DNA from: an uncultured Candidatus Saccharibacteria bacterium
Lineage (GTDB): Bacteria > Patescibacteriota > Minisyncoccia > UBA6257 > 1-14-0-10-44-23
DNA: 58,689 nucleotides
Direction of reading: 5' to 3'
Assembly (NCBI GenBank): GCA_964394435.1
Contig: CAYMXN010000001.1
Span: 109,739-168,427, forward strand
In this document: one piece after another, positions 1-58,689 of the stretch
How the letters are laid out: each line of letters begins with the position of its first letter
Position numbering within the stretch: position 1 is the first letter of the stretch
The notes under the pieces: generated by a model
Seen by the model: only the letters and a program-made list of their open reading frames with translations
Databases searched by the model: none
What the model was told of the DNA's origin: nothing
Position numbers and translations under genes: made by a program

Positions 1-1
1 C

Positions 2-688
2 ATCTCGTTGGTTGTTGGGTTGGTTGGTTTGGGGTATATGAACGCGAGTCGGGCGACTGGTAATTTAATTACGGTTACTGGTTCGGCTAAGCGAAGCGTG
101 GATGCTGATTTAGCTAAATGGAGTGCGAACTTTAGCCGTCGTTCAGGACTTTTTAATTTGAAAGAAACGATCGCGTTAGCTGCGGCGGATGCGGAAAAAG
201 TTCGTCAGTACGCCGTAGCGAATGGTCTTAAGGCGGATGATGTGAAATTTACGCCGGTGCAAACTGATTCAGTTTATGAGTACACGCAGTATGGTTCGAA
301 CAATACGGTAATTGGATACACGGTTCGTCAGCAGGCGAGTATTGAGAGTACGGACCTAGTGGCGATTGAGAAGCTTGGTAAAAGTATTAGTAAGTTGATT
401 GAGCAGGGGGTAGTTGCGGAGTACCAGCGGACGGAGTATTTCTACACTAAGTTAGCTGATTTACGACCAGAGCTTTTTGCAGAGGCGACGAAAGATGCGC
501 AGAAACGTGCTGAGGCGATCGCTTCCGGCACGGGGGCGAAAGTGGGAACGCTACGAAGCGCGCGTACGGGCGTGATCCAGATTTTGCAGCCGAACTCGCT
601 TGAGGTTGCTGATTACGGCGCGTATGACACTTCGACGAAAGAAAAAGAGGTGACGGCGACCGTCAACGTATCATTTGAACTTAAATAA
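2..688 (+). CDS. SIMPL-domain (DUF541-like) envelope protein, probably 5'-truncated by the window edge
   Basis: The frame is open from base 2. It has an N-terminal hydrophobic anchor (VVGLVGLGY), and the body resembles SIMPL/26-kDa periplasmic immunogenic proteins (GYTVRQQASIES, C-terminal VTATVNVSFELK). A hairpin plus T-run follows. Confidence 0.55.
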   Translation: MSLVVGLVGLGYMNASRATGNLITVTGSAKRSVDADLAKWSANFSRRSGLFNLKETIALAAADAEKVRQYAVANGLKADDVKFTPVQTDSVYEYTQYGSNNTVIGYTVRQQASIESTDLVAIEKLGKSISKLIEQGVVAEYQRTEYFYTKLADLRPELFAEATKDAQKRAEAIASGTGAKVGTLRSARTGVIQILQPNSLEVADYGAYDTSTKEKEVTATVNVSFELK

Positions 689-694
689 GACTTC

Positions 695-722
695 AAAAGC
701 CCGCCGAAGTGCGGGTTTTTGA
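695..722. terminator. Rho-independent terminator, usable in both directions
   Basis: aaaagcccgc-cgaagt-gcgggttttt: a GC stem flanked by an A-run and a T-run. Confidence 0.7.
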
Positions 723-738
723 TTGGGAAAGTGGGGTA

Positions 739-767
739 TTGACATTACTAATAAACTATGGTATATT
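739..767 (+). promoter_or_regulatory. Sigma70-type promoter (TTGACA-17-TATATT)
   Basis: ttgaca at 739-744, a hand-counted 17-nt spacer, and tatatt at 762-767. Confidence 0.6.
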
Positions 768-774
768 GAATTTA

Positions 775-1146
775 TGAGGCTGACATTCGGCCTCTCGCAG
801 GAGTCCTCGTTAGGGAGGGTCGGTGGCATGAAGTAACCCAGTACCCAGGAGGCATCGGACGCCTTCTCCTGAGGTAGCTCGAAGCTTTGGCGTGCCCCGA
901 AGGTACGAAAAATCCTTCGGCTGAAGTACTTACCCGTGAAATCCGGGATTTGACGGGACGGAGCCCACCAAGGAATTTTTCGAGTAAGGGAACTTTGGGA
1001 AAACATTCGTTGTGACGCAATCGTGGCCAAGGTTGCGGATGTGGCGAATATGGATTTTCCTGCTGATTCTCAGAAAGAAACGTGTCCTGGGCAAATTGTC
1101 CCAATCGAGCGCTTGGAAGAGATTCCGGCGCTCCTTTTTATTTTTA
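775..1146 (+). ncRNA. Candidate structured RNA or long cis-regulatory leader (~370 nt), class unknown
   Basis: It lies between a consensus promoter (739-767) and an intrinsic terminator (1107-1146). It is GC-richer than its flanks and contains several clean hairpins (gaggc..gcctc, caggag..ctcctg, ccgaagg..ccttcgg, cccg-tgaaatc-cggg). Only spurious-looking ORFs overlap it. It ends 14 nt before the histidine-phosphatase gene. Confidence 0.35.
1107..1146 (+). terminator. Intrinsic terminator or attenuator at the end of the 775-1146 RNA
   Basis: A gagcgc...gcgctc stem is followed by ctttttattttt. Confidence 0.6.
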
Positions 1147-1159
1147 GGAAGATTCGGTT

Positions 1160-1807
1160 ATGATTCATTTTATGCCACGAACTATTTATTTTGTACGCCA
1201 TGGTGAGAGCGAGCATAATCGCGGGCAGATTGTTCAGGATGGTGAAAACAGTCTTTCTGACCTTGGGGTTGTTCAAGCTCAAAAGTTAGCTCAACGGTTT
1301 GAGCGTATTAAGATTGACCAGATTTTTTGTAGTACGTATCAGCGGGCGCTCGAGACTGCGCAAATTATTAATAAGCAAGTCGGCGTTCCACTACAGGTAT
1401 TTGAACAGCTGCGTGAGACGCAGATCTTTCCTTCGCGATTTATCGGACAGTCTCGTCAGCATCCGGATGTTGAGGCGGCAACAGCGTATTTAATGCAGAA
1501 TCGGCATACGCCGGGTTGGCGATACGAGGATGCGGAAAATTTTAGTGATCGTATTGCTCGTGCTTCGTCGGCGCTTGAGCTCATTGCTTCTTCGGATTTT
1601 GAAGCGTTGCTGGTTGTGAGTCATGGCGGGCTTATCAAAACGATGATGGCGTGTATTCTTTTTGGAAAACAACTTGATTCGCATGGGTACTATCATTTTA
1701 TGACCCAAGTTAAGATGCATAATGCCGGCATCACGGTGTGTGAGTACTCGCGCGATTTAGGTTGGCAGCTGATTATCTGGAATGATCAGGCGCACCTAGG
1801 TGAGTAA
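1160..1807 (+). CDS. Histidine phosphatase family protein (phosphoglycerate mutase/CobC-like)
   Basis: RHGESEHN catalytic motif near the N-terminus and a later SHGG motif. An alternative start is the ATG at 1172. Confidence 0.8.
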   Translation: MIHFMPRTIYFVRHGESEHNRGQIVQDGENSLSDLGVVQAQKLAQRFERIKIDQIFCSTYQRALETAQIINKQVGVPLQVFEQLRETQIFPSRFIGQSRQHPDVEAATAYLMQNRHTPGWRYEDAENFSDRIARASSALELIASSDFEALLVVSHGGLIKTMMACILFGKQLDSHGYYHFMTQVKMHNAGITVCEYSRDLGWQLIIWNDQAHLGE

Positions 1808-1838
1808 GTTTTTGATTTAGAGTATTATATACATACAT

Positions 1839-2978
1839 ATGGACAAGGTATATCAAGACTCGCTCGATTTGCATAAAAAGTATCGAGGTAAGCTCGCGGT
1901 TGCGAGTAAGGTTCCTTTAGTTGATCGCAAAGATTTATCACTCGCGTATACACCAGGCGTTGGTCAGGTTTCGATTGAGATAGGCAAGGATAAAGAGTTG
2001 GCAAAAGTCTATACGCTTAAAGCTAATACCGTAGCGGTTGTTTCTGATGGTTCGGCGATTTTAGGGTTGGGCAATCTTGGTGCCGAAGCGGCGATTCCGG
2101 TTATGGAGGGCAAGGCGGTTTTATTTAAAGAGTTCGCCGATGTAGATGCGTTTCCGATTTGTTTAGCAACACAAGATACTGAACAAATCATAAACATCGT
2201 AAAACAAATCGCTCCGGTGTTCGGGGGAGTTAACTTAGAGGATATTGCAGCGCCGCGTTGTTTTGAGATCGAAGAACGCTTGCGAAATGAGCTTTCTATA
2301 CCGGTAATGCATGATGATCAACACGGAACAGCTGTCGTGGTGCTTGCGGCGATGATAAACGCTGTGAAACTTCGTGGGCTTGAAGTCGCAAAAACTAAGA
2401 TTGTGTTTAGCGGTGCTGGTGCAGCGGGGACGGCGGTGATGAAGTTGCTCCTTCGGTATGGTTTTAAGGATATTGTCGTGTGTGATACGCAAGGTGCGAT
2501 TTATAAGGGTCGTGCTGGATTGACCCAAGAAAAGATGGATATCGCTCAATGTACAAATCCGCGCGATGTTTCGGGAAGTTTAGCGGATGTTATTGTTGGA
2601 GCGGATGTGTTTGTCGGGGTGAGCAAGGCGGGTCTTCTTACGGCTGATATGGTGAAGACGATGGCAGAACGGCCGATTATTTTTGCACTCGCAAATCCTG
2701 TGCCGGAAATTATGCCTGATGTTGCTAAGGCAGCTGGGGCGTTTATTGTTGCAACCGGTAGATCTGATTTCCCAAATCAGATTAACAACGTGCTCGCGTT
2801 TCCGGGTATTTTTCGTGGTGCGCTTGATAACGGGATTAAGCAGTTTACTGATGATATGTTTTTAGCGGCAGCAAAGGCGCTGGCGGCGTATGTAAAAAAT
2901 CCAACGGTGGATATGATTTTGCCAAGCCCTTTTGATAAGGAGGTGGTTAAGGTTGTTGCCCAGGTAATTCGTTTATAA
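1839..2978 (+). CDS. NAD(P)-dependent malic enzyme (short form)
   Basis: Motifs YTPGVG, VVSDGSAILGLGNLG, EGKAVLFKEFADVDAFPI, NLEDIAAPRCFEIE and HDDQHGTA, plus a Rossmann GAGAAG. Confidence 0.9.
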   Translation: MDKVYQDSLDLHKKYRGKLAVASKVPLVDRKDLSLAYTPGVGQVSIEIGKDKELAKVYTLKANTVAVVSDGSAILGLGNLGAEAAIPVMEGKAVLFKEFADVDAFPICLATQDTEQIINIVKQIAPVFGGVNLEDIAAPRCFEIEERLRNELSIPVMHDDQHGTAVVVLAAMINAVKLRGLEVAKTKIVFSGAGAAGTAVMKLLLRYGFKDIVVCDTQGAIYKGRAGLTQEKMDIAQCTNPRDVSGSLADVIVGADVFVGVSKAGLLTADMVKTMAERPIIFALANPVPEIMPDVAKAAGAFIVATGRSDFPNQINNVLAFPGIFRGALDNGIKQFTDDMFLAAAKALAAYVKNPTVDMILPSPFDKEVVKVVAQVIRL

Positions 2979-2984
2979 TTCTGT

Positions 2985-4073
2985 ATGCAAAAAACTGACT
3001 GGGAGTTGTATACAAGCTCGGAAGAGGCGTGGGAGGCTATGCTTTCGGCGGTACGTGGCGCCCAGCGTTCGATTGATATTGAGCAGTATATTTTTACTAC
3101 TGATGTAATCGGACAACGATTTATTCGGGAGCTCATTTTGGCGCGTGCGCGCGGCGTGCAGGTGCGTATTTTGTGCGACAGTGTCGGGAGTGAAGGAGTA
3201 GTATTTGATGCATTTGATGAGCAGCCACTACTTGATGCTGGTATTCAGGTGCGGTTTTTCAATCCGATTCGGTATTGGAAGTTTTGGAAGCTGTTGTATT
3301 TTTGGTCTTGGTATCTGCGTGATCACAGTAAGATTTTGATTATCGATGGGCGGATTGGGTATACGGGAGGTGTTGGTATTCGTGCAGATATGCGTGCGTG
3401 GCGTGATAGTCACGTGCGCGTTGAAGGCCCAGTCGTAGAGGCGATGAACGACGCTTTTGCTCGTATGTGGAGTCAGGTCGGTATGGGGAAGCGTCTGATT
3501 GGTAATAAGGTTCGTTTTGTTTCTGATTCAACGTTTCAGTTTTTTATGAACTATCCTCGGCCGAGGCAGCGTTATATTTACTATGAGTTTTTAAAAGTGA
3601 TTAAGAGCGCAAGAAAATATATTTATTTGAGCACGCCATATTTTATTCCCAGTATGCGATTTTTGCGGGCGTTAAAGCGGGCGGCTAAACGGGGGGTTGA
3701 TGTGCGGCTTGTTGTGCCGGCGCAGAGTGATGTATTTGCTGTTGATTTAGCTACTCAATCCTATTTTACTCAAGCGCTTAGGTCGGGTGTCCAGATTTTC
3801 CAGTATGTACCAACGATGATTCATAATAAGATTGCGGTTATTGATGACACTTGGGCTTCGGTGGGTAGTTCAAATCTCGATAACCTAAGTTTTTTGCTTA
3901 ATTACGAGGGAAATCTTTTTAGTACGGACGTTGATTTTATTAGCGCGGTTTATGAACAGTTTGGCACCCTTTTTGCTCAATCGAGGAAGCTTGCACTCGC
4001 TGTTTGGCGACTAAGACCTTGGTATCGAAAATTGCTCGAGGTTTTGACCTGGCCATTTCATCCTATTTTGTAA
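2985..4073 (+). CDS. cls: Phospholipase D family / cardiolipin synthase-like protein
   Basis: Two HKD motifs (HSKILIIDG and HNKIAVIDD..SVGSSNLD). No N-terminal TM segment is evident. Confidence 0.75.
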   Translation: MQKTDWELYTSSEEAWEAMLSAVRGAQRSIDIEQYIFTTDVIGQRFIRELILARARGVQVRILCDSVGSEGVVFDAFDEQPLLDAGIQVRFFNPIRYWKFWKLLYFWSWYLRDHSKILIIDGRIGYTGGVGIRADMRAWRDSHVRVEGPVVEAMNDAFARMWSQVGMGKRLIGNKVRFVSDSTFQFFMNYPRPRQRYIYYEFLKVIKSARKYIYLSTPYFIPSMRFLRALKRAAKRGVDVRLVVPAQSDVFAVDLATQSYFTQALRSGVQIFQYVPTMIHNKIAVIDDTWASVGSSNLDNLSFLLNYEGNLFSTDVDFISAVYEQFGTLFAQSRKLALAVWRLRPWYRKLLEVLTWPFHPIL

Positions 4074-4098
4074 GCGTGGGCTTGTTCACAGCTGGTTA

Positions 4099-4127
4099 TT
4101 GAGATTTTAGTTGATTTTTGCTATTAT
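4099..4127 (+). promoter_or_regulatory. Putative atp operon promoter (TTGAGA-17-TATTAT)
   Basis: Hand-counted 17-nt spacer; lies upstream of atpB. Confidence 0.45.
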
Positions 4128-4170
4128 ATGGGCGTTGCCGGGCCTCTGCGTCCGACAATTTCATTTTTTT

Positions 4171-4917
4171 ATGATTGAAATCGTATTACACGGAGAGCAG
4201 GTTGGGACATTTCTTGGCTTTCCTATCACGAATACTATGTTGATGTCTTGGCTGGTGACGCTCTTTTTGATCGCGTCAGGCCTTGTTCTACGCAAAAAGA
4301 TTGCGATGATCCCTGGTAGGCTTATTGGTGCGGTAGAGGTAGTGGTGGGCGGAGTACGCTCGTTTATGGAGGAAACGCTGCATTCACGCGAAAAAGCAAA
4401 TACATATCTCGCATTTGTACTTACCGCGTTCATTTTTATTACGTTTAATAACTGGTTTGGTATTTTGCCGATTCTCGGTACGCTTGGCATCCATGAACAG
4501 ACCGAGCATGGAACGATTTTAGTTCCTTTGTTCCGTTCGGCGATGAGTGATCTCAACTTTACCCTGGTTATGGCTATCGTGGGAGTTTTTATGACACAGA
4601 TTTTTGGTATTACGGCGATTGGTTTTTTCAAGTACGCCGGTAAATTCTTCGTCAATCCATTTAAAGATCCAATTGGTTCATTTATCGGTTTTCTTGAACT
4701 TTTTTCTGAAATTGCAAAAATGATCTCGTTCTCGTTCCGTTTGTTCGGAAATATTTTTGCTGGCGAGGTGCTTTTGACGATTGTGAGCTTTTTGGCCCCG
4801 TATGGTGCGCCACTTCCATTTTTGTTCCTGGAGATCTTCGTTGGCCTTGTGCAGGCCCTGGTATTTGCTATGCTGACCCTGGTGTTCATCCAGATTGCAA
4901 CGGTCGATCATCATTAA
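4171..4917 (+). CDS. atpB: F0F1 ATP synthase subunit a
   Basis: Multi-TM protein with the a-subunit signature FRLFGNIFAGE. It is the first gene of the atpBEFHAGDC order. ATG 4171 is preferred over the upstream TTG at 4111. Confidence 0.9.
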   Translation: MIEIVLHGEQVGTFLGFPITNTMLMSWLVTLFLIASGLVLRKKIAMIPGRLIGAVEVVVGGVRSFMEETLHSREKANTYLAFVLTAFIFITFNNWFGILPILGTLGIHEQTEHGTILVPLFRSAMSDLNFTLVMAIVGVFMTQIFGITAIGFFKYAGKFFVNPFKDPIGSFIGFLELFSEIAKMISFSFRLFGNIFAGEVLLTIVSFLAPYGAPLPFLFLEIFVGLVQALVFAMLTLVFIQIATVDHH

Positions 4918-5001
4918 TATTAATTATCTCAATACATACATAAGCAGGAGGTAGACATTGGAAATGCTAGATTTCCTAGCTCATCTCGTCTTACTCCTTA
5001 G

Positions 5002-5253
<252 letters not shown>

Positions 5254-5259
5254 TTCGCT

Positions 5260-5359
5260 GCGCGAGTTCTGTGTGATTGCGTCGTTGCTTTGGTCTCGTC
5301 ATACGCTTCGCTTAGAGTATGACTTCGACCTTGCGCCTAGCACTCACGCAGAACTCGTT
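5260..5359. repeat. Imperfect palindromic repeat element E1 (family shared with 20116, 27040s, 43116, 43253, 51938, 57266)
   Basis: The outer arms cgagttctg (5262-5270) and cagaactcg (5349-5357) are exact reverse complements. An inner stem gtcatac/gtatgac encloses the loop gcttcgcttaga. Shared family blocks are cgcttcgct and cttgcgcctagcac. Confidence 0.7.
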
Positions 5360-5397
5360 GCATCGGCTTAGTCCGGAGAAGGTTTTTCGCTGATTGA

Positions 5398-5428
5398 TTC
5401 TTGAAGAAGTTATAAACGTCTTCAAGAA
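5398..5428 (+). promoter_or_regulatory. Perfect 10-bp inverted repeat hairpin in the atpE-atpF spacer
   Basis: ttcttgaaga (5398-5407) and tcttcaagaa (5419-5428). It may be an mRNA stabiliser or partial terminator after the c-subunit gene. Confidence 0.5.
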
Positions 5429-5448
5429 GATATTTACGAAATAATACT

Positions 5449-5952
5449 ATGGAAAAATTTATTCATGAGTTTGGCATTAACTGGAAGTTGCTTGTTGCGC
5501 AGATTATTAACTTTGCGGTTGTTGTTTTTGTCTTAGCAAAGTTTGTATACAAGCCAATGGTGAAAATGCTCGATCAGCGTACAAAAAAGATCGAGGACGG
5601 TATTTCGTTTGCCGATAAGGCTAAAAAGGAGCTTGATCGTGTTGAGGTGCTTAAGCATGAAGAGCTGAAAAAAGCTGAAGCTCAAGGTCAGCAGATTGTT
5701 AATGCTGCAGAAAAAGACGCGAAGAAGGTTGCTGACGACATTACTAAAGGTGCCGAGCGCGAGAAGGAGCGTATTGTTGCGACTGGAATTACGATTTTAA
5801 AGGAACAGAAGGCGCAGATGGAGAGTAGTTTTTACCAGCAGGCGGCTGGTGTGGTCAAAGAGGCGTTAGGTAAGGTTTTGGCAAAGGGTGATTTTGATAA
5901 AGCCGAGGCGACGCTTATTAACGAGGCACTTAATGAGGTTAAGGTTAAGTAA
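5449..5952 (+). CDS. atpF: F0F1 ATP synthase subunit b
   Basis: A single N-terminal TM helix followed by a long charged helix. It lies between the c and delta genes. Confidence 0.8.
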   Translation: MEKFIHEFGINWKLLVAQIINFAVVVFVLAKFVYKPMVKMLDQRTKKIEDGISFADKAKKELDRVEVLKHEELKKAEAQGQQIVNAAEKDAKKVADDITKGAEREKERIVATGITILKEQKAQMESSFYQQAAGVVKEALGKVLAKGDFDKAEATLINEALNEVKVK

Positions 5953-5965
5953 GATTACGAAGCGT

Positions 5966-6367
5966 ATGAGATACACTCCTAAAAAATATGCGCAAGCACT
6001 TTTTGAAGCCACGAATGGCGTTTCGAAAAGTGAGCAGGAAAAGCTTTTTGGAGCGTTTGCTCAACTTTTAAAACGAAACAATGATAGTTCGCTCCTCCCC
6101 CGAATCCTAGTCGCGTATGAGCAGCGAGCGAGAGCGGTCCGCGGAGAGCACAAGGTTGTGATTACTACTGCGAAGAAGGCTAAGAAGGAGTTGCTTGAAA
6201 AGGTGCAGAAACGATTTAATGGAAAGGCTGATATCGTCGAAGAGGTTGATGAGCAAGTACTGGGAGGCATGAAGGTGTTGATAGATGATCAGTACGTAAT
6301 CGATGCAACGTTTCAAGGTAGAGTCGAGCAGTTATATAGCCATTTAATGGAAGGAGCGAAGAAGTAA
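5966..6367 (+). CDS. atpH: F0F1 ATP synthase subunit delta (short, ~133 aa)
   Basis: Operon position and an OSCP-like N-terminus (MRYTPKKYAQALFEA). ATG 5966 is preferred over the overlapping upstream start at 5888. Confidence 0.7.
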   Translation: MRYTPKKYAQALFEATNGVSKSEQEKLFGAFAQLLKRNNDSSLLPRILVAYEQRARAVRGEHKVVITTAKKAKKELLEKVQKRFNGKADIVEEVDEQVLGGMKVLIDDQYVIDATFQGRVEQLYSHLMEGAKK

Positions 6368-6384
6368 TCAGATAATACAACAAT

Positions 6385-7920
6385 ATGAATGATTTCATTG
6401 TAGAAAAACTTAAAAAAGAAATTGCCGGTAGTTCGATGAAGGTTGGGCAGGAGACTGTTGGTCGCGTTATTGAGGTTGGCGATGGAATTGCTAAAGTCTC
6501 TGGTCTTTCCTCGGTTCGCAGCCAAGAAATGATTACATTTGAGACGAGCAAGGGTCCGGTCTCGGGTATCGCGTTTAACCTTGAAGAGGATGCGATTGGT
6601 ACTATCGTCCTTGGTAATGCTGATGAGATTAAGGAGGGTGATTTAGTTAAGGCGACTGGACAGATTCTTTCTATTCGCGTTAACAAGTCGATGGTTGGTC
6701 GCGTTGTAAACCCACTTGGTGAGCCAGTTGATGGCAAGGGGCCTATTTTTACGGGTAAGGCACCAGCTGATGAGATTATGCCGATTGAGACTACCTCACC
6801 AGGTGTCCTTGATCGTGAAGGTGTTAATACACCAATTCATACTGGCATCAAGGCTATTGATGGCATGATCCCAATCGGACGTGGACAGCGTCAGCTTATT
6901 ATTGGTGATCGTCAGACGGGTAAGACGGCTATTGCGATTGATACGATTATTAACCAGAAACAAGACAAGATTAACCAGCAGCCAATTTGTATCTACGTGG
7001 CCATTGGTCAGCGTGAGAGTAAGGTAGCGCGTATCGTAGAGCAGCTTCGTCAGCAAGGTGCTTTGGAGTATACGATTGTGGTTTCGGCTCCAACTTCTTC
7101 GCCAGCTTCGTTCTGGTATCTTGCTCCGATGGCGGGTGCGGCGATTGGTGAGTATTTTATGCGCCAAGGTAAAGACGCGTTGGTGGTGTTTGACGACCTA
7201 ACTAAACACGCGACGGCGTATCGTCAGATCTCGCTTTTGCTCCGTCGTCCACCAGGACGTGAGGCGTATCCAGGTGATATTTTCTACCTTCACTCCCGCT
7301 TGCTTGAGCGCTCTGCGAAAATGAGCAAAGAAAAGGGTGGTGGTTCGTTGACAGCTCTGCCAATTATCGAGACGCAGCTCAACGACGTTTCTGCATATAT
7401 TCCAACTAACGTTATTTCGATTACCGATGGTCAGATTTATCTCCAGTCCGACTTGTTCAACCAGGGTATCCGTCCGGCTATTAACGTCGGTATCTCGGTT
7501 TCTCGCGTAGGAGGTGCGGCTCAAACTAAGGCGATGAAGAAAGTTGCTGGTACACTTCGTTTGGAGATGGCGCAGTTTAAAGAGCTCCAAGCGTTCGTGC
7601 AGTTTGCTTCTGATCTTGATGAGGGAACGCGTAAGCGTATTAACCGTGGTCTTGTACTTACCGAGGTCTTGAAGCAGGGCGAGCTCGTCCCACTTTCATT
7701 TGAGAAAGAGGTGCTCTCGATTTATCTTGGCGTCAAAGGACACTTAGACGCGGTTGGCGCGGCTAATACGCAACGTTTTATTAAAGAGTATCTGGAGTAC
7801 GTAAGTAAGAGTCATGAAAAGGATGTGCTTGAGGCGCTTCGTACGAAGAAAGCACTTGAAGACGATATCGTAAAGGCTATCGAGAGTTCGATTGAGAAGT
7901 TTAAGATGAATTGGAAGTAA
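6385..7920 (+). CDS. atpA: F0F1 ATP synthase subunit alpha
   Basis: Walker A GDRQTGKT with full-length resemblance to the alpha subunit. Confidence 0.97.
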
Positions 7921-7935
7921 TAACGTTCTTTTTGC

Positions 7936-8850
7936 ATGGAATCCCTTAACGACATAAAAAAACGCATCCGGTCAGTAAAAAACACTCGCCAGATTACTAA
8001 GGCGATGGAGGTTGTTAGTGCTACCAAGATGCGTAAATCGCAAGAGCGGGCACTTAAAGCTCGTGGCTACGCGTTTTCAGCTTTTGAGCTGTTGGCTAGT
8101 CTTGATAAGTACGACGGCAAGGTTGCTAAGCCAGAACTTTTTATTCGTCCAAAAGGTGCACAAAAGACGCTTTTAGTTGTTATTACTTCGGATAAGGGAT
8201 TGGCGGGTTCGCTTAATAGCAACGTGCTTAAAAAAGGTTTTGCCCAGTATAAAAAAGAGGCGGATACAACTGATTTGGTAGTTGCGGGTAAAAAGGCTCG
8301 AGACTTCTTTAAATTCCGCGGCATTGAATCGAAGCAGACATTTTTAGGTCACAGTGACTTTGGTGATATTTCGCAAATTAAAGAACTTTCTGATTATCTG
8401 TGTACTCAATTTTTGTCGGGAGAGTATGCTCGCGTAGTTGCGGTGTATACCAACTTCCGCAGCACGCTTAAGCAAGAAGCCGTTGTGCGAGAAGTTTTGC
8501 CTCTAGGTGAAGCTTCGCTTATGGAGCTCATACGTGGACTTGCTCCAGAGACAGGAAAGTTTTCAGGAATGAAAGAGCTTCGCGCTCACGCACAGGATTA
8601 CTTGTTTGAACCGAGTCCGAAAGAAGTCTTTGATGCGCTTGCCAGTAGATTGTTTCAGATGTTGGTCTATCACATCATCTTAGAAGCAAATGCTTCAGAG
8701 CACAGCGCTCGAATGGTGGCGATGAAGACGGCGAGTGAGAATGCAGCAGAGATTGTAGATGATCTGACGCTTGAGTATAACAAGGGAAGGCAAGCGAAGA
8801 TTACGCAAGAGCTCGTCGAAATTACTTCAGGGTCGGATGCGGTAAACTAA
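7936..8850 (+). CDS. atpG: F0F1 ATP synthase subunit gamma
   Basis: The N-terminus IKKRIRSVKNTRQITKAMEVVSATKMRK and the C-terminus ITQELVEI are typical of gamma. Confidence 0.95.
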   Translation: MESLNDIKKRIRSVKNTRQITKAMEVVSATKMRKSQERALKARGYAFSAFELLASLDKYDGKVAKPELFIRPKGAQKTLLVVITSDKGLAGSLNSNVLKKGFAQYKKEADTTDLVVAGKKARDFFKFRGIESKQTFLGHSDFGDISQIKELSDYLCTQFLSGEYARVVAVYTNFRSTLKQEAVVREVLPLGEASLMELIRGLAPETGKFSGMKELRAHAQDYLFEPSPKEVFDALASRLFQMLVYHIILEANASEHSARMVAMKTASENAAEIVDDLTLEYNKGRQAKITQELVEITSGSDAVN

Positions 8851-10248
<1,398 letters not shown>

Positions 10249-10254
10249 AGCATC

Positions 10255-10518
10255 ATGAAGCTTTCGATTTATACCATAAAACATACGGTTTATAGTGGCG
10301 AGACGTCGCGCGTTAGTTTGCCGACGGTAAGTGGCGAGGTGACTATTCTTGATCATCACGTCCCTTACGTTACGCTCCTTTCTGCCGGTAAGGTTCGGTA
10401 TAGCAAGGTTGTTCCGGCTGGGGCGGGAACGAAAGAAGAAGAGGAGACGATTGCGATTACCGGAGGATTTTTGGAGGTGCGAGATAACAATGAGGTCCGT
10501 GTGTTAGCAGACGAGTAG
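10255..10518 (+). CDS. atpC: F0F1 ATP synthase subunit epsilon (N-terminal beta-sandwich only, 87 aa)
   Basis: Operon position. It has an epsilon-like N-terminal domain and no C-terminal helical hairpin. Confidence 0.8.
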   Translation: MKLSIYTIKHTVYSGETSRVSLPTVSGEVTILDHHVPYVTLLSAGKVRYSKVVPAGAGTKEEEETIAITGGFLEVRDNNEVRVLADE

Positions 10519-10545
10519 GGACAGTTCCATGTCTGCGTGTTTGCA

Positions 10546-10575
10546 AAATACCGCTTGAGGCGGTATTTTGATTTT
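10546..10575 (+). terminator. atp operon terminator
   Basis: aaataccgc-ttgag-gcggtatttt. Confidence 0.75.
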
Positions 10576-10591
10576 GAAGGAGGACCTGCGT

Positions 10592-11056
10592 ATGTCGCGA
10601 ATCCTAAAGCTTCCCCCTGTTCCGCTCTCGCTTTACGGCGAGTCGTTGCGTCGGCCTTTTGCAGGAGTGACTCTTGTCTCTGATGGTTTAGATGTGCGAT
10701 TTGGTGCGACTCCACTACAGTTTTCGCCGGTAATCGGTCCTAGTGAAAATGGGATCGATGGCAACGAACTTGTGCATCGTCTGCATACAGTTCCTGCGTA
10801 TACTGGCCTAAACTGGGGTCAGCGAGCGCTCGAGTTAGCGTGGATGTATCGCGAGGACATCGCACGGGCGAATGTTTGGCCTGTTGGGCGCGTCGTGTAT
10901 TTCCTTAAGACGATTTGGGCGACTAGGAGGGGTGAGCGGTTTGGTTTTTGGATGATGCGCTATAAGGACGGGTATGGTTGGGCGCGTGGAGAGTTTTGGC
11001 TCGACTATTCAGTCGGGAGCATGGATCTTTTCCCGCGACCCACACCTGCCAGTTGA
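10592..11056 (+). CDS. Hypothetical protein (GC-richer cassette with strong SD)
   Basis: GGAGGA sits 8 nt upstream of ATG 10592. The composition is GC-richer than the atp genes, it has its own terminator, and I recognise no family. Confidence 0.5.
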   Translation: MSRILKLPPVPLSLYGESLRRPFAGVTLVSDGLDVRFGATPLQFSPVIGPSENGIDGNELVHRLHTVPAYTGLNWGQRALELAWMYREDIARANVWPVGRVVYFLKTIWATRRGERFGFWMMRYKDGYGWARGEFWLDYSVGSMDLFPRPTPAS

Positions 11057-11060
11057 TTCT

Positions 11061-11095
11061 TCGCCCGCAGAGAGCAATCTCGCGGGCGATTTTTA
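11061..11095 (+). terminator. Intrinsic terminator
   Basis: A tcgcccgc...gcgggcga stem followed by ttttt. Confidence 0.7.
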
Positions 11096-11611
11096 ATTAC
11101 TGCGTTTGAGTGGGGCGACAGATGTTTGTATGTGTTGGCTCGCGTTTTGAGCGGGGTTTTCAGTATTAAACTCAACCGTCAGATCGATATTAACGAGTTC
11201 GTTTGCTCCGCTGTAGCTTTTACTAAAATCGAGATTTGAGACTATTACTCTGCCGGTGTTGAGTGTTGTCGAGGCTGCGGTGGCTTGTTTTATGTAGGCG
11301 GAGTTATCGGCAAACGTAATAACCATTGGGTCGGTAGTGCTTGAGCTTGTCCCGATTTCGAGTCTGTTCGCTGAGACCGTCAAGCTTTGTGCGTCGCGAA
11401 TAGCTTGCTTCATTACGTTGATAATAAAGTTTGCTTCATTGGCGACTTGTCGGCTTGAGTTTTGCTGACTTTGAATACGAGTGATGGTAATCAGTACGCT
11501 TGTAAATAGTGTTATAACGACAAGCGAGAGGCCGACGTAGATAAGGAGTTCGATGAGTGTGAAACCGCTTTTACCTTTGAGTTGAAGCGTTTTTAATTTT
11601 CGAAGAGACAT
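11093..11611 (-). CDS. Prepilin-type N-terminal cleavage/methylation domain protein (type IV pilin/pseudopilin-like)
   Basis: N-terminal KSGFTLIELLIYVGLSLVV motif (G|FTLIE). Confidence 0.75.
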   Translation of the reverse strand: MSLRKLKTLQLKGKSGFTLIELLIYVGLSLVVITLFTSVLITITRIQSQQNSSRQVANEANFIINVMKQAIRDAQSLTVSANRLEIGTSSSTTDPMVITFADNSAYIKQATAASTTLNTGRVIVSNLDFSKSYSGANELVNIDLTVEFNTENPAQNASQHIQTSVAPLKRSN

Positions 11612-11645
11612 ATGTACAAGTATAACACTTCGGAGCGCTTCATTT

Positions 11646-12263
11646 TTATGCCGCAGTTGGGTCGAAAAACATAATCCAAATAGTTTTGATTAGGATTTTA
11701 AGGTCGAGCCAGAGCGTTTGTTTTTCCAAGTATTCTTTATCCAGAGTTATCTCCTTGAGGAATGGCAAGCTTGAGGCGCCGCTTACTTGGCTTAAACCCG
11801 TAATGCCCGCCTTGGCTTTGATGAGTATTGTGAACTCTTTTGGGTAATTGGAAAGCTCGCCTTGTTCGTGGGGGCGTGGGCCGACAAGGGAGAGCTCGTT
11901 TTTGAGTACGTTAATAAATTGCGGGAGCTCGTCGATGCGGAACTTTCTGATAATTCGACCAACTTTAGTAAGGCGTGGGTCGTTTTTGATTTTGAAAAAT
12001 GGACCGTCATTGCGCTCATTCATATGAAGAAGTCCTTTTTTAAGTCTGGCGGCATCAACCATCATCGAGCGGAACTTGTATAGCTGAATCACTTTTCCCT
12101 TGCTGACACGAGCAAGCTTGATAAGGATAGGGCCACGATCTTCGAGCCTAATAGCTATGCCGACGGGTATATAGGCGATACCAAAGACGATAAGACCAAT
12201 GAGTGAGCCGACGATGTCTATGAGGCGTTTTGTGAAGAAGTAGATGGCCGAGTGCGCTTTCAT
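11646..12263 (-). CDS. Sugar transferase (polyprenyl-phosphate hexose-1-phosphate transferase, WbaP/EpsL-like)
   Basis: Bacterial sugar transferase signature: KFRSM, DELPQFINVLKNELSLVGPRP and GITGLSQV. Confidence 0.85.
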   Translation of the reverse strand: MKAHSAIYFFTKRLIDIVGSLIGLIVFGIAYIPVGIAIRLEDRGPILIKLARVSKGKVIQLYKFRSMMVDAARLKKGLLHMNERNDGPFFKIKNDPRLTKVGRIIRKFRIDELPQFINVLKNELSLVGPRPHEQGELSNYPKEFTILIKAKAGITGLSQVSGASSLPFLKEITLDKEYLEKQTLWLDLKILIKTIWIMFFDPTAA

Positions 12264-12314
12264 AATTAGGCTAATGCTATCATAATCTTGAGATAAAGTG
12301 CCAAACTACTTCTT

Positions 12315-13415
12315 ATGCGCGTTGCTTTAGTTCATGACTATTTAAATCAATTTGGTGGAGCGGAGCGGGTTTTGCTTGCGCTGATGGAGCTGTTTCCAAA
12401 TGCGCCAATTTATACGCTTTTGTATGACAAAGAAAAGACGCATGGACTGTTTGAGGGGCGAAGGGTGATTACGAGTTTTTTAGATAATCCGATTACACGG
12501 AAGCATCACCGGCTGTTTATCCCGTTTATGCCTTTAGCTATTAATCGTATGAATCTTGGTAGTGAGTTTGATTTGATTATTTCTGATACCGCGGGCTTTG
12601 CAAAAGGTATCTCATGCGATCAGACGAAAACAAAACATATCAGCTATATTCATACGCCACTGAGATACGCGTGGGAGACGGATGAGTATTTTTCGCACAG
12701 TCTCAAAACAAAAATATTTAACGCGATTTTTAAACCGGCGTTTGCGTACGTGCGGAGGTTTGATTATCAAGTGGCGCAAAAGCCCGACATACTTCTTTCG
12801 AATTCGCAGTTTATCGCCGAAAAAGTGAGGCGGTACTATGGTCGCAATTCAGATGTTTTGTATCCGCCCGTAGATACGAGCGTTTTTTCTCCAGATGAGC
12901 AGATTAAGCGAGGTGAGTATTACTTGGCGGTTGGCCGAATGTTGCATTATAAGCGTTTTGATTTGATTATTGAGGCGTTTAAAATACTTGGATTGCCGTT
13001 AGTTGTTGCCGGTGCTGGGCCAAAAGAAGAAGAGCTTAGGGAGCTCGCCCAAGGTGCTGGCAATATTACATTTTTGCCATTTCAGAAAACAAATGAGGAG
13101 ATGCGAAAGTTATATTGTGGGGCGAAGGCGGTGATTTTTTCACATACTGAAGATTTTGGGTTGGTGCTAGCGGAGGCGCAAGCGTGTGGAGCGCCGATTA
13201 TCGCGTATAACGTGGGAGGTGCGCGAGAGATTGTGTGTGATGAGCGTGCTGGCGTGTTGTTTGATAAACAGAGTGTTGCTGGGCTTGTCGAAGCTGTAAC
13301 TATATTTGAGCAAAAGAAATTTGATCGAGGTTATATCGCGCAGTTGGCGCAGCGGTTTAGTAAGGAGCGATTTGTGGCGGGGATACAACGTATCGTTAAA
13401 GAATTATGTAAATAA
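12315..13415 (+). CDS. Glycosyltransferase family 4 (GT-B)
   Basis: E-x7-E region EDFGLVLAEAQACGAPII and a typical GT4 N-terminus. Confidence 0.85.
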   Translation: MRVALVHDYLNQFGGAERVLLALMELFPNAPIYTLLYDKEKTHGLFEGRRVITSFLDNPITRKHHRLFIPFMPLAINRMNLGSEFDLIISDTAGFAKGISCDQTKTKHISYIHTPLRYAWETDEYFSHSLKTKIFNAIFKPAFAYVRRFDYQVAQKPDILLSNSQFIAEKVRRYYGRNSDVLYPPVDTSVFSPDEQIKRGEYYLAVGRMLHYKRFDLIIEAFKILGLPLVVAGAGPKEEELRELAQGAGNITFLPFQKTNEEMRKLYCGAKAVIFSHTEDFGLVLAEAQACGAPIIAYNVGGAREIVCDERAGVLFDKQSVAGLVEAVTIFEQKKFDRGYIAQLAQRFSKERFVAGIQRIVKELCK

Positions 13416-13457
13416 AAGACCCGCGCTGCATCCGTGTGGATGACTTACGCGCGGGTT
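13414..13457 (-). terminator. Terminator for the minus-strand lipoprotein cassette
   Basis: acccgcgc...gcgcgggt stem with a nested catcc/ggatg hairpin. The A-run on + gives a T-run on the minus strand. Confidence 0.5.
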
Positions 13458-13477
13458 GCGGCCACTAAGTAGTGGTA

Positions 13478-13828
13478 CTACTTGGTGGCGGGGACTGCGA
13501 ACCAGGTGGTTTGCGGTATGGAGTTTTTCCCGTAGCTGGTGACCTTCAGCTCCTGGACCTTCGTTCCGACGGGGAGTTCGGTGGTGGCGAGCAGGGTGTC
13601 CTGCTTCTCGCTGCCACTCCTCCGGACCTGTACCTTGTAGAGGTCGTGTCCGAGCGGCTCGGACTTGACGACCTCCCCCGTCCAGTCGGACGGGGAGACC
13701 TTCGTTCCGTCGTAGATCGTCCTCTCCATCGTCTGGTCGGTCACGGCGGTTTCGCCGTTGCCGCACCCGGCGAGGGTGGCCACCACCAGGACGAGGAGGA
13801 GGATGGAGGGAATGCTGAAACGGTTCAT
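13478..13828 (-). CDS. Small lipoprotein (GC-rich cassette)
   Basis: Signal peptide with a lipobox (LLLVLVVATLAGC). The composition is strongly GC-rich, an AAGGGG SD is present, and a consensus promoter lies upstream. Confidence 0.6.
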   Translation of the reverse strand: MNRFSIPSILLLVLVVATLAGCGNGETAVTDQTMERTIYDGTKVSPSDWTGEVVKSEPLGHDLYKVQVRRSGSEKQDTLLATTELPVGTKVQELKVTSYGKNSIPQTTWFAVPATK

Positions 13829-13876
13829 CTGACCCCTTATCTCTCCGGGTTGACCGGAGCAAATGTTGACTTAGTC

Positions 13877-13905
13877 ATTATAGCATATAAGAGTATATTT
13901 GTCAA
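13877..13905 (-). promoter_or_regulatory. Consensus promoter TTGACA-17-TATAAT (minus strand)
   Basis: The reverse complement of tgtcaa (13900-13905) and attata (13877-13882), with a hand-counted 17-nt spacer. Confidence 0.65.
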
Positions 13906-13960
13906 TATTTAGAGTAAGGGACTGGTGATTGAGTTTTTGAATAAGCCGGAATAATAGGCA

Positions 13961-13989
13961 TTGACAGGATTGGTATAGTGTGCTATAAT
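13961..13989 (+). promoter_or_regulatory. Consensus promoter TTGACA-17-TATAAT (plus strand)
   Basis: ttgaca at 13961-13966 and tataat at 13984-13989. Confidence 0.65.
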
Positions 13990-13995
13990 GTATTT

Positions 13996-14197
13996 ACCCT
14001 GGAGGATCCGTCATGAACGGTCCGTAAGGCAAGCTCCTGGCTGTGGGGAACGGTGCGCCTTTTGCGTTGATTACGAGCTCGTTGGGGCTCGCGCGAAGTC
14101 CAAAAGACTCGCCCTCGCAAATACCTGCAGCCGGGAGCAACCCCCTCTTCCAACCCCACCTTGTGCTATATGCGCTCGGTGGGGTCTTCTTTTTTTG
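13996..14197 (+). ncRNA. Candidate ~200-nt structured small RNA, class unknown
   Basis: A perfect promoter lies upstream and a ccccacc...ggtgggg plus T-run terminator lies at 14154-14197. A long-range 11-bp stem pairs gctcctggctg (14031-14041) with cagccgggagc (14128-14138). No convincing ORF is present. Confidence 0.4.
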
Positions 14198-14242
14198 TGC
14201 GGGCTTGCTAAATCTCTAAAATCAGGTATCATAGCTGTATTC

Positions 14243-14627
14243 CAGAAGACCCCATCTTCGGAATATCTTGTTCCGCGTTGCAGGTCGTTTGCGGCCACTG
14301 CTAGGCGTAGGGTGTGAGGCAGAAGCTCGTGCTTCGACTCGCAGCCTGCAACAACGCAGGGGGTGCAAACAGTCGCAACCCATCGGGATCGGAATAATTC
14401 TCATAATCTCCTTGTCGGAACGTCCTCGAAGTACATAGAGTACTCCTTGCGGCGTTCCTCCGCGAGCTTAGAAGAATTATTCCTGATCGCGGTTAAAGCT
14501 ATTCCGAAGATGAGGTCAAGCCTAAGCGCCACGAGGGCCCTGGAGCGTTAGTCAGCACCTTTGGTGCATATCGGGCGTAAATCAATAGCTTTTTGGCTTT
14601 TATTTACGCTCCGAAAGGAGTTTTTTA
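14243..14627 (+). ncRNA. Candidate ~385-nt structured RNA or rpsB-tsf leader, class unknown
   Basis: Several exact long-range stems: gttgcagg (14277-14284)/cctgcaac (14345-14352), ggaataattct (14391-14401)/agaattattcc (14472-14482), and ggaacg/cgttcc nested inside. It ends in gcgtaaat/atttacgc and ctcc-gaaa-ggag plus T-run hairpins just before rpsB. The start coordinate is a guess based on a weak TTGCTA-16-TATCAT. Confidence 0.35.
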
Positions 14628-14656
14628 TTTATTAATAAATCATTAATTATAATTGT

Positions 14657-15430
14657 ATGGACGAAGTTAAAAACGATAAGTCAGGCATGCCAGTTGAGCC
14701 AGTCGCCCCAGAGCGTACGGCTGATACGGCTGTATTAGAAGAGATGACGAAGGCCGGTATTTTGTTCGGTCGTCGCCGTATGTGGGGTAACCCAAAGATG
14801 AAAAAGTACGTGTACACGACGCGTAATGGTTTTTCGATCTTTGACCTTACTCAAACGCTTGATGCGATTGAGAAGGCTTGTGAGTTTCTAAAGACAATTG
14901 GTAAAAACGGTCAGCAGGTTCTTTTTGTCGGCACGACGCCAGCCAGTCAGGTGCTCGCCCAGGAGCTTGGCACGAAATTTGGTTTTCCATTTGTTACCGA
15001 GCGTTGGCTTGGTGGTACGCTTACTAACTACGACACGATTTCTGCCCGCTTACAGTTTTATCTCCGCTTAAAGGCGGACCATGCGGCTGGTCGTCTTGAT
15101 AAGTACACGAAAAAGGAGCGTACAGAGATGATGAAGCAACTCGAACGCTTGACCCGTTTCTTTGGTGGTCTTGAGCGTATGATTACGCTGCCTGCGGCAG
15201 TTGTTGTTCTCGGTGCTGATGCGCACAAGATCGCGATTGCTGAAGCGAGCCGTGCGAAGATTCCTGTCGTTGCGATTGCTAACACTAACGCCGACCCAAC
15301 AACGATTAAGTATGTAATTCCGGCTAATGACAACAACCAGTTGAGTTTGCGCTGGATTAGCGAGAAACTTTCAGCAGCTTTAGTCTCGGGTATCAACGAG
15401 CGAGGTGCGGTTGCTCCAATTAAGAAGTAG
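14657..15430 (+). CDS. rpsB: 30S ribosomal protein S2
   Basis: Typical S2 core (AGILFGRRRMWGNPKMKKYVYTTRNGFSIFDL). It has an N-terminal extension, so the true start could be the internal ATG at 14687. Confidence 0.93.
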   Translation: MDEVKNDKSGMPVEPVAPERTADTAVLEEMTKAGILFGRRRMWGNPKMKKYVYTTRNGFSIFDLTQTLDAIEKACEFLKTIGKNGQQVLFVGTTPASQVLAQELGTKFGFPFVTERWLGGTLTNYDTISARLQFYLRLKADHAAGRLDKYTKKERTEMMKQLERLTRFFGGLERMITLPAAVVVLGADAHKIAIAEASRAKIPVVAIANTNADPTTIKYVIPANDNNQLSLRWISEKLSAALVSGINERGAVAPIKK

Positions 15431-15484
15431 AATAACGTAAGGTAGCGGTGTCGAAATTATAAACGTACATTTACACTAAAACAT

Positions 15485-15928
15485 ATGTCAGCAAATGATG
15501 TAGCTCGTCTTCGTGAAGAAACTGGTGCCGGTATGATGGATTGTAAGCGCGCCCTAGACGCAGTCGGTGGTGATTATCAGAAAGCCATTGAGTATTTAAG
15601 CGCGCAGGGTATTGCGAAGGCCGGAAAGAAGGGTGATCGTGCTACTGGCGCGGCTCACTTAGAAACGTATATTCATGGTGGACGTGTTGGTGTGCTTTTA
15701 GAGATTCGTGCCGAGACTGATTTCGTTACCCGTTCGGAAGATTTCCGTGAGCTCGCGAAAAATGTAGCACTCCATATTGCTGCAGCAGCTCCAGAGACCG
15801 TTGATGACTTGCTCAAGCAGAACTATGTCAAAGATGAGTCGCTCACGATTGAGAACTACGTAAAGAGCGTGATTGCTAAGGTTGGTGAGAATATCAAGAT
15901 TGAGCGCTTCGCTCGTTTTCAGGTCTAG
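15485..15928 (+). CDS. tsf: Elongation factor Ts, unusually short (147 aa)
   Basis: N-terminal UBA-like motif LREETGAGMMDCKRAL and its position after rpsB. Confidence 0.85.
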   Translation: MSANDVARLREETGAGMMDCKRALDAVGGDYQKAIEYLSAQGIAKAGKKGDRATGAAHLETYIHGGRVGVLLEIRAETDFVTRSEDFRELAKNVALHIAAAAPETVDDLLKQNYVKDESLTIENYVKSVIAKVGENIKIERFARFQV

Positions 15929-16036
15929 TTTTTGTCGGCCCGGAGGACTAGAGAAAAACTAGATCCTGAGAGGCTGTGTTTTCTTTTTTGCCTCGAAGGA
16001 TTCTTTCTTGTGCTAGAATTAGATTAACTACTTCGT

Positions 16037-16384
16037 ATGTACGATTACATTGTTCAAATAGCTTTATTTGGCAGTTTGGCGGTTATCGTCTATTTATTTG
16101 CGCGGGCGTTGCCGCGTATTGACCGTCCGGACCATGTGCGCACAGCAAATGCGTTTGATCGAGCGCTGGCGAGGTTGCCGATTGGCAAGATGGATTCTGC
16201 GGTCAATACTTTTTTTGAGCGCGTTCTGCGTAAGATTCGGATGGTGATTATGAAAATTGATGCGTTTGTGACCGGATATCTTGATCGCCTTAAAGAGCAT
16301 CAGATTGCGAAAGAGAAGCAGGTGGACTTGCGTGAGAAAATGGAGGCGATTAAAGCTGATTTGCCGTCCAAAGAAGAAAAGTAA
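16037..16384 (+). CDS. Hypothetical membrane-anchored protein
   Basis: An N-terminal TM helix, a charged helical tail, and a terminator following. Confidence 0.5.
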   Translation: MYDYIVQIALFGSLAVIVYLFARALPRIDRPDHVRTANAFDRALARLPIGKMDSAVNTFFERVLRKIRMVIMKIDAFVTGYLDRLKEHQIAKEKQVDLREKMEAIKADLPSKEEK

Positions 16385-16396
16385 TATATAAAAAAA

Positions 16397-16421
16397 TCCC
16401 GTCAAATGACGGGAGTTTTTG
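16397..16421 (+). terminator. Intrinsic terminator
   Basis: tcccgtc-aaat-gacggga-gttttt. Confidence 0.75.
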
Positions 16422-16471
16422 GTTAATGTGGGCGCTATGGCCTGCCTGCGCAGGCAGGGATGAAATGGGAA

Positions 16472-17167
16472 CTATTTTAAGACATCATACTGCAAATGCA
16501 GATATGAATTTTTAAGCTTCTCTACACTCTTTAATTTCAAGGCTTTGAGCTTAGATAGCTCTTTTAGAGATTTTAATGACTTTCCCCCAATTATTGATTG
16601 CGTTTCTGTACCCCCAACGAGGACCGGGGCAATGACGAGCGAGATACGGTCAATGAGTCCCTGTCGCAAAAATTCAGCATTCAGGGTTCCTCCTGTCTGA
16701 ACAGTAACTCTCGCAGCGCCAAATTCTCTACGAAGCCGATACATCATATGTATCCAATTAATTGTCTTGGGGTAGGAAATAGTATGAACATTTTTTCGCT
16801 TACTCTTAAATGATGGATGTTTCTTATTGGTGGTTACAACAATAAGCGCCTTCGCTTTGTCTGACAGATAATTTAATCCGCTGCGCGAAAGGTGTGGCTT
16901 ATTATCAATAACAACAAAAGTAACGGGGAGCGCCGGACCCTTCCATTTTTTTGTATTTGCACCAACCTTCGCGAGTACTCGACCAGAATTTAGTGAAAAA
17001 AGGTCAGTCCATTTTTCTAATTCATAATATTGATAGAGACCCTCTCGTACGCCTTTGATCTTTGGAAAATCCTGATCAATATCAAGTACATTGGTTGATC
17101 CGGTTGAAATTTTCCCATCGACAGAAGCCAATAGAAAAAGGGTTGTGATTGGTCGCAAGCTTTTCAT
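16472..17167 (-). CDS. RibD C-terminal domain / dihydrofolate-reductase-like reductase
   Basis: N-terminus MKSLRPITTLFLLASVDGKISTG, typical of this family. The longer track ORF (to 17248) runs through tRNA-Tyr, so ATG 17167 is used. Confidence 0.65.
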   Translation of the reverse strand: MKSLRPITTLFLLASVDGKISTGSTNVLDIDQDFPKIKGVREGLYQYYELEKWTDLFSLNSGRVLAKVGANTKKWKGPALPVTFVVIDNKPHLSRSGLNYLSDKAKALIVVTTNKKHPSFKSKRKNVHTISYPKTINWIHMMYRLRREFGAARVTVQTGGTLNAEFLRQGLIDRISLVIAPVLVGGTETQSIIGGKSLKSLKELSKLKALKLKSVEKLKNSYLHLQYDVLK

Positions 17168-17170
17168 GTG

Positions 17171-17254
17171 TGGGCAGAGAGGGATTCGAACCCCCGTAGG
17201 CCAAAGGCCGTCACGTCTACAGCGTGATGTAATTGACCGCTCTACCATCTGCCC
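17171..17254 (-). tRNA. tRNA-Tyr(GTA)
   Basis: Hand fold: acceptor GGGCAGA/TCTGCCC, anticodon arm TCACG-CTGTAGA-CGTGA, a long variable arm, and T-loop TTCGAAT. No encoded CCA. Confidence 0.85.
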
Positions 17255-17309
17255 GCTGTTGATACTTGCTGATTTTACTTCAGAGTTGGATTTTCTTCAA
17301 GTAAAGAAA

Positions 17310-17337
17310 GCCCCGAACCTTTTTTGGGTTCGGGGGC
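17310..17337 (-). terminator. Hairpin terminator (bidirectional shape)
   Basis: gccccgaacc-tttttt-gggttcgggggc. Confidence 0.6.
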
Positions 17338-17669
17338 TAGGGCTGACAGGGCTTGTCGATGCCCATCGCGCTTTCAAAGTGGCGTTCCACTACCATGATC
17401 GCGTGGTTGGCGCTTTCGATGTCGATTACGCCATACGGCTCGAGCTCGGGAGGCACTTCGATCGCCACCACTTCTTCTTTTTCGGCCGAGCGCGGCTTTC
17501 TGATTTCCTCGACGCCGATCGTGATTTGTTTGCCCTTGGCAAACATCAGATAGTAGGCTCGGCCCTCTTTTTGTGGCTCTTGATGCGACTGGAGTCGGCC
17601 TTGAAGCCAGGGGAGGACGCGTGCGGGATCGATCTTTGTGATCACCCGCGGGAGTTCTTGCTTGCTCAT
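17337..17669 (-). CDS. Hypothetical protein (GC-rich cassette between two tRNA genes)
   Basis: AGGAG SD 7 nt upstream of the ATG, GC-rich composition, and no recognisable family. Confidence 0.5.
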   Translation of the reverse strand: MSKQELPRVITKIDPARVLPWLQGRLQSHQEPQKEGRAYYLMFAKGKQITIGVEEIRKPRSAEKEEVVAIEVPPELEPYGVIDIESANHAIMVVERHFESAMGIDKPCQP

Positions 17670-17720
17670 CGCGGGTACTCCTATTGAGGATGCTGCCAGG
17701 GTTTGGCTTGTTCTGCCTCC

Positions 17721-17748
17721 AGTATCGCAAAGTTTTATTGGTTGTCAA
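17721..17748 (-). promoter_or_regulatory. Putative promoter TTGACA-16-GATACT (minus strand)
   Basis: The reverse complement of tgtcaa at 17743-17748. Confidence 0.45.
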
Positions 17749-17781
17749 TCAGGACAAAATATATTACATTTGGGGGACATC

Positions 17782-17854
17782 GCCACCTTAGCTCAGTTGG
17801 TAGAGCAACACTTTTGTAAAGTGAAGGTCCCCGGTTCAAGTCCGGGAGGTGGCT
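17782..17854 (+). tRNA. tRNA-Thr(TGT)
   Basis: Hand fold: acceptor GCCACCT/AGGTGGC, anticodon loop TTTGTAA, and T-arm CCCGG-TTCAAGT-CCGGG. Confidence 0.85.
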
Positions 17855-17855
17855 C

Positions 17856-18455
17856 ATGATCGAAGTTGAACGAAAGTATGTACTTGATGATGCGCATCGT
17901 AAGCTCCTCCTTGAAGGGGCGGTATTTGATACGAAGAAGGTGATGCGTGACGTATATTATGATACGAAAGAGTATCGACTAACTACAAAAGATATTTGGT
18001 TGAGAAAGAGGGGTTCTCGATGGGAGCTCAAGGTTTCTTTGAATAATAGTAGTGCGCAGCGAACAGATTTTTATAACGAGATTGAGGTTGAGTCAGAGAT
18101 TTTAAAAGAGTTGGGATTGTCGGGCGATGGAAATATTGAAGAGGTTCTTGCGCAAGCTGGTTATACTCCATTTATTGATCTCGAGACTACTCGTGAAACG
18201 TATAAACGAGGTCAGTTTAGTATCGATCTTGATACGGTACGATACCAAGACGGCAGCGTGTATCTTATCGCTGAAATAGAGATTGTGGTTGCGAGCATGA
18301 GCGAGGTACCACAAGCAGAGAAGCTTATTGATACCTTTGTTGCAGAAATTGGTCTTTCGCCCGAGCGACCAAAGGGTAAGGTTATTGAGTATTTGTATAA
18401 GTCAGCACCAGAGCATTATAACGCCTTGCTCAAGGCTAATGCGATTCGCACCTAG
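17856..18455 (+). CDS. CYTH domain protein (triphosphate tunnel metalloenzyme / class IV adenylate cyclase-like)
   Basis: N-terminal MIEVERKYVL (ExExK motif). The ATG begins 1 nt after the tRNA-Thr discriminator. Confidence 0.8.
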   Translation: MIEVERKYVLDDAHRKLLLEGAVFDTKKVMRDVYYDTKEYRLTTKDIWLRKRGSRWELKVSLNNSSAQRTDFYNEIEVESEILKELGLSGDGNIEEVLAQAGYTPFIDLETTRETYKRGQFSIDLDTVRYQDGSVYLIAEIEIVVASMSEVPQAEKLIDTFVAEIGLSPERPKGKVIEYLYKSAPEHYNALLKANAIRT

Positions 18456-18490
18456 ACTTTTATTGGAAAATCGATAGAATAAGACGTATC

Positions 18491-18562
18491 GCCAATGTAG
18501 CTCAGAGGTAGAGCAACTCCATGGTAAGGAGTAGGTCGCGAGTTCAATTCTCGCCATTGGCT
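18491..18562 (+). tRNA. tRNA-Thr(GGT)
   Basis: Hand fold: acceptor GCCAATG/CATTGGC, anticodon arm ACTCC-ATGGTAA-GGAGT, and T-loop TTCAATT. Confidence 0.85.
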
Positions 18563-18613
18563 CAAGTGCTCTTGCCTTTTCGGAGGGTTTGCGCTACTAT
18601 ATACACCATTGTT

Positions 18614-18784
18614 ATGCCAGAATCTAAACGAACGAAAAACTTAATCAGGTTGCGCTGCGCCACTTGTAAGGCGACCAACTATTACACGCGTAAGAATAAA
18701 AAGCTTGTTGAGCGTAAATTAGAGTACTCAAAGTTCTGCCCGAAGTGTCTCAAGCACACGACTCACAAAGAAGCGAAAAAATAA
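18614..18784 (+). CDS. rpmG: 50S ribosomal protein L33
   Basis: 56 aa: [30 protein letters not shown]...[14 protein letters not shown] (CxxC...CxxC). Confidence 0.9.
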
Positions 18785-18791
18785 TCAATTA

Positions 18792-18818
18792 CCGCCCGTT
18801 GGGCGGTTTTGATTTTTT
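18792..18818 (+). terminator. Intrinsic terminator after rpmG
   Basis: ccgccc-gtt-gggcgg followed by a T-run. Confidence 0.7.
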
Positions 18819-18847
18819 GGGATAAGTCCGCTAGTATTCTTTCGTAC

Positions 18848-18919
18848 GGGCGCGTCGTCCAACGGCTAGGACTTCGGTCTCCAAAACCGACTATCAGGGT
18901 TCGAATCCTTGCGCGCCCG
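18848..18919 (+). tRNA. tRNA-Trp(CCA)
   Basis: Hand fold: acceptor GGGCGCG/CGCGCCC, anticodon arm TCGGT-CTCCAAA-ACCGA, and T-loop TTCGAAT. Confidence 0.85.
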
Positions 18920-18923
18920 CACT

Positions 18924-19319
18924 ATGAGTTTTGCTGAAGCGGTTGAAAAAATCTCGCAAGCAAGTACAAAGTCTGACGCTTTGCGTGTTGCGTACGATAT
19001 TTTAAGCACAAAGTATCATGGTGGGCGTGTAAAAACCTACGCGTTATTTTGGCGGTTGTTTGAAGATACGTTTGAAAAACTTTGGAGCCGAAGTGGCTTT
19101 TTGCACTGTACTAAGATTAACCGGGTGTTGCGTGAGCTTTTGTTGGCGAGTGGTAAGTTTGCTCCTAGCGATATTCGCACTCGTTGGACGTTGGTTTGGT
19201 ATGTTTCGCCTCATCAGTATATGCAGGTTCGTGTTGAAAATGAGCAGTGGGTGAGTGTTGATATTTGGGCAAAAGCGTACGGGATTCAATTTGGAGATTA
19301 CGCGCGCGGGTTTAAATAA
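18924..19319 (+). CDS. Hypothetical protein, possibly a transglutaminase-like Cys-His-Asp fold
   Basis: Ordered FLHC...SPHQY...VDIW residues resemble a transglutaminase-core triad, but this is a weak call. The ATG lies 4 nt after tRNA-Trp. Confidence 0.35.
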   Translation: MSFAEAVEKISQASTKSDALRVAYDILSTKYHGGRVKTYALFWRLFEDTFEKLWSRSGFLHCTKINRVLRELLLASGKFAPSDIRTRWTLVWYVSPHQYMQVRVENEQWVSVDIWAKAYGIQFGDYARGFK

Positions 19320-19366
19320 AAAAACACCCTGCGTGACAGTCGTCGCACAGGGTGGTGGTATCTAGG

Positions 19367-20029
19367 TTATTCGCCTTGGGCTACTTTTTCTTCCGCAAGG
19401 ACTGCGTAGATGCTTGGGTCGCGTTCGATCTCCTTAACTGCATCGAGAATCTCTTCCTCTTCGCTTGTTTTTGGCAGCGCAAGGAGTGCTTGGACGATTT
19501 CAGGAAACACTTTCTTGACTCTTGCGAAGTCAAAGCCAAATAGAAGTTCGATGGCCCGTTTTCGGTCTTGCTTAAATGCGAGAGGGAAGGCTCGGGTACG
19601 GAAGCGGAAATCCCAAGTACTCTTCTCTCCAAGTTCCCTGTCGGGCCATAGTCCGCTTACATACAGCCATTCTTCAACCAGTGTTTCGAACTCGATCCCG
19701 TCAATCGGGTCGTTTTCCTCTGGCCTGCTCTTTTGTTCTGCCGCTCTTCTTTCTTTTTCGTTTGGCTTGAAGACGATGGTTTTCTTCTCTTTGTTTTTCT
19801 GCTTTCGTTCCTGATTGAGCGCGAGGCTCAAGAGATAGAGCGTCGCAAATCCTATAAAGCAGGCCTCGGCGCTTATGTGTAGCGGCTCGATCATTCTAGC
19901 GATCGCATCTATCGCTTTCATGAAGAGAAATGTGGCGAGTATTGATGCTACGCATATCAGTATCAGTAGAATCGCCCCAACTGCTATCTTGCCCATCTTC
20001 GACAGGATTGCGATAACCCTTGCTTTCAT
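19367..20029 (-). CDS. Hypothetical membrane protein (cassette downstream of tRNA-Arg and its repeat)
   Basis: Two N-terminal hydrophobic helices, a Lys/Glu-rich linker, and AGAGGA 5 nt upstream of the ATG. Confidence 0.5.
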   Translation of the reverse strand: MKARVIAILSKMGKIAVGAILLILICVASILATFLFMKAIDAIARMIEPLHISAEACFIGFATLYLLSLALNQERKQKNKEKKTIVFKPNEKERRAAEQKSRPEENDPIDGIEFETLVEEWLYVSGLWPDRELGEKSTWDFRFRTRAFPLAFKQDRKRAIELLFGFDFARVKKVFPEIVQALLALPKTSEEEEILDAVKEIERDPSIYAVLAEEKVAQGE

Positions 20030-20092
20030 CTTTTCCTCTTTTCAAGGATCAAAAAGTAGGCCTAGGCTACTTGGGTTCAGCTTTGATTGGAC

Positions 20093-20115
20093 TGAACTGT
20101 GCCCTCGAACTGAAT
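20093..20115. repeat. Distal exact copy (23 nt) of the tRNA-Arg 3' end plus trailer
   Basis: gaactgtgccctcgaactgaatc is identical to 20191-20213. Confidence 0.9.
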
Positions 20116-20190
20116 CCTTCGGGGGGGTACTCAGGGCGAGGGTGGCTTTGCTATGTTCGCTTAGCCCCGCTACGCTTGCAGTGAGCTTGC
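20116..20190. repeat. Repeat-family insert E2 between the duplicated tRNA-Arg ends
   Basis: It shares the ordered blocks ccttcgg / ctcagggcgag / tttgcta / gcagtgagc / gccgaact with 51938-52016. Confidence 0.7.
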
Positions 20191-20213
20191 CGAACTGTGC
20201 CCTCGAACTGAAT
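20191..20213. repeat. Proximal copy of the 23-nt direct repeat (overlaps the genuine tRNA-Arg 3' end)
   Basis: Identical to 20093-20115. Confidence 0.9.
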
Positions 20214-20268
20214 CGAACAGTTATCTTCTCCTTAGGACGGAGTAGCTCTATCCATTGAGCTACGAGGG
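20197..20268 (-). tRNA. tRNA-Arg(CCT)
   Basis: Hand fold: acceptor GCCCTCG/CGAGGGC, D-arm GCTC..GAGC, anticodon loop GTCCTAA, and T-arm AACTG-TTCGATT-CAGTT. There is one A-A mismatch at the top of the anticodon stem. Confidence 0.8.
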
Positions 20269-20441
20269 CTATTGCACCTCTAAAGTTATATAACTTTTTG
20301 TTATATTAAGCAACTTTACTGAAGGGGGTTTTCTATGGTATAGTTGGTCCAGTTACCGGGAATTCCCGCCTAGACTGATTTAGGCGCTGATTGTCGGATC
20401 AGCGGTATTCTTTACAAATTTATTAACTATTTTAACTAACT

Positions 20442-20639
20442 ATGGAGCTTAAAGCACTCTGTATGAAGTGTCGGGATGCCAATAACAAGCCAACGATGCA
20501 GGTGATGAAAAACCCTGTTGTCGAGAGCAAGGAGGGTAAGGGTGGCTCGTTGAAGTATTCAGCCAAGGGTCAGTGCTCAAAGTGCAGTGGTAATCAGTTC
20601 AAGTTTTTGAGTGCTGCAGACGCGCAAGCGTTGAAGTAG
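20442..20639 (+). CDS. Small zinc-ribbon protein (DUF5679-like pattern)
   Basis: 65 aa with CxxC (CMKC) and CxxC (CSKC) pairs followed by F+F. Confidence 0.5.
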   Translation: MELKALCMKCRDANNKPTMQVMKNPVVESKEGKGGSLKYSAKGQCSKCSGNQFKFLSAADAQALK

Positions 20640-20654
20640 TAGTATTTGCTAAAA

Positions 20655-20675
20655 GCTGCCTTCGGGCAGTTTTTA
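20655..20675 (+). terminator. Intrinsic terminator
   Basis: gctgcc-ttcg-ggcag-ttttt. Confidence 0.7.
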
Positions 20676-20712
20676 GTTTATGGATATTTTCTTGGGTGTA
20701 TACTAGAAATAT

Positions 20713-21660
20713 ATGCGAATTCTTTCTCTATTAGGTCTGCTTGTGGTATTTCCTCGTCTTGCGTCTGCGCATGTGAAGTGGCTATTACCCGCTGATGCGT
20801 CAATTCCCGCGGTTGCCCGATATCGACTAATGGATGCGCCGGTTCTTATCTGGATTGGTATTATTGTTTTTGCGCTTATAATTGGCTACCTGCTCGATCG
20901 ACGCGTTCGTACGCCGAATTGGCTAACGGGATTTAGCGTAAGACATCAATCACTTTTTGGTTCGCTGTTTCAGGTCATCTCCGGTTTATACTTTTTATTC
21001 ATTTCTTTTTTATGGCACGTAGTTCTTTCTCCAGAGCTTGCTATTACTAACTCGTATTCTACGTTTAGCTGGTGGGTCCAGATTTTTCTTGGAGTCATTC
21101 TTCTTACGACAAAAGCACCGCGTTTAGCTGCTTTTGTCTTGGCGGGGCTTTTAGCTGCGTTTACGCCACTATTGGGTGTCGAAGGGGTTTTTGAGCAAGC
21201 GATTTTGATTGGAATTATCTTCGTGCTGTGGATGCTCCCTCGCTGGAATCAGGAGGTGCGTTCAGCTTGGGCGATTGCTGTACTTCGCGTTACTGCCGGA
21301 GTTTCGCTGGTTACGCTTGGTTTTACGGAGAAGTTACTCGAGCCAGAGCTTTCAGTCGCCTTTCTTTCCTTGCATCATTGGAATTTTATGAGTGTTTTTG
21401 GATTTTCTGATTCGCTCTTTGTACTCTCGACTGGATTTGCTGAAGTGCTTTTTGGATTACTCCTTATTGCCGGTTTTGTTACGCGTATCACAACGATCAC
21501 TCTTGCTTTATTCTTTATGCTTTCGGTAACTTCGATGGCGATTGGTTCGGGTATATGGGAGGCGGAAGATTTAATTGTCTATGCAGCAGCATTAGTGCTT
21601 GTTCTGTATGGCCGTGGCGCAACTTGGCGGCAACTCTTGAGCGGTGGCGCTCGGTCGTAG
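20713..21660 (+). CDS. Polytopic membrane protein, unknown function
   Basis: A signal-like N-terminus and about 8 hydrophobic helices. A TATACT box ends 8 nt before the ATG. Confidence 0.6.
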   Translation: MRILSLLGLLVVFPRLASAHVKWLLPADASIPAVARYRLMDAPVLIWIGIIVFALIIGYLLDRRVRTPNWLTGFSVRHQSLFGSLFQVISGLYFLFISFLWHVVLSPELAITNSYSTFSWWVQIFLGVILLTTKAPRLAAFVLAGLLAAFTPLLGVEGVFEQAILIGIIFVLWMLPRWNQEVRSAWAIAVLRVTAGVSLVTLGFTEKLLEPELSVAFLSLHHWNFMSVFGFSDSLFVLSTGFAEVLFGLLLIAGFVTRITTITLALFFMLSVTSMAIGSGIWEAEDLIVYAAALVLVLYGRGATWRQLLSGGARS

Positions 21661-21724
21661 TTTTTTGATTTTTTGATAGCAAATCGGTATTCTAATGAAG
21701 ATCGACTTAGCGGTCTTTTGTTTT

Positions 21725-21811
21725 GGAGACGTGGCAGAGTGGTCGAATGCGTCGCACTCGAAATGCGATAGATCCGAAAGGGTCTCGGAGGTTCGAATCC
21801 TCCCGTCTCCG
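21725..21811 (+). tRNA. tRNA-Ser(CGA)
   Basis: Hand fold: acceptor GGAGACG/CGTCTCC, anticodon arm TCGCA-CTCGAAA-TGCGA, a long variable arm, and T-loop TTCGAAT. Confidence 0.85.
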
Positions 21812-21936
21812 CAGTGGTTAATAGTATTGCGTATTTTAGTGCGATTAAAGGGGGACAACTCGTCAGGAGATGTCTTCTTTTTGTGATATACTTTTACTAT
21901 ATACGTCGCCTAAATTATCAACTTTATATTTAACTC

Positions 21937-24900
21937 ATGCGGAATTTTTTAAAGTTCGCCCTGCCATTAGCGGTCGTGTTTTCGTTTGTCGGTTCATTAC
22001 CATTATTACCGGTTGATTTTGCTTCGTCGCAAACCGCTCAAATTTTAGACAGTGCGAGCGGCGGTTCTGTAGTTCCTCTCGGCGGACAGGCTGGCGAGAG
22101 AATTGATGAGCGTCGAGATAGCTTGTTGAGTGGTGGCGGCGTACTTCCGGGTGGCAATACCGTGACGGGTGGCCAGGTTTTTTATCCGATTATTCCCCAA
22201 CAGCCTACTACTGGATCAAGCGGTTCTTCGGCGACGACTGGCTCGTCAATTTCTACTGGTGGCAGTACTGCAACCTCTGGTTCTGGGTCGGGTGCTTCTT
22301 CTGGTGGTTCTTCGGCGACGACTGGCTCGTCTGCTACTTCTGGCGGAACTTCTTTGTTTAGTCTTTTTCCAAACAATCCGATTCCAATTGAGCAAGTGGC
22401 TCCATCTTCACTTCCTACTTCGCAAACTGCGCCCATTTCTTCTTCGGTGGTCAGCAAGTGTACGCAGGCGCAAGCAGCTGGTACGCAAAACTGTAATACG
22501 GTTTGTGCGACTTCGGGTACGGCCGCTTGTCAGCAGTGTCGAACCGCTGTTTCGACTGACTATAGTGAGTGCGTGAGTTCGGTTAGTGGCGGAGCTTCGA
22601 CTGTGACTAATTCAAATACGGGTAATGTCAGTGGTTCTGCGGTTGATCCAAATGGATTTTGTAAAACTCAACGCGAGGTTGAGCGCCAGATTGCTTTGGG
22701 GAAGTGTGGCGATGACGCCGGTTGTATTAAGTCGGCAAATGCGGCTTGTTCTTCGGCAATGCAAGAGCGATGTAATCAAACCAAGGAGCAAGCAGATAGT
22801 CTTTGTGGTGTCACTAGTGCAGGGAGTGTGAGCTCGGGTTCACCTGCTGGTGGTTCTGCGAGCGTGAGCGGTGCGCCGACTTCTCAATATGAAACAGTAT
22901 ACGTACCAGCTGATTCGAAGGTATACAACTTTACTACTCCTTCAAAAAATACTTTTCCTTCGGCAGTTTCGAGTGGCGGAATAAAGCCGTCTAGCACGCA
23001 ACTTCCTACTTCGTATTTCCTATCCGCAAATACGCCAGTTTTGCGAACTAAGCCGACAGGAGCTAATGCGCAAAACTATATTCCAGTTCAAGTGGTGGTA
23101 AATCAGCCAGTATCTGTTTCAGCCTCTGCGCTTATTGATCAGATTAAGCGACCGGATGCTGAAGTTCAGCGTTTAGCGGCTGTTGTTGCTGAAGGTCCAA
23201 AAACCAGCCTAGAAACGAGTATTGGTACTATCGAACTCCCTCGTTCCGGTATTTTAGACGTGCTCCTTTCCGGTGTTAAAAATCTATTTGGTAAAGACTC
23301 ATCAAATCAATCAAATAATGCGGTTATAGTTGGATTGAGCTGTCCAGCAAATGGCCAGAGCAGCGAGAAATCATTTGAGGCAAAAGGTGAGGCTTCTGAT
23401 GAAGTTACCATAACTCGTGATAAGGGTGACGGGGCGTGTGTTAATGCGAAAACGACCTGTACTGACACTTCTGTTGGCGCAACTTCGGGTCCATACTCGT
23501 ACACGGTTTCCTCGTGTCAGACCGTTTGTGAAAATGATCAGCGATCTCCAGAATCAAAATCTGCGTTTCAGGATCGTGCATACGGTGTTTTGCAAGCACT
23601 TGAAGGCAGTGTAGGTGATGCGGCTTGCGAGAATGCTAAACAGGCTGCGATTACTGCGGCGAGCAATGAAAAGCTTGAGTGTTCTATCTCGTGTCCAAAT
23701 GATGGTGTTTCGACTAACTGCAAGCCGTGTGGCATCAAGGGTTCGATTACCGTCGGAGAGTGTGCCGGATTGACCAGTGGTGATACTAATGGTGTTTCGT
23801 TTAGTGCGAATGTGAAATCTGCGAAGATTAAGGTTTCGATGAGTACTACTGCGGAGGCGAAATTGAATTGGGAGCAAAAGTGTGGACTAAGCGGTGGTAT
23901 TACTGTTGCGCAACCTGCTGGCGGCAGCGGAGGTCCTGCTGGTGGTGATAGTGGAAATGGCGGAGGTAGTTCTTCGGGTGGTGGAGGTGCTTCTCCGGTA
24001 GTGCCAACATTTTGGGAGAAGGTTTCCGCAACGTTATTTCCGGGAGGCTTTAATTTTGCAGCAACGCAAACTCCAACTCCGTCTGGCGACACGACAATTA
24101 CCGTTGATCCAAATGCGAGCTGTGGCGAACCTACTCCACGACCAAGTGCTCGCTGGAAATATGTTTGGGACTTAATGAAAGAAGCTCGTGAATCGTTAGT
24201 TAATCAACAGACGAAAGATGGGTATAGCCCATATGGATCTGATGCGTCCAAGAAAGAGCACACCGATGCGTTTAATAAGATAAAGGCTGATTACGAAGGT
24301 TGGTTAGTTTGTGGTGGTTCGGGAGATTCTTGTAAGGCGAATGGCGGAAAGTGTACGCCAGTAATTACTCTGGGATCGAGTGGTTTCGCAGAAGGTGCTT
24401 CAGCAAAATGTGTTTGTGGTGGTGCGAAGTCTACGTCTGGCTCTTCTAGTGGCGCCCCATCGACTTCTGGCGGTTCGACGGGTGGGAGTACTCCAGCGAA
24501 GCCAGTGACTCCAAGTCCAACAACAGAGCCAAAAGCTCCTGCGTGTGGGCCAGCGAAGATAAAATCTGGCGATACGACTGTTTTCAGCGTTGCTGACCTA
24601 GAGAAGCAAGTGACTGAACAGGTTCAGCTCGCAGCACAAGATCAACTTGATGATGAGACTCCAGCTTCGATCATTGCTTTATATCGTGAAAAACTTACTT
24701 GCGGTGAGGTCGCGAACGCGTGTAGTGCGGGTAAGTGTTCTCCAAGAATAAATATCGTTGACGGGAAGGCGGTAGCAAGTTGTGCGTGTGGTACGCCAAC
24801 TCCGGCTCCAGCCGGCACTGATGCGACTCCACCAGCGCCAGCTCCTGCTACTCCAGCTCTTCCACTTCCGACCCCTCCAGCACCGAGCTCTTCTCCAGCT

Positions 24901-25797
24901 ACTCCTCCGGCCGCATCTGCTCCTACCGTAGAAATTCCAACTTCGTGTAAACCACGAGCAGGAGAGTCTCTTGCTGGTTGGTTGTTGCGTCTTCTTCGTG
25001 GGTGTAAGGATCTGCCGACTACAAGCAGTCCAGCTTCTCCAGTTGTTCCAGCTCCAACAACTCCTGCGGTTGTATCATGTGATGCTTCTGAAGCTCCGAA
25101 GTGTGGTGGTACGTGTACTAGCGGCGGGGTTTGTGGTCCAAAGACATATCCAACATGTAATCCAATTACAGGTGAGCACAATGATATAGTTAATCCAAAG
25201 AGTGGATATACTCAAGCAGAGTGGAATCAAATTCTTTCGCTTAATTCAGGTGTTTGTAAGGCCATTCCTGGTAAGGGAGTTGGAAACTGTCAGTGTGGAT
25301 CAGCTCCAAAGCCGACAACTCCTCCTACGACCTCATCTACGGGTGGTAGTACTCCTCCGCCACCACCGCCAGTTGCTACCACAACTCCACCGATTACTTC
25401 TTCTCCGGCAGTTTGTAGGTATTCGTATTCTTTCGAAATTCACTATATTACCGCCGCTAATTGTGTTAACTGTGGTACTTGGAAGCCCGGCGTAGACGAT
25501 GATGCTCTCGCGGCTAACGCTTCTGTCGGTGCAAAAATTGGGGGAGCTACTGTTACTGTGAAGCATGATCATTATGCTGATTTTAGTGATGTTGCCGGGG
25601 GTACGCCGCAGTACTATATCATCATGACTAAGAAGCCTGACCCGGCTAATGACTCAAGGTGTTCCCCTGGATTTAAGCGCCGCAGTAAGTTGCATTATCC
25701 ACCAGGAATTGTTGATCCGGTTAAGGAGTCGGATACAATGAATACGATGTATCAGTATAAGGATGAGGATTTTGCGACAGATGAAGTTGTGAGATAG
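21937..25797 (+). CDS. Giant secreted Cys-rich / Ser-Gly-Thr-Pro-rich surface protein (1286 aa)
   Basis: Signal peptide MRNFLKFALPLAVVFSFVG, long low-complexity S/G/T tracts, many paired cysteines, and P/T/S linkers. No family is recognised. Confidence 0.8.
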   Translation: MRNFLKFALPLAVVFSFVGSLPLLPVDFASSQTAQILDSASGGSVVPLGGQAGERIDERRDSLLSGGGVLPGGNTVTGGQVFYPIIPQQPTTGSSGSSATTGSSISTGGSTATSGSGSGASSGGSSATTGSSATSGGTSLFSLFPNNPIPIEQVAPSSLPTSQTAPISSSVVSKCTQAQAAGTQNCNTVCATSGTAACQQCRTAVSTDYSECVSSVSGGASTVTNSNTGNVSGSAVDPNGFCKTQREVERQIALGKCGDDAGCIKSANAACSSAMQERCNQTKEQADSLCGVTSAGSVSSGSPAGGSASVSGAPTSQYETVYVPADSKVYNFTTPSKNTFPSAVSSGGIKPSSTQLPTSYFLSANTPVLRTKPTGANAQNYIPVQVVVNQPVSVSASALIDQIKRPDAEVQRLAAVVAEGPKTSLETSIGTIELPRSGILDVLLSGVKNLFGKDSSNQSNNAVIVGLSCPANGQSSEKSFEAKGEASDEVTITRDKGDGACVNAKTTCTDTSVGATSGPYSYTVSSCQTVCENDQRSPESKSAFQDRAYGVLQALEGSVGDAACENAKQAAITAASNEKLECSISCPNDGVSTNCKPCGIKGSITVGECAGLTSGDTNGVSFSANVKSAKIKVSMSTTAEAKLNWEQKCGLSGGITVAQPAGGSGGPAGGDSGNGGGSSSGGGGASPVVPTFWEKVSATLFPGGFNFAATQTPTPSGDTTITVDPNASCGEPTPRPSARWKYVWDLMKEARESLVNQQTKDGYSPYGSDASKKEHTDAFNKIKADYEGWLVCGGSGDSCKANGGKCTPVITLGSSGFAEGASAKCVCGGAKSTSGSSSGAPSTSGGSTGGSTPAKPVTPSPTTEPKAPACGPAKIKSGDTTVFSVADLEKQVTEQVQLAAQDQLDDETPASIIALYREKLTCGEVANACSAGKCSPRINIVDGKAVASCACGTPTPAPAGTDATPPAPAPATPALPLPTPPAPSSSPATPPAASAPTVEIPTSCKPRAGESLAGWLLRLLRGCKDLPTTSSPASPVVPAPTTPAVVSCDASEAPKCGGTCTSGGVCGPKTYPTCNPITGEHNDIVNPKSGYTQAEWNQILSLNSGVCKAIPGKGVGNCQCGSAPKPTTPPTTSSTGGSTPPPPPPVATTTPPITSSPAVCRYSYSFEIHYITAANCVNCGTWKPGVDDDALAANASVGAKIGGATVTVKHDHYADFSDVAGGTPQYYIIMTKKPDPANDSRCSPGFKRRSKLHYPPGIVDPVKESDTMNTMYQYKDEDFATDEVVR
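22222..22331 (+). repeat. In-frame 84-bp-period direct repeat inside the giant gene
   Basis: The 26-nt exact copy ggttcttcggcgacgactggctcgtc occurs at 22222-22247 and 22306-22331 and encodes GSSATTGSS. Confidence 0.85.
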
Positions 25798-25863
25798 TAA
25801 GTTAGTCTGAAAATAAAATGACCTCGCTACCTTTGCTGGTGGCGGGGTCATTTGTATTTTGCT

Positions 25864-26250
25864 CTACTGTTGCTGAAAGTCGTGCCAACCAAATCCTCTA
25901 CTTGGGAGGAGTCCATCTCCTCCGTCGTAGTTGATGTGGAGGCGGGCGACCTCGCTTCCTTTATCTATGGCCACGATGCTTAGCGTGAAGGGGGCTGATG
26001 GCAGCATCAGCGCCTTTTCTTCTTTCGGCTTAAGCTCGGCAACGAGCTTGTTGTTGCAGTAGATCGCGAGTTGTGCGCCTTCTGGCCAGTGGGTGCACGC
26101 GGTGCTGTTGCCGATTTGCATCGTTCGCATTTCGGGATGAGCGTAACTTGCGATTTGTGCTTGTGTGTAGCTCGAGCGCACGCCATGGGCGCACGCGGTA
26201 ACGGTAGCAACAAGGCTGAAGAGCAGGGCGATACGAAGGACGTTTCTCAC
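25864..26250 (-). CDS. Small lipoprotein (GC-richer cassette)
   Basis: GTG start preceded by AAGGAG. The signal peptide has a lipobox (LFSLVATVTAC). Confidence 0.6.
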   Translation of the reverse strand: MRNVLRIALLFSLVATVTACAHGVRSSYTQAQIASYAHPEMRTMQIGNSTACTHWPEGAQLAIYCNNKLVAELKPKEEKALMLPSAPFTLSIVAIDKGSEVARLHINYDGGDGLLPSRGFGWHDFQQQ

Positions 26251-26298
26251 GTGAATCTCCTTGCGCTTTGCGCAGGTGAGTTCTTTTGTTCTAATTTA

Positions 26299-26327
26299 GT
26301 TATCGTATATTATTATATTTTTGTCAA
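26299..26327 (-). promoter_or_regulatory. Putative promoter TTGACA-17-GATAAC (minus strand)
   Basis: The reverse complement of tgtcaa at 26322-26327. Confidence 0.45.
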
Positions 26328-26396
26328 TTCACAGAAAGGGGGTAATAAAAAAGAGGCTCCTCGGTGAGTTGTGAGGTAGCCTCTGTACTACTTGTC

Positions 26397-26831
26397 TTAC
26401 GAGCCCTTGCCGATTGCGAATTGGACATCAACGAAGGCGAAGTTTGGGTCGGGGTGGCGAACATTGCCTTGTTCGACGACTTCGGCCTTTATGACGTAGA
26501 TCTGTGTATCCTTCGAGCCAAAGAACTCTTCGCAATGGTCGTTGAGGTGTTTTTCTACCGCCAAGCGCAACTGTTCTTCGTCGATGTTTTGTCCGCCAAG
26601 TGAGTCGGGAATCTTAGCGAAAACCCAGTTTGGTTTTATGACCGTCTGACTTTCACTTCTCCCTTTTGCGACAACTACCAGCTTGTCGCATTCGAGCGTG
26701 CGCAACTCGGGCTTGCTCGGCGTCTCTGAATGATAGACGATGACTTCTTTGCTAGGGGCAAGAAGCATGCCGGCAAAAAAGGTGGTGATTGCGATCATCG
26801 GCGTTATGACGATGTTCTTGCTGTAGCGCAT
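26397..26831 (-). CDS. Membrane-anchored hypothetical protein (cassette)
   Basis: ATG 26831 is preceded by GGAG. It has an N-terminal TM helix (ITPMIAITTFFAGMLLA). The track ORF start at 26897 has no SD. Confidence 0.5.
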   Translation of the reverse strand: MRYSKNIVITPMIAITTFFAGMLLAPSKEVIVYHSETPSKPELRTLECDKLVVVAKGRSESQTVIKPNWVFAKIPDSLGGQNIDEEQLRLAVEKHLNDHCEEFFGSKDTQIYVIKAEVVEQGNVRHPDPNFAFVDVQFAIGKGS

Positions 26832-26903
26832 TAGGGTGCTCCAATTTGAACCCAAAACAACCACATTAGTTATTATGTATTTACTAGTTATTGTCAATTA
26901 GAG

Positions 26904-26932
26904 TTGTAAAATGCTATTAAATTGGCTAGAAT
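26904..26932 (+). promoter_or_regulatory. Putative promoter TTGTAA-17-TAGAAT driving the tRNA-Ala precursor
   Basis: Hand-counted 17-nt spacer. Confidence 0.5.
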
Positions 26933-26960
26933 ATTTCTACGTCAATGCGTGATTGAGGCA

Positions 26961-27106
26961 GGGCCTATAAGCCCGTCGCCGAGTACGGCGAATCTGGGCG
27001 GGCTTGCGGCAATAGGTTCCGGCTCCGCCGCGTTTATAACCGGCGACCCTTGTCGCCTAGCCGTAGTAAAATGGATTATAATTGCCCAGTATCGCTTCGC
27101 TCAACT
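26961..27106 (+). repeat. GC-rich structured leader containing tRNA-Ala 5'-end fragments and a repeat-family hairpin (E3)
   Basis: gggcctata (26961-26969) copies tRNA positions 1-9. tagtaaaatgg (27064-27074) copies 27114-27124. The hairpin cccagt-atcgcttcgctca-actggg carries the family motif cgcttcgct, and ccttgtcgcctagc resembles the family block cttgcgcctagc. Confidence 0.55.
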
Positions 27107-27177
27107 GGGCCTATAGTAAAATGGTATTACGCTTCCATGGCATGGAAGAGGTAGGAGTTCGATTCTCCTTAGGTCCA
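27107..27177 (+). tRNA. tRNA-Ala(GGC)
   Basis: Hand fold: acceptor GGGCCTA/TAGGTCC with G3:U70, anticodon arm CTTCC-ATGGCAT-GGAAG, and T-loop TTCGATT. Confidence 0.85.
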
Positions 27178-27210
27178 CAGATTGCACTTAACCTTTTTTC
27201 TGTATTTAAA

Positions 27211-27771
27211 ATGAATACTGATGCGCTAGGGCGAATACTTTATGAGAGTCTTGCTCGGAATGAAAAATACATGGATTCATTAAAGATTGTTCGGCAAAAT
27301 AGCGCGGGAGCAATTTGGCTTATTGGGAGTGGTGTTTATAAAATTCTTTTAAGCGCTCTTTATGGGCGAACTTTTCGTGTAAAAGATTGGGATTTTATTG
27401 TTGAAAAAGTTAGCGCTCCACTGAAGCTTGAAAATGACTGGGAGCTAGCCGAAACAAAACATGGCAACCCAAAGCTTAAAAGGAGTGATTTTGTGATAGA
27501 TCTAATTTCCTTGGACAATATCCATAGCATTAAGGAGAGGAGTATTGAGCCAAGCATTGAAAATTATCTTAGCGGTGTTCCGCTTACTATTCAGTCTATA
27601 GCCTTTGATATTAGCGCGAATAAGCTTTTAGGAGATGTTGGCGTACAGAGTATTTTACAAAGGACTGTCGGGGTTAATAATGAGGCAGAGTATAACTATG
27701 CAGCTGGTATCTACGGTGACCGATATTCGGTAAAGCACTACGCGGACGCGTTAGGACTTCGAGTGGTATAG
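27211..27771 (+). CDS. Hypothetical protein, possible Pol-beta-superfamily nucleotidyltransferase fold
   Basis: The pattern IGSGVY...KDWDFIV loosely fits hG[GS]...DxD. The track ORF start at 27082 overlaps tRNA-Ala, so ATG 27211 is used. Confidence 0.4.
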   Translation: MNTDALGRILYESLARNEKYMDSLKIVRQNSAGAIWLIGSGVYKILLSALYGRTFRVKDWDFIVEKVSAPLKLENDWELAETKHGNPKLKRSDFVIDLISLDNIHSIKERSIEPSIENYLSGVPLTIQSIAFDISANKLLGDVGVQSILQRTVGVNNEAEYNYAAGIYGDRYSVKHYADALGLRVV

Positions 27772-27775
27772 CTTA

Positions 27776-27804
27776 TTGGCAGAATACAACAAATGTTGTA
27801 CTAT
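27776..27804 (+). promoter_or_regulatory. Putative promoter TTGGCA-17-TACTAT
   Basis: Hand-counted spacer. It is followed by a gcgcac-tttg-tgcgcg hairpin and a GGAGG SD. Confidence 0.5.
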
Positions 27805-27856
27805 ACAGATAGTACGTTTTCAGGGCGCACTTTGTGCGCGATTCTGGAGGTGGTTC

Positions 27857-28774
27857 ATGCGAAGGCTCATTTCGGTCATCGCTTTGGCCGCGGTGCTTTC
27901 GCCCGCGGTCATCGTGTCGGCAGCTCCGACGCCGCAGGTCAAGTTTAGCGCCAAGACGGTTGGCCTAGACGTTTCTTGCGAAATCGTTTTCTCGGTGTTT
28001 GATCAGCTCGAGGAGTTCAAGACGTTCGAGCTTTGTGCCAAGCCCGGGTATGTGTTTCCGGCGGTGGCGAGCACGACGATGCAGATGCGTGGCAAAGATG
28101 AGAAGGATGTCCGGACGTGGGAGGTCGCTCGATCGGATGACGGTGACCGTATCGTTTTTCGGATTGACGAGCGCAAGCCCGTTACTAACGGGAAGTACAC
28201 GTTCATGTTCCAGTTCGCTGATTCGGTTGGGTCGGGCTTGGTGTCTGCGAGCCTGTGCGCTTCGGTGGCGTTGGCCCCCGGCAAGAGCCTGGTGATGTGG
28301 AGTAAGGTTGTGGACGACAATGCGGGTCAGATTCCGCAGATTCGTCTCGATCTGTTTGCTGCGGGCTTCAATCGCGGAGGGTCGCTACTTGAGCAGGGTT
28401 CGGTTACCAAGCTCTTGATCGATGTCGACCCGGCGTTTGTCGGCTTGGAGTATGAGCTGCAGATTTCGAACTCTCGGTTCGGACTCGGGCTCGCCAGCCA
28501 GGCGGCGCTGGCGATGACGCCGGTCGCAGCAAACGATGAGCAGTTGAAGCTGCTCATGAGCTGCTTCAGCTATCCGAGTGGTAAGATTAACCGCGAAGGT
28601 CGCAGCGACCTTTTGCCGGTACTCGATACCACTCCGCTCAAGGTGGCGAAGGTGTCGACCGGACTCGACTTTGAGGTTCGGTTGATGCTCAGGCGCAACG
28701 GCGAGCTGTGGCTGGCGAGTAAGCCTCTGCGTATCAGCGTTGTGCCGAAAGGCGCGAAGCTGGCGCGCAATTAG
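27857..28774 (+). CDS. Secreted hypothetical protein (GC-rich cassette)
   Basis: GGAGG lies 6 nt upstream of ATG 27857. The signal peptide is MRRLISVIALAAVLSPAVIVSAAP. No family is recognised. Confidence 0.6.
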   Translation: MRRLISVIALAAVLSPAVIVSAAPTPQVKFSAKTVGLDVSCEIVFSVFDQLEEFKTFELCAKPGYVFPAVASTTMQMRGKDEKDVRTWEVARSDDGDRIVFRIDERKPVTNGKYTFMFQFADSVGSGLVSASLCASVALAPGKSLVMWSKVVDDNAGQIPQIRLDLFAAGFNRGGSLLEQGSVTKLLIDVDPAFVGLEYELQISNSRFGLGLASQAALAMTPVAANDEQLKLLMSCFSYPSGKINREGRSDLLPVLDTTPLKVAKVSTGLDFEVRLMLRRNGELWLASKPLRISVVPKGAKLARN

Positions 28775-28788
28775 GCGGTGAAGATGGT

Positions 28789-28819
28789 CCCGCTCCGATG
28801 CAAATCGGAGCGGGTTTTA
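28789..28819 (+). terminator. Intrinsic terminator
   Basis: cccgctccga-tgcaaa-tcggagcggg-tttt. Confidence 0.8.
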
Positions 28820-28823
28820 TCTT

Positions 28824-31289
28824 TTAGAAGTCTGGAGGAAGTGGGCGAGGGGTTGTCGGTTCTGGCTTTTTCTCAAGCGCGGCAAATTTTGCCATTATTT
28901 CGAGCTCTACTTCTTTTTTGTCCCGACCATAGGTTTGGCGTGAGAGTTCTTTCGCTTTAGTAGCCATTTCGGCGCTCCCATTTTTCACCAGTAAGGTTTT
29001 CATACTAAAGGCTGGAGCGGTTTGTCCGCCGATGAGGAGCTTGAGATAGCAGTTATAGTTATCGATGTTAATTAGGTCCGCAGCGGAAACGTTTGGAGCG
29101 AACTGTTTCTCGAGAAACTCTCCATCTTCAGCGCCAATACGGAAGACCGCCATTGAGCCGACGTTACCAAACACGGCTTTTTTAATTTCATCAGAGAGTT
29201 GTCCGATGAATTGGTGGGCGATAGTGAGGTCGAGTTTGTATTTACGGGCTTCAGAAAGAATCGTCTCAATTGAGTTGGTAGTTACGTTTTGGAACTCATC
29301 AACGTAGAGGTAAAACGGTTTGCGGTCTTTTTCGGGAATGTCGACGCGACTAAAGGCGGCCATTAAAATCTTACCGATCATAATAAGTCCGATCAGCGAG
29401 GAGTTGAGTTCACCAAGACGTCCCTTAGAGAGGTTGATGAGTAGGATTTTTTGACTATCCATTACTTCACGGAAGCGAAAAGCTGATTTTTCCTGCGTAA
29501 CAATCGGACGCATAATGTCGTTGCTCAAAAATGAGTCAAATTTTGAAGAGATGTACGGAACGACATTTTGCAGGCTCGCTTCACCACCGGCCTTTTCAGC
29601 CATATCGCGCCAAAATGTTTTAACGAGCGGGTTGGTGGTTTTGGTGAGTTTGTAGTCGCGGAACTTTTTGTCCGTTAAGACGCGGTTGATTTCAAGTAGG
29701 GTGTTGCCACTGGCTGGGTCGTCCATTACTAGGGCGGTAGCGTTTCTGAAGTATTGCTCAAAGATCGGGCCTCCGGCTGCTTTCATATCGTAGAGCTTAT
29801 TAAATATCTCAAGCAGTTCGTTGATGATAAAGGTTTTTTGCTCCGGGAAGTTTGGATCGTATTCGAGCATATTCAGTCCCATTGGGCGACTCACATCTCC
29901 CGGGTTGAAGTAGATGACGTCTTTTAGGCGGTGTTCAGGGACGTACTCAAGGAGTTGTTCGGCCATATCGCCGTGTGGGTCGATAAAGCAGACGCCGTGA
30001 CCGGCTTCGATATCCTGCACGATCATATTTTTCATAAAGTACGTCTTACCAGTACCAGTCTGTCCGATAACGTAGAAGTGGCGAGCGCGATCTTCTTCGC
30101 TCATATGGATTTCGGTTTCAACGCCTCGGAAGGTGTTTTTTCCAAGAAGTAATCCAGTCTTTGGTGTATTAAATGGTGCCTGGACGATTTTTGCCTTAGT
30201 GCTGGCGACGTTGACCGAGCCAATGACGGTGTTTGGAAGGTGGATGATGCTCGAAAGCTCTTCTGTGGATAAAATACTGCTTGAGGCAGGATCTGGGGTG
30301 CGGAAGGAGAATTGGTAGATGAGTTTTTGTAGATTGCGACCACTCAACTGATTGATGCTGATATCGTTCATACCTTCGGCAACCAATTGATTGAGTGGGA
30401 TGACGAGTTCCTGGAATAATCCGCCGGCCCGTGGAGCATTTCTCGCAGAGGCGATAACGCGAATGTTTGTTGCGAAGAGCGGTTTTTGTGATTTACGTAG
30501 AACTGCTTCGGCGAGCGGTTCGTTTACTGGACCATTTGAGTCTTCGTTGGTTTGTTTTTCTGGTGAAAATGCTTTTTTAACTTCACTTTCTTTCGCAGCG
30601 CTTAACGCCTTACCGAGCGTCGCTCCCTTTTTCAGGTGGCGAGCGATCTTTGAAAGATACTCGTTAAAGTGCGACGGTGCTTTTTGGGCGACGATTTGTA
30701 GAGCGAGTCCTTCGCCCTCGCTCGCGACTTTCGAAAATGCGTTTAAAATACTCGCGAGCGGGTCGGATTCGAGGTTTTGATAGCTTCGCAGTGGAAGCGA
30801 TTTGTTTTTTGAGCGAACAAACGCGCCGGCAACTGCGCTGTCTGGATGGAATATCGTATAGTCTTTAGCTGGTTCGATTGCGGCCTCGGGATAGACGCCC
30901 TCGATCATTTTTTCAACTGCACTTGCGTATTTGCGTGGAACAGCGAGATAAAATAATGCTTCTTGGCCTATATGCGGCACGACAATTTCGATGCTAAAAA
31001 ATGGCTTACCGTAGAGCCAGGCGTGAAAGCCTTTTTCTTTAATGGTCCCAAGTTGCGAATAGACCTGCTCCATTAGTGCGATTTTTTCGCGTAGTTCGGC
31101 GACGCCCACTTTGTCATTTTCATTTTTAAGTGCTCGAGGAAGTTTGATTTGGAGGAGTTGGAGCGAGAAGGCGTGTGCTATCTCTCCTTTGGCGCGCAGG
31201 CGAGCCCGAATAATTACCGTAGTAATGGTAAAAGCTAAAAGAATGGCTATGGCAAAGATTGCAGAGAAGACGAGGGCGCCGATTTGCAT
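28824..31289 (-). CDS. Membrane-anchored P-loop ATPase of the FtsK/HerA - TraD/VirD4 (type IV coupling-protein-like) kind
   Basis: N-terminal TM helix, Walker A GQTGTGKT, Walker B LYVDEFQN, and a downstream ARKYKLDLTIAHQ motif. 821 aa. Confidence 0.65.
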   Translation of the reverse strand: MQIGALVFSAIFAIAILLAFTITTVIIRARLRAKGEIAHAFSLQLLQIKLPRALKNENDKVGVAELREKIALMEQVYSQLGTIKEKGFHAWLYGKPFFSIEIVVPHIGQEALFYLAVPRKYASAVEKMIEGVYPEAAIEPAKDYTIFHPDSAVAGAFVRSKNKSLPLRSYQNLESDPLASILNAFSKVASEGEGLALQIVAQKAPSHFNEYLSKIARHLKKGATLGKALSAAKESEVKKAFSPEKQTNEDSNGPVNEPLAEAVLRKSQKPLFATNIRVIASARNAPRAGGLFQELVIPLNQLVAEGMNDISINQLSGRNLQKLIYQFSFRTPDPASSSILSTEELSSIIHLPNTVIGSVNVASTKAKIVQAPFNTPKTGLLLGKNTFRGVETEIHMSEEDRARHFYVIGQTGTGKTYFMKNMIVQDIEAGHGVCFIDPHGDMAEQLLEYVPEHRLKDVIYFNPGDVSRPMGLNMLEYDPNFPEQKTFIINELLEIFNKLYDMKAAGGPIFEQYFRNATALVMDDPASGNTLLEINRVLTDKKFRDYKLTKTTNPLVKTFWRDMAEKAGGEASLQNVVPYISSKFDSFLSNDIMRPIVTQEKSAFRFREVMDSQKILLINLSKGRLGELNSSLIGLIMIGKILMAAFSRVDIPEKDRKPFYLYVDEFQNVTTNSIETILSEARKYKLDLTIAHQFIGQLSDEIKKAVFGNVGSMAVFRIGAEDGEFLEKQFAPNVSAADLINIDNYNCYLKLLIGGQTAPAFSMKTLLVKNGSAEMATKAKELSRQTYGRDKKEVELEIMAKFAALEKKPEPTTPRPLPPDF

Positions 31290-31294
31290 AGGCG

Positions 31295-31696
31295 TTAGGC
31301 GTTAGTGATTTTGCGTGCGTCTAAGAGCTTTTGGTAGTACTCATCGATAAGCCGATCGTGAAGGGCATCGATCAAAAATGGGTCGTTTTTTGCTTGTTTG
31401 ATTGCTGATGCGATACCTTGGTCAAATGCGATTTGAATGAGTGTAGCGATGGCTTGTTCTTGGATAGGGGTGAGATTTGTGGCTTGCGCTGAAGCTGTTT
31501 GTGGTTTTGTGCTTGATGTAGCTGCTGGCGCTTGAGTTGTCAGAGTTATTCGTGCGTGCTCGCTAAATACATTTTTAAAAACTTCTTTTTCTGGCAGCGC
31601 TGGGGCACCTGATTCAATCAGTTGCTGTTTCTTGGCTTGGAGGCGCGCTTCGAGTTCAAGAATTTCTTTATTCAGAGGAGAGATTATTTCTGCCAT
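31295..31696 (-). CDS. Hypothetical helical protein, co-oriented 5 nt upstream of the ATPase
   Basis: 133 aa with an N-terminal coiled-coil-like segment and a T/S/A/Q-rich linker. Confidence 0.5.
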   Translation of the reverse strand: MAEIISPLNKEILELEARLQAKKQQLIESGAPALPEKEVFKNVFSEHARITLTTQAPAATSSTKPQTASAQATNLTPIQEQAIATLIQIAFDQGIASAIKQAKNDPFLIDALHDRLIDEYYQKLLDARKITNA

Positions 31697-31811
31697 ATAG
31701 TACTTAGTATATCATATGAGCTAATCTGTTTTAGCTTTCGTGCTTTTAGTGGAGCTAAATTTCCTACTTTTCCTACTTGTATGATTAAGATTTTTCTGAT
31801 ATGCTCTGGGT

Positions 31812-32057
31812 ATGTCGAAAACCTTGAAGTGCCAGAAAGAATTTTTTGGAACTGCTACAATTAATAGTAAGGGGCAGGTTGTTATTCCAGCGCAGGCTCG
31901 TGAGGCGCTTCATCTTGGCTCTGGAGAGAAGTTGCTTGTATTTGGTATGGGGGAAGAAGTAGTCGCCCTCATTAAACCAGATATGGTTCAGCAGCTTGCA
32001 GCACATTTGTCAAAAAATTTGGCAGCAGTAGAAGCTGCTATTAAGAAAAATAAGTAA
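31812..32057 (+). CDS. AbrB/MazE/SpoVT family DNA-binding protein
   Basis: SpoVT-AbrB motif TINSKGQVVIPAQAREALHL. Confidence 0.8.
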   Translation: MSKTLKCQKEFFGTATINSKGQVVIPAQAREALHLGSGEKLLVFGMGEEVVALIKPDMVQQLAAHLSKNLAAVEAAIKKNK

Positions 32058-32062
32058 TTATT

Positions 32063-33559
32063 ATGAAAAAGTTTTTTAAACGGAAATTGATTCGCTGGAT
32101 TCTGATTGGAGCTGCAGTTGTTGTTCTTGGTTCGATTGCTTTTGGTAAGTCCCAGCCGGCTCCGCGTGAGACGTTTACGGTTAAGCGTGCGGATATCCAG
32201 GAGTTTGTTAAAGAGACGGGTCAGGTGAAGCAAAAAAACTTTGCTTCGCTTCGTTTTCGTACGACGGGTACGATTTCATCGCTCTTAGTTGATGTTGGCG
32301 CTAAGGTAAAGACGGGCCAATTGTTGGCGCGTCTTGATGACTCGGATTTACAGAAGAAGCTCGTCCAGGCGCAGGCTGATTTGAACTCGGCGGAGGTTAC
32401 GTTGCTTAATAGCAAGCAAGGTTTGAGTGATTCGGATTTAAAGAGTGAGCAGGCCTTAAATATTTTGTATGTTGCTGCTCCATCGACGTTTAATGATATT
32501 TTGAATGATTCGCTCAAGGCGTATACCTCATTTATCACGTTTTATGATTCGGTTGGCCGTTTGAACTCGACCATCTCAAACGTGCTTTCGAGTGCCCAGC
32601 TGATTAATAATGCTGAAAATGCTAAACCGCTCGCAGACGGCGCGATGAAGATTGTTGCTACCCAGCTTCAGAATTTCCCACTTTCACCAAGTCGCGATCA
32701 GGTTGATGGAGCGCTTTTGGCGATTGCGAAGCCACTCCAAACTCTTCAGTCCTCCCTTAATACGCTTATAGAGACGATTAACGCTATTCCGACAGGAACT
32801 GTTTCGGCGACCAATCTTGAGACGTACAAGTCTGCGTTAACTACGGCTAAGGATAATATGAACGCGGCTCTATCGAGTCAGATTACGCTTGCTAAGAATA
32901 TTAAAGATGCTCAAGTTACGAATTCTTTGAATGGCAATGATGCGCAGTCAACATATCGCTTGAATCAGGCTAAGCTCGCTTCAGCAAAAGCTGCAGTAGA
33001 GATCGCTCGCCGGAATTTAAATGATGCGTATTTATATGCTCCAATCAGTGGAGTCATTGCGGTGAAGAGTAAGCAGGTTGGTGAGTCGGTTTCGACTACT
33101 GATCAGATTTATTATCTCCTTGGGGAGGGTGGGTTGGAGGTTACTGCAAATGTTTCTGAAATTGATATCGCGAAAGTTGCGGTTGGTAATTCGACTTCGA
33201 TTACACTTGACGCGTATGGGCAAGAGGTTGTCTTTGGTGCTCGCGTAGTGACGATTGATCCAGCCGAAACTATTATCAACGGTGTTTCAACTTACAAGGT
33301 AACTTTCGCATTCGATGCGGCTGATGAGCGTTTGCGTTCTGGTATGACGGCTAATATTAAGATCGCAACTCAAAATCGTACTAATGTTTTAGTTGTTCCG
33401 CTCCGTGCAATTTCGACAAAAGATGGTGTAAAGACAGTTTCTGTACAGGTTGGCGAGCAGGAGCAATCCGTAGCTCTTCGTCTTGGACTTAAGGGAGATA
33501 ATGGTATGGTCGAAGTTTTGGACGGCCTCAAGGAAGGTGACGTAGTTTTGGTTGATTAG
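32063..33559 (+). CDS. HlyD/MacA-type periplasmic adaptor (membrane fusion protein)
   Basis: N-terminal TM helix, a long coiled-coil middle, lipoyl/beta-barrel-like ends, and a position upstream of FtsX/ABC genes. Confidence 0.8.
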   Translation: MKKFFKRKLIRWILIGAAVVVLGSIAFGKSQPAPRETFTVKRADIQEFVKETGQVKQKNFASLRFRTTGTISSLLVDVGAKVKTGQLLARLDDSDLQKKLVQAQADLNSAEVTLLNSKQGLSDSDLKSEQALNILYVAAPSTFNDILNDSLKAYTSFITFYDSVGRLNSTISNVLSSAQLINNAENAKPLADGAMKIVATQLQNFPLSPSRDQVDGALLAIAKPLQTLQSSLNTLIETINAIPTGTVSATNLETYKSALTTAKDNMNAALSSQITLAKNIKDAQVTNSLNGNDAQSTYRLNQAKLASAKAAVEIARRNLNDAYLYAPISGVIAVKSKQVGESVSTTDQIYYLLGEGGLEVTANVSEIDIAKVAVGNSTSITLDAYGQEVVFGARVVTIDPAETIINGVSTYKVTFAFDAADERLRSGMTANIKIATQNRTNVLVVPLRAISTKDGVKTVSVQVGEQEQSVALRLGLKGDNGMVEVLDGLKEGDVVLVD

Positions 33560-33564
33560 TACTC

Positions 33565-34866
33565 ATGAGACGCGCGTATAGCTCATTTCGTTCGCTTCTT
33601 ACTTCGATACGAGTCGGTTGGTTTTTAGCTATTCGTAGTATTCGTCATTCGAGTAAGTGGACGACGGGACTGATCACCTTTATTATGGTGCTCACGTTTT
33701 TGAACCTTGTAGTAGTCTCGGGATTACTCTCGGGACTTATTGCCGGTTCATTTAAACAGTTTCGTGAGAGCTACTCGGGGGATGTGATTATTACCGCTGC
33801 GCCGCAGCAGGATTACATCAAAACTTCCGCAAACCTTATCTCGTTTCTCGAGCATCATCCAAAAGTAAAGGCCATTTCTCCGCGGTATGCGGTTGGTGCG
33901 CAGGTGCTTGGGACGCTTAATGATCTTCCGGGTAAGGGTGAGCGCGCAAATCAAATCGGTATTCGAGCGGTTGGTCTTGATCTTGAAAAAGAGGAGGTGG
34001 TGACTCATTTTTCTCGGTTCTTGGAGTATGGTGAGATGCTTGATCCGCATGAAGAAGGATATATTTTGATTGGGGCGAATATGCTTAAAAAGTTTTCGTC
34101 TTTTGCTGATGCTGACATTCCGGGACTTGATCTGCTTACTGGTGTGGATGTCGGTAGTCGTGTTCGTTTAACGGTGAGCAACTCTGATGGAACGGTGATG
34201 CAGAAGGATTTTACGATTAAAGGTATTGTAAAGAGTAAGGTTGATCAGATTTCAACGCGCTTGTTTATGCCGGATAACGAGTTGCGTCGTATGATTTCAG
34301 TTAATAAAGAAGAGGTGCAAGAGATCGCTATCTCGGTTGATCCACTTTATGCGCCAATATTGGTTAAGCATGTGACCGAGTTTTTGTCTGATCCGACTGC
34401 GGCGCGCGTTCAGACCTCTGAAGATGCAATCCCTTCATTTTTGCGCGATATTGAAACTACCTTCTCGGTTTTAGGAAATGCACTTTCTTCAATCGCACTT
34501 ATCGTGGCTTCGATTACGATTTTCATCGTTATTTTTATTAACGCGATTACGAAGCGCAAGTCGATTGGTATTATGAAGGGTATTGGTATCCCGCCGCGCG
34601 TTATTGAGTTTTCGTATCTTTTCCAGGCGACTTTTTACGGCATTATTGGTTCGATTATTGGATTAGTTCTTACCTTTGGCTTTTTAAAGCCGTATTTTGA
34701 TGTTAATCCAATTGATTTTCCGTTTTCAGACGGTATCTTGGTGGCAACGCCGACGGGCGCGGTTATTCGTGTGGCTATCTTGCTCGTAGTTACCTTAATT
34801 GCGGGTTATATTCCCGCAAAACTCATTGTGCGTAAGAATACGCTTGATTCAATCTTAGGACGTTAA
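33565..34866 (+). CDS. ABC transporter permease, FtsX/MacB type
   Basis: TM1 plus a large extracytoplasmic domain plus a C-terminal 3-TM FtsX domain. Confidence 0.85.
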   Translation: MRRAYSSFRSLLTSIRVGWFLAIRSIRHSSKWTTGLITFIMVLTFLNLVVVSGLLSGLIAGSFKQFRESYSGDVIITAAPQQDYIKTSANLISFLEHHPKVKAISPRYAVGAQVLGTLNDLPGKGERANQIGIRAVGLDLEKEEVVTHFSRFLEYGEMLDPHEEGYILIGANMLKKFSSFADADIPGLDLLTGVDVGSRVRLTVSNSDGTVMQKDFTIKGIVKSKVDQISTRLFMPDNELRRMISVNKEEVQEIAISVDPLYAPILVKHVTEFLSDPTAARVQTSEDAIPSFLRDIETTFSVLGNALSSIALIVASITIFIVIFINAITKRKSIGIMKGIGIPPRVIEFSYLFQATFYGIIGSIIGLVLTFGFLKPYFDVNPIDFPFSDGILVATPTGAVIRVAILLVVTLIAGYIPAKLIVRKNTLDSILGR

Positions 34867-34870
34867 TTAT

Positions 34871-35545
34871 ATGATTCGAACTAATAAGCTTGTTAAAACA
34901 TACGGAACCGGGGATTTGGCACTCACTGTTCTTAAATCTATTGATTTAGAGATTAAAGACGGCGAGTTTGTGGCGATTATCGGTCCATCGGGAGCTGGTA
35001 AGTCCACCTTGCTCTATCAGCTTTCACTTCTTGATGTGCCGACTAGTGGTGATATTTTTATCGATGAGGCGGCTGCTTCAAAATTGAGCGAAGACGGGAA
35101 GACTGCGCTACGCTTGAACAAGCTTGGATATGTGTTTCAAGACTATGCGCTTTTGCCGGAGTTAACTGCTTTAGAAAATGTATTATTGCCAATGATGGTT
35201 CAGCGTATGGATCCGGCTTTGGCACGTAAAAAAGCCGAAGTGGCACTTGCTAAGGTTAATCTGTCTGACAAGCTTCACAGTAAGCCGAGTACACTTTCGG
35301 GTGGTCAGCAGCAGCGCGTGGCGATTGCGCGTGCGATTTCGCACGAGCCGCATATTTTGTTTGCTGATGAGCCGACTGCAAACCTTGATTCGGGGAGCGC
35401 CGGTCCGGTCATCGACTCGTTTTTGGAGATTAATAAACTTGGACAAACCATTATCATGGTTACGCACGAAGAAGAGTATGCTCATAAGGCTTCTCGTATC
35501 ATTACGCTGCGTGATGGACGGATTGTATCGGATGTAAAACGGTAG
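34871..35545 (+). CDS. ABC transporter ATP-binding protein (MacB/LolD-like)
   Basis: Walker A GPSGAGKST, signature LSGGQQQRVAIARA, and Walker B ILFADEPT. Confidence 0.95.
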   Translation: MIRTNKLVKTYGTGDLALTVLKSIDLEIKDGEFVAIIGPSGAGKSTLLYQLSLLDVPTSGDIFIDEAAASKLSEDGKTALRLNKLGYVFQDYALLPELTALENVLLPMMVQRMDPALARKKAEVALAKVNLSDKLHSKPSTLSGGQQQRVAIARAISHEPHILFADEPTANLDSGSAGPVIDSFLEINKLGQTIIMVTHEEEYAHKASRIITLRDGRIVSDVKR

Positions 35546-35573
35546 GCGTTTTTCATAGTGGTATACTTATAGT

Positions 35574-36086
35574 ATGAGTCTTTTGAAAAAGGCGCTTGCG
35601 TTTCTTGGAGCAGAGCTACATAAAGAAACGCAACGTTTACTTTTTAATATCTTGATCGCTTTTGTGGCGACCTTTACGATCGCCCACCTCTATTCGCTAT
35701 TTGTTCCGTTGTACGTCTTTTTATACGGATATCACATTCACCATTTCTACTATGGGATGTTTTTGCTCGCCGTTGCTTCGATTGTCGGGATTCTTACTAA
35801 TCGCGACAAGATGCGCCATATCTTAAGTTATGTCATTGGTGTTGGCATTGGTTTGATCGTTGATGAGCTTGGGCTTTTGCTTAATTGTACGGGCGAGAAG
35901 GTGGGGCTCGCGTGTCAGTATTTGTTTCCTAATACGTTTGATATAGTGACGATTGTTTCGGTGATTTTGCTTGTGCTTATTTTCTTTGGTGATAAGCCTG
36001 TGCATTGGTTTTTGCCAAAGTCATGGCAAAACAATCGGACGCTTAATACCAATCTGACTAAGCATCTCGATCGGTTGTTTCAGTAG
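35574..36086 (+). CDS. Hypothetical polytopic membrane protein
   Basis: About 4-5 hydrophobic helices. Confidence 0.5.
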   Translation: MSLLKKALAFLGAELHKETQRLLFNILIAFVATFTIAHLYSLFVPLYVFLYGYHIHHFYYGMFLLAVASIVGILTNRDKMRHILSYVIGVGIGLIVDELGLLLNCTGEKVGLACQYLFPNTFDIVTIVSVILLVLIFFGDKPVHWFLPKSWQNNRTLNTNLTKHLDRLFQ

Positions 36087-36179
36087 TCTTTTTGGCGTAT
36101 AATAGGCTTTATAGCTTGGTTTACGGGGTTTTGTCGTCCCGTGTGCTAGGCGTGGTTATAAGATAATTAACTGAATATT

Positions 36180-37121
36180 ATGGAACAGGTTCAATCAAAA
36201 ACCTCGATTCGTGATTTTTTCTTGTATTTGTTTGCGACGGGCGCTCTCTATTTCAGCGCTATTAGCGTTATCTCACTGTTGTGGCAGTATGTTAATCATT
36301 TTTTCCCGGACGCGCTAACGTACTATCCGGATGGACTTAGCTCTTCGATGCGTTGGGCGGTCGCCTCGCTGATTGTTATTTTCCCAGTATATGTATTTGT
36401 GATGCGTTTCTTGAGTAAAGATTTGGATGCGTTTCCGGAAAAGAGAGATTTGAGTATCCGTAAAGCGATGATCTATCTGACGCTTTTTATCGCGGCGATT
36501 ACGATTGTTGTTGACTTGGTTATGTTAGTAAATAACTTTTTAGGAGGTGAGTTCACCGTTCGCTTCTTATTGAAGGCACTTTCGGTTTTGTTTGTCACCG
36601 GTGCTGTATTTGGTTATTACTTGTTTAACTTGAAGCGTGCTCCGGGTACCCAGGCAAAAGCTCGTTCGATGATTGTGTGGGGTTCGCTCGCGTTTGTTCT
36701 CATTGTTATTGCTGGTGCGTTTTCAATTGTTGGTTCGCCAACTACGAATCGTTTGCGTAATTTGGACAACCAGCGCGTTTCTGATCTTCAGACGATTCAG
36801 TGGCAGGTGGTTAACTACTGGCAGCAGAAGCAAAAGCTTCCTATGGATTTAGCTGCTCTGAATGACACTATTTCCGGATTTAAGGCTCCAGTTGATCCAG
36901 AAACCGGTACTGCGTATACGCTTAAGGCGGTTGGTTCCTTCGGCTTCCAGCTCTGTGCTAATTTCGCCCTTGAAAATATCCTTCCAAACACGACTCCGTC
37001 TTCGGTGAAGCCATACTCTGAACCATATGGGTATGTTTCTGAAAATTGGCAGCACAGGGCCGGCAATGTCTGTTTCGAGCGAACCATTGACCCGGATTTG
37101 TATCCACCAGTTAAGCGCTAG
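36180..37121 (+). CDS. Membrane protein (DUF5671-like N-terminal domain)
   Basis: The N-terminal IRDFFLYLFATGALYFSAISVISLLWQYVNHFFPD and a multi-TM region are followed by a soluble C-terminal domain. The family call is tentative. Confidence 0.5.
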   Translation: MEQVQSKTSIRDFFLYLFATGALYFSAISVISLLWQYVNHFFPDALTYYPDGLSSSMRWAVASLIVIFPVYVFVMRFLSKDLDAFPEKRDLSIRKAMIYLTLFIAAITIVVDLVMLVNNFLGGEFTVRFLLKALSVLFVTGAVFGYYLFNLKRAPGTQAKARSMIVWGSLAFVLIVIAGAFSIVGSPTTNRLRNLDNQRVSDLQTIQWQVVNYWQQKQKLPMDLAALNDTISGFKAPVDPETGTAYTLKAVGSFGFQLCANFALENILPNTTPSSVKPYSEPYGYVSENWQHRAGNVCFERTIDPDLYPPVKR

Positions 37122-37130
37122 TTAGAAATC

Positions 37131-37160
37131 AAAATACCGCCCCAAGGGGCGGTATTTTTG
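37131..37160 (+). terminator. Intrinsic terminator
   Basis: aaataccgcccc-aa-ggggcggtattttt. Confidence 0.8.
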
Positions 37161-37219
37161 TTGCGGAAGGGGTGACCCGCCAAGGGCGGGCGGGGATTCT
37201 CATGAACTCACGGTCAGAG

Positions 37220-37304
37220 CGGAAGCGGAAGGATTCGAACCTTCGAGGCCTTGCGGCCTGCCGCATTTCAAGTGCGGTGCGTTCGACCACTCTGCCACGC
37301 TTCC
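37220..37304 (-). tRNA. tRNA-Ser(TGA)
   Basis: Hand fold: acceptor GGAAGCG/CGCTTCC, anticodon arm CGCA-CTTGAAA-TGCG, a long variable arm, and T-loop TTCGAAT. Confidence 0.85.
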
Positions 37305-37477
37305 GCTCTGACAACCAGTTTTCCCATCATAGTGGGATTGCAATTTTTACCTACACCTCTCCGTTACCCTAAACGGCAGCCATTCGTTAGTGGTTGTTGT
37401 CGATGATAGCAGAAAGGTATTTTTTTGTCATCATTATTCTGGGGCTCGCATAGTGATTGTGATATACTTATTTGTAT

Positions 37478-40400
37478 ATGACGCCTGAATCTGATTTGGC
37501 AAATCTTGCTAAGCCTGATTTACCAAAAACTAAAGAAAACCTTGCATCTTTGCCTGCTGATACGCAGGAGCGTCTTAGTCGGCTTGTTGGAGAGTACCAG
37601 AAAGATATTATTGCTGCGCACAGCGAAGGATTGAGTCCGGCTGATTTGCGTATTCGTGATCACGAGATTTTTAAAAAACATATTGGTTCGATTACCGGTT
37701 TATTGCGCGAGGTGTATTCGGGAGTGAGTGAAGACTCGCCAGTTGTTGTGTCTCTTATGGGTACGCACCCTGGTACTATATCTTCTAGTGCTCCCGAAAA
37801 GAAGGCGGTTGAAGCGGGACAAAACGCGGAGTTGGCAGAGAAAAAGGTTCGTTACCCTTCATTTAAGGCTGATCCAGCGATCACTTTTGATGATCTGCAA
37901 AATGATCTTACGAGGCACCCTGCGTTAGTGGATTATGATATCGAGCACGCACTTAGCGCACTTCATGAGGGTAATGCGACCCCGCTACAGAATCTTGCGC
38001 GAAGTGCGGAGATTTTTACTTCAGGGTTGTCTAAAAACATCGATCGTATTGCGGCTGAAAAACGCGCAGGAGCAATTTCTCCTAAAAAACCGATTGTAGT
38101 TGAACGGCCAGCCCCTATTGTTCGTGAGTCTGTTCGTTCGATTGATGAAGTGTATGCCGAATTGGCAATCGCTCCAGGGGTGAGTAAGAAGGTTGATGGG
38201 TATATTCGCGATTGCCAGCAGGAGCACGCTCGTATTGATTATGATATTGCTACTCGGCGACGCGCCGGTGAGTCTGTTTCAAATGATGACCAGCTTGAAT
38301 TACATCGTCGTGCTGTTGAGCGCTATAATGAGCGAATTTTAGGCGTGCTTCGTTCGAGTAATCGACGTATTCTTGCAGTCCCCGATGAGATTGAAAATCT
38401 TTTATTCGTTACTGGTAAGCTCGAAGCCACACCTCAACCTGTTCTTGCGCGTTCATTGTCGGGCGAGGCTCCACCTGAATCAGTTTCTCTAGGAAAGAAG
38501 AGAGCTGCTATGAGTAGGGGTGGTGAAGAAAAGGGTTCTAGTCGGGAAAAAAACAACAAACCAATGCGCGATAAAATAAAAGTTTCAGAAGGTTCTTCAA
38601 AAGCCAGTTCAGCTCCGGTTGAGCAAACTGTGGCTTCTTCAGACGAAAAAGTATTTGAGCGCCCACGTGTTGATGACTTGAAGCTTGATGCGCGCTCCCA
38701 AGCTGAAATTGACGAAATTCGTTCGCAGGCACGCGAGGAGATTGATCGAGTCGGTGCAAATGCAGCACGATTTACTTCTCGAAGAGGTGGACCTTCGCTT
38801 AAGGATGTTCTTGATCATATTCGTGAAAAAAATGCTCGGAAGATTTTACATATTCTTAGTCGTGAGGGGAATACGGCGGAGCTGTTGCCAGAGGCGTGGT
38901 ATCAAGAACTTATTGCTCCGCCTAACGAAAATGCAATTGTCGCTCCTGAACGTCCAAAGCTTTCTGATTTGCGACTCTCAAAAGCACAAAACAATTCTAT
39001 TGAGGAGCTTTTAAAGGAGGCGCGTGAAAATGCATATATGATCGATCGAAAGCCGGATGCTTCACCTGAAGCGAAGGCGGATGAGTTGCAGCGAATGCGT
39101 GATTATTTTGCGGGTCAGGTTATGCGTGTTATTCGGGGTCATAATCCGCAAGTAAATCGCTTGCCGAGTGAGTGGTATAACGCGTTAATGGGTGAGCAGG
39201 AGCCGCCGCGTGCCAAAAAGAAATTTAAAACCGGACCAAGTGGCAAAGTGCTTATTACTCCGAATCCGACTATGACAACGAGTCTTGGTTATCCAGCTAA
39301 TACAGTTGAGATTGTTGATAAGCCGAAGACGGTTGCGGCCGAAAAGGCCAAAGAGCCGGTTATTATAGAGGTAAAGCCGGTTGAGGCTTCGGGTGAGAAG
39401 CGTCCAGAGATTTCAAGTCTTACTCTTTCTAAGAAGCAGCGCGCCGACATTGAGGCGTTGATTAAACAGTCGCGCGAAAATTTGTATTTTATTCGTCGAA
39501 GCGCCGACATTCCTGCGGAGCAGAAAGAGGCTGATATTCGACATTCGCAGGATTATGCAGCGACAGAGATTAAGCGTATTTTACGTGTTCATAACGAAAA
39601 TGTAGATTTGCTTCCGCAGGAGTGGTATGACGCGTTGATGGGTGAGCAGGCGCCAGAGGGTGCTGTTTCGACTGCTGCACCAGCTACGCCTGAAGTCGTT
39701 AAGCCAGCTGCTCCGGAGGCTACGAAAAAGCCAGAGGTAGCTCCTAAGATTGAATTGACGATTGAGCAACAGATCGCAAAACTTGAAGCAGAAAAGGTTC
39801 GCGTATTGGCACGCATGGAGGAGGTTGGTCACCAGCAACACGCTGATGAGGGTGATTTGCGTAGTTCGCTCAAATTAAAAGCCCGAGAGTTTGATGAGCG
39901 ACTTGCTGCTTTACGTAAGCAGCTGCCAGTTGTTGAGGCGACTCCAATTTCGAAGCCTATTGAGGGTGGTGATAATGAGCTTTCGTCTGCAGAGCGCGTA
40001 GGTATGCGTATGCCGGAGTCTCGCGCTGCTATTCGCGCGAGCCAACAAATTGAGAGTTCGATTACGAGCGTTAGCGAGCAACAGATTGACGCGATGCTTA
40101 ACAATGTTGGCTTTATGGATTTCTTAAATAGCAGAGCAACCCGTAGGGATGCTGCTGGTGCTTTAGTGTATCCAGAAATCAGCGCGATTATTGGTAATCC
40201 GCAGCAGGCTGACTGGGTTCGCGCGGCACAGATTTTTGATGGATATACCGCGATGTTTGAAGCCGGTCCAGCGATTAAGCTTGCGTACCAGGAGAAGTTT
40301 AAGAAAGACACTGGTCTTGAGATGAGCGATGAGGACTTTGAGTCGGTTGATGCGTATCTGGCTTCAGAAGCGATTAAAAATCCAGGACGTGTACGATATT

Positions 40401-41332
40401 TTGCCGAGGAGACTAAGCTATTTGTTGGTTTGCCGAAGGTGATCGCGACGCGCGAGGCTGATTTAGCTAAGCTTGGTAATTTTGATGAGCTTAGCCGTCG
40501 CTTACAGCTGCTTGAGATGGCGAAGCGTACCCATTCACTTATGGAGCGTTTGGCCGGCGTAATTGGCAGTGGTATTGATGTGTATGCGTATGCCGAGCAC
40601 GAACTTAGAGAGAAGCACAAGGTTGATGTTCGCTCTGAATACTCTAACAAGTTTTTGAGATTTATTTTGCCACGATTTTCGAAGTGGAAGTATAACGCTG
40701 AATTTAGAAAAGCTAGCGAAACTCTTTCGAAGGTAAGCAGTGCGCAAGAGCAGCTTGCGAAATTAAAAGAGAGTCGCGATAAAGTCGTCACAATGGTCTT
40801 TAGTGATGGATTTTTCCCAATGCAGGCTGTTCAGCAAAAGATGCGCGAGCGTGTTGCGGCTGAACTCAAGCGTCTTTCTGGGTATGATCAGGCGACTGGT
40901 GCTGATAAAGCTTTTGATTTTTCTCTTGATGCGACTAACGTTCCTCAACAAGACTTGGCAGCGCTTGAAAACGCGCAAGCATACTTTGACCGTGTGCGCG
41001 AGGCGAGTGCACAGCCAGGTTTTGCGTATGATGCGACGATTGAGGCTGATTATCAGCAGCGTCTTGATCGTGCCTTTGATCGCCGGGCGCACTTTGAAAT
41101 TGGCGAGCTCATTAAGGGTGTTTCGCTTGGAGCTACTCCGCTAGCTGATCTTGAAAAAGCCCTTGAGCCATTCTTGAAAACACCTCGCTTCTTTGGAACC
41201 CGTCGTAATGAGGCGGCTCGTGCCTTTATCAAAGAGAGCTTAAAGGCTCGACTAGCTGATAGTAAGCTTGATGTACGCAAGAAGATGCTTTTGTCGCGCA
41301 TCTATGAGCGATTTAATACCGCTAACGCCTAA
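37478..41332 (+). CDS. Giant charged alpha-helical repeat protein (~1284 aa), no signal peptide
   Basis: Long uninterrupted frame that is E/K/R/A-rich. Three tandem ~85-90-aa modules each end in LP.EWY.AL(M/I). An ATG at 37478 follows the in-frame TTG at 37472. Confidence 0.75.
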   Translation: MTPESDLANLAKPDLPKTKENLASLPADTQERLSRLVGEYQKDIIAAHSEGLSPADLRIRDHEIFKKHIGSITGLLREVYSGVSEDSPVVVSLMGTHPGTISSSAPEKKAVEAGQNAELAEKKVRYPSFKADPAITFDDLQNDLTRHPALVDYDIEHALSALHEGNATPLQNLARSAEIFTSGLSKNIDRIAAEKRAGAISPKKPIVVERPAPIVRESVRSIDEVYAELAIAPGVSKKVDGYIRDCQQEHARIDYDIATRRRAGESVSNDDQLELHRRAVERYNERILGVLRSSNRRILAVPDEIENLLFVTGKLEATPQPVLARSLSGEAPPESVSLGKKRAAMSRGGEEKGSSREKNNKPMRDKIKVSEGSSKASSAPVEQTVASSDEKVFERPRVDDLKLDARSQAEIDEIRSQAREEIDRVGANAARFTSRRGGPSLKDVLDHIREKNARKILHILSREGNTAELLPEAWYQELIAPPNENAIVAPERPKLSDLRLSKAQNNSIEELLKEARENAYMIDRKPDASPEAKADELQRMRDYFAGQVMRVIRGHNPQVNRLPSEWYNALMGEQEPPRAKKKFKTGPSGKVLITPNPTMTTSLGYPANTVEIVDKPKTVAAEKAKEPVIIEVKPVEASGEKRPEISSLTLSKKQRADIEALIKQSRENLYFIRRSADIPAEQKEADIRHSQDYAATEIKRILRVHNENVDLLPQEWYDALMGEQAPEGAVSTAAPATPEVVKPAAPEATKKPEVAPKIELTIEQQIAKLEAEKVRVLARMEEVGHQQHADEGDLRSSLKLKAREFDERLAALRKQLPVVEATPISKPIEGGDNELSSAERVGMRMPESRAAIRASQQIESSITSVSEQQIDAMLNNVGFMDFLNSRATRRDAAGALVYPEISAIIGNPQQADWVRAAQIFDGYTAMFEAGPAIKLAYQEKFKKDTGLEMSDEDFESVDAYLASEAIKNPGRVRYFAEETKLFVGLPKVIATREADLAKLGNFDELSRRLQLLEMAKRTHSLMERLAGVIGSGIDVYAYAEHELREKHKVDVRSEYSNKFLRFILPRFSKWKYNAEFRKASETLSKVSSAQEQLAKLKESRDKVVTMVFSDGFFPMQAVQQKMRERVAAELKRLSGYDQATGADKAFDFSLDATNVPQQDLAALENAQAYFDRVREASAQPGFAYDATIEADYQQRLDRAFDRRAHFEIGELIKGVSLGATPLADLEKALEPFLKTPRFFGTRRNEAARAFIKESLKARLADSKLDVRKKMLLSRIYERFNTANA

Positions 41333-41337
41333 CTTCT

Positions 41338-41616
41338 ATGACAAATAATCTTGAAATGAAAAAGCTCGAGCAGTTAATTAAGGAGCAACGCTTTGAAGAG
41401 GCGAAAGCGATTTTAGATGCATTTTTTGCCAAGGAGTGGACGAAGGAAGAAAAGGGTGAGATGTATGTTCAGCTTATGATGATGTATATGCAAATTACTA
41501 ATCGGTTAAACGAGGAGTATTTACAGACGCTGGATGAGACGATTGCCACGATTAAAGAAATTAACACTTCGTATGACGCGGCGGTTGCGAAAGTTAAGAC
41601 TAAGAGCGCTCGCTAG
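41338..41616 (+). CDS. Small helical hypothetical protein, 5 nt downstream of the giant gene
   Basis: 92 aa, predicted all-helical. The tight spacing suggests co-transcription. Confidence 0.5.
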   Translation: MTNNLEMKKLEQLIKEQRFEEAKAILDAFFAKEWTKEEKGEMYVQLMMMYMQITNRLNEEYLQTLDETIATIKEINTSYDAAVAKVKTKSAR

Positions 41617-41999
41617 TTTGTTTTTGTTAACACAATCGAAATCGATTCTGTTGTGCTTGCGTTTAGGCGAACTTCTCGCGGGACATCGCTGCTCGTCGCA
41701 TTTTCTAATTTTGCATCGAGGACGTATGTTGCTGGTGGGAGTGTAAGTGCGTAATGCCCAGTAGTATCTGGAGCTGTTTTTGCGACAATTACTTTTCCAC
41801 CAAAACGATAGGCAACTATTTCGACGTTGTTTATATTACAAATACTGACAGGGCAGTTTGATTTAAATTTGACTATTCCCTCGATTACTCCCGGAGCTTT
41901 TGGTGTTGGCTTAAGAAAGGCGATAAGACAGATAAGAATTACAATCACCGAAGGCATTATCCATTTTACAAGAGTCAAAAGGAAGCGGTTTTCGTTCAT
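41613..41999 (-). CDS. Membrane-anchored protein with a carboxypeptidase-regulatory-like beta-sandwich
   Basis: N-terminal TM helix. GVIEGIVKF...TGHYALTLPPATYVL resembles the CarboxypepD_reg/Big-like fold. Confidence 0.45.
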   Translation of the reverse strand: MNENRFLLTLVKWIMPSVIVILICLIAFLKPTPKAPGVIEGIVKFKSNCPVSICNINNVEIVAYRFGGKVIVAKTAPDTTGHYALTLPPATYVLDAKLENATSSDVPREVRLNASTTESISIVLTKTN

Positions 42000-42021
42000 A
42001 GGAAGCTATTCTATCAGAGTC

Positions 42022-42930
42022 TTAAGTAAATTCAACGATTACTGCGGTCATATCGTCATCTTTGGCGCGAATGTTTTTAGACGGGTCTTCTTGGCTGCGT
42101 TCATTAGCTGCACGGACAAGCCAGCTACTTAACTCCTGCGGATTTTTTTGCATCTTAAGGACATCGGCTATTTCGTTGATAGTCAGATTGTCGTGGATAC
42201 CATCGCTACAGATAAGTATCTTGTCTCCGGCTTTTAGTTCAACTATTCCCATTTTTCGCTGGTCATTTGTGTCGAGTCCGTCTTCGAGGCTGCTAGTGAT
42301 AATGTTTCGTCGATTGAAAGCTATTTGAGTTAGTGAGTCGAGCGCTTCGTACTCCTCCTTTGTTGTGATCGTGTCGAGTTTTTTGTTTATCTCTTCCCGC
42401 TCCGTGTTTTCTGTTGATAGGGTGTCGACGATATTATCATCGTAGGTTATCTGCATTAATCGTCCGCCACGAATAATGTAGGCCCGGCTATCTCCGAGAT
42501 TGGCGACAAGGGCTTTGGTTTTTCCCTCTGGTGTTTTCCAGGTTTTGATAATCGTGGCTGTAGTGGCGCCCTCGGGTAATCCAGCAGCACCAATTTGCGA
42601 CCATACCTTGATGCGTGCAGCGGTTACGGCTTCTACCATTCGTTCGCGCAGTGCGTGTTCGTCTCGGACATCCGAACCTTTATTACTATGGCCAGTTGCG
42701 GCGTAATATGAGGCGATTTCTTGAGCTGCGCTGCTCGAGGCTATTGCACCACCTTCTTCGCCTCCTACGCCGTCGAATACGCCAAATAGGCCCATTTCTG
42801 GACGGTTTATATTCGAATCTTCGTTCTCACCATTGTGTGATCTTGCGCTTCGGGTGGTAACGCCTGACTCCCATTTAAGATATTCATGCCGTTCGGGCGA
42901 GCCACTATCAAGTGCTGACTTTTCGTTCAT
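42022..42930 (-). CDS. PP2C-family serine/threonine protein phosphatase
   Basis: Motifs NGENEDS, GVFDGVGG and LICSDGIHDNL, with a C-terminal DDMTAV. Confidence 0.85.
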   Translation of the reverse strand: MNEKSALDSGSPERHEYLKWESGVTTRSARSHNGENEDSNINRPEMGLFGVFDGVGGEEGGAIASSSAAQEIASYYAATGHSNKGSDVRDEHALRERMVEAVTAARIKVWSQIGAAGLPEGATTATIIKTWKTPEGKTKALVANLGDSRAYIIRGGRLMQITYDDNIVDTLSTENTEREEINKKLDTITTKEEYEALDSLTQIAFNRRNIITSSLEDGLDTNDQRKMGIVELKAGDKILICSDGIHDNLTINEIADVLKMQKNPQELSSWLVRAANERSQEDPSKNIRAKDDDMTAVIVEFT

Positions 42931-42996
42931 GCATTTAGTATATCACTTTTGACATACCTTATTCACAGTAAGCCGCAGTTATCTTGTTTTAAAATG

Positions 42997-43078
42997 TGCT
43001 CGGGGAGAGAGTCGAACTCTCATGCCTTGCGGCGCTCCCTCTTGAGGGGAGTGTGTCTGCCAGTTCCACCACCCGAGC
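42997..43078 (-). tRNA. tRNA-Leu(CAA)
   Basis: Hand fold: acceptor GCTCGGG/CCCGAGC, anticodon arm CTCCC-CTCAAGA-GGGAG, a long variable arm, and T-arm GAGAG-TTCGACT-CTCTC. Confidence 0.85.
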
Positions 43079-43115
43079 TACGGGTGATGCGTCTAATTTT
43101 GTTTATTGCTTTGTT

Positions 43116-43186
43116 GCCTTCGCTCGCAGGACAGAGTAGTCCAGCTCGCTCTTGCGCCTCGCACTAAACGAAATTATATCGCATCC
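43116..43186. repeat. Direct repeat copy 1 (71 nt), repeat-family member E4a
   Basis: Identical to 43253-43323 except for one position (43182 c versus 43319 t). It carries the family blocks ccttcgct and cttgcgcctcgcac. Confidence 0.9.
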
Positions 43187-43252
43187 ATGCCTTTCTTTTG
43201 CTATGCGTTAAAGAATCCTGCAACGCATCTCTCGTTTATCGATTTTTTTACC

Positions 43253-43323
43253 GCCTTCGCTCGCAGGACAGAGTAGTCCAGCTCGCTCTTGCGCCTCGCA
43301 CTAAACGAAATTATATCGTATCC
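43253..43323. repeat. Direct repeat copy 2 (71 nt), repeat-family member E4b
   Basis: See copy 1. The 137-bp period and more weakly similar ~30-nt left flanks suggest a 2x tandem unit. Confidence 0.9.
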
Positions 43324-43402
43324 TTCCTGCCCATACATCACTAACTGCCTACTGATTACTACATTAAAGCGGAAAGTTGTGATAAAATCAATTCATACTT
43401 TT

Positions 43403-44314
43403 ATGGATCTCACACGAAGCTCTGCCGAGCCTCAAATCCAAGAGCCGGTTTTCTTGATTGAGGTTGAGAAGATTAGCCCGAACCCGTATCAGCCACGTCG
43501 CGTTTTTGATGACGAGCAACTCCAAGAGTTGGCTGGTTCGATTCGCGATTATGGTATTTTGCAGCCACTTGTTGTAACGAAAATTGAAGAACCAACCGAG
43601 TTTGGTACCAGTGTTCGCTATGAGCTTATTGCAGGTGAGCGCCGTTTTCGCGCGGCGAAGATTGCCGGGCTTGAGCGCGTGCCAGCAGTGGTAAAAAATG
43701 TAGGTCTTGATCGAGAGCGTTTAGAGCTGGCAATTATTGAAAACGTTCAGCGTGCGAATTTAAACCCTATCGAGTCTGCGCGTGCGTATAACCGCTTACA
43801 GGATGAGTTTAAGCTAACTCAACGGGAGATTGCTCAAAAGATTGGAAAGAGTCGCGAGGTAATTGCTAATACGATGCGTTTGTTGAATCTCCCTGCGAAT
43901 ATGCAGGAGGCTGTTTCTAATGGTCAGTTGAGCGAAAGTCAGGCGCGTCTATTGCTTTCGATTGATGACGTTGGCCAGCAGCAGGTCTTTTTTGAAGAAA
44001 TCACACGTAATAACTTAAGTGTTCGTGATCTGAAGAATAAAATTGATTACTTTAAAACGACCCGAGCCGCGAAAGAGCGTCCACCGCTTCCGTTGACTGC
44101 AGATCCTGAAGGTGCCGCACTTCAGCGTGCGCTGGAAGAGTTTTTGGGTGCGCAAGTTAAGCTTGAGCGTTCGGGAGCGACTGGAAAGATTACGATTGAG
44201 TTTTACTCTCCTGAAGAGCTTCAAGCGATTATTGGGAAGATGACCAAGAAAGATGCTGGACCGGCTACCTTACAAGCGCCAAGCGACGAGTTGCCTCCAG
44301 GGTTTTCGATTTAA
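43403..44314 (+). CDS. parB: ParB/Spo0J chromosome partitioning protein
   Basis: ParB box IAGERRFRAAK and an HTH region LTQREIAQKIGKSREVIANTMRLL. ATG 43403 is preferred over the longer track ORF. Confidence 0.9.
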   Translation: MDLTRSSAEPQIQEPVFLIEVEKISPNPYQPRRVFDDEQLQELAGSIRDYGILQPLVVTKIEEPTEFGTSVRYELIAGERRFRAAKIAGLERVPAVVKNVGLDRERLELAIIENVQRANLNPIESARAYNRLQDEFKLTQREIAQKIGKSREVIANTMRLLNLPANMQEAVSNGQLSESQARLLLSIDDVGQQQVFFEEITRNNLSVRDLKNKIDYFKTTRAAKERPPLPLTADPEGAALQRALEEFLGAQVKLERSGATGKITIEFYSPEELQAIIGKMTKKDAGPATLQAPSDELPPGFSI

Positions 44315-44326
44315 CGTGCTGTACAT

Positions 44327-44358
44327 AAAACCGCTCGCCAACTGGCGAGCGGTTTTTG
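44327..44358. terminator. Bidirectional terminator between parB and topA
   Basis: aaaaccgctcgcc-aact-ggcgagcggtttt. Confidence 0.8.
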
Positions 44359-44361
44359 TTT

Positions 44362-46452
44362 CTATTCTGTCTCGTTTTCGGTGGTTTCCGGATTTTCGTC
44401 TTTTTCCTTCGGTTTACCGAGCGGATTGGTCCAGCTGGCCCAATCACACTCTGGATAGCGATTGCAGCCCCAAAACGTGCGTTTACGGCCTTTATTCGTG
44501 TGTTTTTCGATAACATCACCTGTCGTACACTTTGGACACTTGAGTCCAATGAGGAGCTCTGGCTTGGCGATATTTTTAGTGTTTTTGCAGTCAGGAAAAC
44601 CAGAGCAGGCGAGGAACTTTCCAAAACGACCATATTTGATGATCATCGGCTTGCCGCAGGCTCCTTCGTGTACGCATTCAGATTTTTCGCTACTTCCTTT
44701 GCCTGCGCAATCGCACACTTCGTTTGTTTTTTCGTCTTCGAACTCTTTGTCGACTTCGATGTATTTTTTCTCTAAGTTAGCTTCAAATGGTTTATAGAAG
44801 TCGTTTAATAATTGCTGCCATTTTTCTTTACCTTCGGCTACTTCATCAAACTTTTCTTCCATGTGAGCCGTAAAGTTGATATCAACGATTTCAGGGAAGT
44901 GTTTACTTAAAATTTTGTTCACTAATTCACCGATATCGGTTGGGATGAATCGTCCGGCTTCTTTTTTGACGTAGTTGCGAACTTGGATGACTGAAATAAT
45001 TGGTACGTAGGTTGAAGGACGGCCGATGCCGTACTCTTCAAGTGTTTTGATGAGCTTAGCCTCACTGTAGCGCGGTGGCGGCTCGGTGAAGTGTTGATTT
45101 GGTTTGATGTCTGCCTTACCGGTAAGGTCTTGTCCGTCGGTGAGGGCTGGAATTTCTTTTTCTTCAAAGGTTTGAGGATAGATTTTCAAAAATCCTTCAA
45201 ATTTCATCATACTTCCGCTCGCGCGTAGGGTGTATGTATCTTTTGCGCCCTTTGCTTCCATTTCAATTTGAGTTGAGTCAAAAATTGCCTGTGGCATCTG
45301 ACTGGCGACAAAGCGCTGCCAGATTAAGCGATATACTTTGCGCTCCGCTTCTTCCTCGACAGGCATCTCCTCCGGGCGCATCATTTTGGTTGGACGAATA
45401 GCCTCGTGTGCTTCTTGGGCACCTTTTGACTTACCGGTGAAAACGCGCGGATTTTCGAGTGCATATTCGCTACCGAGTTCTTTGGTTAACCAGTTTTTCG
45501 CCATTGCCACCGAGTCAGCCGAAAGGTTGACTGCGTCGGTACGCATATAGGTGATGAATCCGTTTTCATAGAGACGCTGCGCCATCATCATGGTTTTCTT
45601 TGCCGAGTATCCGAGTCGGCTGCTGGCGGTTTGCTGAAGGGTGCTCGTGGTAAACGGTGCGAGCGGATTTTTCTTTACCTCAGTTTTTTTAATTTGTACA
45701 ACCTTAATGTTTCCACTCGCCAAGTCTTTTGCGATGGTTTCTGCTTGTTGTTTTGTACGGATTTCAAATTTTTCAACTGCTTTACCGTTTATTTTTGCGA
45801 GTCCGGCTTCAAATGTCTTTTTTGATTTCGGTTCGGTAATAAGCGCCTCAATTGTCCAGTATTCTTCTGGCTTGAACGCTTTGATTTCATTTTCACGGTC
45901 CACGATGAGTTTTAAGGCTACTGATTGTACACGGCCAGCAGAAAGTCCTTTAAATATTTTTTTCCAAAGGAAAGGTGAGAGTTTGTAGCCGACGACGCGA
46001 TCTAAAATACGTCGGGCTTGTTGAGCGTCGACGAGGTTAAGGTCGATGGTGCGCGGGTGGGCGAGGGCGTTATGAATAGCTGTTTCAGTGATTTCGTGAA
46101 ATACAATACGGCTAACTGGTTTTCCGGCGATTGGGTTTTTATCTGGCGTCTTTTTATCTGGTGTTTCGAGTACGGATTTAATATGCCAAGCGATCGCTTC
46201 TCCTTCGCGGTCTTCATCAGATGCGAGTACGATTTCGCTCGCTTTTTGAGCGAGCTTCTTGAGTTCGGTTACGCGTTTTCGTGCTTTAACTGGCACGATG
46301 TATTCGGGCACAAATGTTTCTAAATTAATACCAAAACGACTCCGCGGTAAGTCGCGGATGTGTCCGTAAGATGATTCGACTCGATACTCTTTGCCGAGAA
46401 ACTTACCAATAGTAACTGCTTTAGTTGGTGACTCGACGATGACTAATTTCAT
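44362..46452 (-). CDS. topA: DNA topoisomerase I
   Basis: N-terminal Toprim MKLVIVESPTKA, full-length type IA features, and C-terminal Zn-ribbons (CPKC, CDC). Confidence 0.97.
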   Translation of the reverse strand: MKLVIVESPTKAVTIGKFLGKEYRVESSYGHIRDLPRSRFGINLETFVPEYIVPVKARKRVTELKKLAQKASEIVLASDEDREGEAIAWHIKSVLETPDKKTPDKNPIAGKPVSRIVFHEITETAIHNALAHPRTIDLNLVDAQQARRILDRVVGYKLSPFLWKKIFKGLSAGRVQSVALKLIVDRENEIKAFKPEEYWTIEALITEPKSKKTFEAGLAKINGKAVEKFEIRTKQQAETIAKDLASGNIKVVQIKKTEVKKNPLAPFTTSTLQQTASSRLGYSAKKTMMMAQRLYENGFITYMRTDAVNLSADSVAMAKNWLTKELGSEYALENPRVFTGKSKGAQEAHEAIRPTKMMRPEEMPVEEEAERKVYRLIWQRFVASQMPQAIFDSTQIEMEAKGAKDTYTLRASGSMMKFEGFLKIYPQTFEEKEIPALTDGQDLTGKADIKPNQHFTEPPPRYSEAKLIKTLEEYGIGRPSTYVPIISVIQVRNYVKKEAGRFIPTDIGELVNKILSKHFPEIVDINFTAHMEEKFDEVAEGKEKWQQLLNDFYKPFEANLEKKYIEVDKEFEDEKTNEVCDCAGKGSSEKSECVHEGACGKPMIIKYGRFGKFLACSGFPDCKNTKNIAKPELLIGLKCPKCTTGDVIEKHTNKGRKRTFWGCNRYPECDWASWTNPLGKPKEKDENPETTENETE

Positions 46453-46572
46453 CCCGTTAGGAGCAAATCATGTTTTTAATTTTCGACTGGTATAGTTTCA
46501 TAGAAATTGTTTTGAATGGTTGGTGGCGTTTGGGTGTATGCGGGCATCGTTGATGCCATGCTTCTAACGGGA

Positions 46573-47601
46573 TTACATTATCTGATAGGTATCTGCGATT
46601 TCACTCACTCTGCCTTCTATAGATAGTTGGGCGAGTGCCTCATGTACTATATGATGCTCTAGGTTTGTCTTTTCCACAATCATGTCTATGTGGAGAGGTG
46701 ATGCTGCTTGAGCGAGAGCATTTAAAACTATTTGCTGATTTTTATCAAGTTTTACGATAGCAGCTTCGTTTGATTTCTTAGTGCTTACGCCGAGCGCTTC
46801 GAGTACGTCCTCGGGTCGAGTTACGAGCATCGCTCCATGTTGTATTAACTTGTTTGAGCCTTTGTAGTTGTCGTGATTAATGAGTCCGGGGATCACGAAG
46901 ACTTCTCGATTTTGCTCGGTTGCGAAGCGTGCAGTTGCGAGCGTTCCGGAACGTTCAGGCGCTTCAATGATCAGCGTGCCTTTGCTTAGCCCGCTGACTA
47001 TACGATTGCGCTCAAGGAAGAAACGGGGTAGTGAGGGCGTTTTGGGTGGGTATTCAGAAATCAGTCCGCCGCCCGATTTGAGTATCGCATCTGCTAGGCG
47101 TTTATTTTGTTTTGGGTAGACATCATCAAGTCCGTTGGCGAGAACCGCAAATGTTTTGCCTCGATTTTCTAGCGCTGCTTGATGTGCTGCCGTGTCTATG
47201 CCGAGCGCGAGTCCACTTATTATTTGCAGGTTGGATTCAGTGAGGGTTTTAGTAAATTGCGCTGCATATTGTAACCCTTGTGCGGTTGCTTTGCGCGTTC
47301 CAACGATCGCGATTGATAGTTCGGTTGTGTCCGGAAGATTTCCTTTGAAATAGAGCGCGTGTGGTTTCCAGGGGATTTCAGTTAGGAGTTTTGGGAACTC
47401 CTTTTCGGTATTCAGGAGAAGTTGGATGTGCTGTATTTTTAGTTGCTCAAATTCTGCTTCACTATCGATCGCTGGATGAAGCTCTTGATAGGCTTTTGTC
47501 CAACTTTGATATTGTGTGAGTGCTTTTTTGAGCTTGCCGTAATCGCCTCGGAAATAGATTGCGAGTGCGTGGTACGCTTTTGTTTCAGTAAGCCTCTCCA
47601 T
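46573..47601 (-). CDS. dprA: DNA processing protein DprA
   Basis: DprA Rossmann core SGLALGIDTAAH...VVIEAPERSGTLATA and its position upstream of topA. Confidence 0.92.
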   Translation of the reverse strand: MERLTETKAYHALAIYFRGDYGKLKKALTQYQSWTKAYQELHPAIDSEAEFEQLKIQHIQLLLNTEKEFPKLLTEIPWKPHALYFKGNLPDTTELSIAIVGTRKATAQGLQYAAQFTKTLTESNLQIISGLALGIDTAAHQAALENRGKTFAVLANGLDDVYPKQNKRLADAILKSGGGLISEYPPKTPSLPRFFLERNRIVSGLSKGTLIIEAPERSGTLATARFATEQNREVFVIPGLINHDNYKGSNKLIQHGAMLVTRPEDVLEALGVSTKKSNEAAIVKLDKNQQIVLNALAQAASPLHIDMIVEKTNLEHHIVHEALAQLSIEGRVSEIADTYQIM

Positions 47602-47635
47602 ATTGCTTGTCTATGCTATACTTTTATTATATAAG

Positions 47636-48166
47636 ATGTCGTTGGATACGTTTAAAAAAAGCTTTTTCATTTCCTTAGGCATTTTCCTTTTGGTTGTCGC
47701 CGTTTTGGTTGGTTTTTTGATCTATCTCAACATAGATATCAATAAACGCGTTGAGGCGATTAAGCGGTATCAGACCGATATCGCTATTCGTAATCAGGCG
47801 GTGTTGCTCCTTGGAACGCTTAAGCTTGAGGCGGAGCGTGGCGCACAGCTTGCCGGACAGCTTCAAGAGATTCTTCCGACGCGCGATCAACTCATTACAC
47901 TTCCTCGCGAGCTTGAAAAGGTCGCAAAGGACCATCGTGTGGGTTTTGGGTTTGCGTTTGGCAACGAAAATCCGTCGAATGGTACCGATCCGGGGAGTGT
48001 TCGCTTTACAATTTCGCTTACTGGGCAGATTGCCGATCTTGTTTCTTTTTTACGAGACTTAGAATTTGGTAAACGTATTTTGAATGTTCAGTCATTTGAT
48101 CTTACGCAGCGAAGAGATGCTAAAGACTTTTCTCTTGTTTTGAGTGGCGAGGTATATATTCACTAA
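47636..48166 (+). CDS. Hypothetical membrane-anchored protein with PilO-like architecture
   Basis: N-terminal TM helix, a coiled coil, then a small alpha/beta domain. The call rests on architecture only. Confidence 0.35.
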   Translation: MSLDTFKKSFFISLGIFLLVVAVLVGFLIYLNIDINKRVEAIKRYQTDIAIRNQAVLLLGTLKLEAERGAQLAGQLQEILPTRDQLITLPRELEKVAKDHRVGFGFAFGNENPSNGTDPGSVRFTISLTGQIADLVSFLRDLEFGKRILNVQSFDLTQRRDAKDFSLVLSGEVYIH

Positions 48167-48170
48167 CTAT

Positions 48171-48392
48171 ATGCGAAAATTTGTAAATAATCGGCGGAAG
48201 GATATGTTTTTTATTTTTAGTAGCTTATTGATGGTTGCGCTTGTTTTTACCTTTCTTGTTATTAGTTTGCACTCACTCACTGGTCGTACAGCGAATGTTT
48301 TTAAAATCGATTTAACTACGGACGCCGGTGTTGTACACTTTAATTTTGATGGATATGCAAAATTAATCGAGAGCTTGTCAAAGAAGCCTTAA
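48171..48392 (+). CDS. Small single-TM hypothetical protein
   Basis: 73 aa with a TM helix (MFFIFSSLLMVALVFTFLVI). It is tightly linked to the previous gene. Confidence 0.4.
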   Translation: MRKFVNNRRKDMFFIFSSLLMVALVFTFLVISLHSLTGRTANVFKIDLTTDAGVVHFNFDGYAKLIESLSKKP

Positions 48393-48415
48393 ATTAGCTA
48401 TACTAGTTTTCACTT

Positions 48416-48490
48416 GCGTGTGTAGCTCAGTGGTAGAGCATTTCACTGATAATGAAAAGGTCGGAGGTTCGATCCCTCCCACACGCACCA
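48416..48490 (+). tRNA. tRNA-Ile(GAT), the only tRNA here with an encoded CCA
   Basis: Hand fold: acceptor GCGTGTG/CACACGC, anticodon arm TTTCA-CTGATAA-TGAAA, T-arm GGAGG-TTCGATC-CCTCC, then ACCA. Confidence 0.88.
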
Positions 48491-48536
48491 ATGATTCTAT
48501 CCCGCATTCGGGCGGTTTGTGATATATTGGGTTTAT

Positions 48537-49754
48537 ATGGCTACTAAAATCCTTGGGTTAATTAAGAAAGAGATTCAGCGGCAGAATGAGACGATTGATT
48601 TGATTCCTTCTGAAAATATTGTCGATGATACGACGCTGCAGATTTTAGGTTCGCCATTGGTAAATAAGTATTCAGAGGGGTATCCGGGTCGTCGATATTA
48701 TCCGGGCAATACATTTTATGATGCAATTGAGGTGTATGCGTGGGAGCAGGGGAAGAAAGCGTTTAAGCTCTCTGATAACTGGTTTGTAAATGTGCAGCCA
48801 TATTCTGGTTCGCCGGCTAACCTGGCAGTTTATTTTGCGCTGACTAAGCCGGGAGATACGGTTATGGGTATGTCGCTTGGACACGGCGGACACTTAACCC
48901 ACGGGCATCCAGTTAACTTTTCTGGTGTTTTTTATAAGTCAGTGCAGTATGGGGTTAATCTTGCGACGGGGTTGATTGATTACGATCAGGTTGAGCAGAT
49001 GGCTATGGCGCATAAGCCACAGCTCATTATCTCCGGTGCGACGGCGTATGCTCGAGTAATTGATTTTAAGCGAATCGGTGAGATTGCGAAAAAAGTTGGT
49101 GCGTTTCACTTAGCTGATATTTCACATATCGCTGGACTAGTGAGTGCGGGAGTCCATCCGGCTCCATTTGAGTATGCGGATGTGGTGATGGCGACTACGC
49201 ACAAGACTATGCGCGGACCACGTGGTGCGGTCATTTTTAGTAAAGATAAAGAGATTGCGAATAAGATCGATAAGGCGATTATGCCAGGCCTCCAGGGTGG
49301 TCCGCATAACAATCAGACCGCCGCGATCGCGTATATGTTTGAGCAGATGCAGACGACGAAGTTTAAGAAGTATGGTGCGCAGATAGTACAAAATGCCAAG
49401 GTGTTGGCCGGTGAGCTTTTGAAATATGGCTTCCAGCTTGTTTCTGGTGGTACAGACAATCACTTGTTGTTGATTGATGTGCGTAATAAGGGGCTAGATG
49501 GTTCGCAAGCGGAGCAACTCCTTGAGTCAGCTGGTATTATTGCGAACCGCAACTCGGTACCTGGAGATGATAAGCCATTTCGTCCATCGGGCGTGCGTAT
49601 GGGTACGCCATCAATAACTACCCGCGGAATGAAGGAAAAAGAGATAAAGCAGATTGCGATGTTTATTCATCATTTGATCGATTTAAAAGAACCGGCGAGT
49701 GCGGTTCGTAAAGAGGTGCTCAAACTTTGTAAAAAGTTCCCGTTGCCGTATTAA
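48537..49754 (+). CDS. glyA: Serine hydroxymethyltransferase
   Basis: SHMT motifs (LIPSEN, YSEGYPGRRYY, and the PLP-lysine region TTHKTMRGPRG). Confidence 0.97.
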   Translation: MATKILGLIKKEIQRQNETIDLIPSENIVDDTTLQILGSPLVNKYSEGYPGRRYYPGNTFYDAIEVYAWEQGKKAFKLSDNWFVNVQPYSGSPANLAVYFALTKPGDTVMGMSLGHGGHLTHGHPVNFSGVFYKSVQYGVNLATGLIDYDQVEQMAMAHKPQLIISGATAYARVIDFKRIGEIAKKVGAFHLADISHIAGLVSAGVHPAPFEYADVVMATTHKTMRGPRGAVIFSKDKEIANKIDKAIMPGLQGGPHNNQTAAIAYMFEQMQTTKFKKYGAQIVQNAKVLAGELLKYGFQLVSGGTDNHLLLIDVRNKGLDGSQAEQLLESAGIIANRNSVPGDDKPFRPSGVRMGTPSITTRGMKEKEIKQIAMFIHHLIDLKEPASAVRKEVLKLCKKFPLPY

Positions 49755-49806
49755 AATATAATAGCTTGCGTTGCTAGTTGGGTGAGTTTGCCTGTATGAT
49801 GCTGAT

Positions 49807-50595
49807 ATGGCGGAATTAATTGATGGCAAGCAAATTGCGGCAAAAATCATCGGCGAGCTCAAACAGCGACCAGTTCCGGTTAAGCGGTTGGTTGGTATTT
49901 TGGTTGGCGACGATAAAGCGTCGCTTAGTTTTTTGAAGCAAAAAGAGAAAACAGCCGAGCAGCTCGGCGTGAGATTTGAGCTTAAGAAGTTTTCAGATCG
50001 GCTCTCGCAAAATGAGCTCGAGGGTGAGGTGCGAAATATTTCAGCTGACGATGAGGTCGGGGGGATCATTGTTCAGTTGCCACTGCCTCGTAAGTATGAG
50101 CGGATGCCGGTTTTAAATATCATCGGCCTTGAGAAGGACGTTGATGTGTTAAATGGCGAGAGTATCGCCGTTCTGGCTCCGGCAGCTGGTGCGGTGAAGC
50201 GGATTTTAGAGGAGATTCATTTTGATTTGGCTGGAAAGCGTGTAGTTGTTGTCGGGCCGGGACTTTTGATTGGCCGACCAGTAGCGACATGGCTTATGGA
50301 CAAGGTAATTAAGTTGACGGTACTTGGTAAGTCGAAACTTGATGTGGCGGCGCTTCAGGAGGCGGATTTGGTTATTTCGGGTACCGGTCAGGCGAAGTTG
50401 ATTCGAGGCCAGCATATTAAGCCTGGTGCGGTAGTAATTGATTTTGGATATGGTTCAATCGCCGGTGAGCTGACGGGAGATATTGATATGAAAACTGTTT
50501 CCGAAGTTGCGGAGTATGTGACGCCAACGCCCGGTGGAACTGGTCCGATCGTGGTGGCTCAATTGTTCGAGAATTTTTTCAAAATGAATATGTAG
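49807..50595 (+). CDS. folD: Bifunctional methylenetetrahydrofolate dehydrogenase/cyclohydrolase
   Basis: The N-terminus LIDGKQIA, VQLPLP, and the C-terminal TPTPGGTGP motif. Confidence 0.93.
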   Translation: MAELIDGKQIAAKIIGELKQRPVPVKRLVGILVGDDKASLSFLKQKEKTAEQLGVRFELKKFSDRLSQNELEGEVRNISADDEVGGIIVQLPLPRKYERMPVLNIIGLEKDVDVLNGESIAVLAPAAGAVKRILEEIHFDLAGKRVVVVGPGLLIGRPVATWLMDKVIKLTVLGKSKLDVAALQEADLVISGTGQAKLIRGQHIKPGAVVIDFGYGSIAGELTGDIDMKTVSEVAEYVTPTPGGTGPIVVAQLFENFFKMNM

Positions 50596-50636
50596 CTAAA
50601 AACCGCTGAAGTCTAAGAGACGACAGCGGTTGCTGA

Positions 50637-51077
50637 TTAGTGTTTGAGCTTGAGCTGAAACACGCCTGCGTAGCGTTCGGTAAAGCCCAGTTTCTTGTAG
50701 AGGGCGTGCGCGGCAGTACGCATTGGATTGCTAGTGAGTTCTACAACATCACAGTTTTTTGTGCGGGCGATTGAGATCGCATACAGCATCATTGCTTCGG
50801 CTACTTTGTGTCCTCGGTGTTCCTGATCGACTACGACGTCGTCGATAAGTGCTTTATATGCGTAGCTTAGCGTGGGAATTACGTTTAGACAGGTGAGTCC
50901 GATAACTTTCCCATCTTTGTATGCGACGATGAGATGGGCGTTGATCGCCGTTCGGTTTACTTCAGCCGCCGAAATGCGATGTTTCTTACTTGGCGAAAGC
51001 TGGTCGAGTAGTTCATTGACTCGCGTAACATCATTGCCGCCAAGGTGGTGAACGTCGCGGATGTCTGCGTAGGGCAT
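50637..51077 (-). CDS. GNAT family N-acetyltransferase
   Basis: The acetyl-CoA motif region VVVDQEHRGHKVAEAMM and a typical ~146-aa size. Confidence 0.85.
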   Translation of the reverse strand: MPYADIRDVHHLGGNDVTRVNELLDQLSPSKKHRISAAEVNRTAINAHLIVAYKDGKVIGLTCLNVIPTLSYAYKALIDDVVVDQEHRGHKVAEAMMLYAISIARTKNCDVVELTSNPMRTAAHALYKKLGFTERYAGVFQLKLKH

Positions 51078-51185
51078 TGCGTTTTCCTTTTTTGTCTTGA
51101 GAGGTACTGTCTTTTGTATATCGCGAAAATGTATTTTGTTGCAAGTTTTGTTATACTGGGGGCGTTAGCATTAATTACATTTATT

Positions 51186-51707
51186 ATGATTAAAATTGGC
51201 GAAAAAGCTCCGGAGTTTAACGCGGTGCTCGCGTATCACGCCGGTGAGGTGCATGAAGTTAGTTTGAAAGATTATAAGGGGAAGTGGGTAGTACTATTTT
51301 TCTACCCGCGAGATTTTACGTTTATCTGCCCAACGGAGATTAAAGAGTTTGCGCATCTTGAGGAGCAGTTTAAAAAGCATAAGGCGATGATTATTGGTGC
51401 ATCAACTGACAGCGAACACTCGCACCGTGCTTGGTTTGAGCGTGATTTGCCAATGGTGAAGTATCCGGTTTTGGCTGATACGACTCAAAAGATTTCTGCT
51501 GAATATAATATTTTGGCTCCAGATGGAGCGAGCCAACGCGGAACCTTCATTATCGATCCAGATGGAGTACTTCGTTGGATGATGGTTTCAGATAACTCGG
51601 TTGGTCGATCGGTGAAAGAGGTGTTGCGTGCGGTCCAAGCACTTCAGACGGGTGAGCTTTGTCCAGTTGAGTGGGAGCCGGGAACCAAGACCTTAGGAAA
51701 AAAGTAG
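51186..51707 (+). CDS. Typical 2-Cys peroxiredoxin (AhpC/TSA family)
   Basis: Peroxidatic Cys in FYPRDFTFICPTE and resolving Cys in ELCPVEW. ATG 51186 is preferred over the long track ORF. Confidence 0.92.
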   Translation: MIKIGEKAPEFNAVLAYHAGEVHEVSLKDYKGKWVVLFFYPRDFTFICPTEIKEFAHLEEQFKKHKAMIIGASTDSEHSHRAWFERDLPMVKYPVLADTTQKISAEYNILAPDGASQRGTFIIDPDGVLRWMMVSDNSVGRSVKEVLRAVQALQTGELCPVEWEPGTKTLGKK

Positions 51708-51713
51708 TGCGGT

Positions 51714-51748
51714 AAATCAAAAACAGCCTTATCGGCTGTTTTTGATTT
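51714..51748. terminator. Bidirectional terminator
   Basis: aaatcaaaaacagcc-ttatc-ggctgtttttgattt. Confidence 0.8.
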
Positions 51749-51920
51749 ATGACTTGCGTTGATAGTAATTGGCGACTTGGAAAGCGCCAATGGTTAAAAT
51801 AATTAAGACAATAACCGGGAAGAGGATGCTGATAACGATTCCAGCGGCGGCGATAAGTGCTAAAACGGCGAAGATGATGCCGGCGGTGTTGAGTATTTTT
51901 GCAATGGTTTGGTTTTTCAT
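51747..51920 (-). CDS. Small two-TM membrane protein (57 aa; not in the ORF track)
   Basis: My translation is MKNQTIAKILNTAGIIFAVLALIAAAGIVISILFPVIVLIILTIGAFQVANYYQRKS. The ATG lies 2 nt after the duplicated tRNA-Val 3' end. It competes with a less protein-like + strand ORF at 51769-51972. Confidence 0.4.
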   Translation of the reverse strand: MKNQTIAKILNTAGIIFAVLALIAAAGIVISILFPVIVLIILTIGAFQVANYYQRKS

Positions 51921-51921
51921 G

Positions 51922-51937
51922 GTGCGCCTTGCTGGGA
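51922..51937. repeat. Distal exact copy (16 nt) of the tRNA-Val 3' end
   Basis: gtgcgccttgctggga is identical to 52017-52032. Confidence 0.9.
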
Positions 51938-52016
51938 CCCTTCGGTGCTCTCAGGGCGAGAGTTGCCGGTAAGTCGTTTTGCTAGTTTATATTACTCGCA
52001 GTGAGCCCGCCGAACT
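51938..52016. repeat. Repeat-family insert E5 between the duplicated tRNA-Val ends
   Basis: Ordered blocks cccttcgg / ctcagggcgag / gtcgttttgctag / gcagtgagc / gccgaact. Its 5' half also aligns with E1 (gcgagagttgccgg..gtcgttttgctag versus gcgagttctgtg..gtcgttgctttgg). Confidence 0.7.
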
Positions 52017-52032
52017 GTGCGCCTTGCTGGGA
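52017..52032. repeat. Proximal copy of the 16-nt direct repeat (genuine tRNA-Val 3' end)
   Basis: Identical to 51922-51937. Confidence 0.9.
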
Positions 52033-52089
52033 TCGAACCAGCGGCCTTTTCAATGTCAATGAAACGCTCTACCACTGAGCTAAAGGCGC
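52018..52089 (-). tRNA. tRNA-Val(GAC)
   Basis: Hand fold: acceptor GCGCCTT/AAGGCGC, anticodon arm TTTCA-TTGACAT-TGAAA, and T-arm GCTGG-TTCGATC-CCAGC. Confidence 0.88.
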
Positions 52090-52189
52090 AAGTGATATTT
52101 ATAGTATCGTTTTATATGTAAATTCGCAACTGCTTCTTTGCGTATGCGCCTCTTCTCTTTTTGATGCATATTACGTATTGTTGATACAT

Positions 52190-52942
52190 ATGAATCTTGA
52201 GCCAGTCATTCTTTATGAAGATGAAAATGTAATCGCCCTGAATAAACCAGCGGGGCTTTTAGTGCACGGTATTTTTCATAAAGGTTTTGCAAAGCATAAT
52301 GAGCAAACATTGGTTGATTGGGCGCTCAAACACTATCCGCCGATTGCGAACGTGGGAGATGAGCCAGAGACGCGTCCGGGTGTTGTGCATCGGTTAGACC
52401 GCGAAACTTCAGGGGTGATGGTGATGGCAAAAAATCAGGCTGCTTTTACTTTCTTGAAGAGTTTGTTCAAAGAGAAAGAGGCGAGTAAGACGTATCTTGC
52501 GCTTGTTTGGGGGAGAGTGCGTGAGCGTGAGGGTGTTATTGATAAGCCGATTAGTATTGTTGACGGCTCGGTTAAGCGAACTGTGTTTAAGGGTAAGATG
52601 TCGCGCGAAGCGATTACCGAGTATAGCGTGCGGGGATATTATAAGACGCAAGGTGAGGAGTTTACTTTGGTTCAGCTGCATCCAAAAACGGGGCGCACAC
52701 ATCAGTTGCGTGTTCATATGGCATCGCTTGGCAATCCGTTGGTGGGAGATAAACTCTATGGCGAAAAGAAAGAGGCTTTGCGTAAAAAACTTACTGGGCC
52801 GATTCATACCCTTGCGCGACAGTTTTTACATGCTGATTCGCTAGAAATTCCCTTGTCTGATCAAAAGCGAATAACCGTCAGCGCTGATCTGCCGAACGAT
52901 TTAGTTGAGGTGCTTGCGAGCCTAACTCCTATAGTGGAATAG
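52190..52942 (+). CDS. RluA-family pseudouridine synthase (RluD-like, no S4 domain)
   Basis: Catalytic motif HRLDRETSG and the downstream GRTHQLRVH. Confidence 0.9.
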   Translation: MNLEPVILYEDENVIALNKPAGLLVHGIFHKGFAKHNEQTLVDWALKHYPPIANVGDEPETRPGVVHRLDRETSGVMVMAKNQAAFTFLKSLFKEKEASKTYLALVWGRVREREGVIDKPISIVDGSVKRTVFKGKMSREAITEYSVRGYYKTQGEEFTLVQLHPKTGRTHQLRVHMASLGNPLVGDKLYGEKKEALRKKLTGPIHTLARQFLHADSLEIPLSDQKRITVSADLPNDLVEVLASLTPIVE

Positions 52943-54947
52943 GGATGATGGTGAGGGGGACGATGAGTCGTGCCGGCGGATTTTCGTTTTCGTACGTATA
53001 TGTTGTCGCGTTTGTTTCTTCAAAGATATATCCTGGCGGTGCGGTGATGGTGAGTGTGAGGCTCGCATCTACTCCTGATTGTTTTTCGTAAACAAACGCG
53101 TATGGTTGTGGGCGATCGAGATTAAGAAGTACAGGGTTTTGATAATCGAGCGTGAATGTACTTGTTGTTCCTGCTGGAGTGTTGAGCCAGAGAGCGGCTA
53201 CGGTTTTTCCATATGCGTTTGAGATATCGAGTCCGAGAGATTTATCGAACGTAGTTGCTGATTCAATCGCTTGTATGTCCGTATCTTTTTTAAATCCTTG
53301 GTAGTCCCATTTCGGAATTGGTGGCCATTTGTCGCGCCCGGTCGTTTTAGTAATTTGAGTGTCTTTAGGTAAGAAGATTTGGAGATAGTTTTTATTGGTT
53401 GCGCGGTACCACGCCTCTTTTTGTGTTTTACCGGCATGCGTGCGGGTGATTACGAGGTGGTTTGTAATTTGTCCGGTTATATCAATTTGGCTCTCGAGCG
53501 AGGTGTGTTGTTTGATAAATGCATCGCTTTTGCCGCCAGCGATATTTGCGTTGGCGGTGGCGAGGTATTCATTAAGCGTTTCAGTAGTTAGTTGATATAC
53601 CTCACCATTTACTCCGAGTTGCCGGAGGTATGTTTCGATTGCGAGATCTTTTACGCTTATCATAATATCTTTAGACGCGATTCGTCCCTTGAGTGCGCTT
53701 ATAAGCGCTGATTTTTCAGTTGCGCTTAATTGTGCGACCCGATCGAGCAAGAGTGGGGTTGCGATTTTAATAATTCGCTTTGGTTCGCCCTTTGCTTTGT
53801 CTTTTCCCGCCTCAACCTCACTTTGTATCTCGGTGAGTACGTTGTCTGCGGTGAGTGTAAAGTTATATTCAGCTGGAAGGGTGATTGGTCCGGTTATCGA
53901 CAAGATGTCTTTGATCACATTTACATTGATTGCGATCGCTCCGACGAATTCAGTTTCGCGTTCTTGGTATATTTTTGATTGATTGAGTAGTTCGGTTATC
54001 TTTCGTGCCGAGGTCGGGAAGTCAAAAAACCAGTTCGCGTCACGCGCACCCCAGCGCTTAGTGATGAGTTGGAGTTGTTCCGGGGGGACAATTTTTACAT
54101 CTAGCTGTCCGTCTGGATCGTAAATGTCTCGTACGTCGATTGTATTTACGTTAGCTTTTTGAATGCCTATGTCGATATAGCTCCCCGTAAATCCGCCGCC
54201 GGGACGGATTTCTGAAGGATTCTGAAGCAAGATCGCGAGGTGTTGCTCTTTTGGATTACTAAGCCAGGCGATGAGGCTTGAGAGGAGTTGTTCGGTTTGA
54301 TAGAGCTTTACTTGTGCTGAAACGGGGTCGGCGCCTAGGGATTCCTTTGCTGTTTCATTTTCGCTCGTGAGAGCTGTTATCGCTTCCGGGAGTGTGTTGA
54401 TGTTGTTCCTGATTGAGGTAAGGGCTCGAATAATCTCCTCTCCTTTGTTATTCATAGCGAGAGAAAACGCGTTGTCTTGGAGATAGGCGATCTCTCGGGC
54501 TATGCCGATACTGGCGACTGAAACATTTTTAATACTGCTTAGGGTTTGCGGAATTTTTTTAAACTCATCAGCGACAAAGCCCCAAACTTTTGCGATGCTT
54601 AATAATCCGAAGCGATTAGCTTCGTGTTCGATGTTGTTTATTTTTGAGTTCGCTGCTTCGAATGAAGCTTGTGCTTGATGCGGGTTGAGTTCGGTTAGTG
54701 CTTGTTTACCGCTTAAAAAGTCAGTTGTAACATCGGTCGCTGTTTGCTTGGCGAGTTCGCGTACGCCGATAGCGCGAATTCCATAAAAGACGATTAGGAG
54801 CAGGAGTGCGAGTGCGAGATATCGTTTAAGCGAGCGTTTTGTTTTTTTAGGTCCCTGGCGCTCTTTTGGTGACTCAAATTTAGGCAGCTGCGCCGGGCGC
54901 TTTGCTGTTATGTCGGACATTGTCTTTGGTTTTCGGGTAATTGGCAT
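52929..54947 (-). CDS. Large membrane-anchored extracytoplasmic protein (DUF4012-like)
   Basis: Basic N-terminus, one TM helix and a large soluble domain containing RPGGGFTGSY. It overlaps the upstream glycosyltransferase stop. An alternative start is at 54920. The family call is tentative. Confidence 0.55.
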   Translation of the reverse strand: MPITRKPKTMSDITAKRPAQLPKFESPKERQGPKKTKRSLKRYLALALLLLIVFYGIRAIGVRELAKQTATDVTTDFLSGKQALTELNPHQAQASFEAANSKINNIEHEANRFGLLSIAKVWGFVADEFKKIPQTLSSIKNVSVASIGIAREIAYLQDNAFSLAMNNKGEEIIRALTSIRNNINTLPEAITALTSENETAKESLGADPVSAQVKLYQTEQLLSSLIAWLSNPKEQHLAILLQNPSEIRPGGGFTGSYIDIGIQKANVNTIDVRDIYDPDGQLDVKIVPPEQLQLITKRWGARDANWFFDFPTSARKITELLNQSKIYQERETEFVGAIAINVNVIKDILSITGPITLPAEYNFTLTADNVLTEIQSEVEAGKDKAKGEPKRIIKIATPLLLDRVAQLSATEKSALISALKGRIASKDIMISVKDLAIETYLRQLGVNGEVYQLTTETLNEYLATANANIAGGKSDAFIKQHTSLESQIDITGQITNHLVITRTHAGKTQKEAWYRATNKNYLQIFLPKDTQITKTTGRDKWPPIPKWDYQGFKKDTDIQAIESATTFDKSLGLDISNAYGKTVAALWLNTPAGTTSTFTLDYQNPVLLNLDRPQPYAFVYEKQSGVDASLTLTITAPPGYIFEETNATTYTYENENPPARLIVPLTIIPIPL

Positions 54948-56082
54948 GCGTATCGGTAATGATAGTGCGTATTTGATTTGCTGCAGTTGTCCAATTAAAT
55001 CGTTTGCTATTGATCAGTCCTTTCTCGATATACGTATTTCGTACTGTGTTATTTGTGTCGAGCGATATGATCGTTTGAGCGAGCTTTGAAACGTTCCATG
55101 GGTCAGCAGGAATTCCACTTTCGCCAATTATTTCGGGAAGTGCGGCGCGGTCGCCGTAGATAACAGGAACGCCACACGCTTGTGCTTCGATTGGTGGAAA
55201 TCCGAATCCTTCAAAAAATGACGGGTAGATAAAGACCCTTGCTCCATTATAGACGAAAATGCGCTCCTGGTCAGTTATATTGGTCAGGAAGACGATGTCG
55301 GTTTTACTGTTAGTTGCCTGCGCTTGTTTAACGAGTTGATTTGCTTGCCAGCCGGGCTTGCCTACTAGGACGAGTTTGTAGTCTTTAAAATCCCGCTCTT
55401 TTTTAATTAGCGTAAACGCTTTAATGAGTGCTTCGATGTTTTTGCGCGGTTCAAATGCTCCTAGGTAGAGCAGGTATGGCGAGGTGAGTTCGTATTTTTT
55501 TCTAAACGTCAGTAATTCCTGATTATCGTCGGCCAGCTTGTGCAGGCTCGCATCGATTCCGGAGTATACGACTGATATTTTTTCTGGAGCTACGCCGAGT
55601 GTTTGTATGAGATCGTTTTTGGTGAATCGCGAAACGGTAATAATGTGTTTGGCGCGATTAATTTGTTCTCGATAGTTTTGGAGCCAATGCCAAATCATTT
55701 GGCGATTTGAGAAAAAGTCTGGACGGTGAATAAACGAGATGTCGTGAATCGTCAGTATGCGCGGTGTGTGTTCGGTGGTGAGAATATTAAAGTGTGGGCT
55801 GAAGATGATGTCCGCGGGAGTTTTACGCTCAATCATCGGTAAACCGATGGTGCGCATTGAGAGATCGAGGAGTTTATTGGGTACGTTTATTTGGCGAACG
55901 GCAACATTTGGATAGGCGAGCCAGTGGCTTGGAAGTTCGCGTTTGCGGAGTCCGCTGTAGTATAATACGAACTCATTTTGAGGTGAGTGCTTCAGGAGTT
56001 GTTCGTACAGATTGTAGGTATAGCCGGAGATGCCCGAGGTGGTTCCGTGGCCCAGTACGCGTGCGTCTAAGATGATTTTCAT
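54880..56082 (-). CDS. Glycosyltransferase family 1/4 (GT-B)
   Basis: E-x7-E region EGFGFPPIEAQACGVPVI and the N-terminus MKIILDARVLG. Confidence 0.85.
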   Translation of the reverse strand: MKIILDARVLGHGTTSGISGYTYNLYEQLLKHSPQNEFVLYYSGLRKRELPSHWLAYPNVAVRQINVPNKLLDLSMRTIGLPMIERKTPADIIFSPHFNILTTEHTPRILTIHDISFIHRPDFFSNRQMIWHWLQNYREQINRAKHIITVSRFTKNDLIQTLGVAPEKISVVYSGIDASLHKLADDNQELLTFRKKYELTSPYLLYLGAFEPRKNIEALIKAFTLIKKERDFKDYKLVLVGKPGWQANQLVKQAQATNSKTDIVFLTNITDQERIFVYNGARVFIYPSFFEGFGFPPIEAQACGVPVIYGDRAALPEIIGESGIPADPWNVSKLAQTIISLDTNNTVRNTYIEKGLINSKRFNWTTAANQIRTIITDTHANYPKTKDNVRHNSKAPGAAA

Positions 56083-56122
56083 CGGTAAAACCATCCTAGC
56101 ATCGCCCTATGAGAACGGCTAC

Positions 56123-56151
56123 TTGCCAATTAAGAATAAAGCGTGTATACT
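56123..56151 (+). promoter_or_regulatory. Putative rplS promoter TTGCCA-17-TATACT
   Basis: Hand-counted spacer. It gives a ~21-nt SD-less leader. Confidence 0.5.
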
Positions 56152-56172
56152 TTGTTTCATTGTTTTACGTAT

Positions 56173-56553
56173 ATGATAAATTCATCAATTGTTTCAAAGA
56201 TTAAAGCAGGAGCGACCGTTCGTGTATTTGAGCGCGTCAAGGAAGGTGATAAGGAGCGCTTGAGCCGTTTCGAGGGTCTTGTTCTTGCTCGTAAGCATGG
56301 TAACGAGGTTGGTGCGAGCTTTACTGTTCGTGCGACTATCGCTGGCGTGCCTGTTGAGAAGCTTTTCCCGATTCACTCGCCAATTATCGATAAAGTTGAG
56401 ATCTTGAGCTCACCAAAGAAAGTTGGTCGCTCAAAGATTTACTATGTTCGTGATATCTCCCGTCGTGCGATTCGTCAGAAGACGATGATCACCAACGATA
56501 TCGCTAAGGACGAGGTAAAGTCTGTCGAAAAGAAAGCTGAAGAAAAGAAGTAA
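56173..56553 (+). CDS. rplS: 50S ribosomal protein L19
   Basis: L19 core RVFERVKEGDKERLSRFEGLVLARKHG...SFTVR...GVPVEKLFPIHSP. Confidence 0.93.
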   Translation: MINSSIVSKIKAGATVRVFERVKEGDKERLSRFEGLVLARKHGNEVGASFTVRATIAGVPVEKLFPIHSPIIDKVEILSSPKKVGRSKIYYVRDISRRAIRQKTMITNDIAKDEVKSVEKKAEEKK

Positions 56554-56560
56554 TCAACTA

Positions 56561-56585
56561 GCCCCGCCTTCGGCGGGGTTTTTAG
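56561..56585 (+). terminator. Intrinsic terminator after rplS
   Basis: ccccgcc-ttcg-ggcgggg-ttttt. Confidence 0.8.
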
Positions 56586-56647
56586 TTGAATAAAAAACAA
56601 TAAATAAAAATGGGGCGCTACACGAACTTCGTGTGCGCCCCGGAACT

Positions 56648-57031
56648 TCACGGGCTGCGGACGGTCGCTCCCTTGAACGGCCAGCCAGCGTAGACGTAGA
56701 CCTCGACCCGCTTGCCGGCGGGGTTGGTCGCGTGCGCGGTGAACCGCGCGACGTCGTCCTTGCTGCCACCGCGCCAGCCGATCGCGAGCCAGTCGTGGCT
56801 CTCGATCGTGATGTTGCTGAAGCCCTGCGTCTCCAGCGCCTTGATCGCCGTGTCTTCGCTGACGAAGAGGCCTCGTCCGAACTGGTACGTTGCGACGAGA
56901 AGTACGAAGATCACGACACCGACAATCACGAGGAGGTTGCCGGCGAATCTGCTCAGGCGACCGCCTGCATTTCCTCGACGTTTCTGTAGGATGATGCGAT
57001 CATCGCGAAATTCCTTCCAGCTGTCACCCAT
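56648..57031 (-). CDS. Membrane-anchored hypothetical protein (GC-rich cassette)
   Basis: ATG 57031 is preceded by AAAGGA. It has a TM helix (LLVIVGVVIFVLLVATY), a perfect consensus promoter upstream and a terminator downstream. Confidence 0.5.
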   Translation of the reverse strand: MGDSWKEFRDDRIILQKRRGNAGGRLSRFAGNLLVIVGVVIFVLLVATYQFGRGLFVSEDTAIKALETQGFSNITIESHDWLAIGWRGGSKDDVARFTAHATNPAGKRVEVYVYAGWPFKGATVRSP

Positions 57032-57071
57032 GGCAGTATCCTTTCGAAAATGGAATTGTTGCCTATCTGGC

Positions 57072-57100
57072 ATTATAGCACATAATTCTATATGTGTCAA
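57072..57100 (-). promoter_or_regulatory. Consensus promoter TTGACA-17-TATAAT (minus strand)
   Basis: The reverse complement of tgtcaa (57095-57100) and attata (57072-57077), with a hand-counted 17-nt spacer. Confidence 0.65.
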
Positions 57101-57178
57101 TAGATGCGTTTAGGTTTTCGCATAGATAAATTAGAGAGTCTATACAAATTGTAAAAAGTGAATATAATCTTACAGTAA

Positions 57179-57260
57179 GCCCAGGTGGCGAAATTGGCAG
57201 ACGCACTACCTTGAGGTGGTAGCGCCGAAAGGCATGCAGGTTCAAGTCCTGTCCTGGGCA
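57179..57260 (+). tRNA. tRNA-Leu(GAG)
   Basis: Hand fold: acceptor GCCCAGG/CCTGGGC, anticodon arm CTACC-TTGAGGT-GGTAG, a long variable arm, and T-arm GCAGG-TTCAAGT-CCTGT. Confidence 0.85.
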
Positions 57261-57265
57261 CAGAT

Positions 57266-57375
57266 TGACTCATCTTTCTACTCGCACGCTTTGTCGCTGC
57301 GACCTTGTAGTACGCTCTCGCTAAAGTACAACTTCGGTCTTGCTTCGCGCGTGCGAGCAGAAACCTAGAGTCACT
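57266..57375. repeat. Imperfect palindromic repeat element E6 directly behind tRNA-Leu(GAG)
   Basis: Arms ctcgcacgc (57281-57289)/gcgtgcgag (57349-57357) and gactc/gagtc. The centre gtagtacgctctcgctaaagtacaacttcggtcttgc aligns with the E1 centre gtcatacgcttcgcttagagtatgacttcgaccttgc. A T-run follows at about 57383-57392. Confidence 0.7.
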
Positions 57376-57438
57376 TAGTGTCTTTATTTTTTGTGTTCCA
57401 CTAACGATAGTTTACTACTGGTTAATTTGTATATTTTA

Positions 57439-57467
57439 TTGACAAGCTTTACTTTTTGGTTTATTTT
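57439..57467 (+). promoter_or_regulatory. Putative promoter TTGACA-17-TATTTT
   Basis: Hand-counted spacer, upstream of the 57496 cassette. Confidence 0.5.
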
Positions 57468-57495
57468 GATTTTGTCCAAATTCGGGAGGTTTCCA

Positions 57496-57897
57496 ATGCG
57501 TAATGGTAAGGCGGTTGTGTTGCTGCTCGAGGATGGGGAGTTTGAAGGGGGGTTGGTCCAGGATTGCCTGGCGCAATTTCCTATCGAGCTTCTTTGGGCG
57601 AAGACGATTTATGAGGGCGGTAAGCTCTTTGACACGAATCGGGACGTCATCGACCTTGTCGCGCTTGATGGTGTCATCCATGAAGCGGGGTTTGATCGTC
57701 CGCGAAATGGCATCGCCCTTGCGCTGCACATCTTTCAGGTACAGCGCTGGAGTGGTCTTGGCATCGCTACCTCGTGCGTGGCTGATAAGCGCAGCGAGAT
57801 GATGGAGTATGGGTGTCAGCATGCGTGTGCAGACAAGCGCGATCTTGGAGGGATGATCGTTCAGCTGCTACATGATGCGGGAAAGTTGTCTGCTTGA
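57496..57897 (+). CDS. Stand-alone receiver-like (CheY-fold?) protein with a degenerate acidic pocket (GC-richer cassette)
   Basis: GGGAGG lies 7 nt upstream of the ATG. The pattern VVLLLEDGE...DLVALDG...IATS...K loosely follows the response-regulator receiver layout. This is a weak call. Confidence 0.4.
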   Translation: MRNGKAVVLLLEDGEFEGGLVQDCLAQFPIELLWAKTIYEGGKLFDTNRDVIDLVALDGVIHEAGFDRPRNGIALALHIFQVQRWSGLGIATSCVADKRSEMMEYGCQHACADKRDLGGMIVQLLHDAGKLSA

Positions 57898-57910
57898 GTT
57901 TCGGGTTTGT

Positions 57911-57947
57911 GCCGCCATTTTCACTTGCGTGAGGTGGCGGTCTTTTA
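57911..57947 (+). terminator. Intrinsic terminator
   Basis: gccgcca...tggcgg with a nested tcac/gtga hairpin, followed by tcttttattt. Confidence 0.6.
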
Positions 57948-57971
57948 TTTATGATTTGCTATGATTGGGAT

Positions 57972-58511
57972 ATGCAGGAACATTTTGTGCACGCACTTGT
58001 ACTTTCAAAAAAGCCGTATGGCGAGTTTAACGCTCGCGTTGTTTTATACACGAAGGAGCTTGGTAAGATTTCGGCGCGTGTACAGAGTGTCTACAAATTG
58101 ACGTCAAAGTTGGCCGCACATAGCGAGCCAGGAATGGTTATTGAGGCGCGGCTGGTTGAGACGAAAGGATTTCAGCTCGTTGATGCGCTGATGACGCGTC
58201 CTCTTATACTTCCTAGTATGTCTACTCTTGAAGCGAAGCGTCAGCTGGAGATATTACATTTGATCGAAGCTGTTTCATTTGAGGGGCACCCCGATACACA
58301 TCTTTGGGATTTAGTTGAGGCTCCGGGCTTAACCGGGCTCCAGGTTTTAAAGACGCTCGGGTTTGATCCTGAACACGCGAAGTGTTTTTACTGTGGAGCT
58401 GATAAGCCGGTTCATTTTATTCTGGCGGAGTCCCATTATGCGTGTGAAAACTGTTATCGTCGCATTGCTCGTTCAAGTAAGCGTTTTCAGCTTGTCGGGA
58501 GTACGGGCTAA
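57972..58511 (+). CDS. recO: DNA repair protein RecO (short form)
   Basis: N-terminal OB-fold-like ALVLSKKPYGEFNARVVLYTKELGKISA and a C-terminal Zn motif CFYCG...CENC. Confidence 0.7.
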   Translation: MQEHFVHALVLSKKPYGEFNARVVLYTKELGKISARVQSVYKLTSKLAAHSEPGMVIEARLVETKGFQLVDALMTRPLILPSMSTLEAKRQLEILHLIEAVSFEGHPDTHLWDLVEAPGLTGLQVLKTLGFDPEHAKCFYCGADKPVHFILAESHYACENCYRRIARSSKRFQLVGSTG

Positions 58512-58553
58512 TTGCCCGTTGGCATATAAGGAGATAAAATAGAGAGAGCTGTA

Positions 58554-58689
58554 TGACGAAAAAAATTATTTGGCTGTTTGTTATTTTGTTTGTTCTCGCC
58601 GGAGCCTTTATTGGCTATTTATATTTTCAAACACGTACGGCGCAAGGGTTGGTATTTTCACTTGATGCTCCTGTTGAGAGCGTTCAGAT
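58554..58689 (+). CDS. Partial ORF (window end): N-terminal signal-anchor protein
   Basis: My translation is MTKKIIWLFVILFVLAGAFIGYLYFQTRTAQGLVFSLDAPVESVQ, and the frame is open to the window edge. Confidence 0.3.

What the first reader, a model, noticed from the sequence alone, without database searches (positions are those of the whole stretch)
20093..20268. The tRNA-Arg(CCT) 3' end is duplicated (23 nt, exact) around a conserved 75-nt insert
The sequence gaactgtgccctcgaactgaatc occurs at 20093-20115 and again at 20191-20213. The second copy is the genuine T-loop/acceptor 3' end plus 6 trailer nt of the minus-strand tRNA-Arg gene. The 75 nt in between are homologous to the insert found in the equivalent place behind tRNA-Val (51938-52016). 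Both share the ordered blocks ccttcgg, ctcagggcgag, tttgcta, gcagtgagc and gccgaact. Two different tRNAs each have their own 3' end duplicated around a related short sequence. That pattern looks like a target-site duplication or att-type scar of a small tRNA-targeting mobile or recombination element. I am not aware of this being described for this kind of genome. No integrase or transposase is present in the window. A GC-richer, SD-bearing membrane-protein gene (19367-20029) lies immediately downstream on the tRNA strand.
Basis: partly seen in the sequence, partly recalled or inferred. Interest (0 to 1): 0.72.

Follow-up and report, generated by a model that had tools for sequence, protein, structure and literature searches.

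The report
Tiny mobile hairpin targeting tRNA ends
A roughly 80-base hairpin-forming mobile DNA element has inserted just past the 3' end of two tRNA genes in this Saccharibacteria-like genome, copying 17 bases of each tRNA as it went in, which is a real and unusual but probably selfish insertion.

Summary
The exact 23-nt repeat lies at 20094-20116 and 20192-20214. tRNA-Val has a 16-nt exact repeat at 51922-51937 and 52017-52032. The inserts share conserved ends.

A congeneric metagenome contig (L240, about 86-87% identical on both flanks) carries the empty tRNA-Val site. There the tRNA, with an encoded CCA, runs straight into the ATG of the same 57-aa ORF. The window equals that sequence plus a 78-nt element plus a second copy of tRNA positions 58-74. 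This is an insertion between C74 and position 75 with a 17-bp target-site duplication.

A related Saccharibacteria MAG (L160) has the same element behind tRNA-Ile, and three tandem copies behind tRNA-Leu. Each is flanked by 22 nt of its own tRNA. Both of those sites are empty in the window.

The element has two inverted mini-hairpin units. It belongs to an apparently unnamed palindromic family found in many phyla, whose other members show no flanking duplication. No integrase or transposase gene lies in the window, so the enzyme is unknown.

The closest analogues are the E. coli tyrT 178-bp repeats, casposon integration at tRNA ends, and REPINs. I rate it a new variant of a known kind.

The parts
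20198..20269 (-). tRNA-Arg(CCT) gene, intact; position 73 is at 20198
   Evidence: ARAGORN; Rfam tRNA 59 bits
20197..20213 (-). Proximal copy of the 17-bp duplicated target (tRNA positions 58-73 plus C74), part of the working tRNA gene. The exact 23-nt repeat is 20192-20214.
20116..20196 (-). Arg-locus element, 81 nt, AGTTCGGCAAGCTCACTGCAAGC...CTCGCCCTGAGTACCCCCCCGAAGG. Its boundaries are ambiguous by 5+1 nt because the repeat is 23 nt long. The left mini-hairpin CAGT|TCGGCAAGCTC|ACTG lies at 20179-20197 and the right unit at 20116-20136.
20099..20115 (-). Distal (displaced) copy of the 17-bp target, a non-functional tRNA-Arg 3' fragment. The exact 23-nt repeat is 20094-20116.
19367..20029 (-). 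220-aa predicted membrane-protein ORF on the tRNA strand, 69 nt downstream of the distal copy. No Pfam hit. No promoter-like site lies between the tRNA and this ORF.
52018..52089 (-). tRNA-Val(GAC) gene, intact
52017..52033 (-). Proximal copy of the 17-bp duplicated target (A58 to C74) of tRNA-Val
51939..52016 (-). Val-locus element, 78 nt, AGTTCGGCGGGCTCACTGCGAG...CTCGCCCTGAGAGCACCGAAGG. It is absent from the orthologous site of congener L240.
51922..51938 (-). Distal copy of the 17-bp target. Its first base is changed (A58 to G). It is followed by CA, so it reads as the original ...GCGCA-CCA end.
51747..51920 (-). 57-aa hydrophobic ORF whose ATG overlaps the CCA of the displaced tRNA-Val end. 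In the empty-site relative it overlaps the CCA of the real tRNA.
42996..43078 (-). tRNA-Leu(CAA), an unoccupied target here. The orthologous tRNA in L160 is followed by three tandem copies of the element plus duplication.
48416..48490 (+). tRNA-Ile(GAT) with encoded CCA, an unoccupied target here. The orthologous tRNA in L160 carries one element plus a 22-nt duplication.

Best explanation
Each insert is a short (74-81 nt) non-autonomous mobile element. It is built from two inverted mini-hairpin units, each with a 4-5-bp stem closing the conserved loop TCGRCARGCTC.

Shown: the element integrates into a tRNA gene at a fixed point, between C74 and position 75. It always has the same orientation, and it duplicates the target bases upstream of that point. 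The duplication is 17 bp (A58-C74) in this genome and 22 bp (G53-C74) in the relative L160.

Because the duplicated segment reaches the tRNA's 3' end, the upstream copy keeps the tRNA gene whole. The downstream copy keeps the original sequence, including any encoded CCA and the start region of the next gene, in front of that gene. The insertion is therefore tolerated.

Inferred: a trans-acting enzyme that makes staggered cuts a fixed distance apart, 17 or 22 bp depending on lineage. It would recognise the element's hairpin ends and the T-arm/acceptor end of tRNA genes in general rather than one tRNA sequence.

Also inferred: tandem arrays such as the one at tRNA-Leu in L160 grow by unequal crossing-over between the duplicated copies. 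The element itself is selfish or neutral, and it is co-transcribed with the tRNA and the downstream gene.
For: Empty versus filled site. L240 has tRNA-Val ...GGTTCGATCCCAGCAAGGCGCAC|CATG with no element. Its two flanks match window 52692-52017 (87.3%) and 51937-51345 (85.8%), overlapping by the single target copy.

Other relatives also have empty tRNA-Val, tRNA-Ile and tRNA-Leu(GAG) sites: L225/L226, L207, L238 and L234.

Same element at four different tRNAs. The window has Arg and Val. L160 has Ile and Leu(CAA).

The L160 Ile and Leu copies have nearly identical interiors but carry different, locus-specific flanking repeats. The repeat therefore comes from the target.

The ends are discrete and conserved, and the junction is the same (N73-C | A[G/C]TTCG...) at all loci.

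The duplication length is constant within a genome: 17 and 17 in the window, and 22 nt at every L160 copy (tRNA-Ile and the three tRNA-Leu copies).

Distal copies keep CCA where the ancestral gene had it. This holds for Val here, for Ile in L160, and for the window's empty Ile.

The element end blocks are identical between genomes whose genes are only about 68-72% identical.

Mini-hairpin stems covary: CAGT/ACTG, CACT/AGTG, CCCT/AGGG and GTGGT/ACCAC. There are 56 units with at least 4 pairs against about 10 expected.
Against: No transposase, integrase or Cas1 gene lies in the window, and no autonomous version was found.

Only four occupied tRNA loci in two genomes were seen, and only two copies in 58.7 kb.

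Related palindromic elements in other phyla show no flanking duplication. The duplication may therefore not be a general property of how this family moves.

The empty Val site could in principle be a precise deletion between the 16-nt repeats rather than the ancestral state.

There is no orthologous empty site for the Arg locus.

The duplication length differs between the two genomes, 17 versus 22.
Confidence: 0.62

Rival explanations
1. The insertion was made by replication or repair template switching, not by a dedicated enzyme. A nascent strand leaves the tRNA gene after C74, copies an abundant hairpin element elsewhere, and returns upstream in the T-arm. This leaves an insert flanked by a duplication.
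For: No enzyme was found. Family members in other phyla lack duplications. The element ends (TTCGR) resemble the T-loop TTCGA. A nested copy in L160 has a different repeat length, 9 nt.
Against: The element ends are the same at all four loci, and so are the exit point (C74), the orientation and the within-genome duplication length. Microhomology at the return junction is only 0-3 nt and is not consistent between loci.
Confidence: 0.13
2. The structure is an att-type scar or miniature element of a site-specific (tyrosine-integrase type) system that crosses over in the T-loop. The working tRNA 3' end was brought in by the element and the distal copy is the displaced original.
For: The identity block runs from the T-loop to the tRNA 3' end, which is the classic pattern for islands in tRNA genes (PMC4383910, PMC9897764). 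The distal copies look like the original ends, with CCA. Tandem arrays occur.
Against: Only 74-121 nt lie between the repeats and there is no integrase. The same interior sits at tRNA-Ile and tRNA-Leu with different cores, so the core cannot be element-borne. The islands described at tRNA genes are kilobases long (PMC9897764).
Confidence: 0.1
3. The element is a selected RNA module of the tRNA transcript. It could be a 3'-trailer structure or a small RNA released by tRNA-processing enzymes, like RttR of the E. coli tyrT operon. On this view mobility is secondary.
For: The element is on the same strand as the tRNA and the next ORF, with no promoter- or terminator-like site between them. The end blocks are far more conserved than neighbouring genes. 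The E. coli analogue is processed into an RNA, annotated as rttR.
Against: The element is sporadic. It is absent from most relatives and from 10 of the 12 tRNAs here. It has no Rfam match. Folding energy of the insert is not better than that of shuffles, z -0.5 to -0.6. The distal tRNA fragment does not form a conserved minihelix with the insert (my inspection).
Confidence: 0.1
4. The distal fragment is the decayed remnant of a second, tandem tRNA gene with an unrelated spacer, or the structure is an assembly artefact.
For: None beyond the bare presence of a partial tRNA copy.
Against: The spacer is conserved behind four different tRNAs. Only 17 or 22 nt are duplicated, with sharp edges. The empty site differs by exactly the element plus one repeat. 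Independent assemblies agree.
Confidence: 0.02

Closest known systems
E. coli tyrT/tyrV distal repeats (178-bp unit repeated about 3 times; rttR/RtT RNA, Rfam RF00391; Egan & Landy 1978 and Rossi et al. 1981 cited from memory)
   Same: An insert sits directly behind a tRNA gene and is followed by a copy of the tRNA 3' end that starts at T-loop position 58. This is AATCCTTCCCCCACCACCA in E. coli (six occurrences of its 18-nt core ATCC...CCA in 2.2 kb) and A58-C74 here. It is tandemly repeated, as at tRNA-Leu of L160. It is co-transcribed with the tRNA.
   Different: There is no sequence similarity (nhmmer E 0.33) and no RF00391 hit. The E. coli unit is 159 nt plus 19 nt, it follows A76 rather than C74, and it is known at one tRNA family only. 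Here the same element sits behind four different tRNAs, and an empty site proves insertion.
Casposon / Cas1-type integration at tRNA 3' ends (A. boonei, Methanosarcina)
   Same: Both have terminal inverted repeats plus an unusually long target-site duplication of fixed length for a given element (14-15 bp, up to 35). The target is at the 3' end of a tRNA gene with the T-psi-C region involved. Insertion is directional, and repeated use of one site gives tandem arrays (PMC5137440, PMC4779613).
   Different: Casposons are large elements that encode Cas1 and a DNA polymerase. These elements are 74-121 nt with no gene. In A. boonei the duplicated segment overlaps only the last 5 bp of the tRNA and extends downstream, whereas here it lies inside the tRNA (positions 58 or 53 to 74). 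No Cas1 gene was seen in the window.
REPINs / BIMEs (REP doublets forming hairpins, mobilised by RAYT transposases)
   Same: Both are about 70-110 nt non-autonomous elements made of two inverted short hairpin units that can fold into one long hairpin. Both are intergenic and gene-free (PMC3116915).
   Different: This element has no GTAG motif. REPINs have no known tRNA-end targeting. The copy number seen here is low. This family's end sequences are shared across phyla. I recall REPINs as lineage-specific and as not making long target duplications, but I did not check either point.
Genomic islands and prophages integrated in tRNA genes by tyrosine integrases (T-loop sublocation; Williams 2002, PMC100330, as cited in PMC9897764; not read here)
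   Same: A regenerated tRNA gene plus a displaced 3' fragment, with the identity block running from the T-loop to the 3' end (PMC4383910).
   Different: Those elements are kilobases long, encode the integrase and carry their own copy of the tRNA segment. Here the segment is target-derived and the element is under 125 nt.

Membership tests
Transposon-type non-autonomous element (MITE-like) with target-site duplication | The filled site equals the empty site plus the element plus one extra copy of a short target segment | tested here: met
   L240 empty tRNA-Val site versus the window
Transposon-type non-autonomous element (MITE-like) with target-site duplication | Discrete conserved ends with inverted-repeat character | tested here: met
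   Ends A[G/C]TTCGRC...YCGAAGG occur at all six copies. The arms match at about 15 of 22-23 positions.
Transposon-type non-autonomous element (MITE-like) with target-site duplication | Several copies at different loci, each flanked by its own target sequence | tested here: met
   Arg and Val in the window; Ile and Leu in L160
Transposon-type non-autonomous element (MITE-like) with target-site duplication | An autonomous partner or transposase that shares the ends | not testable with these tools
   None in the window.
Tyrosine-integrase island in a tRNA gene (attL/attR) | An integrase gene and cargo lie between the regenerated tRNA and the displaced fragment | tested here: not met
   Only 74-121 nt lie between the repeats, with no ORF
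Tyrosine-integrase island in a tRNA gene (attL/attR) | The element carries its own copy of the tRNA 3' segment, so the same element goes with the same tRNA | tested here: not met
   The L160 Ile and Leu copies have near-identical interiors but different tRNA segments
Casposon | Cas1 (casposase) and family B polymerase genes within the inverted repeats | tested here: not met
   The element has no coding capacity, and no Cas1 was found among about 50 window ORFs
Casposon | A long, element-specific target duplication at a tRNA 3' end | tested here: met
   17 bp and 22 bp, constant within each genome. Compare PMC5137440 and PMC4779613.
REPIN (REP doublet mobilised by a RAYT) | Two inverted short hairpin units forming a longer hairpin | tested here: met
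   Fold of the insert alone, architecture and stem covariation
REPIN (REP doublet mobilised by a RAYT) | A cognate RAYT gene and tens to hundreds of copies per genome | not testable with these tools
   Two copies in 58.7 kb. The whole genome was not available.
RtT RNA (Rfam RF00391) | A match to the family's covariance model | tested here: not met
   No RF00391 hit at E up to 10 (window 20000-20300) or E up to 1 (L160)

The most novel reading that the evidence does not exclude
Saccharibacteria harbour an undescribed integration system. It uses a ruler-like enzyme, either Cas1/casposase-like or of a new kind. The enzyme recognises the generic T-arm/acceptor end of any tRNA gene, cuts after C74 and 17 or 22 bp upstream, and inserts a 75-nt double-hairpin element. 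That element belongs to a pan-bacterial and apparently unnamed palindromic family. The same process would explain the long-unexplained E. coli tyrT repeats.
Probability: 0.25. Interest if true: 0.8.

Novelty: new variant of a known kind. Interest (0 to 1): 0.62.

Why it matters
Candidate-phyla-radiation bacteria such as Saccharibacteria have tiny genomes. My impression, unchecked, is that few active mobile elements have been described in them.

Here a gene-free 75-80-nt element is shown, by an empty-site relative, to have inserted at an exact position of tRNA genes of different identity. The target duplication is far longer than the few base pairs I recall (unchecked) for most bacterial insertion sequences.

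That combination points to an integration enzyme with a fixed-distance ruler and structural recognition of tRNA gene ends. The only known parallels are casposases and CRISPR Cas1.

It also gives a plausible origin for the classic E. coli tyrT repeats. In addition it draws attention to a cross-phylum palindromic repeat family that I could not find named in Rfam or in the paper library.

On the practical side, such displaced 17-22-nt tRNA ends and hairpins break short-read assemblies and can mislead tRNA annotation.

Tried and rejected
- **Rfam.** The window at gathering threshold, and permissive scans of the Arg locus, the L160 array and a Croceibacterium array, gave only tRNAs and noise.
- **Viral contigs.** Two pattern scans gave chance hits only. 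The phage collection matched only the tRNA part. Plasmids gave three unannotated hits to the proteobacterial relative.
- **Genome scan.** It did not return the window's own genome among the 80 of 86 loci listed. Most GC-rich hits that I first took for chance are in fact members of the wider palindromic family.
- **Metagenome scan with the left-end 23-mer.** It found no further Saccharibacteria copies. It found only isolated left units in unrelated organisms.
- **Literature.** Searches by DNA strings and by the pseudo-peptides these repeats encode found nothing relevant.
- **tRNA-like minihelix idea.** I tested whether the insert plus the distal tRNA end forms a minihelix. The Arg copy pairs CCCUCG with CGAGGG, but the equivalent positions do not pair in Val or Leu, so I rejected it.
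- **Promoter or terminator inside the element.** None found.
- **Integron attC-like reading.** The GTTCGGC and CCGAA ends are in the wrong order, so I rejected it.
- **IS91-type GTTC targeting.** It fits Arg only, so I rejected it.
- **Orthologue of the Arg locus.** The closest relative's contig (L216) stops 151 nt before the neighbouring gene, so no empty Arg site could be examined.
- **More distant relative.** P0006 is not syntenic.

Full report
**1. The observation**

The window has 12 tRNA genes. tRNA-Arg(CCT) lies on the minus strand at 20198-20269.

The exact 23-nt repeat GAACTGTGCCCTCGAACTGAATC is at 20094-20116 and 20192-20214. The copy at 20192-20214 is tRNA positions 57-73 plus six trailer bases, and 75 nt separate the two copies.

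tRNA-Val(GAC), at 52018-52089 on the minus strand, has a 16-nt exact repeat at 51922-51937 and 52017-52032.

Read in the tRNA's sense, both loci have the same layout: tRNA | CAGTTCGGC-RR-GCTCACTGC-R-AG ... variable middle ... CTCGCCCTGAG ... CCGAAGG | copy of the tRNA 3' end.

- The left-end 23-mer occurs only at these two places with up to three mismatches, and never in 100 shuffles.
- A Logan contig from a different sample spans the entire Arg locus at 99.95% identity.

**2. What kind of genome this is**

Pfam on about 50 ORFs shows ordinary chromosomal genes. These include the F-type ATP synthase operon, S2/EF-Ts, topoisomerase I, DprA, ParB, peroxiredoxin, RluA-type pseudouridine synthase and glycosyltransferases. 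There are also many unknown proteins and a type IV secretion-like ATPase. SHMT and FolD are inferred from synteny with annotated relatives; those two window ORFs were not scanned.

The syntenic relatives I found are labelled Candidatus Saccharibacteria or Patescibacteria group. No integrase, transposase or Cas1 was detected in the window.

**3. More copies, and empty sites**

One genome-collection scan found a Saccharibacteria MAG contig, L160. It is syntenic with window 42.3-50.3 kb at about 68-72% nucleotide identity.

- Its tRNA-Ile(GAT) is followed by a 74-nt element with the same ends, then 22 nt of the tRNA-Ile 3' end with one mismatch.
- Its tRNA-Leu(CAA) is followed by three tandem units. 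Each unit is an element plus 22 nt of the tRNA-Leu 3' end.

In the window these same two tRNAs are unoccupied. Other syntenic relatives (L225/L226, L207, L238, L234) have unoccupied tRNA-Val, tRNA-Ile and tRNA-Leu(GAG) genes.

The decisive result came from looking up the exact 57-aa ORF that follows the tRNA-Val locus. Contig L240, from a JGI metagenome, encodes the identical protein and is about 86-87% identical to the window on both sides.

- L240 reads ...GGTTCGATCCCAGCAAGGCGCACCATGAAAAACC... The tRNA-Val carries an encoded CCA that overlaps the ORF's ATG. There is no element and only one copy of the repeat.
- The window equals this sequence plus 78 nt plus a second copy of ATCCCAGCAAGGCGCAC, whose first base is now G.
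- The event is therefore an insertion between C74 and position 75 with a 17-bp target-site duplication covering tRNA positions 58-74.

**4. Anatomy across the loci**

- *Junction.* The element always begins right after N73-C74 with A[G/C]TTCGRC and ends with YCGAAGG.
- *Orientation.* It is the same relative to the tRNA at all four loci.
- *Duplication length.* It is 17 nt at both window loci, and 22 nt (G53-C74) at all L160 copies.
- *CCA.* Distal copies are followed by CA, so they read CCA, at Val and at L160-Ile. The empty Val (L240) and the empty Ile (window) also encode CCA. The working copies are now followed by the element's AG instead.
- *Source of the repeat.* The L160 copies at Ile and at Leu have nearly identical interiors but different flanking tRNA segments. 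The flanking repeat is therefore made from the target at insertion and is not carried by the element.
- *Array growth.* Two of the three Leu units share a nested 38-nt extra unit flanked by a 9-nt repeat. That part of the array therefore grew by duplication of whole units, most simply by unequal crossing-over between the 22-nt repeats.

**5. Structure of the element**

The insert alone folds as one long imperfect hairpin. Its energy is not better than that of shuffled sequence, with z about -0.5 to -0.6.

More telling, each end is itself a small hairpin: a 4-5-bp stem closing the loop TCGRCARGCTC. The stem sequence changes while the loop stays the same. Examples are CAGT/ACTG (Arg, Val, Ile), CACT/AGTG (Leu), and CCCT/AGGG and GTGGT/ACCAC in other bacteria.

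Across the fetched loci, 56 such units have at least four contiguous stem pairs. About 10 are expected with shuffled partners.

**6. A wider family**

Many genome-scan hits that I first dismissed as chance are 70-95-nt palindromes with the same ends, CCTTCGRCARGCTCAGGGCGAACGG...CCGTTCGCCCTGAGCYTGYCGAAGG. They occur in Alpha-, Beta-, Gamma- and Deltaproteobacteria, Acidobacteria, Chloroflexota, Thermodesulfobacteriota and others. One example is a tandem array of four in Croceibacterium soli.

The left-end 24-mer also turns up alone in metagenome contigs of 29-68% GC, often in the loop of another hairpin. In one case it abuts the 5' end of a tRNA-Arg(GCG) gene.

These relatives show no flanking duplication. 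I found no Rfam family and no paper for them. From memory, they are the repeats behind the spurious 'FDKLRA / LSLSKG / PELVEG' peptides in many annotations.

**7. Mechanism**

*Shown.* This is a discrete element. There is presence/absence variation between relatives. The flanking duplication is target-derived and has a fixed end at C74, one orientation and a genome-constant length.

*Inferred.* A trans-acting enzyme makes cuts 17 or 22 bp apart. It reads the element's hairpin ends and the generic T-arm/acceptor end of tRNA genes. I infer generic recognition because four tRNAs of different sequence are used.

*Why the insertion is harmless.* The duplication leaves a whole tRNA gene upstream. 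Downstream it leaves the original sequence in front of the next same-strand ORF. No promoter- or terminator-like site lies between them.

*Rivals.*

- Templated repair by strand switching. It is disfavoured by the constant ends, junction and lengths.
- An att scar of an integrase system. It is disfavoured by the size and by the locus-specific repeats.
- A selected RNA module. It is disfavoured by the sporadic distribution, though later co-option is not excluded.
- A tandem-tRNA remnant or an artefact. Both are refuted.

**8. Comparison with known systems**

*E. coli tyrT-tyrV region.* I fetched it from E. coli K-12. The 18-nt core of the tRNA-Tyr 3' end (ATCCTTCCCCCACCACCA, 19 nt with the preceding A58, running to A76) occurs six times, three of them in 178-nt tandem units after tyrV. 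The RttR RNA is annotated there. This is the closest known analogue, and it starts at the same T-loop position. It shares no sequence with the present element, and it has never, to my knowledge, been shown to be an insertion.

*Casposons.* They share the long, element-specific duplication, the tRNA-end target, the directionality and the tandem arrays (PMC5137440, PMC4779613). They differ in being large and in encoding Cas1.

*REPINs.* They share the double-hairpin, gene-free architecture (PMC3116915). They have no known tRNA targeting, and I recall (unchecked) no long duplication.

*Classical islands in tRNA genes.* They leave the same kind of displaced fragment. They are kilobases long and bring their own tRNA segment (PMC4383910, PMC9897764).

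**9. Verdict**

It is a new variant of a known kind: a miniature non-autonomous element with an unusual, exact tRNA-end target and an unusually long duplication.

The enzyme, the genome-wide copy number and any RNA role remain open.

Noticed in passing
L189 620-1010 (Croceibacterium soli); also L112, L116, L117, L119, L123, L128, L132, L143, L151, L165, L167, L176, L178, L186: There is a cross-phylum family of 70-95-nt near-perfect palindromes with the ends CCTTCGRCARGCTCAGGGCGAACGG...CCGTTCGCCCTGAGCYTGYCGAAGG. They sometimes occur in tandem arrays or nested in one another, and they lack flanking duplications. I found them neither in Rfam nor in the paper library. The window's element is a diverged member.
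   Followed up: partly
L194-L215 (metagenome contigs), e.g. L206 542-569, L210 1665-1697: The 24-mer CAGTTCGGCAAGCTCACTGCAAGC occurs unchanged in contigs of 29-68% GC. It is often the loop of a local hairpin. In L210 it directly abuts the 5' end of a tRNA-Arg(GCG) gene in the opposite orientation.
   Followed up: partly
window 20124-20184: In three other samples, Logan contigs of the same strain stop at 20123 and restart at 20185. The flanks run on unbroken for kilobases at or near 100% identity. The central 61 nt of the Arg element therefore seems to be polymorphic in those populations, and the alternative is not the empty site.
   Followed up: partly
L232 and L233 ends (equivalent to window 51937): Contigs from two samples of a close relative (AhpC 94% identical) end exactly at the last base of the distal tRNA-Val repeat. 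This suggests either coexisting filled and empty alleles or an A/G polymorphism at the first duplicated base.
   Followed up: no
window, all 12 tRNA genes: In ten of the 12 tRNA genes the discriminator base is followed by C-A rather than CCA. Only tRNA-Ile (48416-48490) encodes CCA. The empty-site tRNA-Val of L240 encodes CCA, and that CCA overlaps the ATG of the next ORF.
   Followed up: no
window 43098-43186 and 43235-43323: An 89-nt direct repeat (90% identical, 137 nt apart) lies just upstream of the 5' end of tRNA-Leu(CAA), between that tRNA and parB.
   Followed up: no
L160 476-596 and 333-453: Two of the three tRNA-Leu array units carry a nested 38-nt unit, CAGTTCGGCAGGCTC-CCCTCGGAAATACTCGGGG-CAAG. 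It is flanked by a 9-nt direct repeat (CAGTGCAAG). This is a second-order insertion with a different repeat length.
   Followed up: partly
L217 13705-17415 versus L218 13705: In a more distant Saccharibacteria-like lineage, a 3.7-kb island sits directly after tRNA-Ser(TGA). It encodes a large serine recombinase, an HTH protein and a 421-aa protein, and the junction has only a 6-nt repeat (CCGCAA). It is absent from L218.
   Followed up: partly
L207 5659-5731 and L238 3261-3335 versus window 52018-52089 and L225 10610-10682: The orientation of tRNA-Val(GAC) relative to the neighbouring peroxiredoxin gene differs between relatives. In addition, the 57-aa ORF is present only in the window's close relatives.
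   Followed up: no
L207 1-200: The start of this relative's stored sequence holds two left-type units in tandem (CACTTCGACTCG...CTCAGTGCGAGC, then CAGTTCGGCAAGCTCACTGCAAGC). They lie between two GGGGCCT-containing segments.
   Followed up: no
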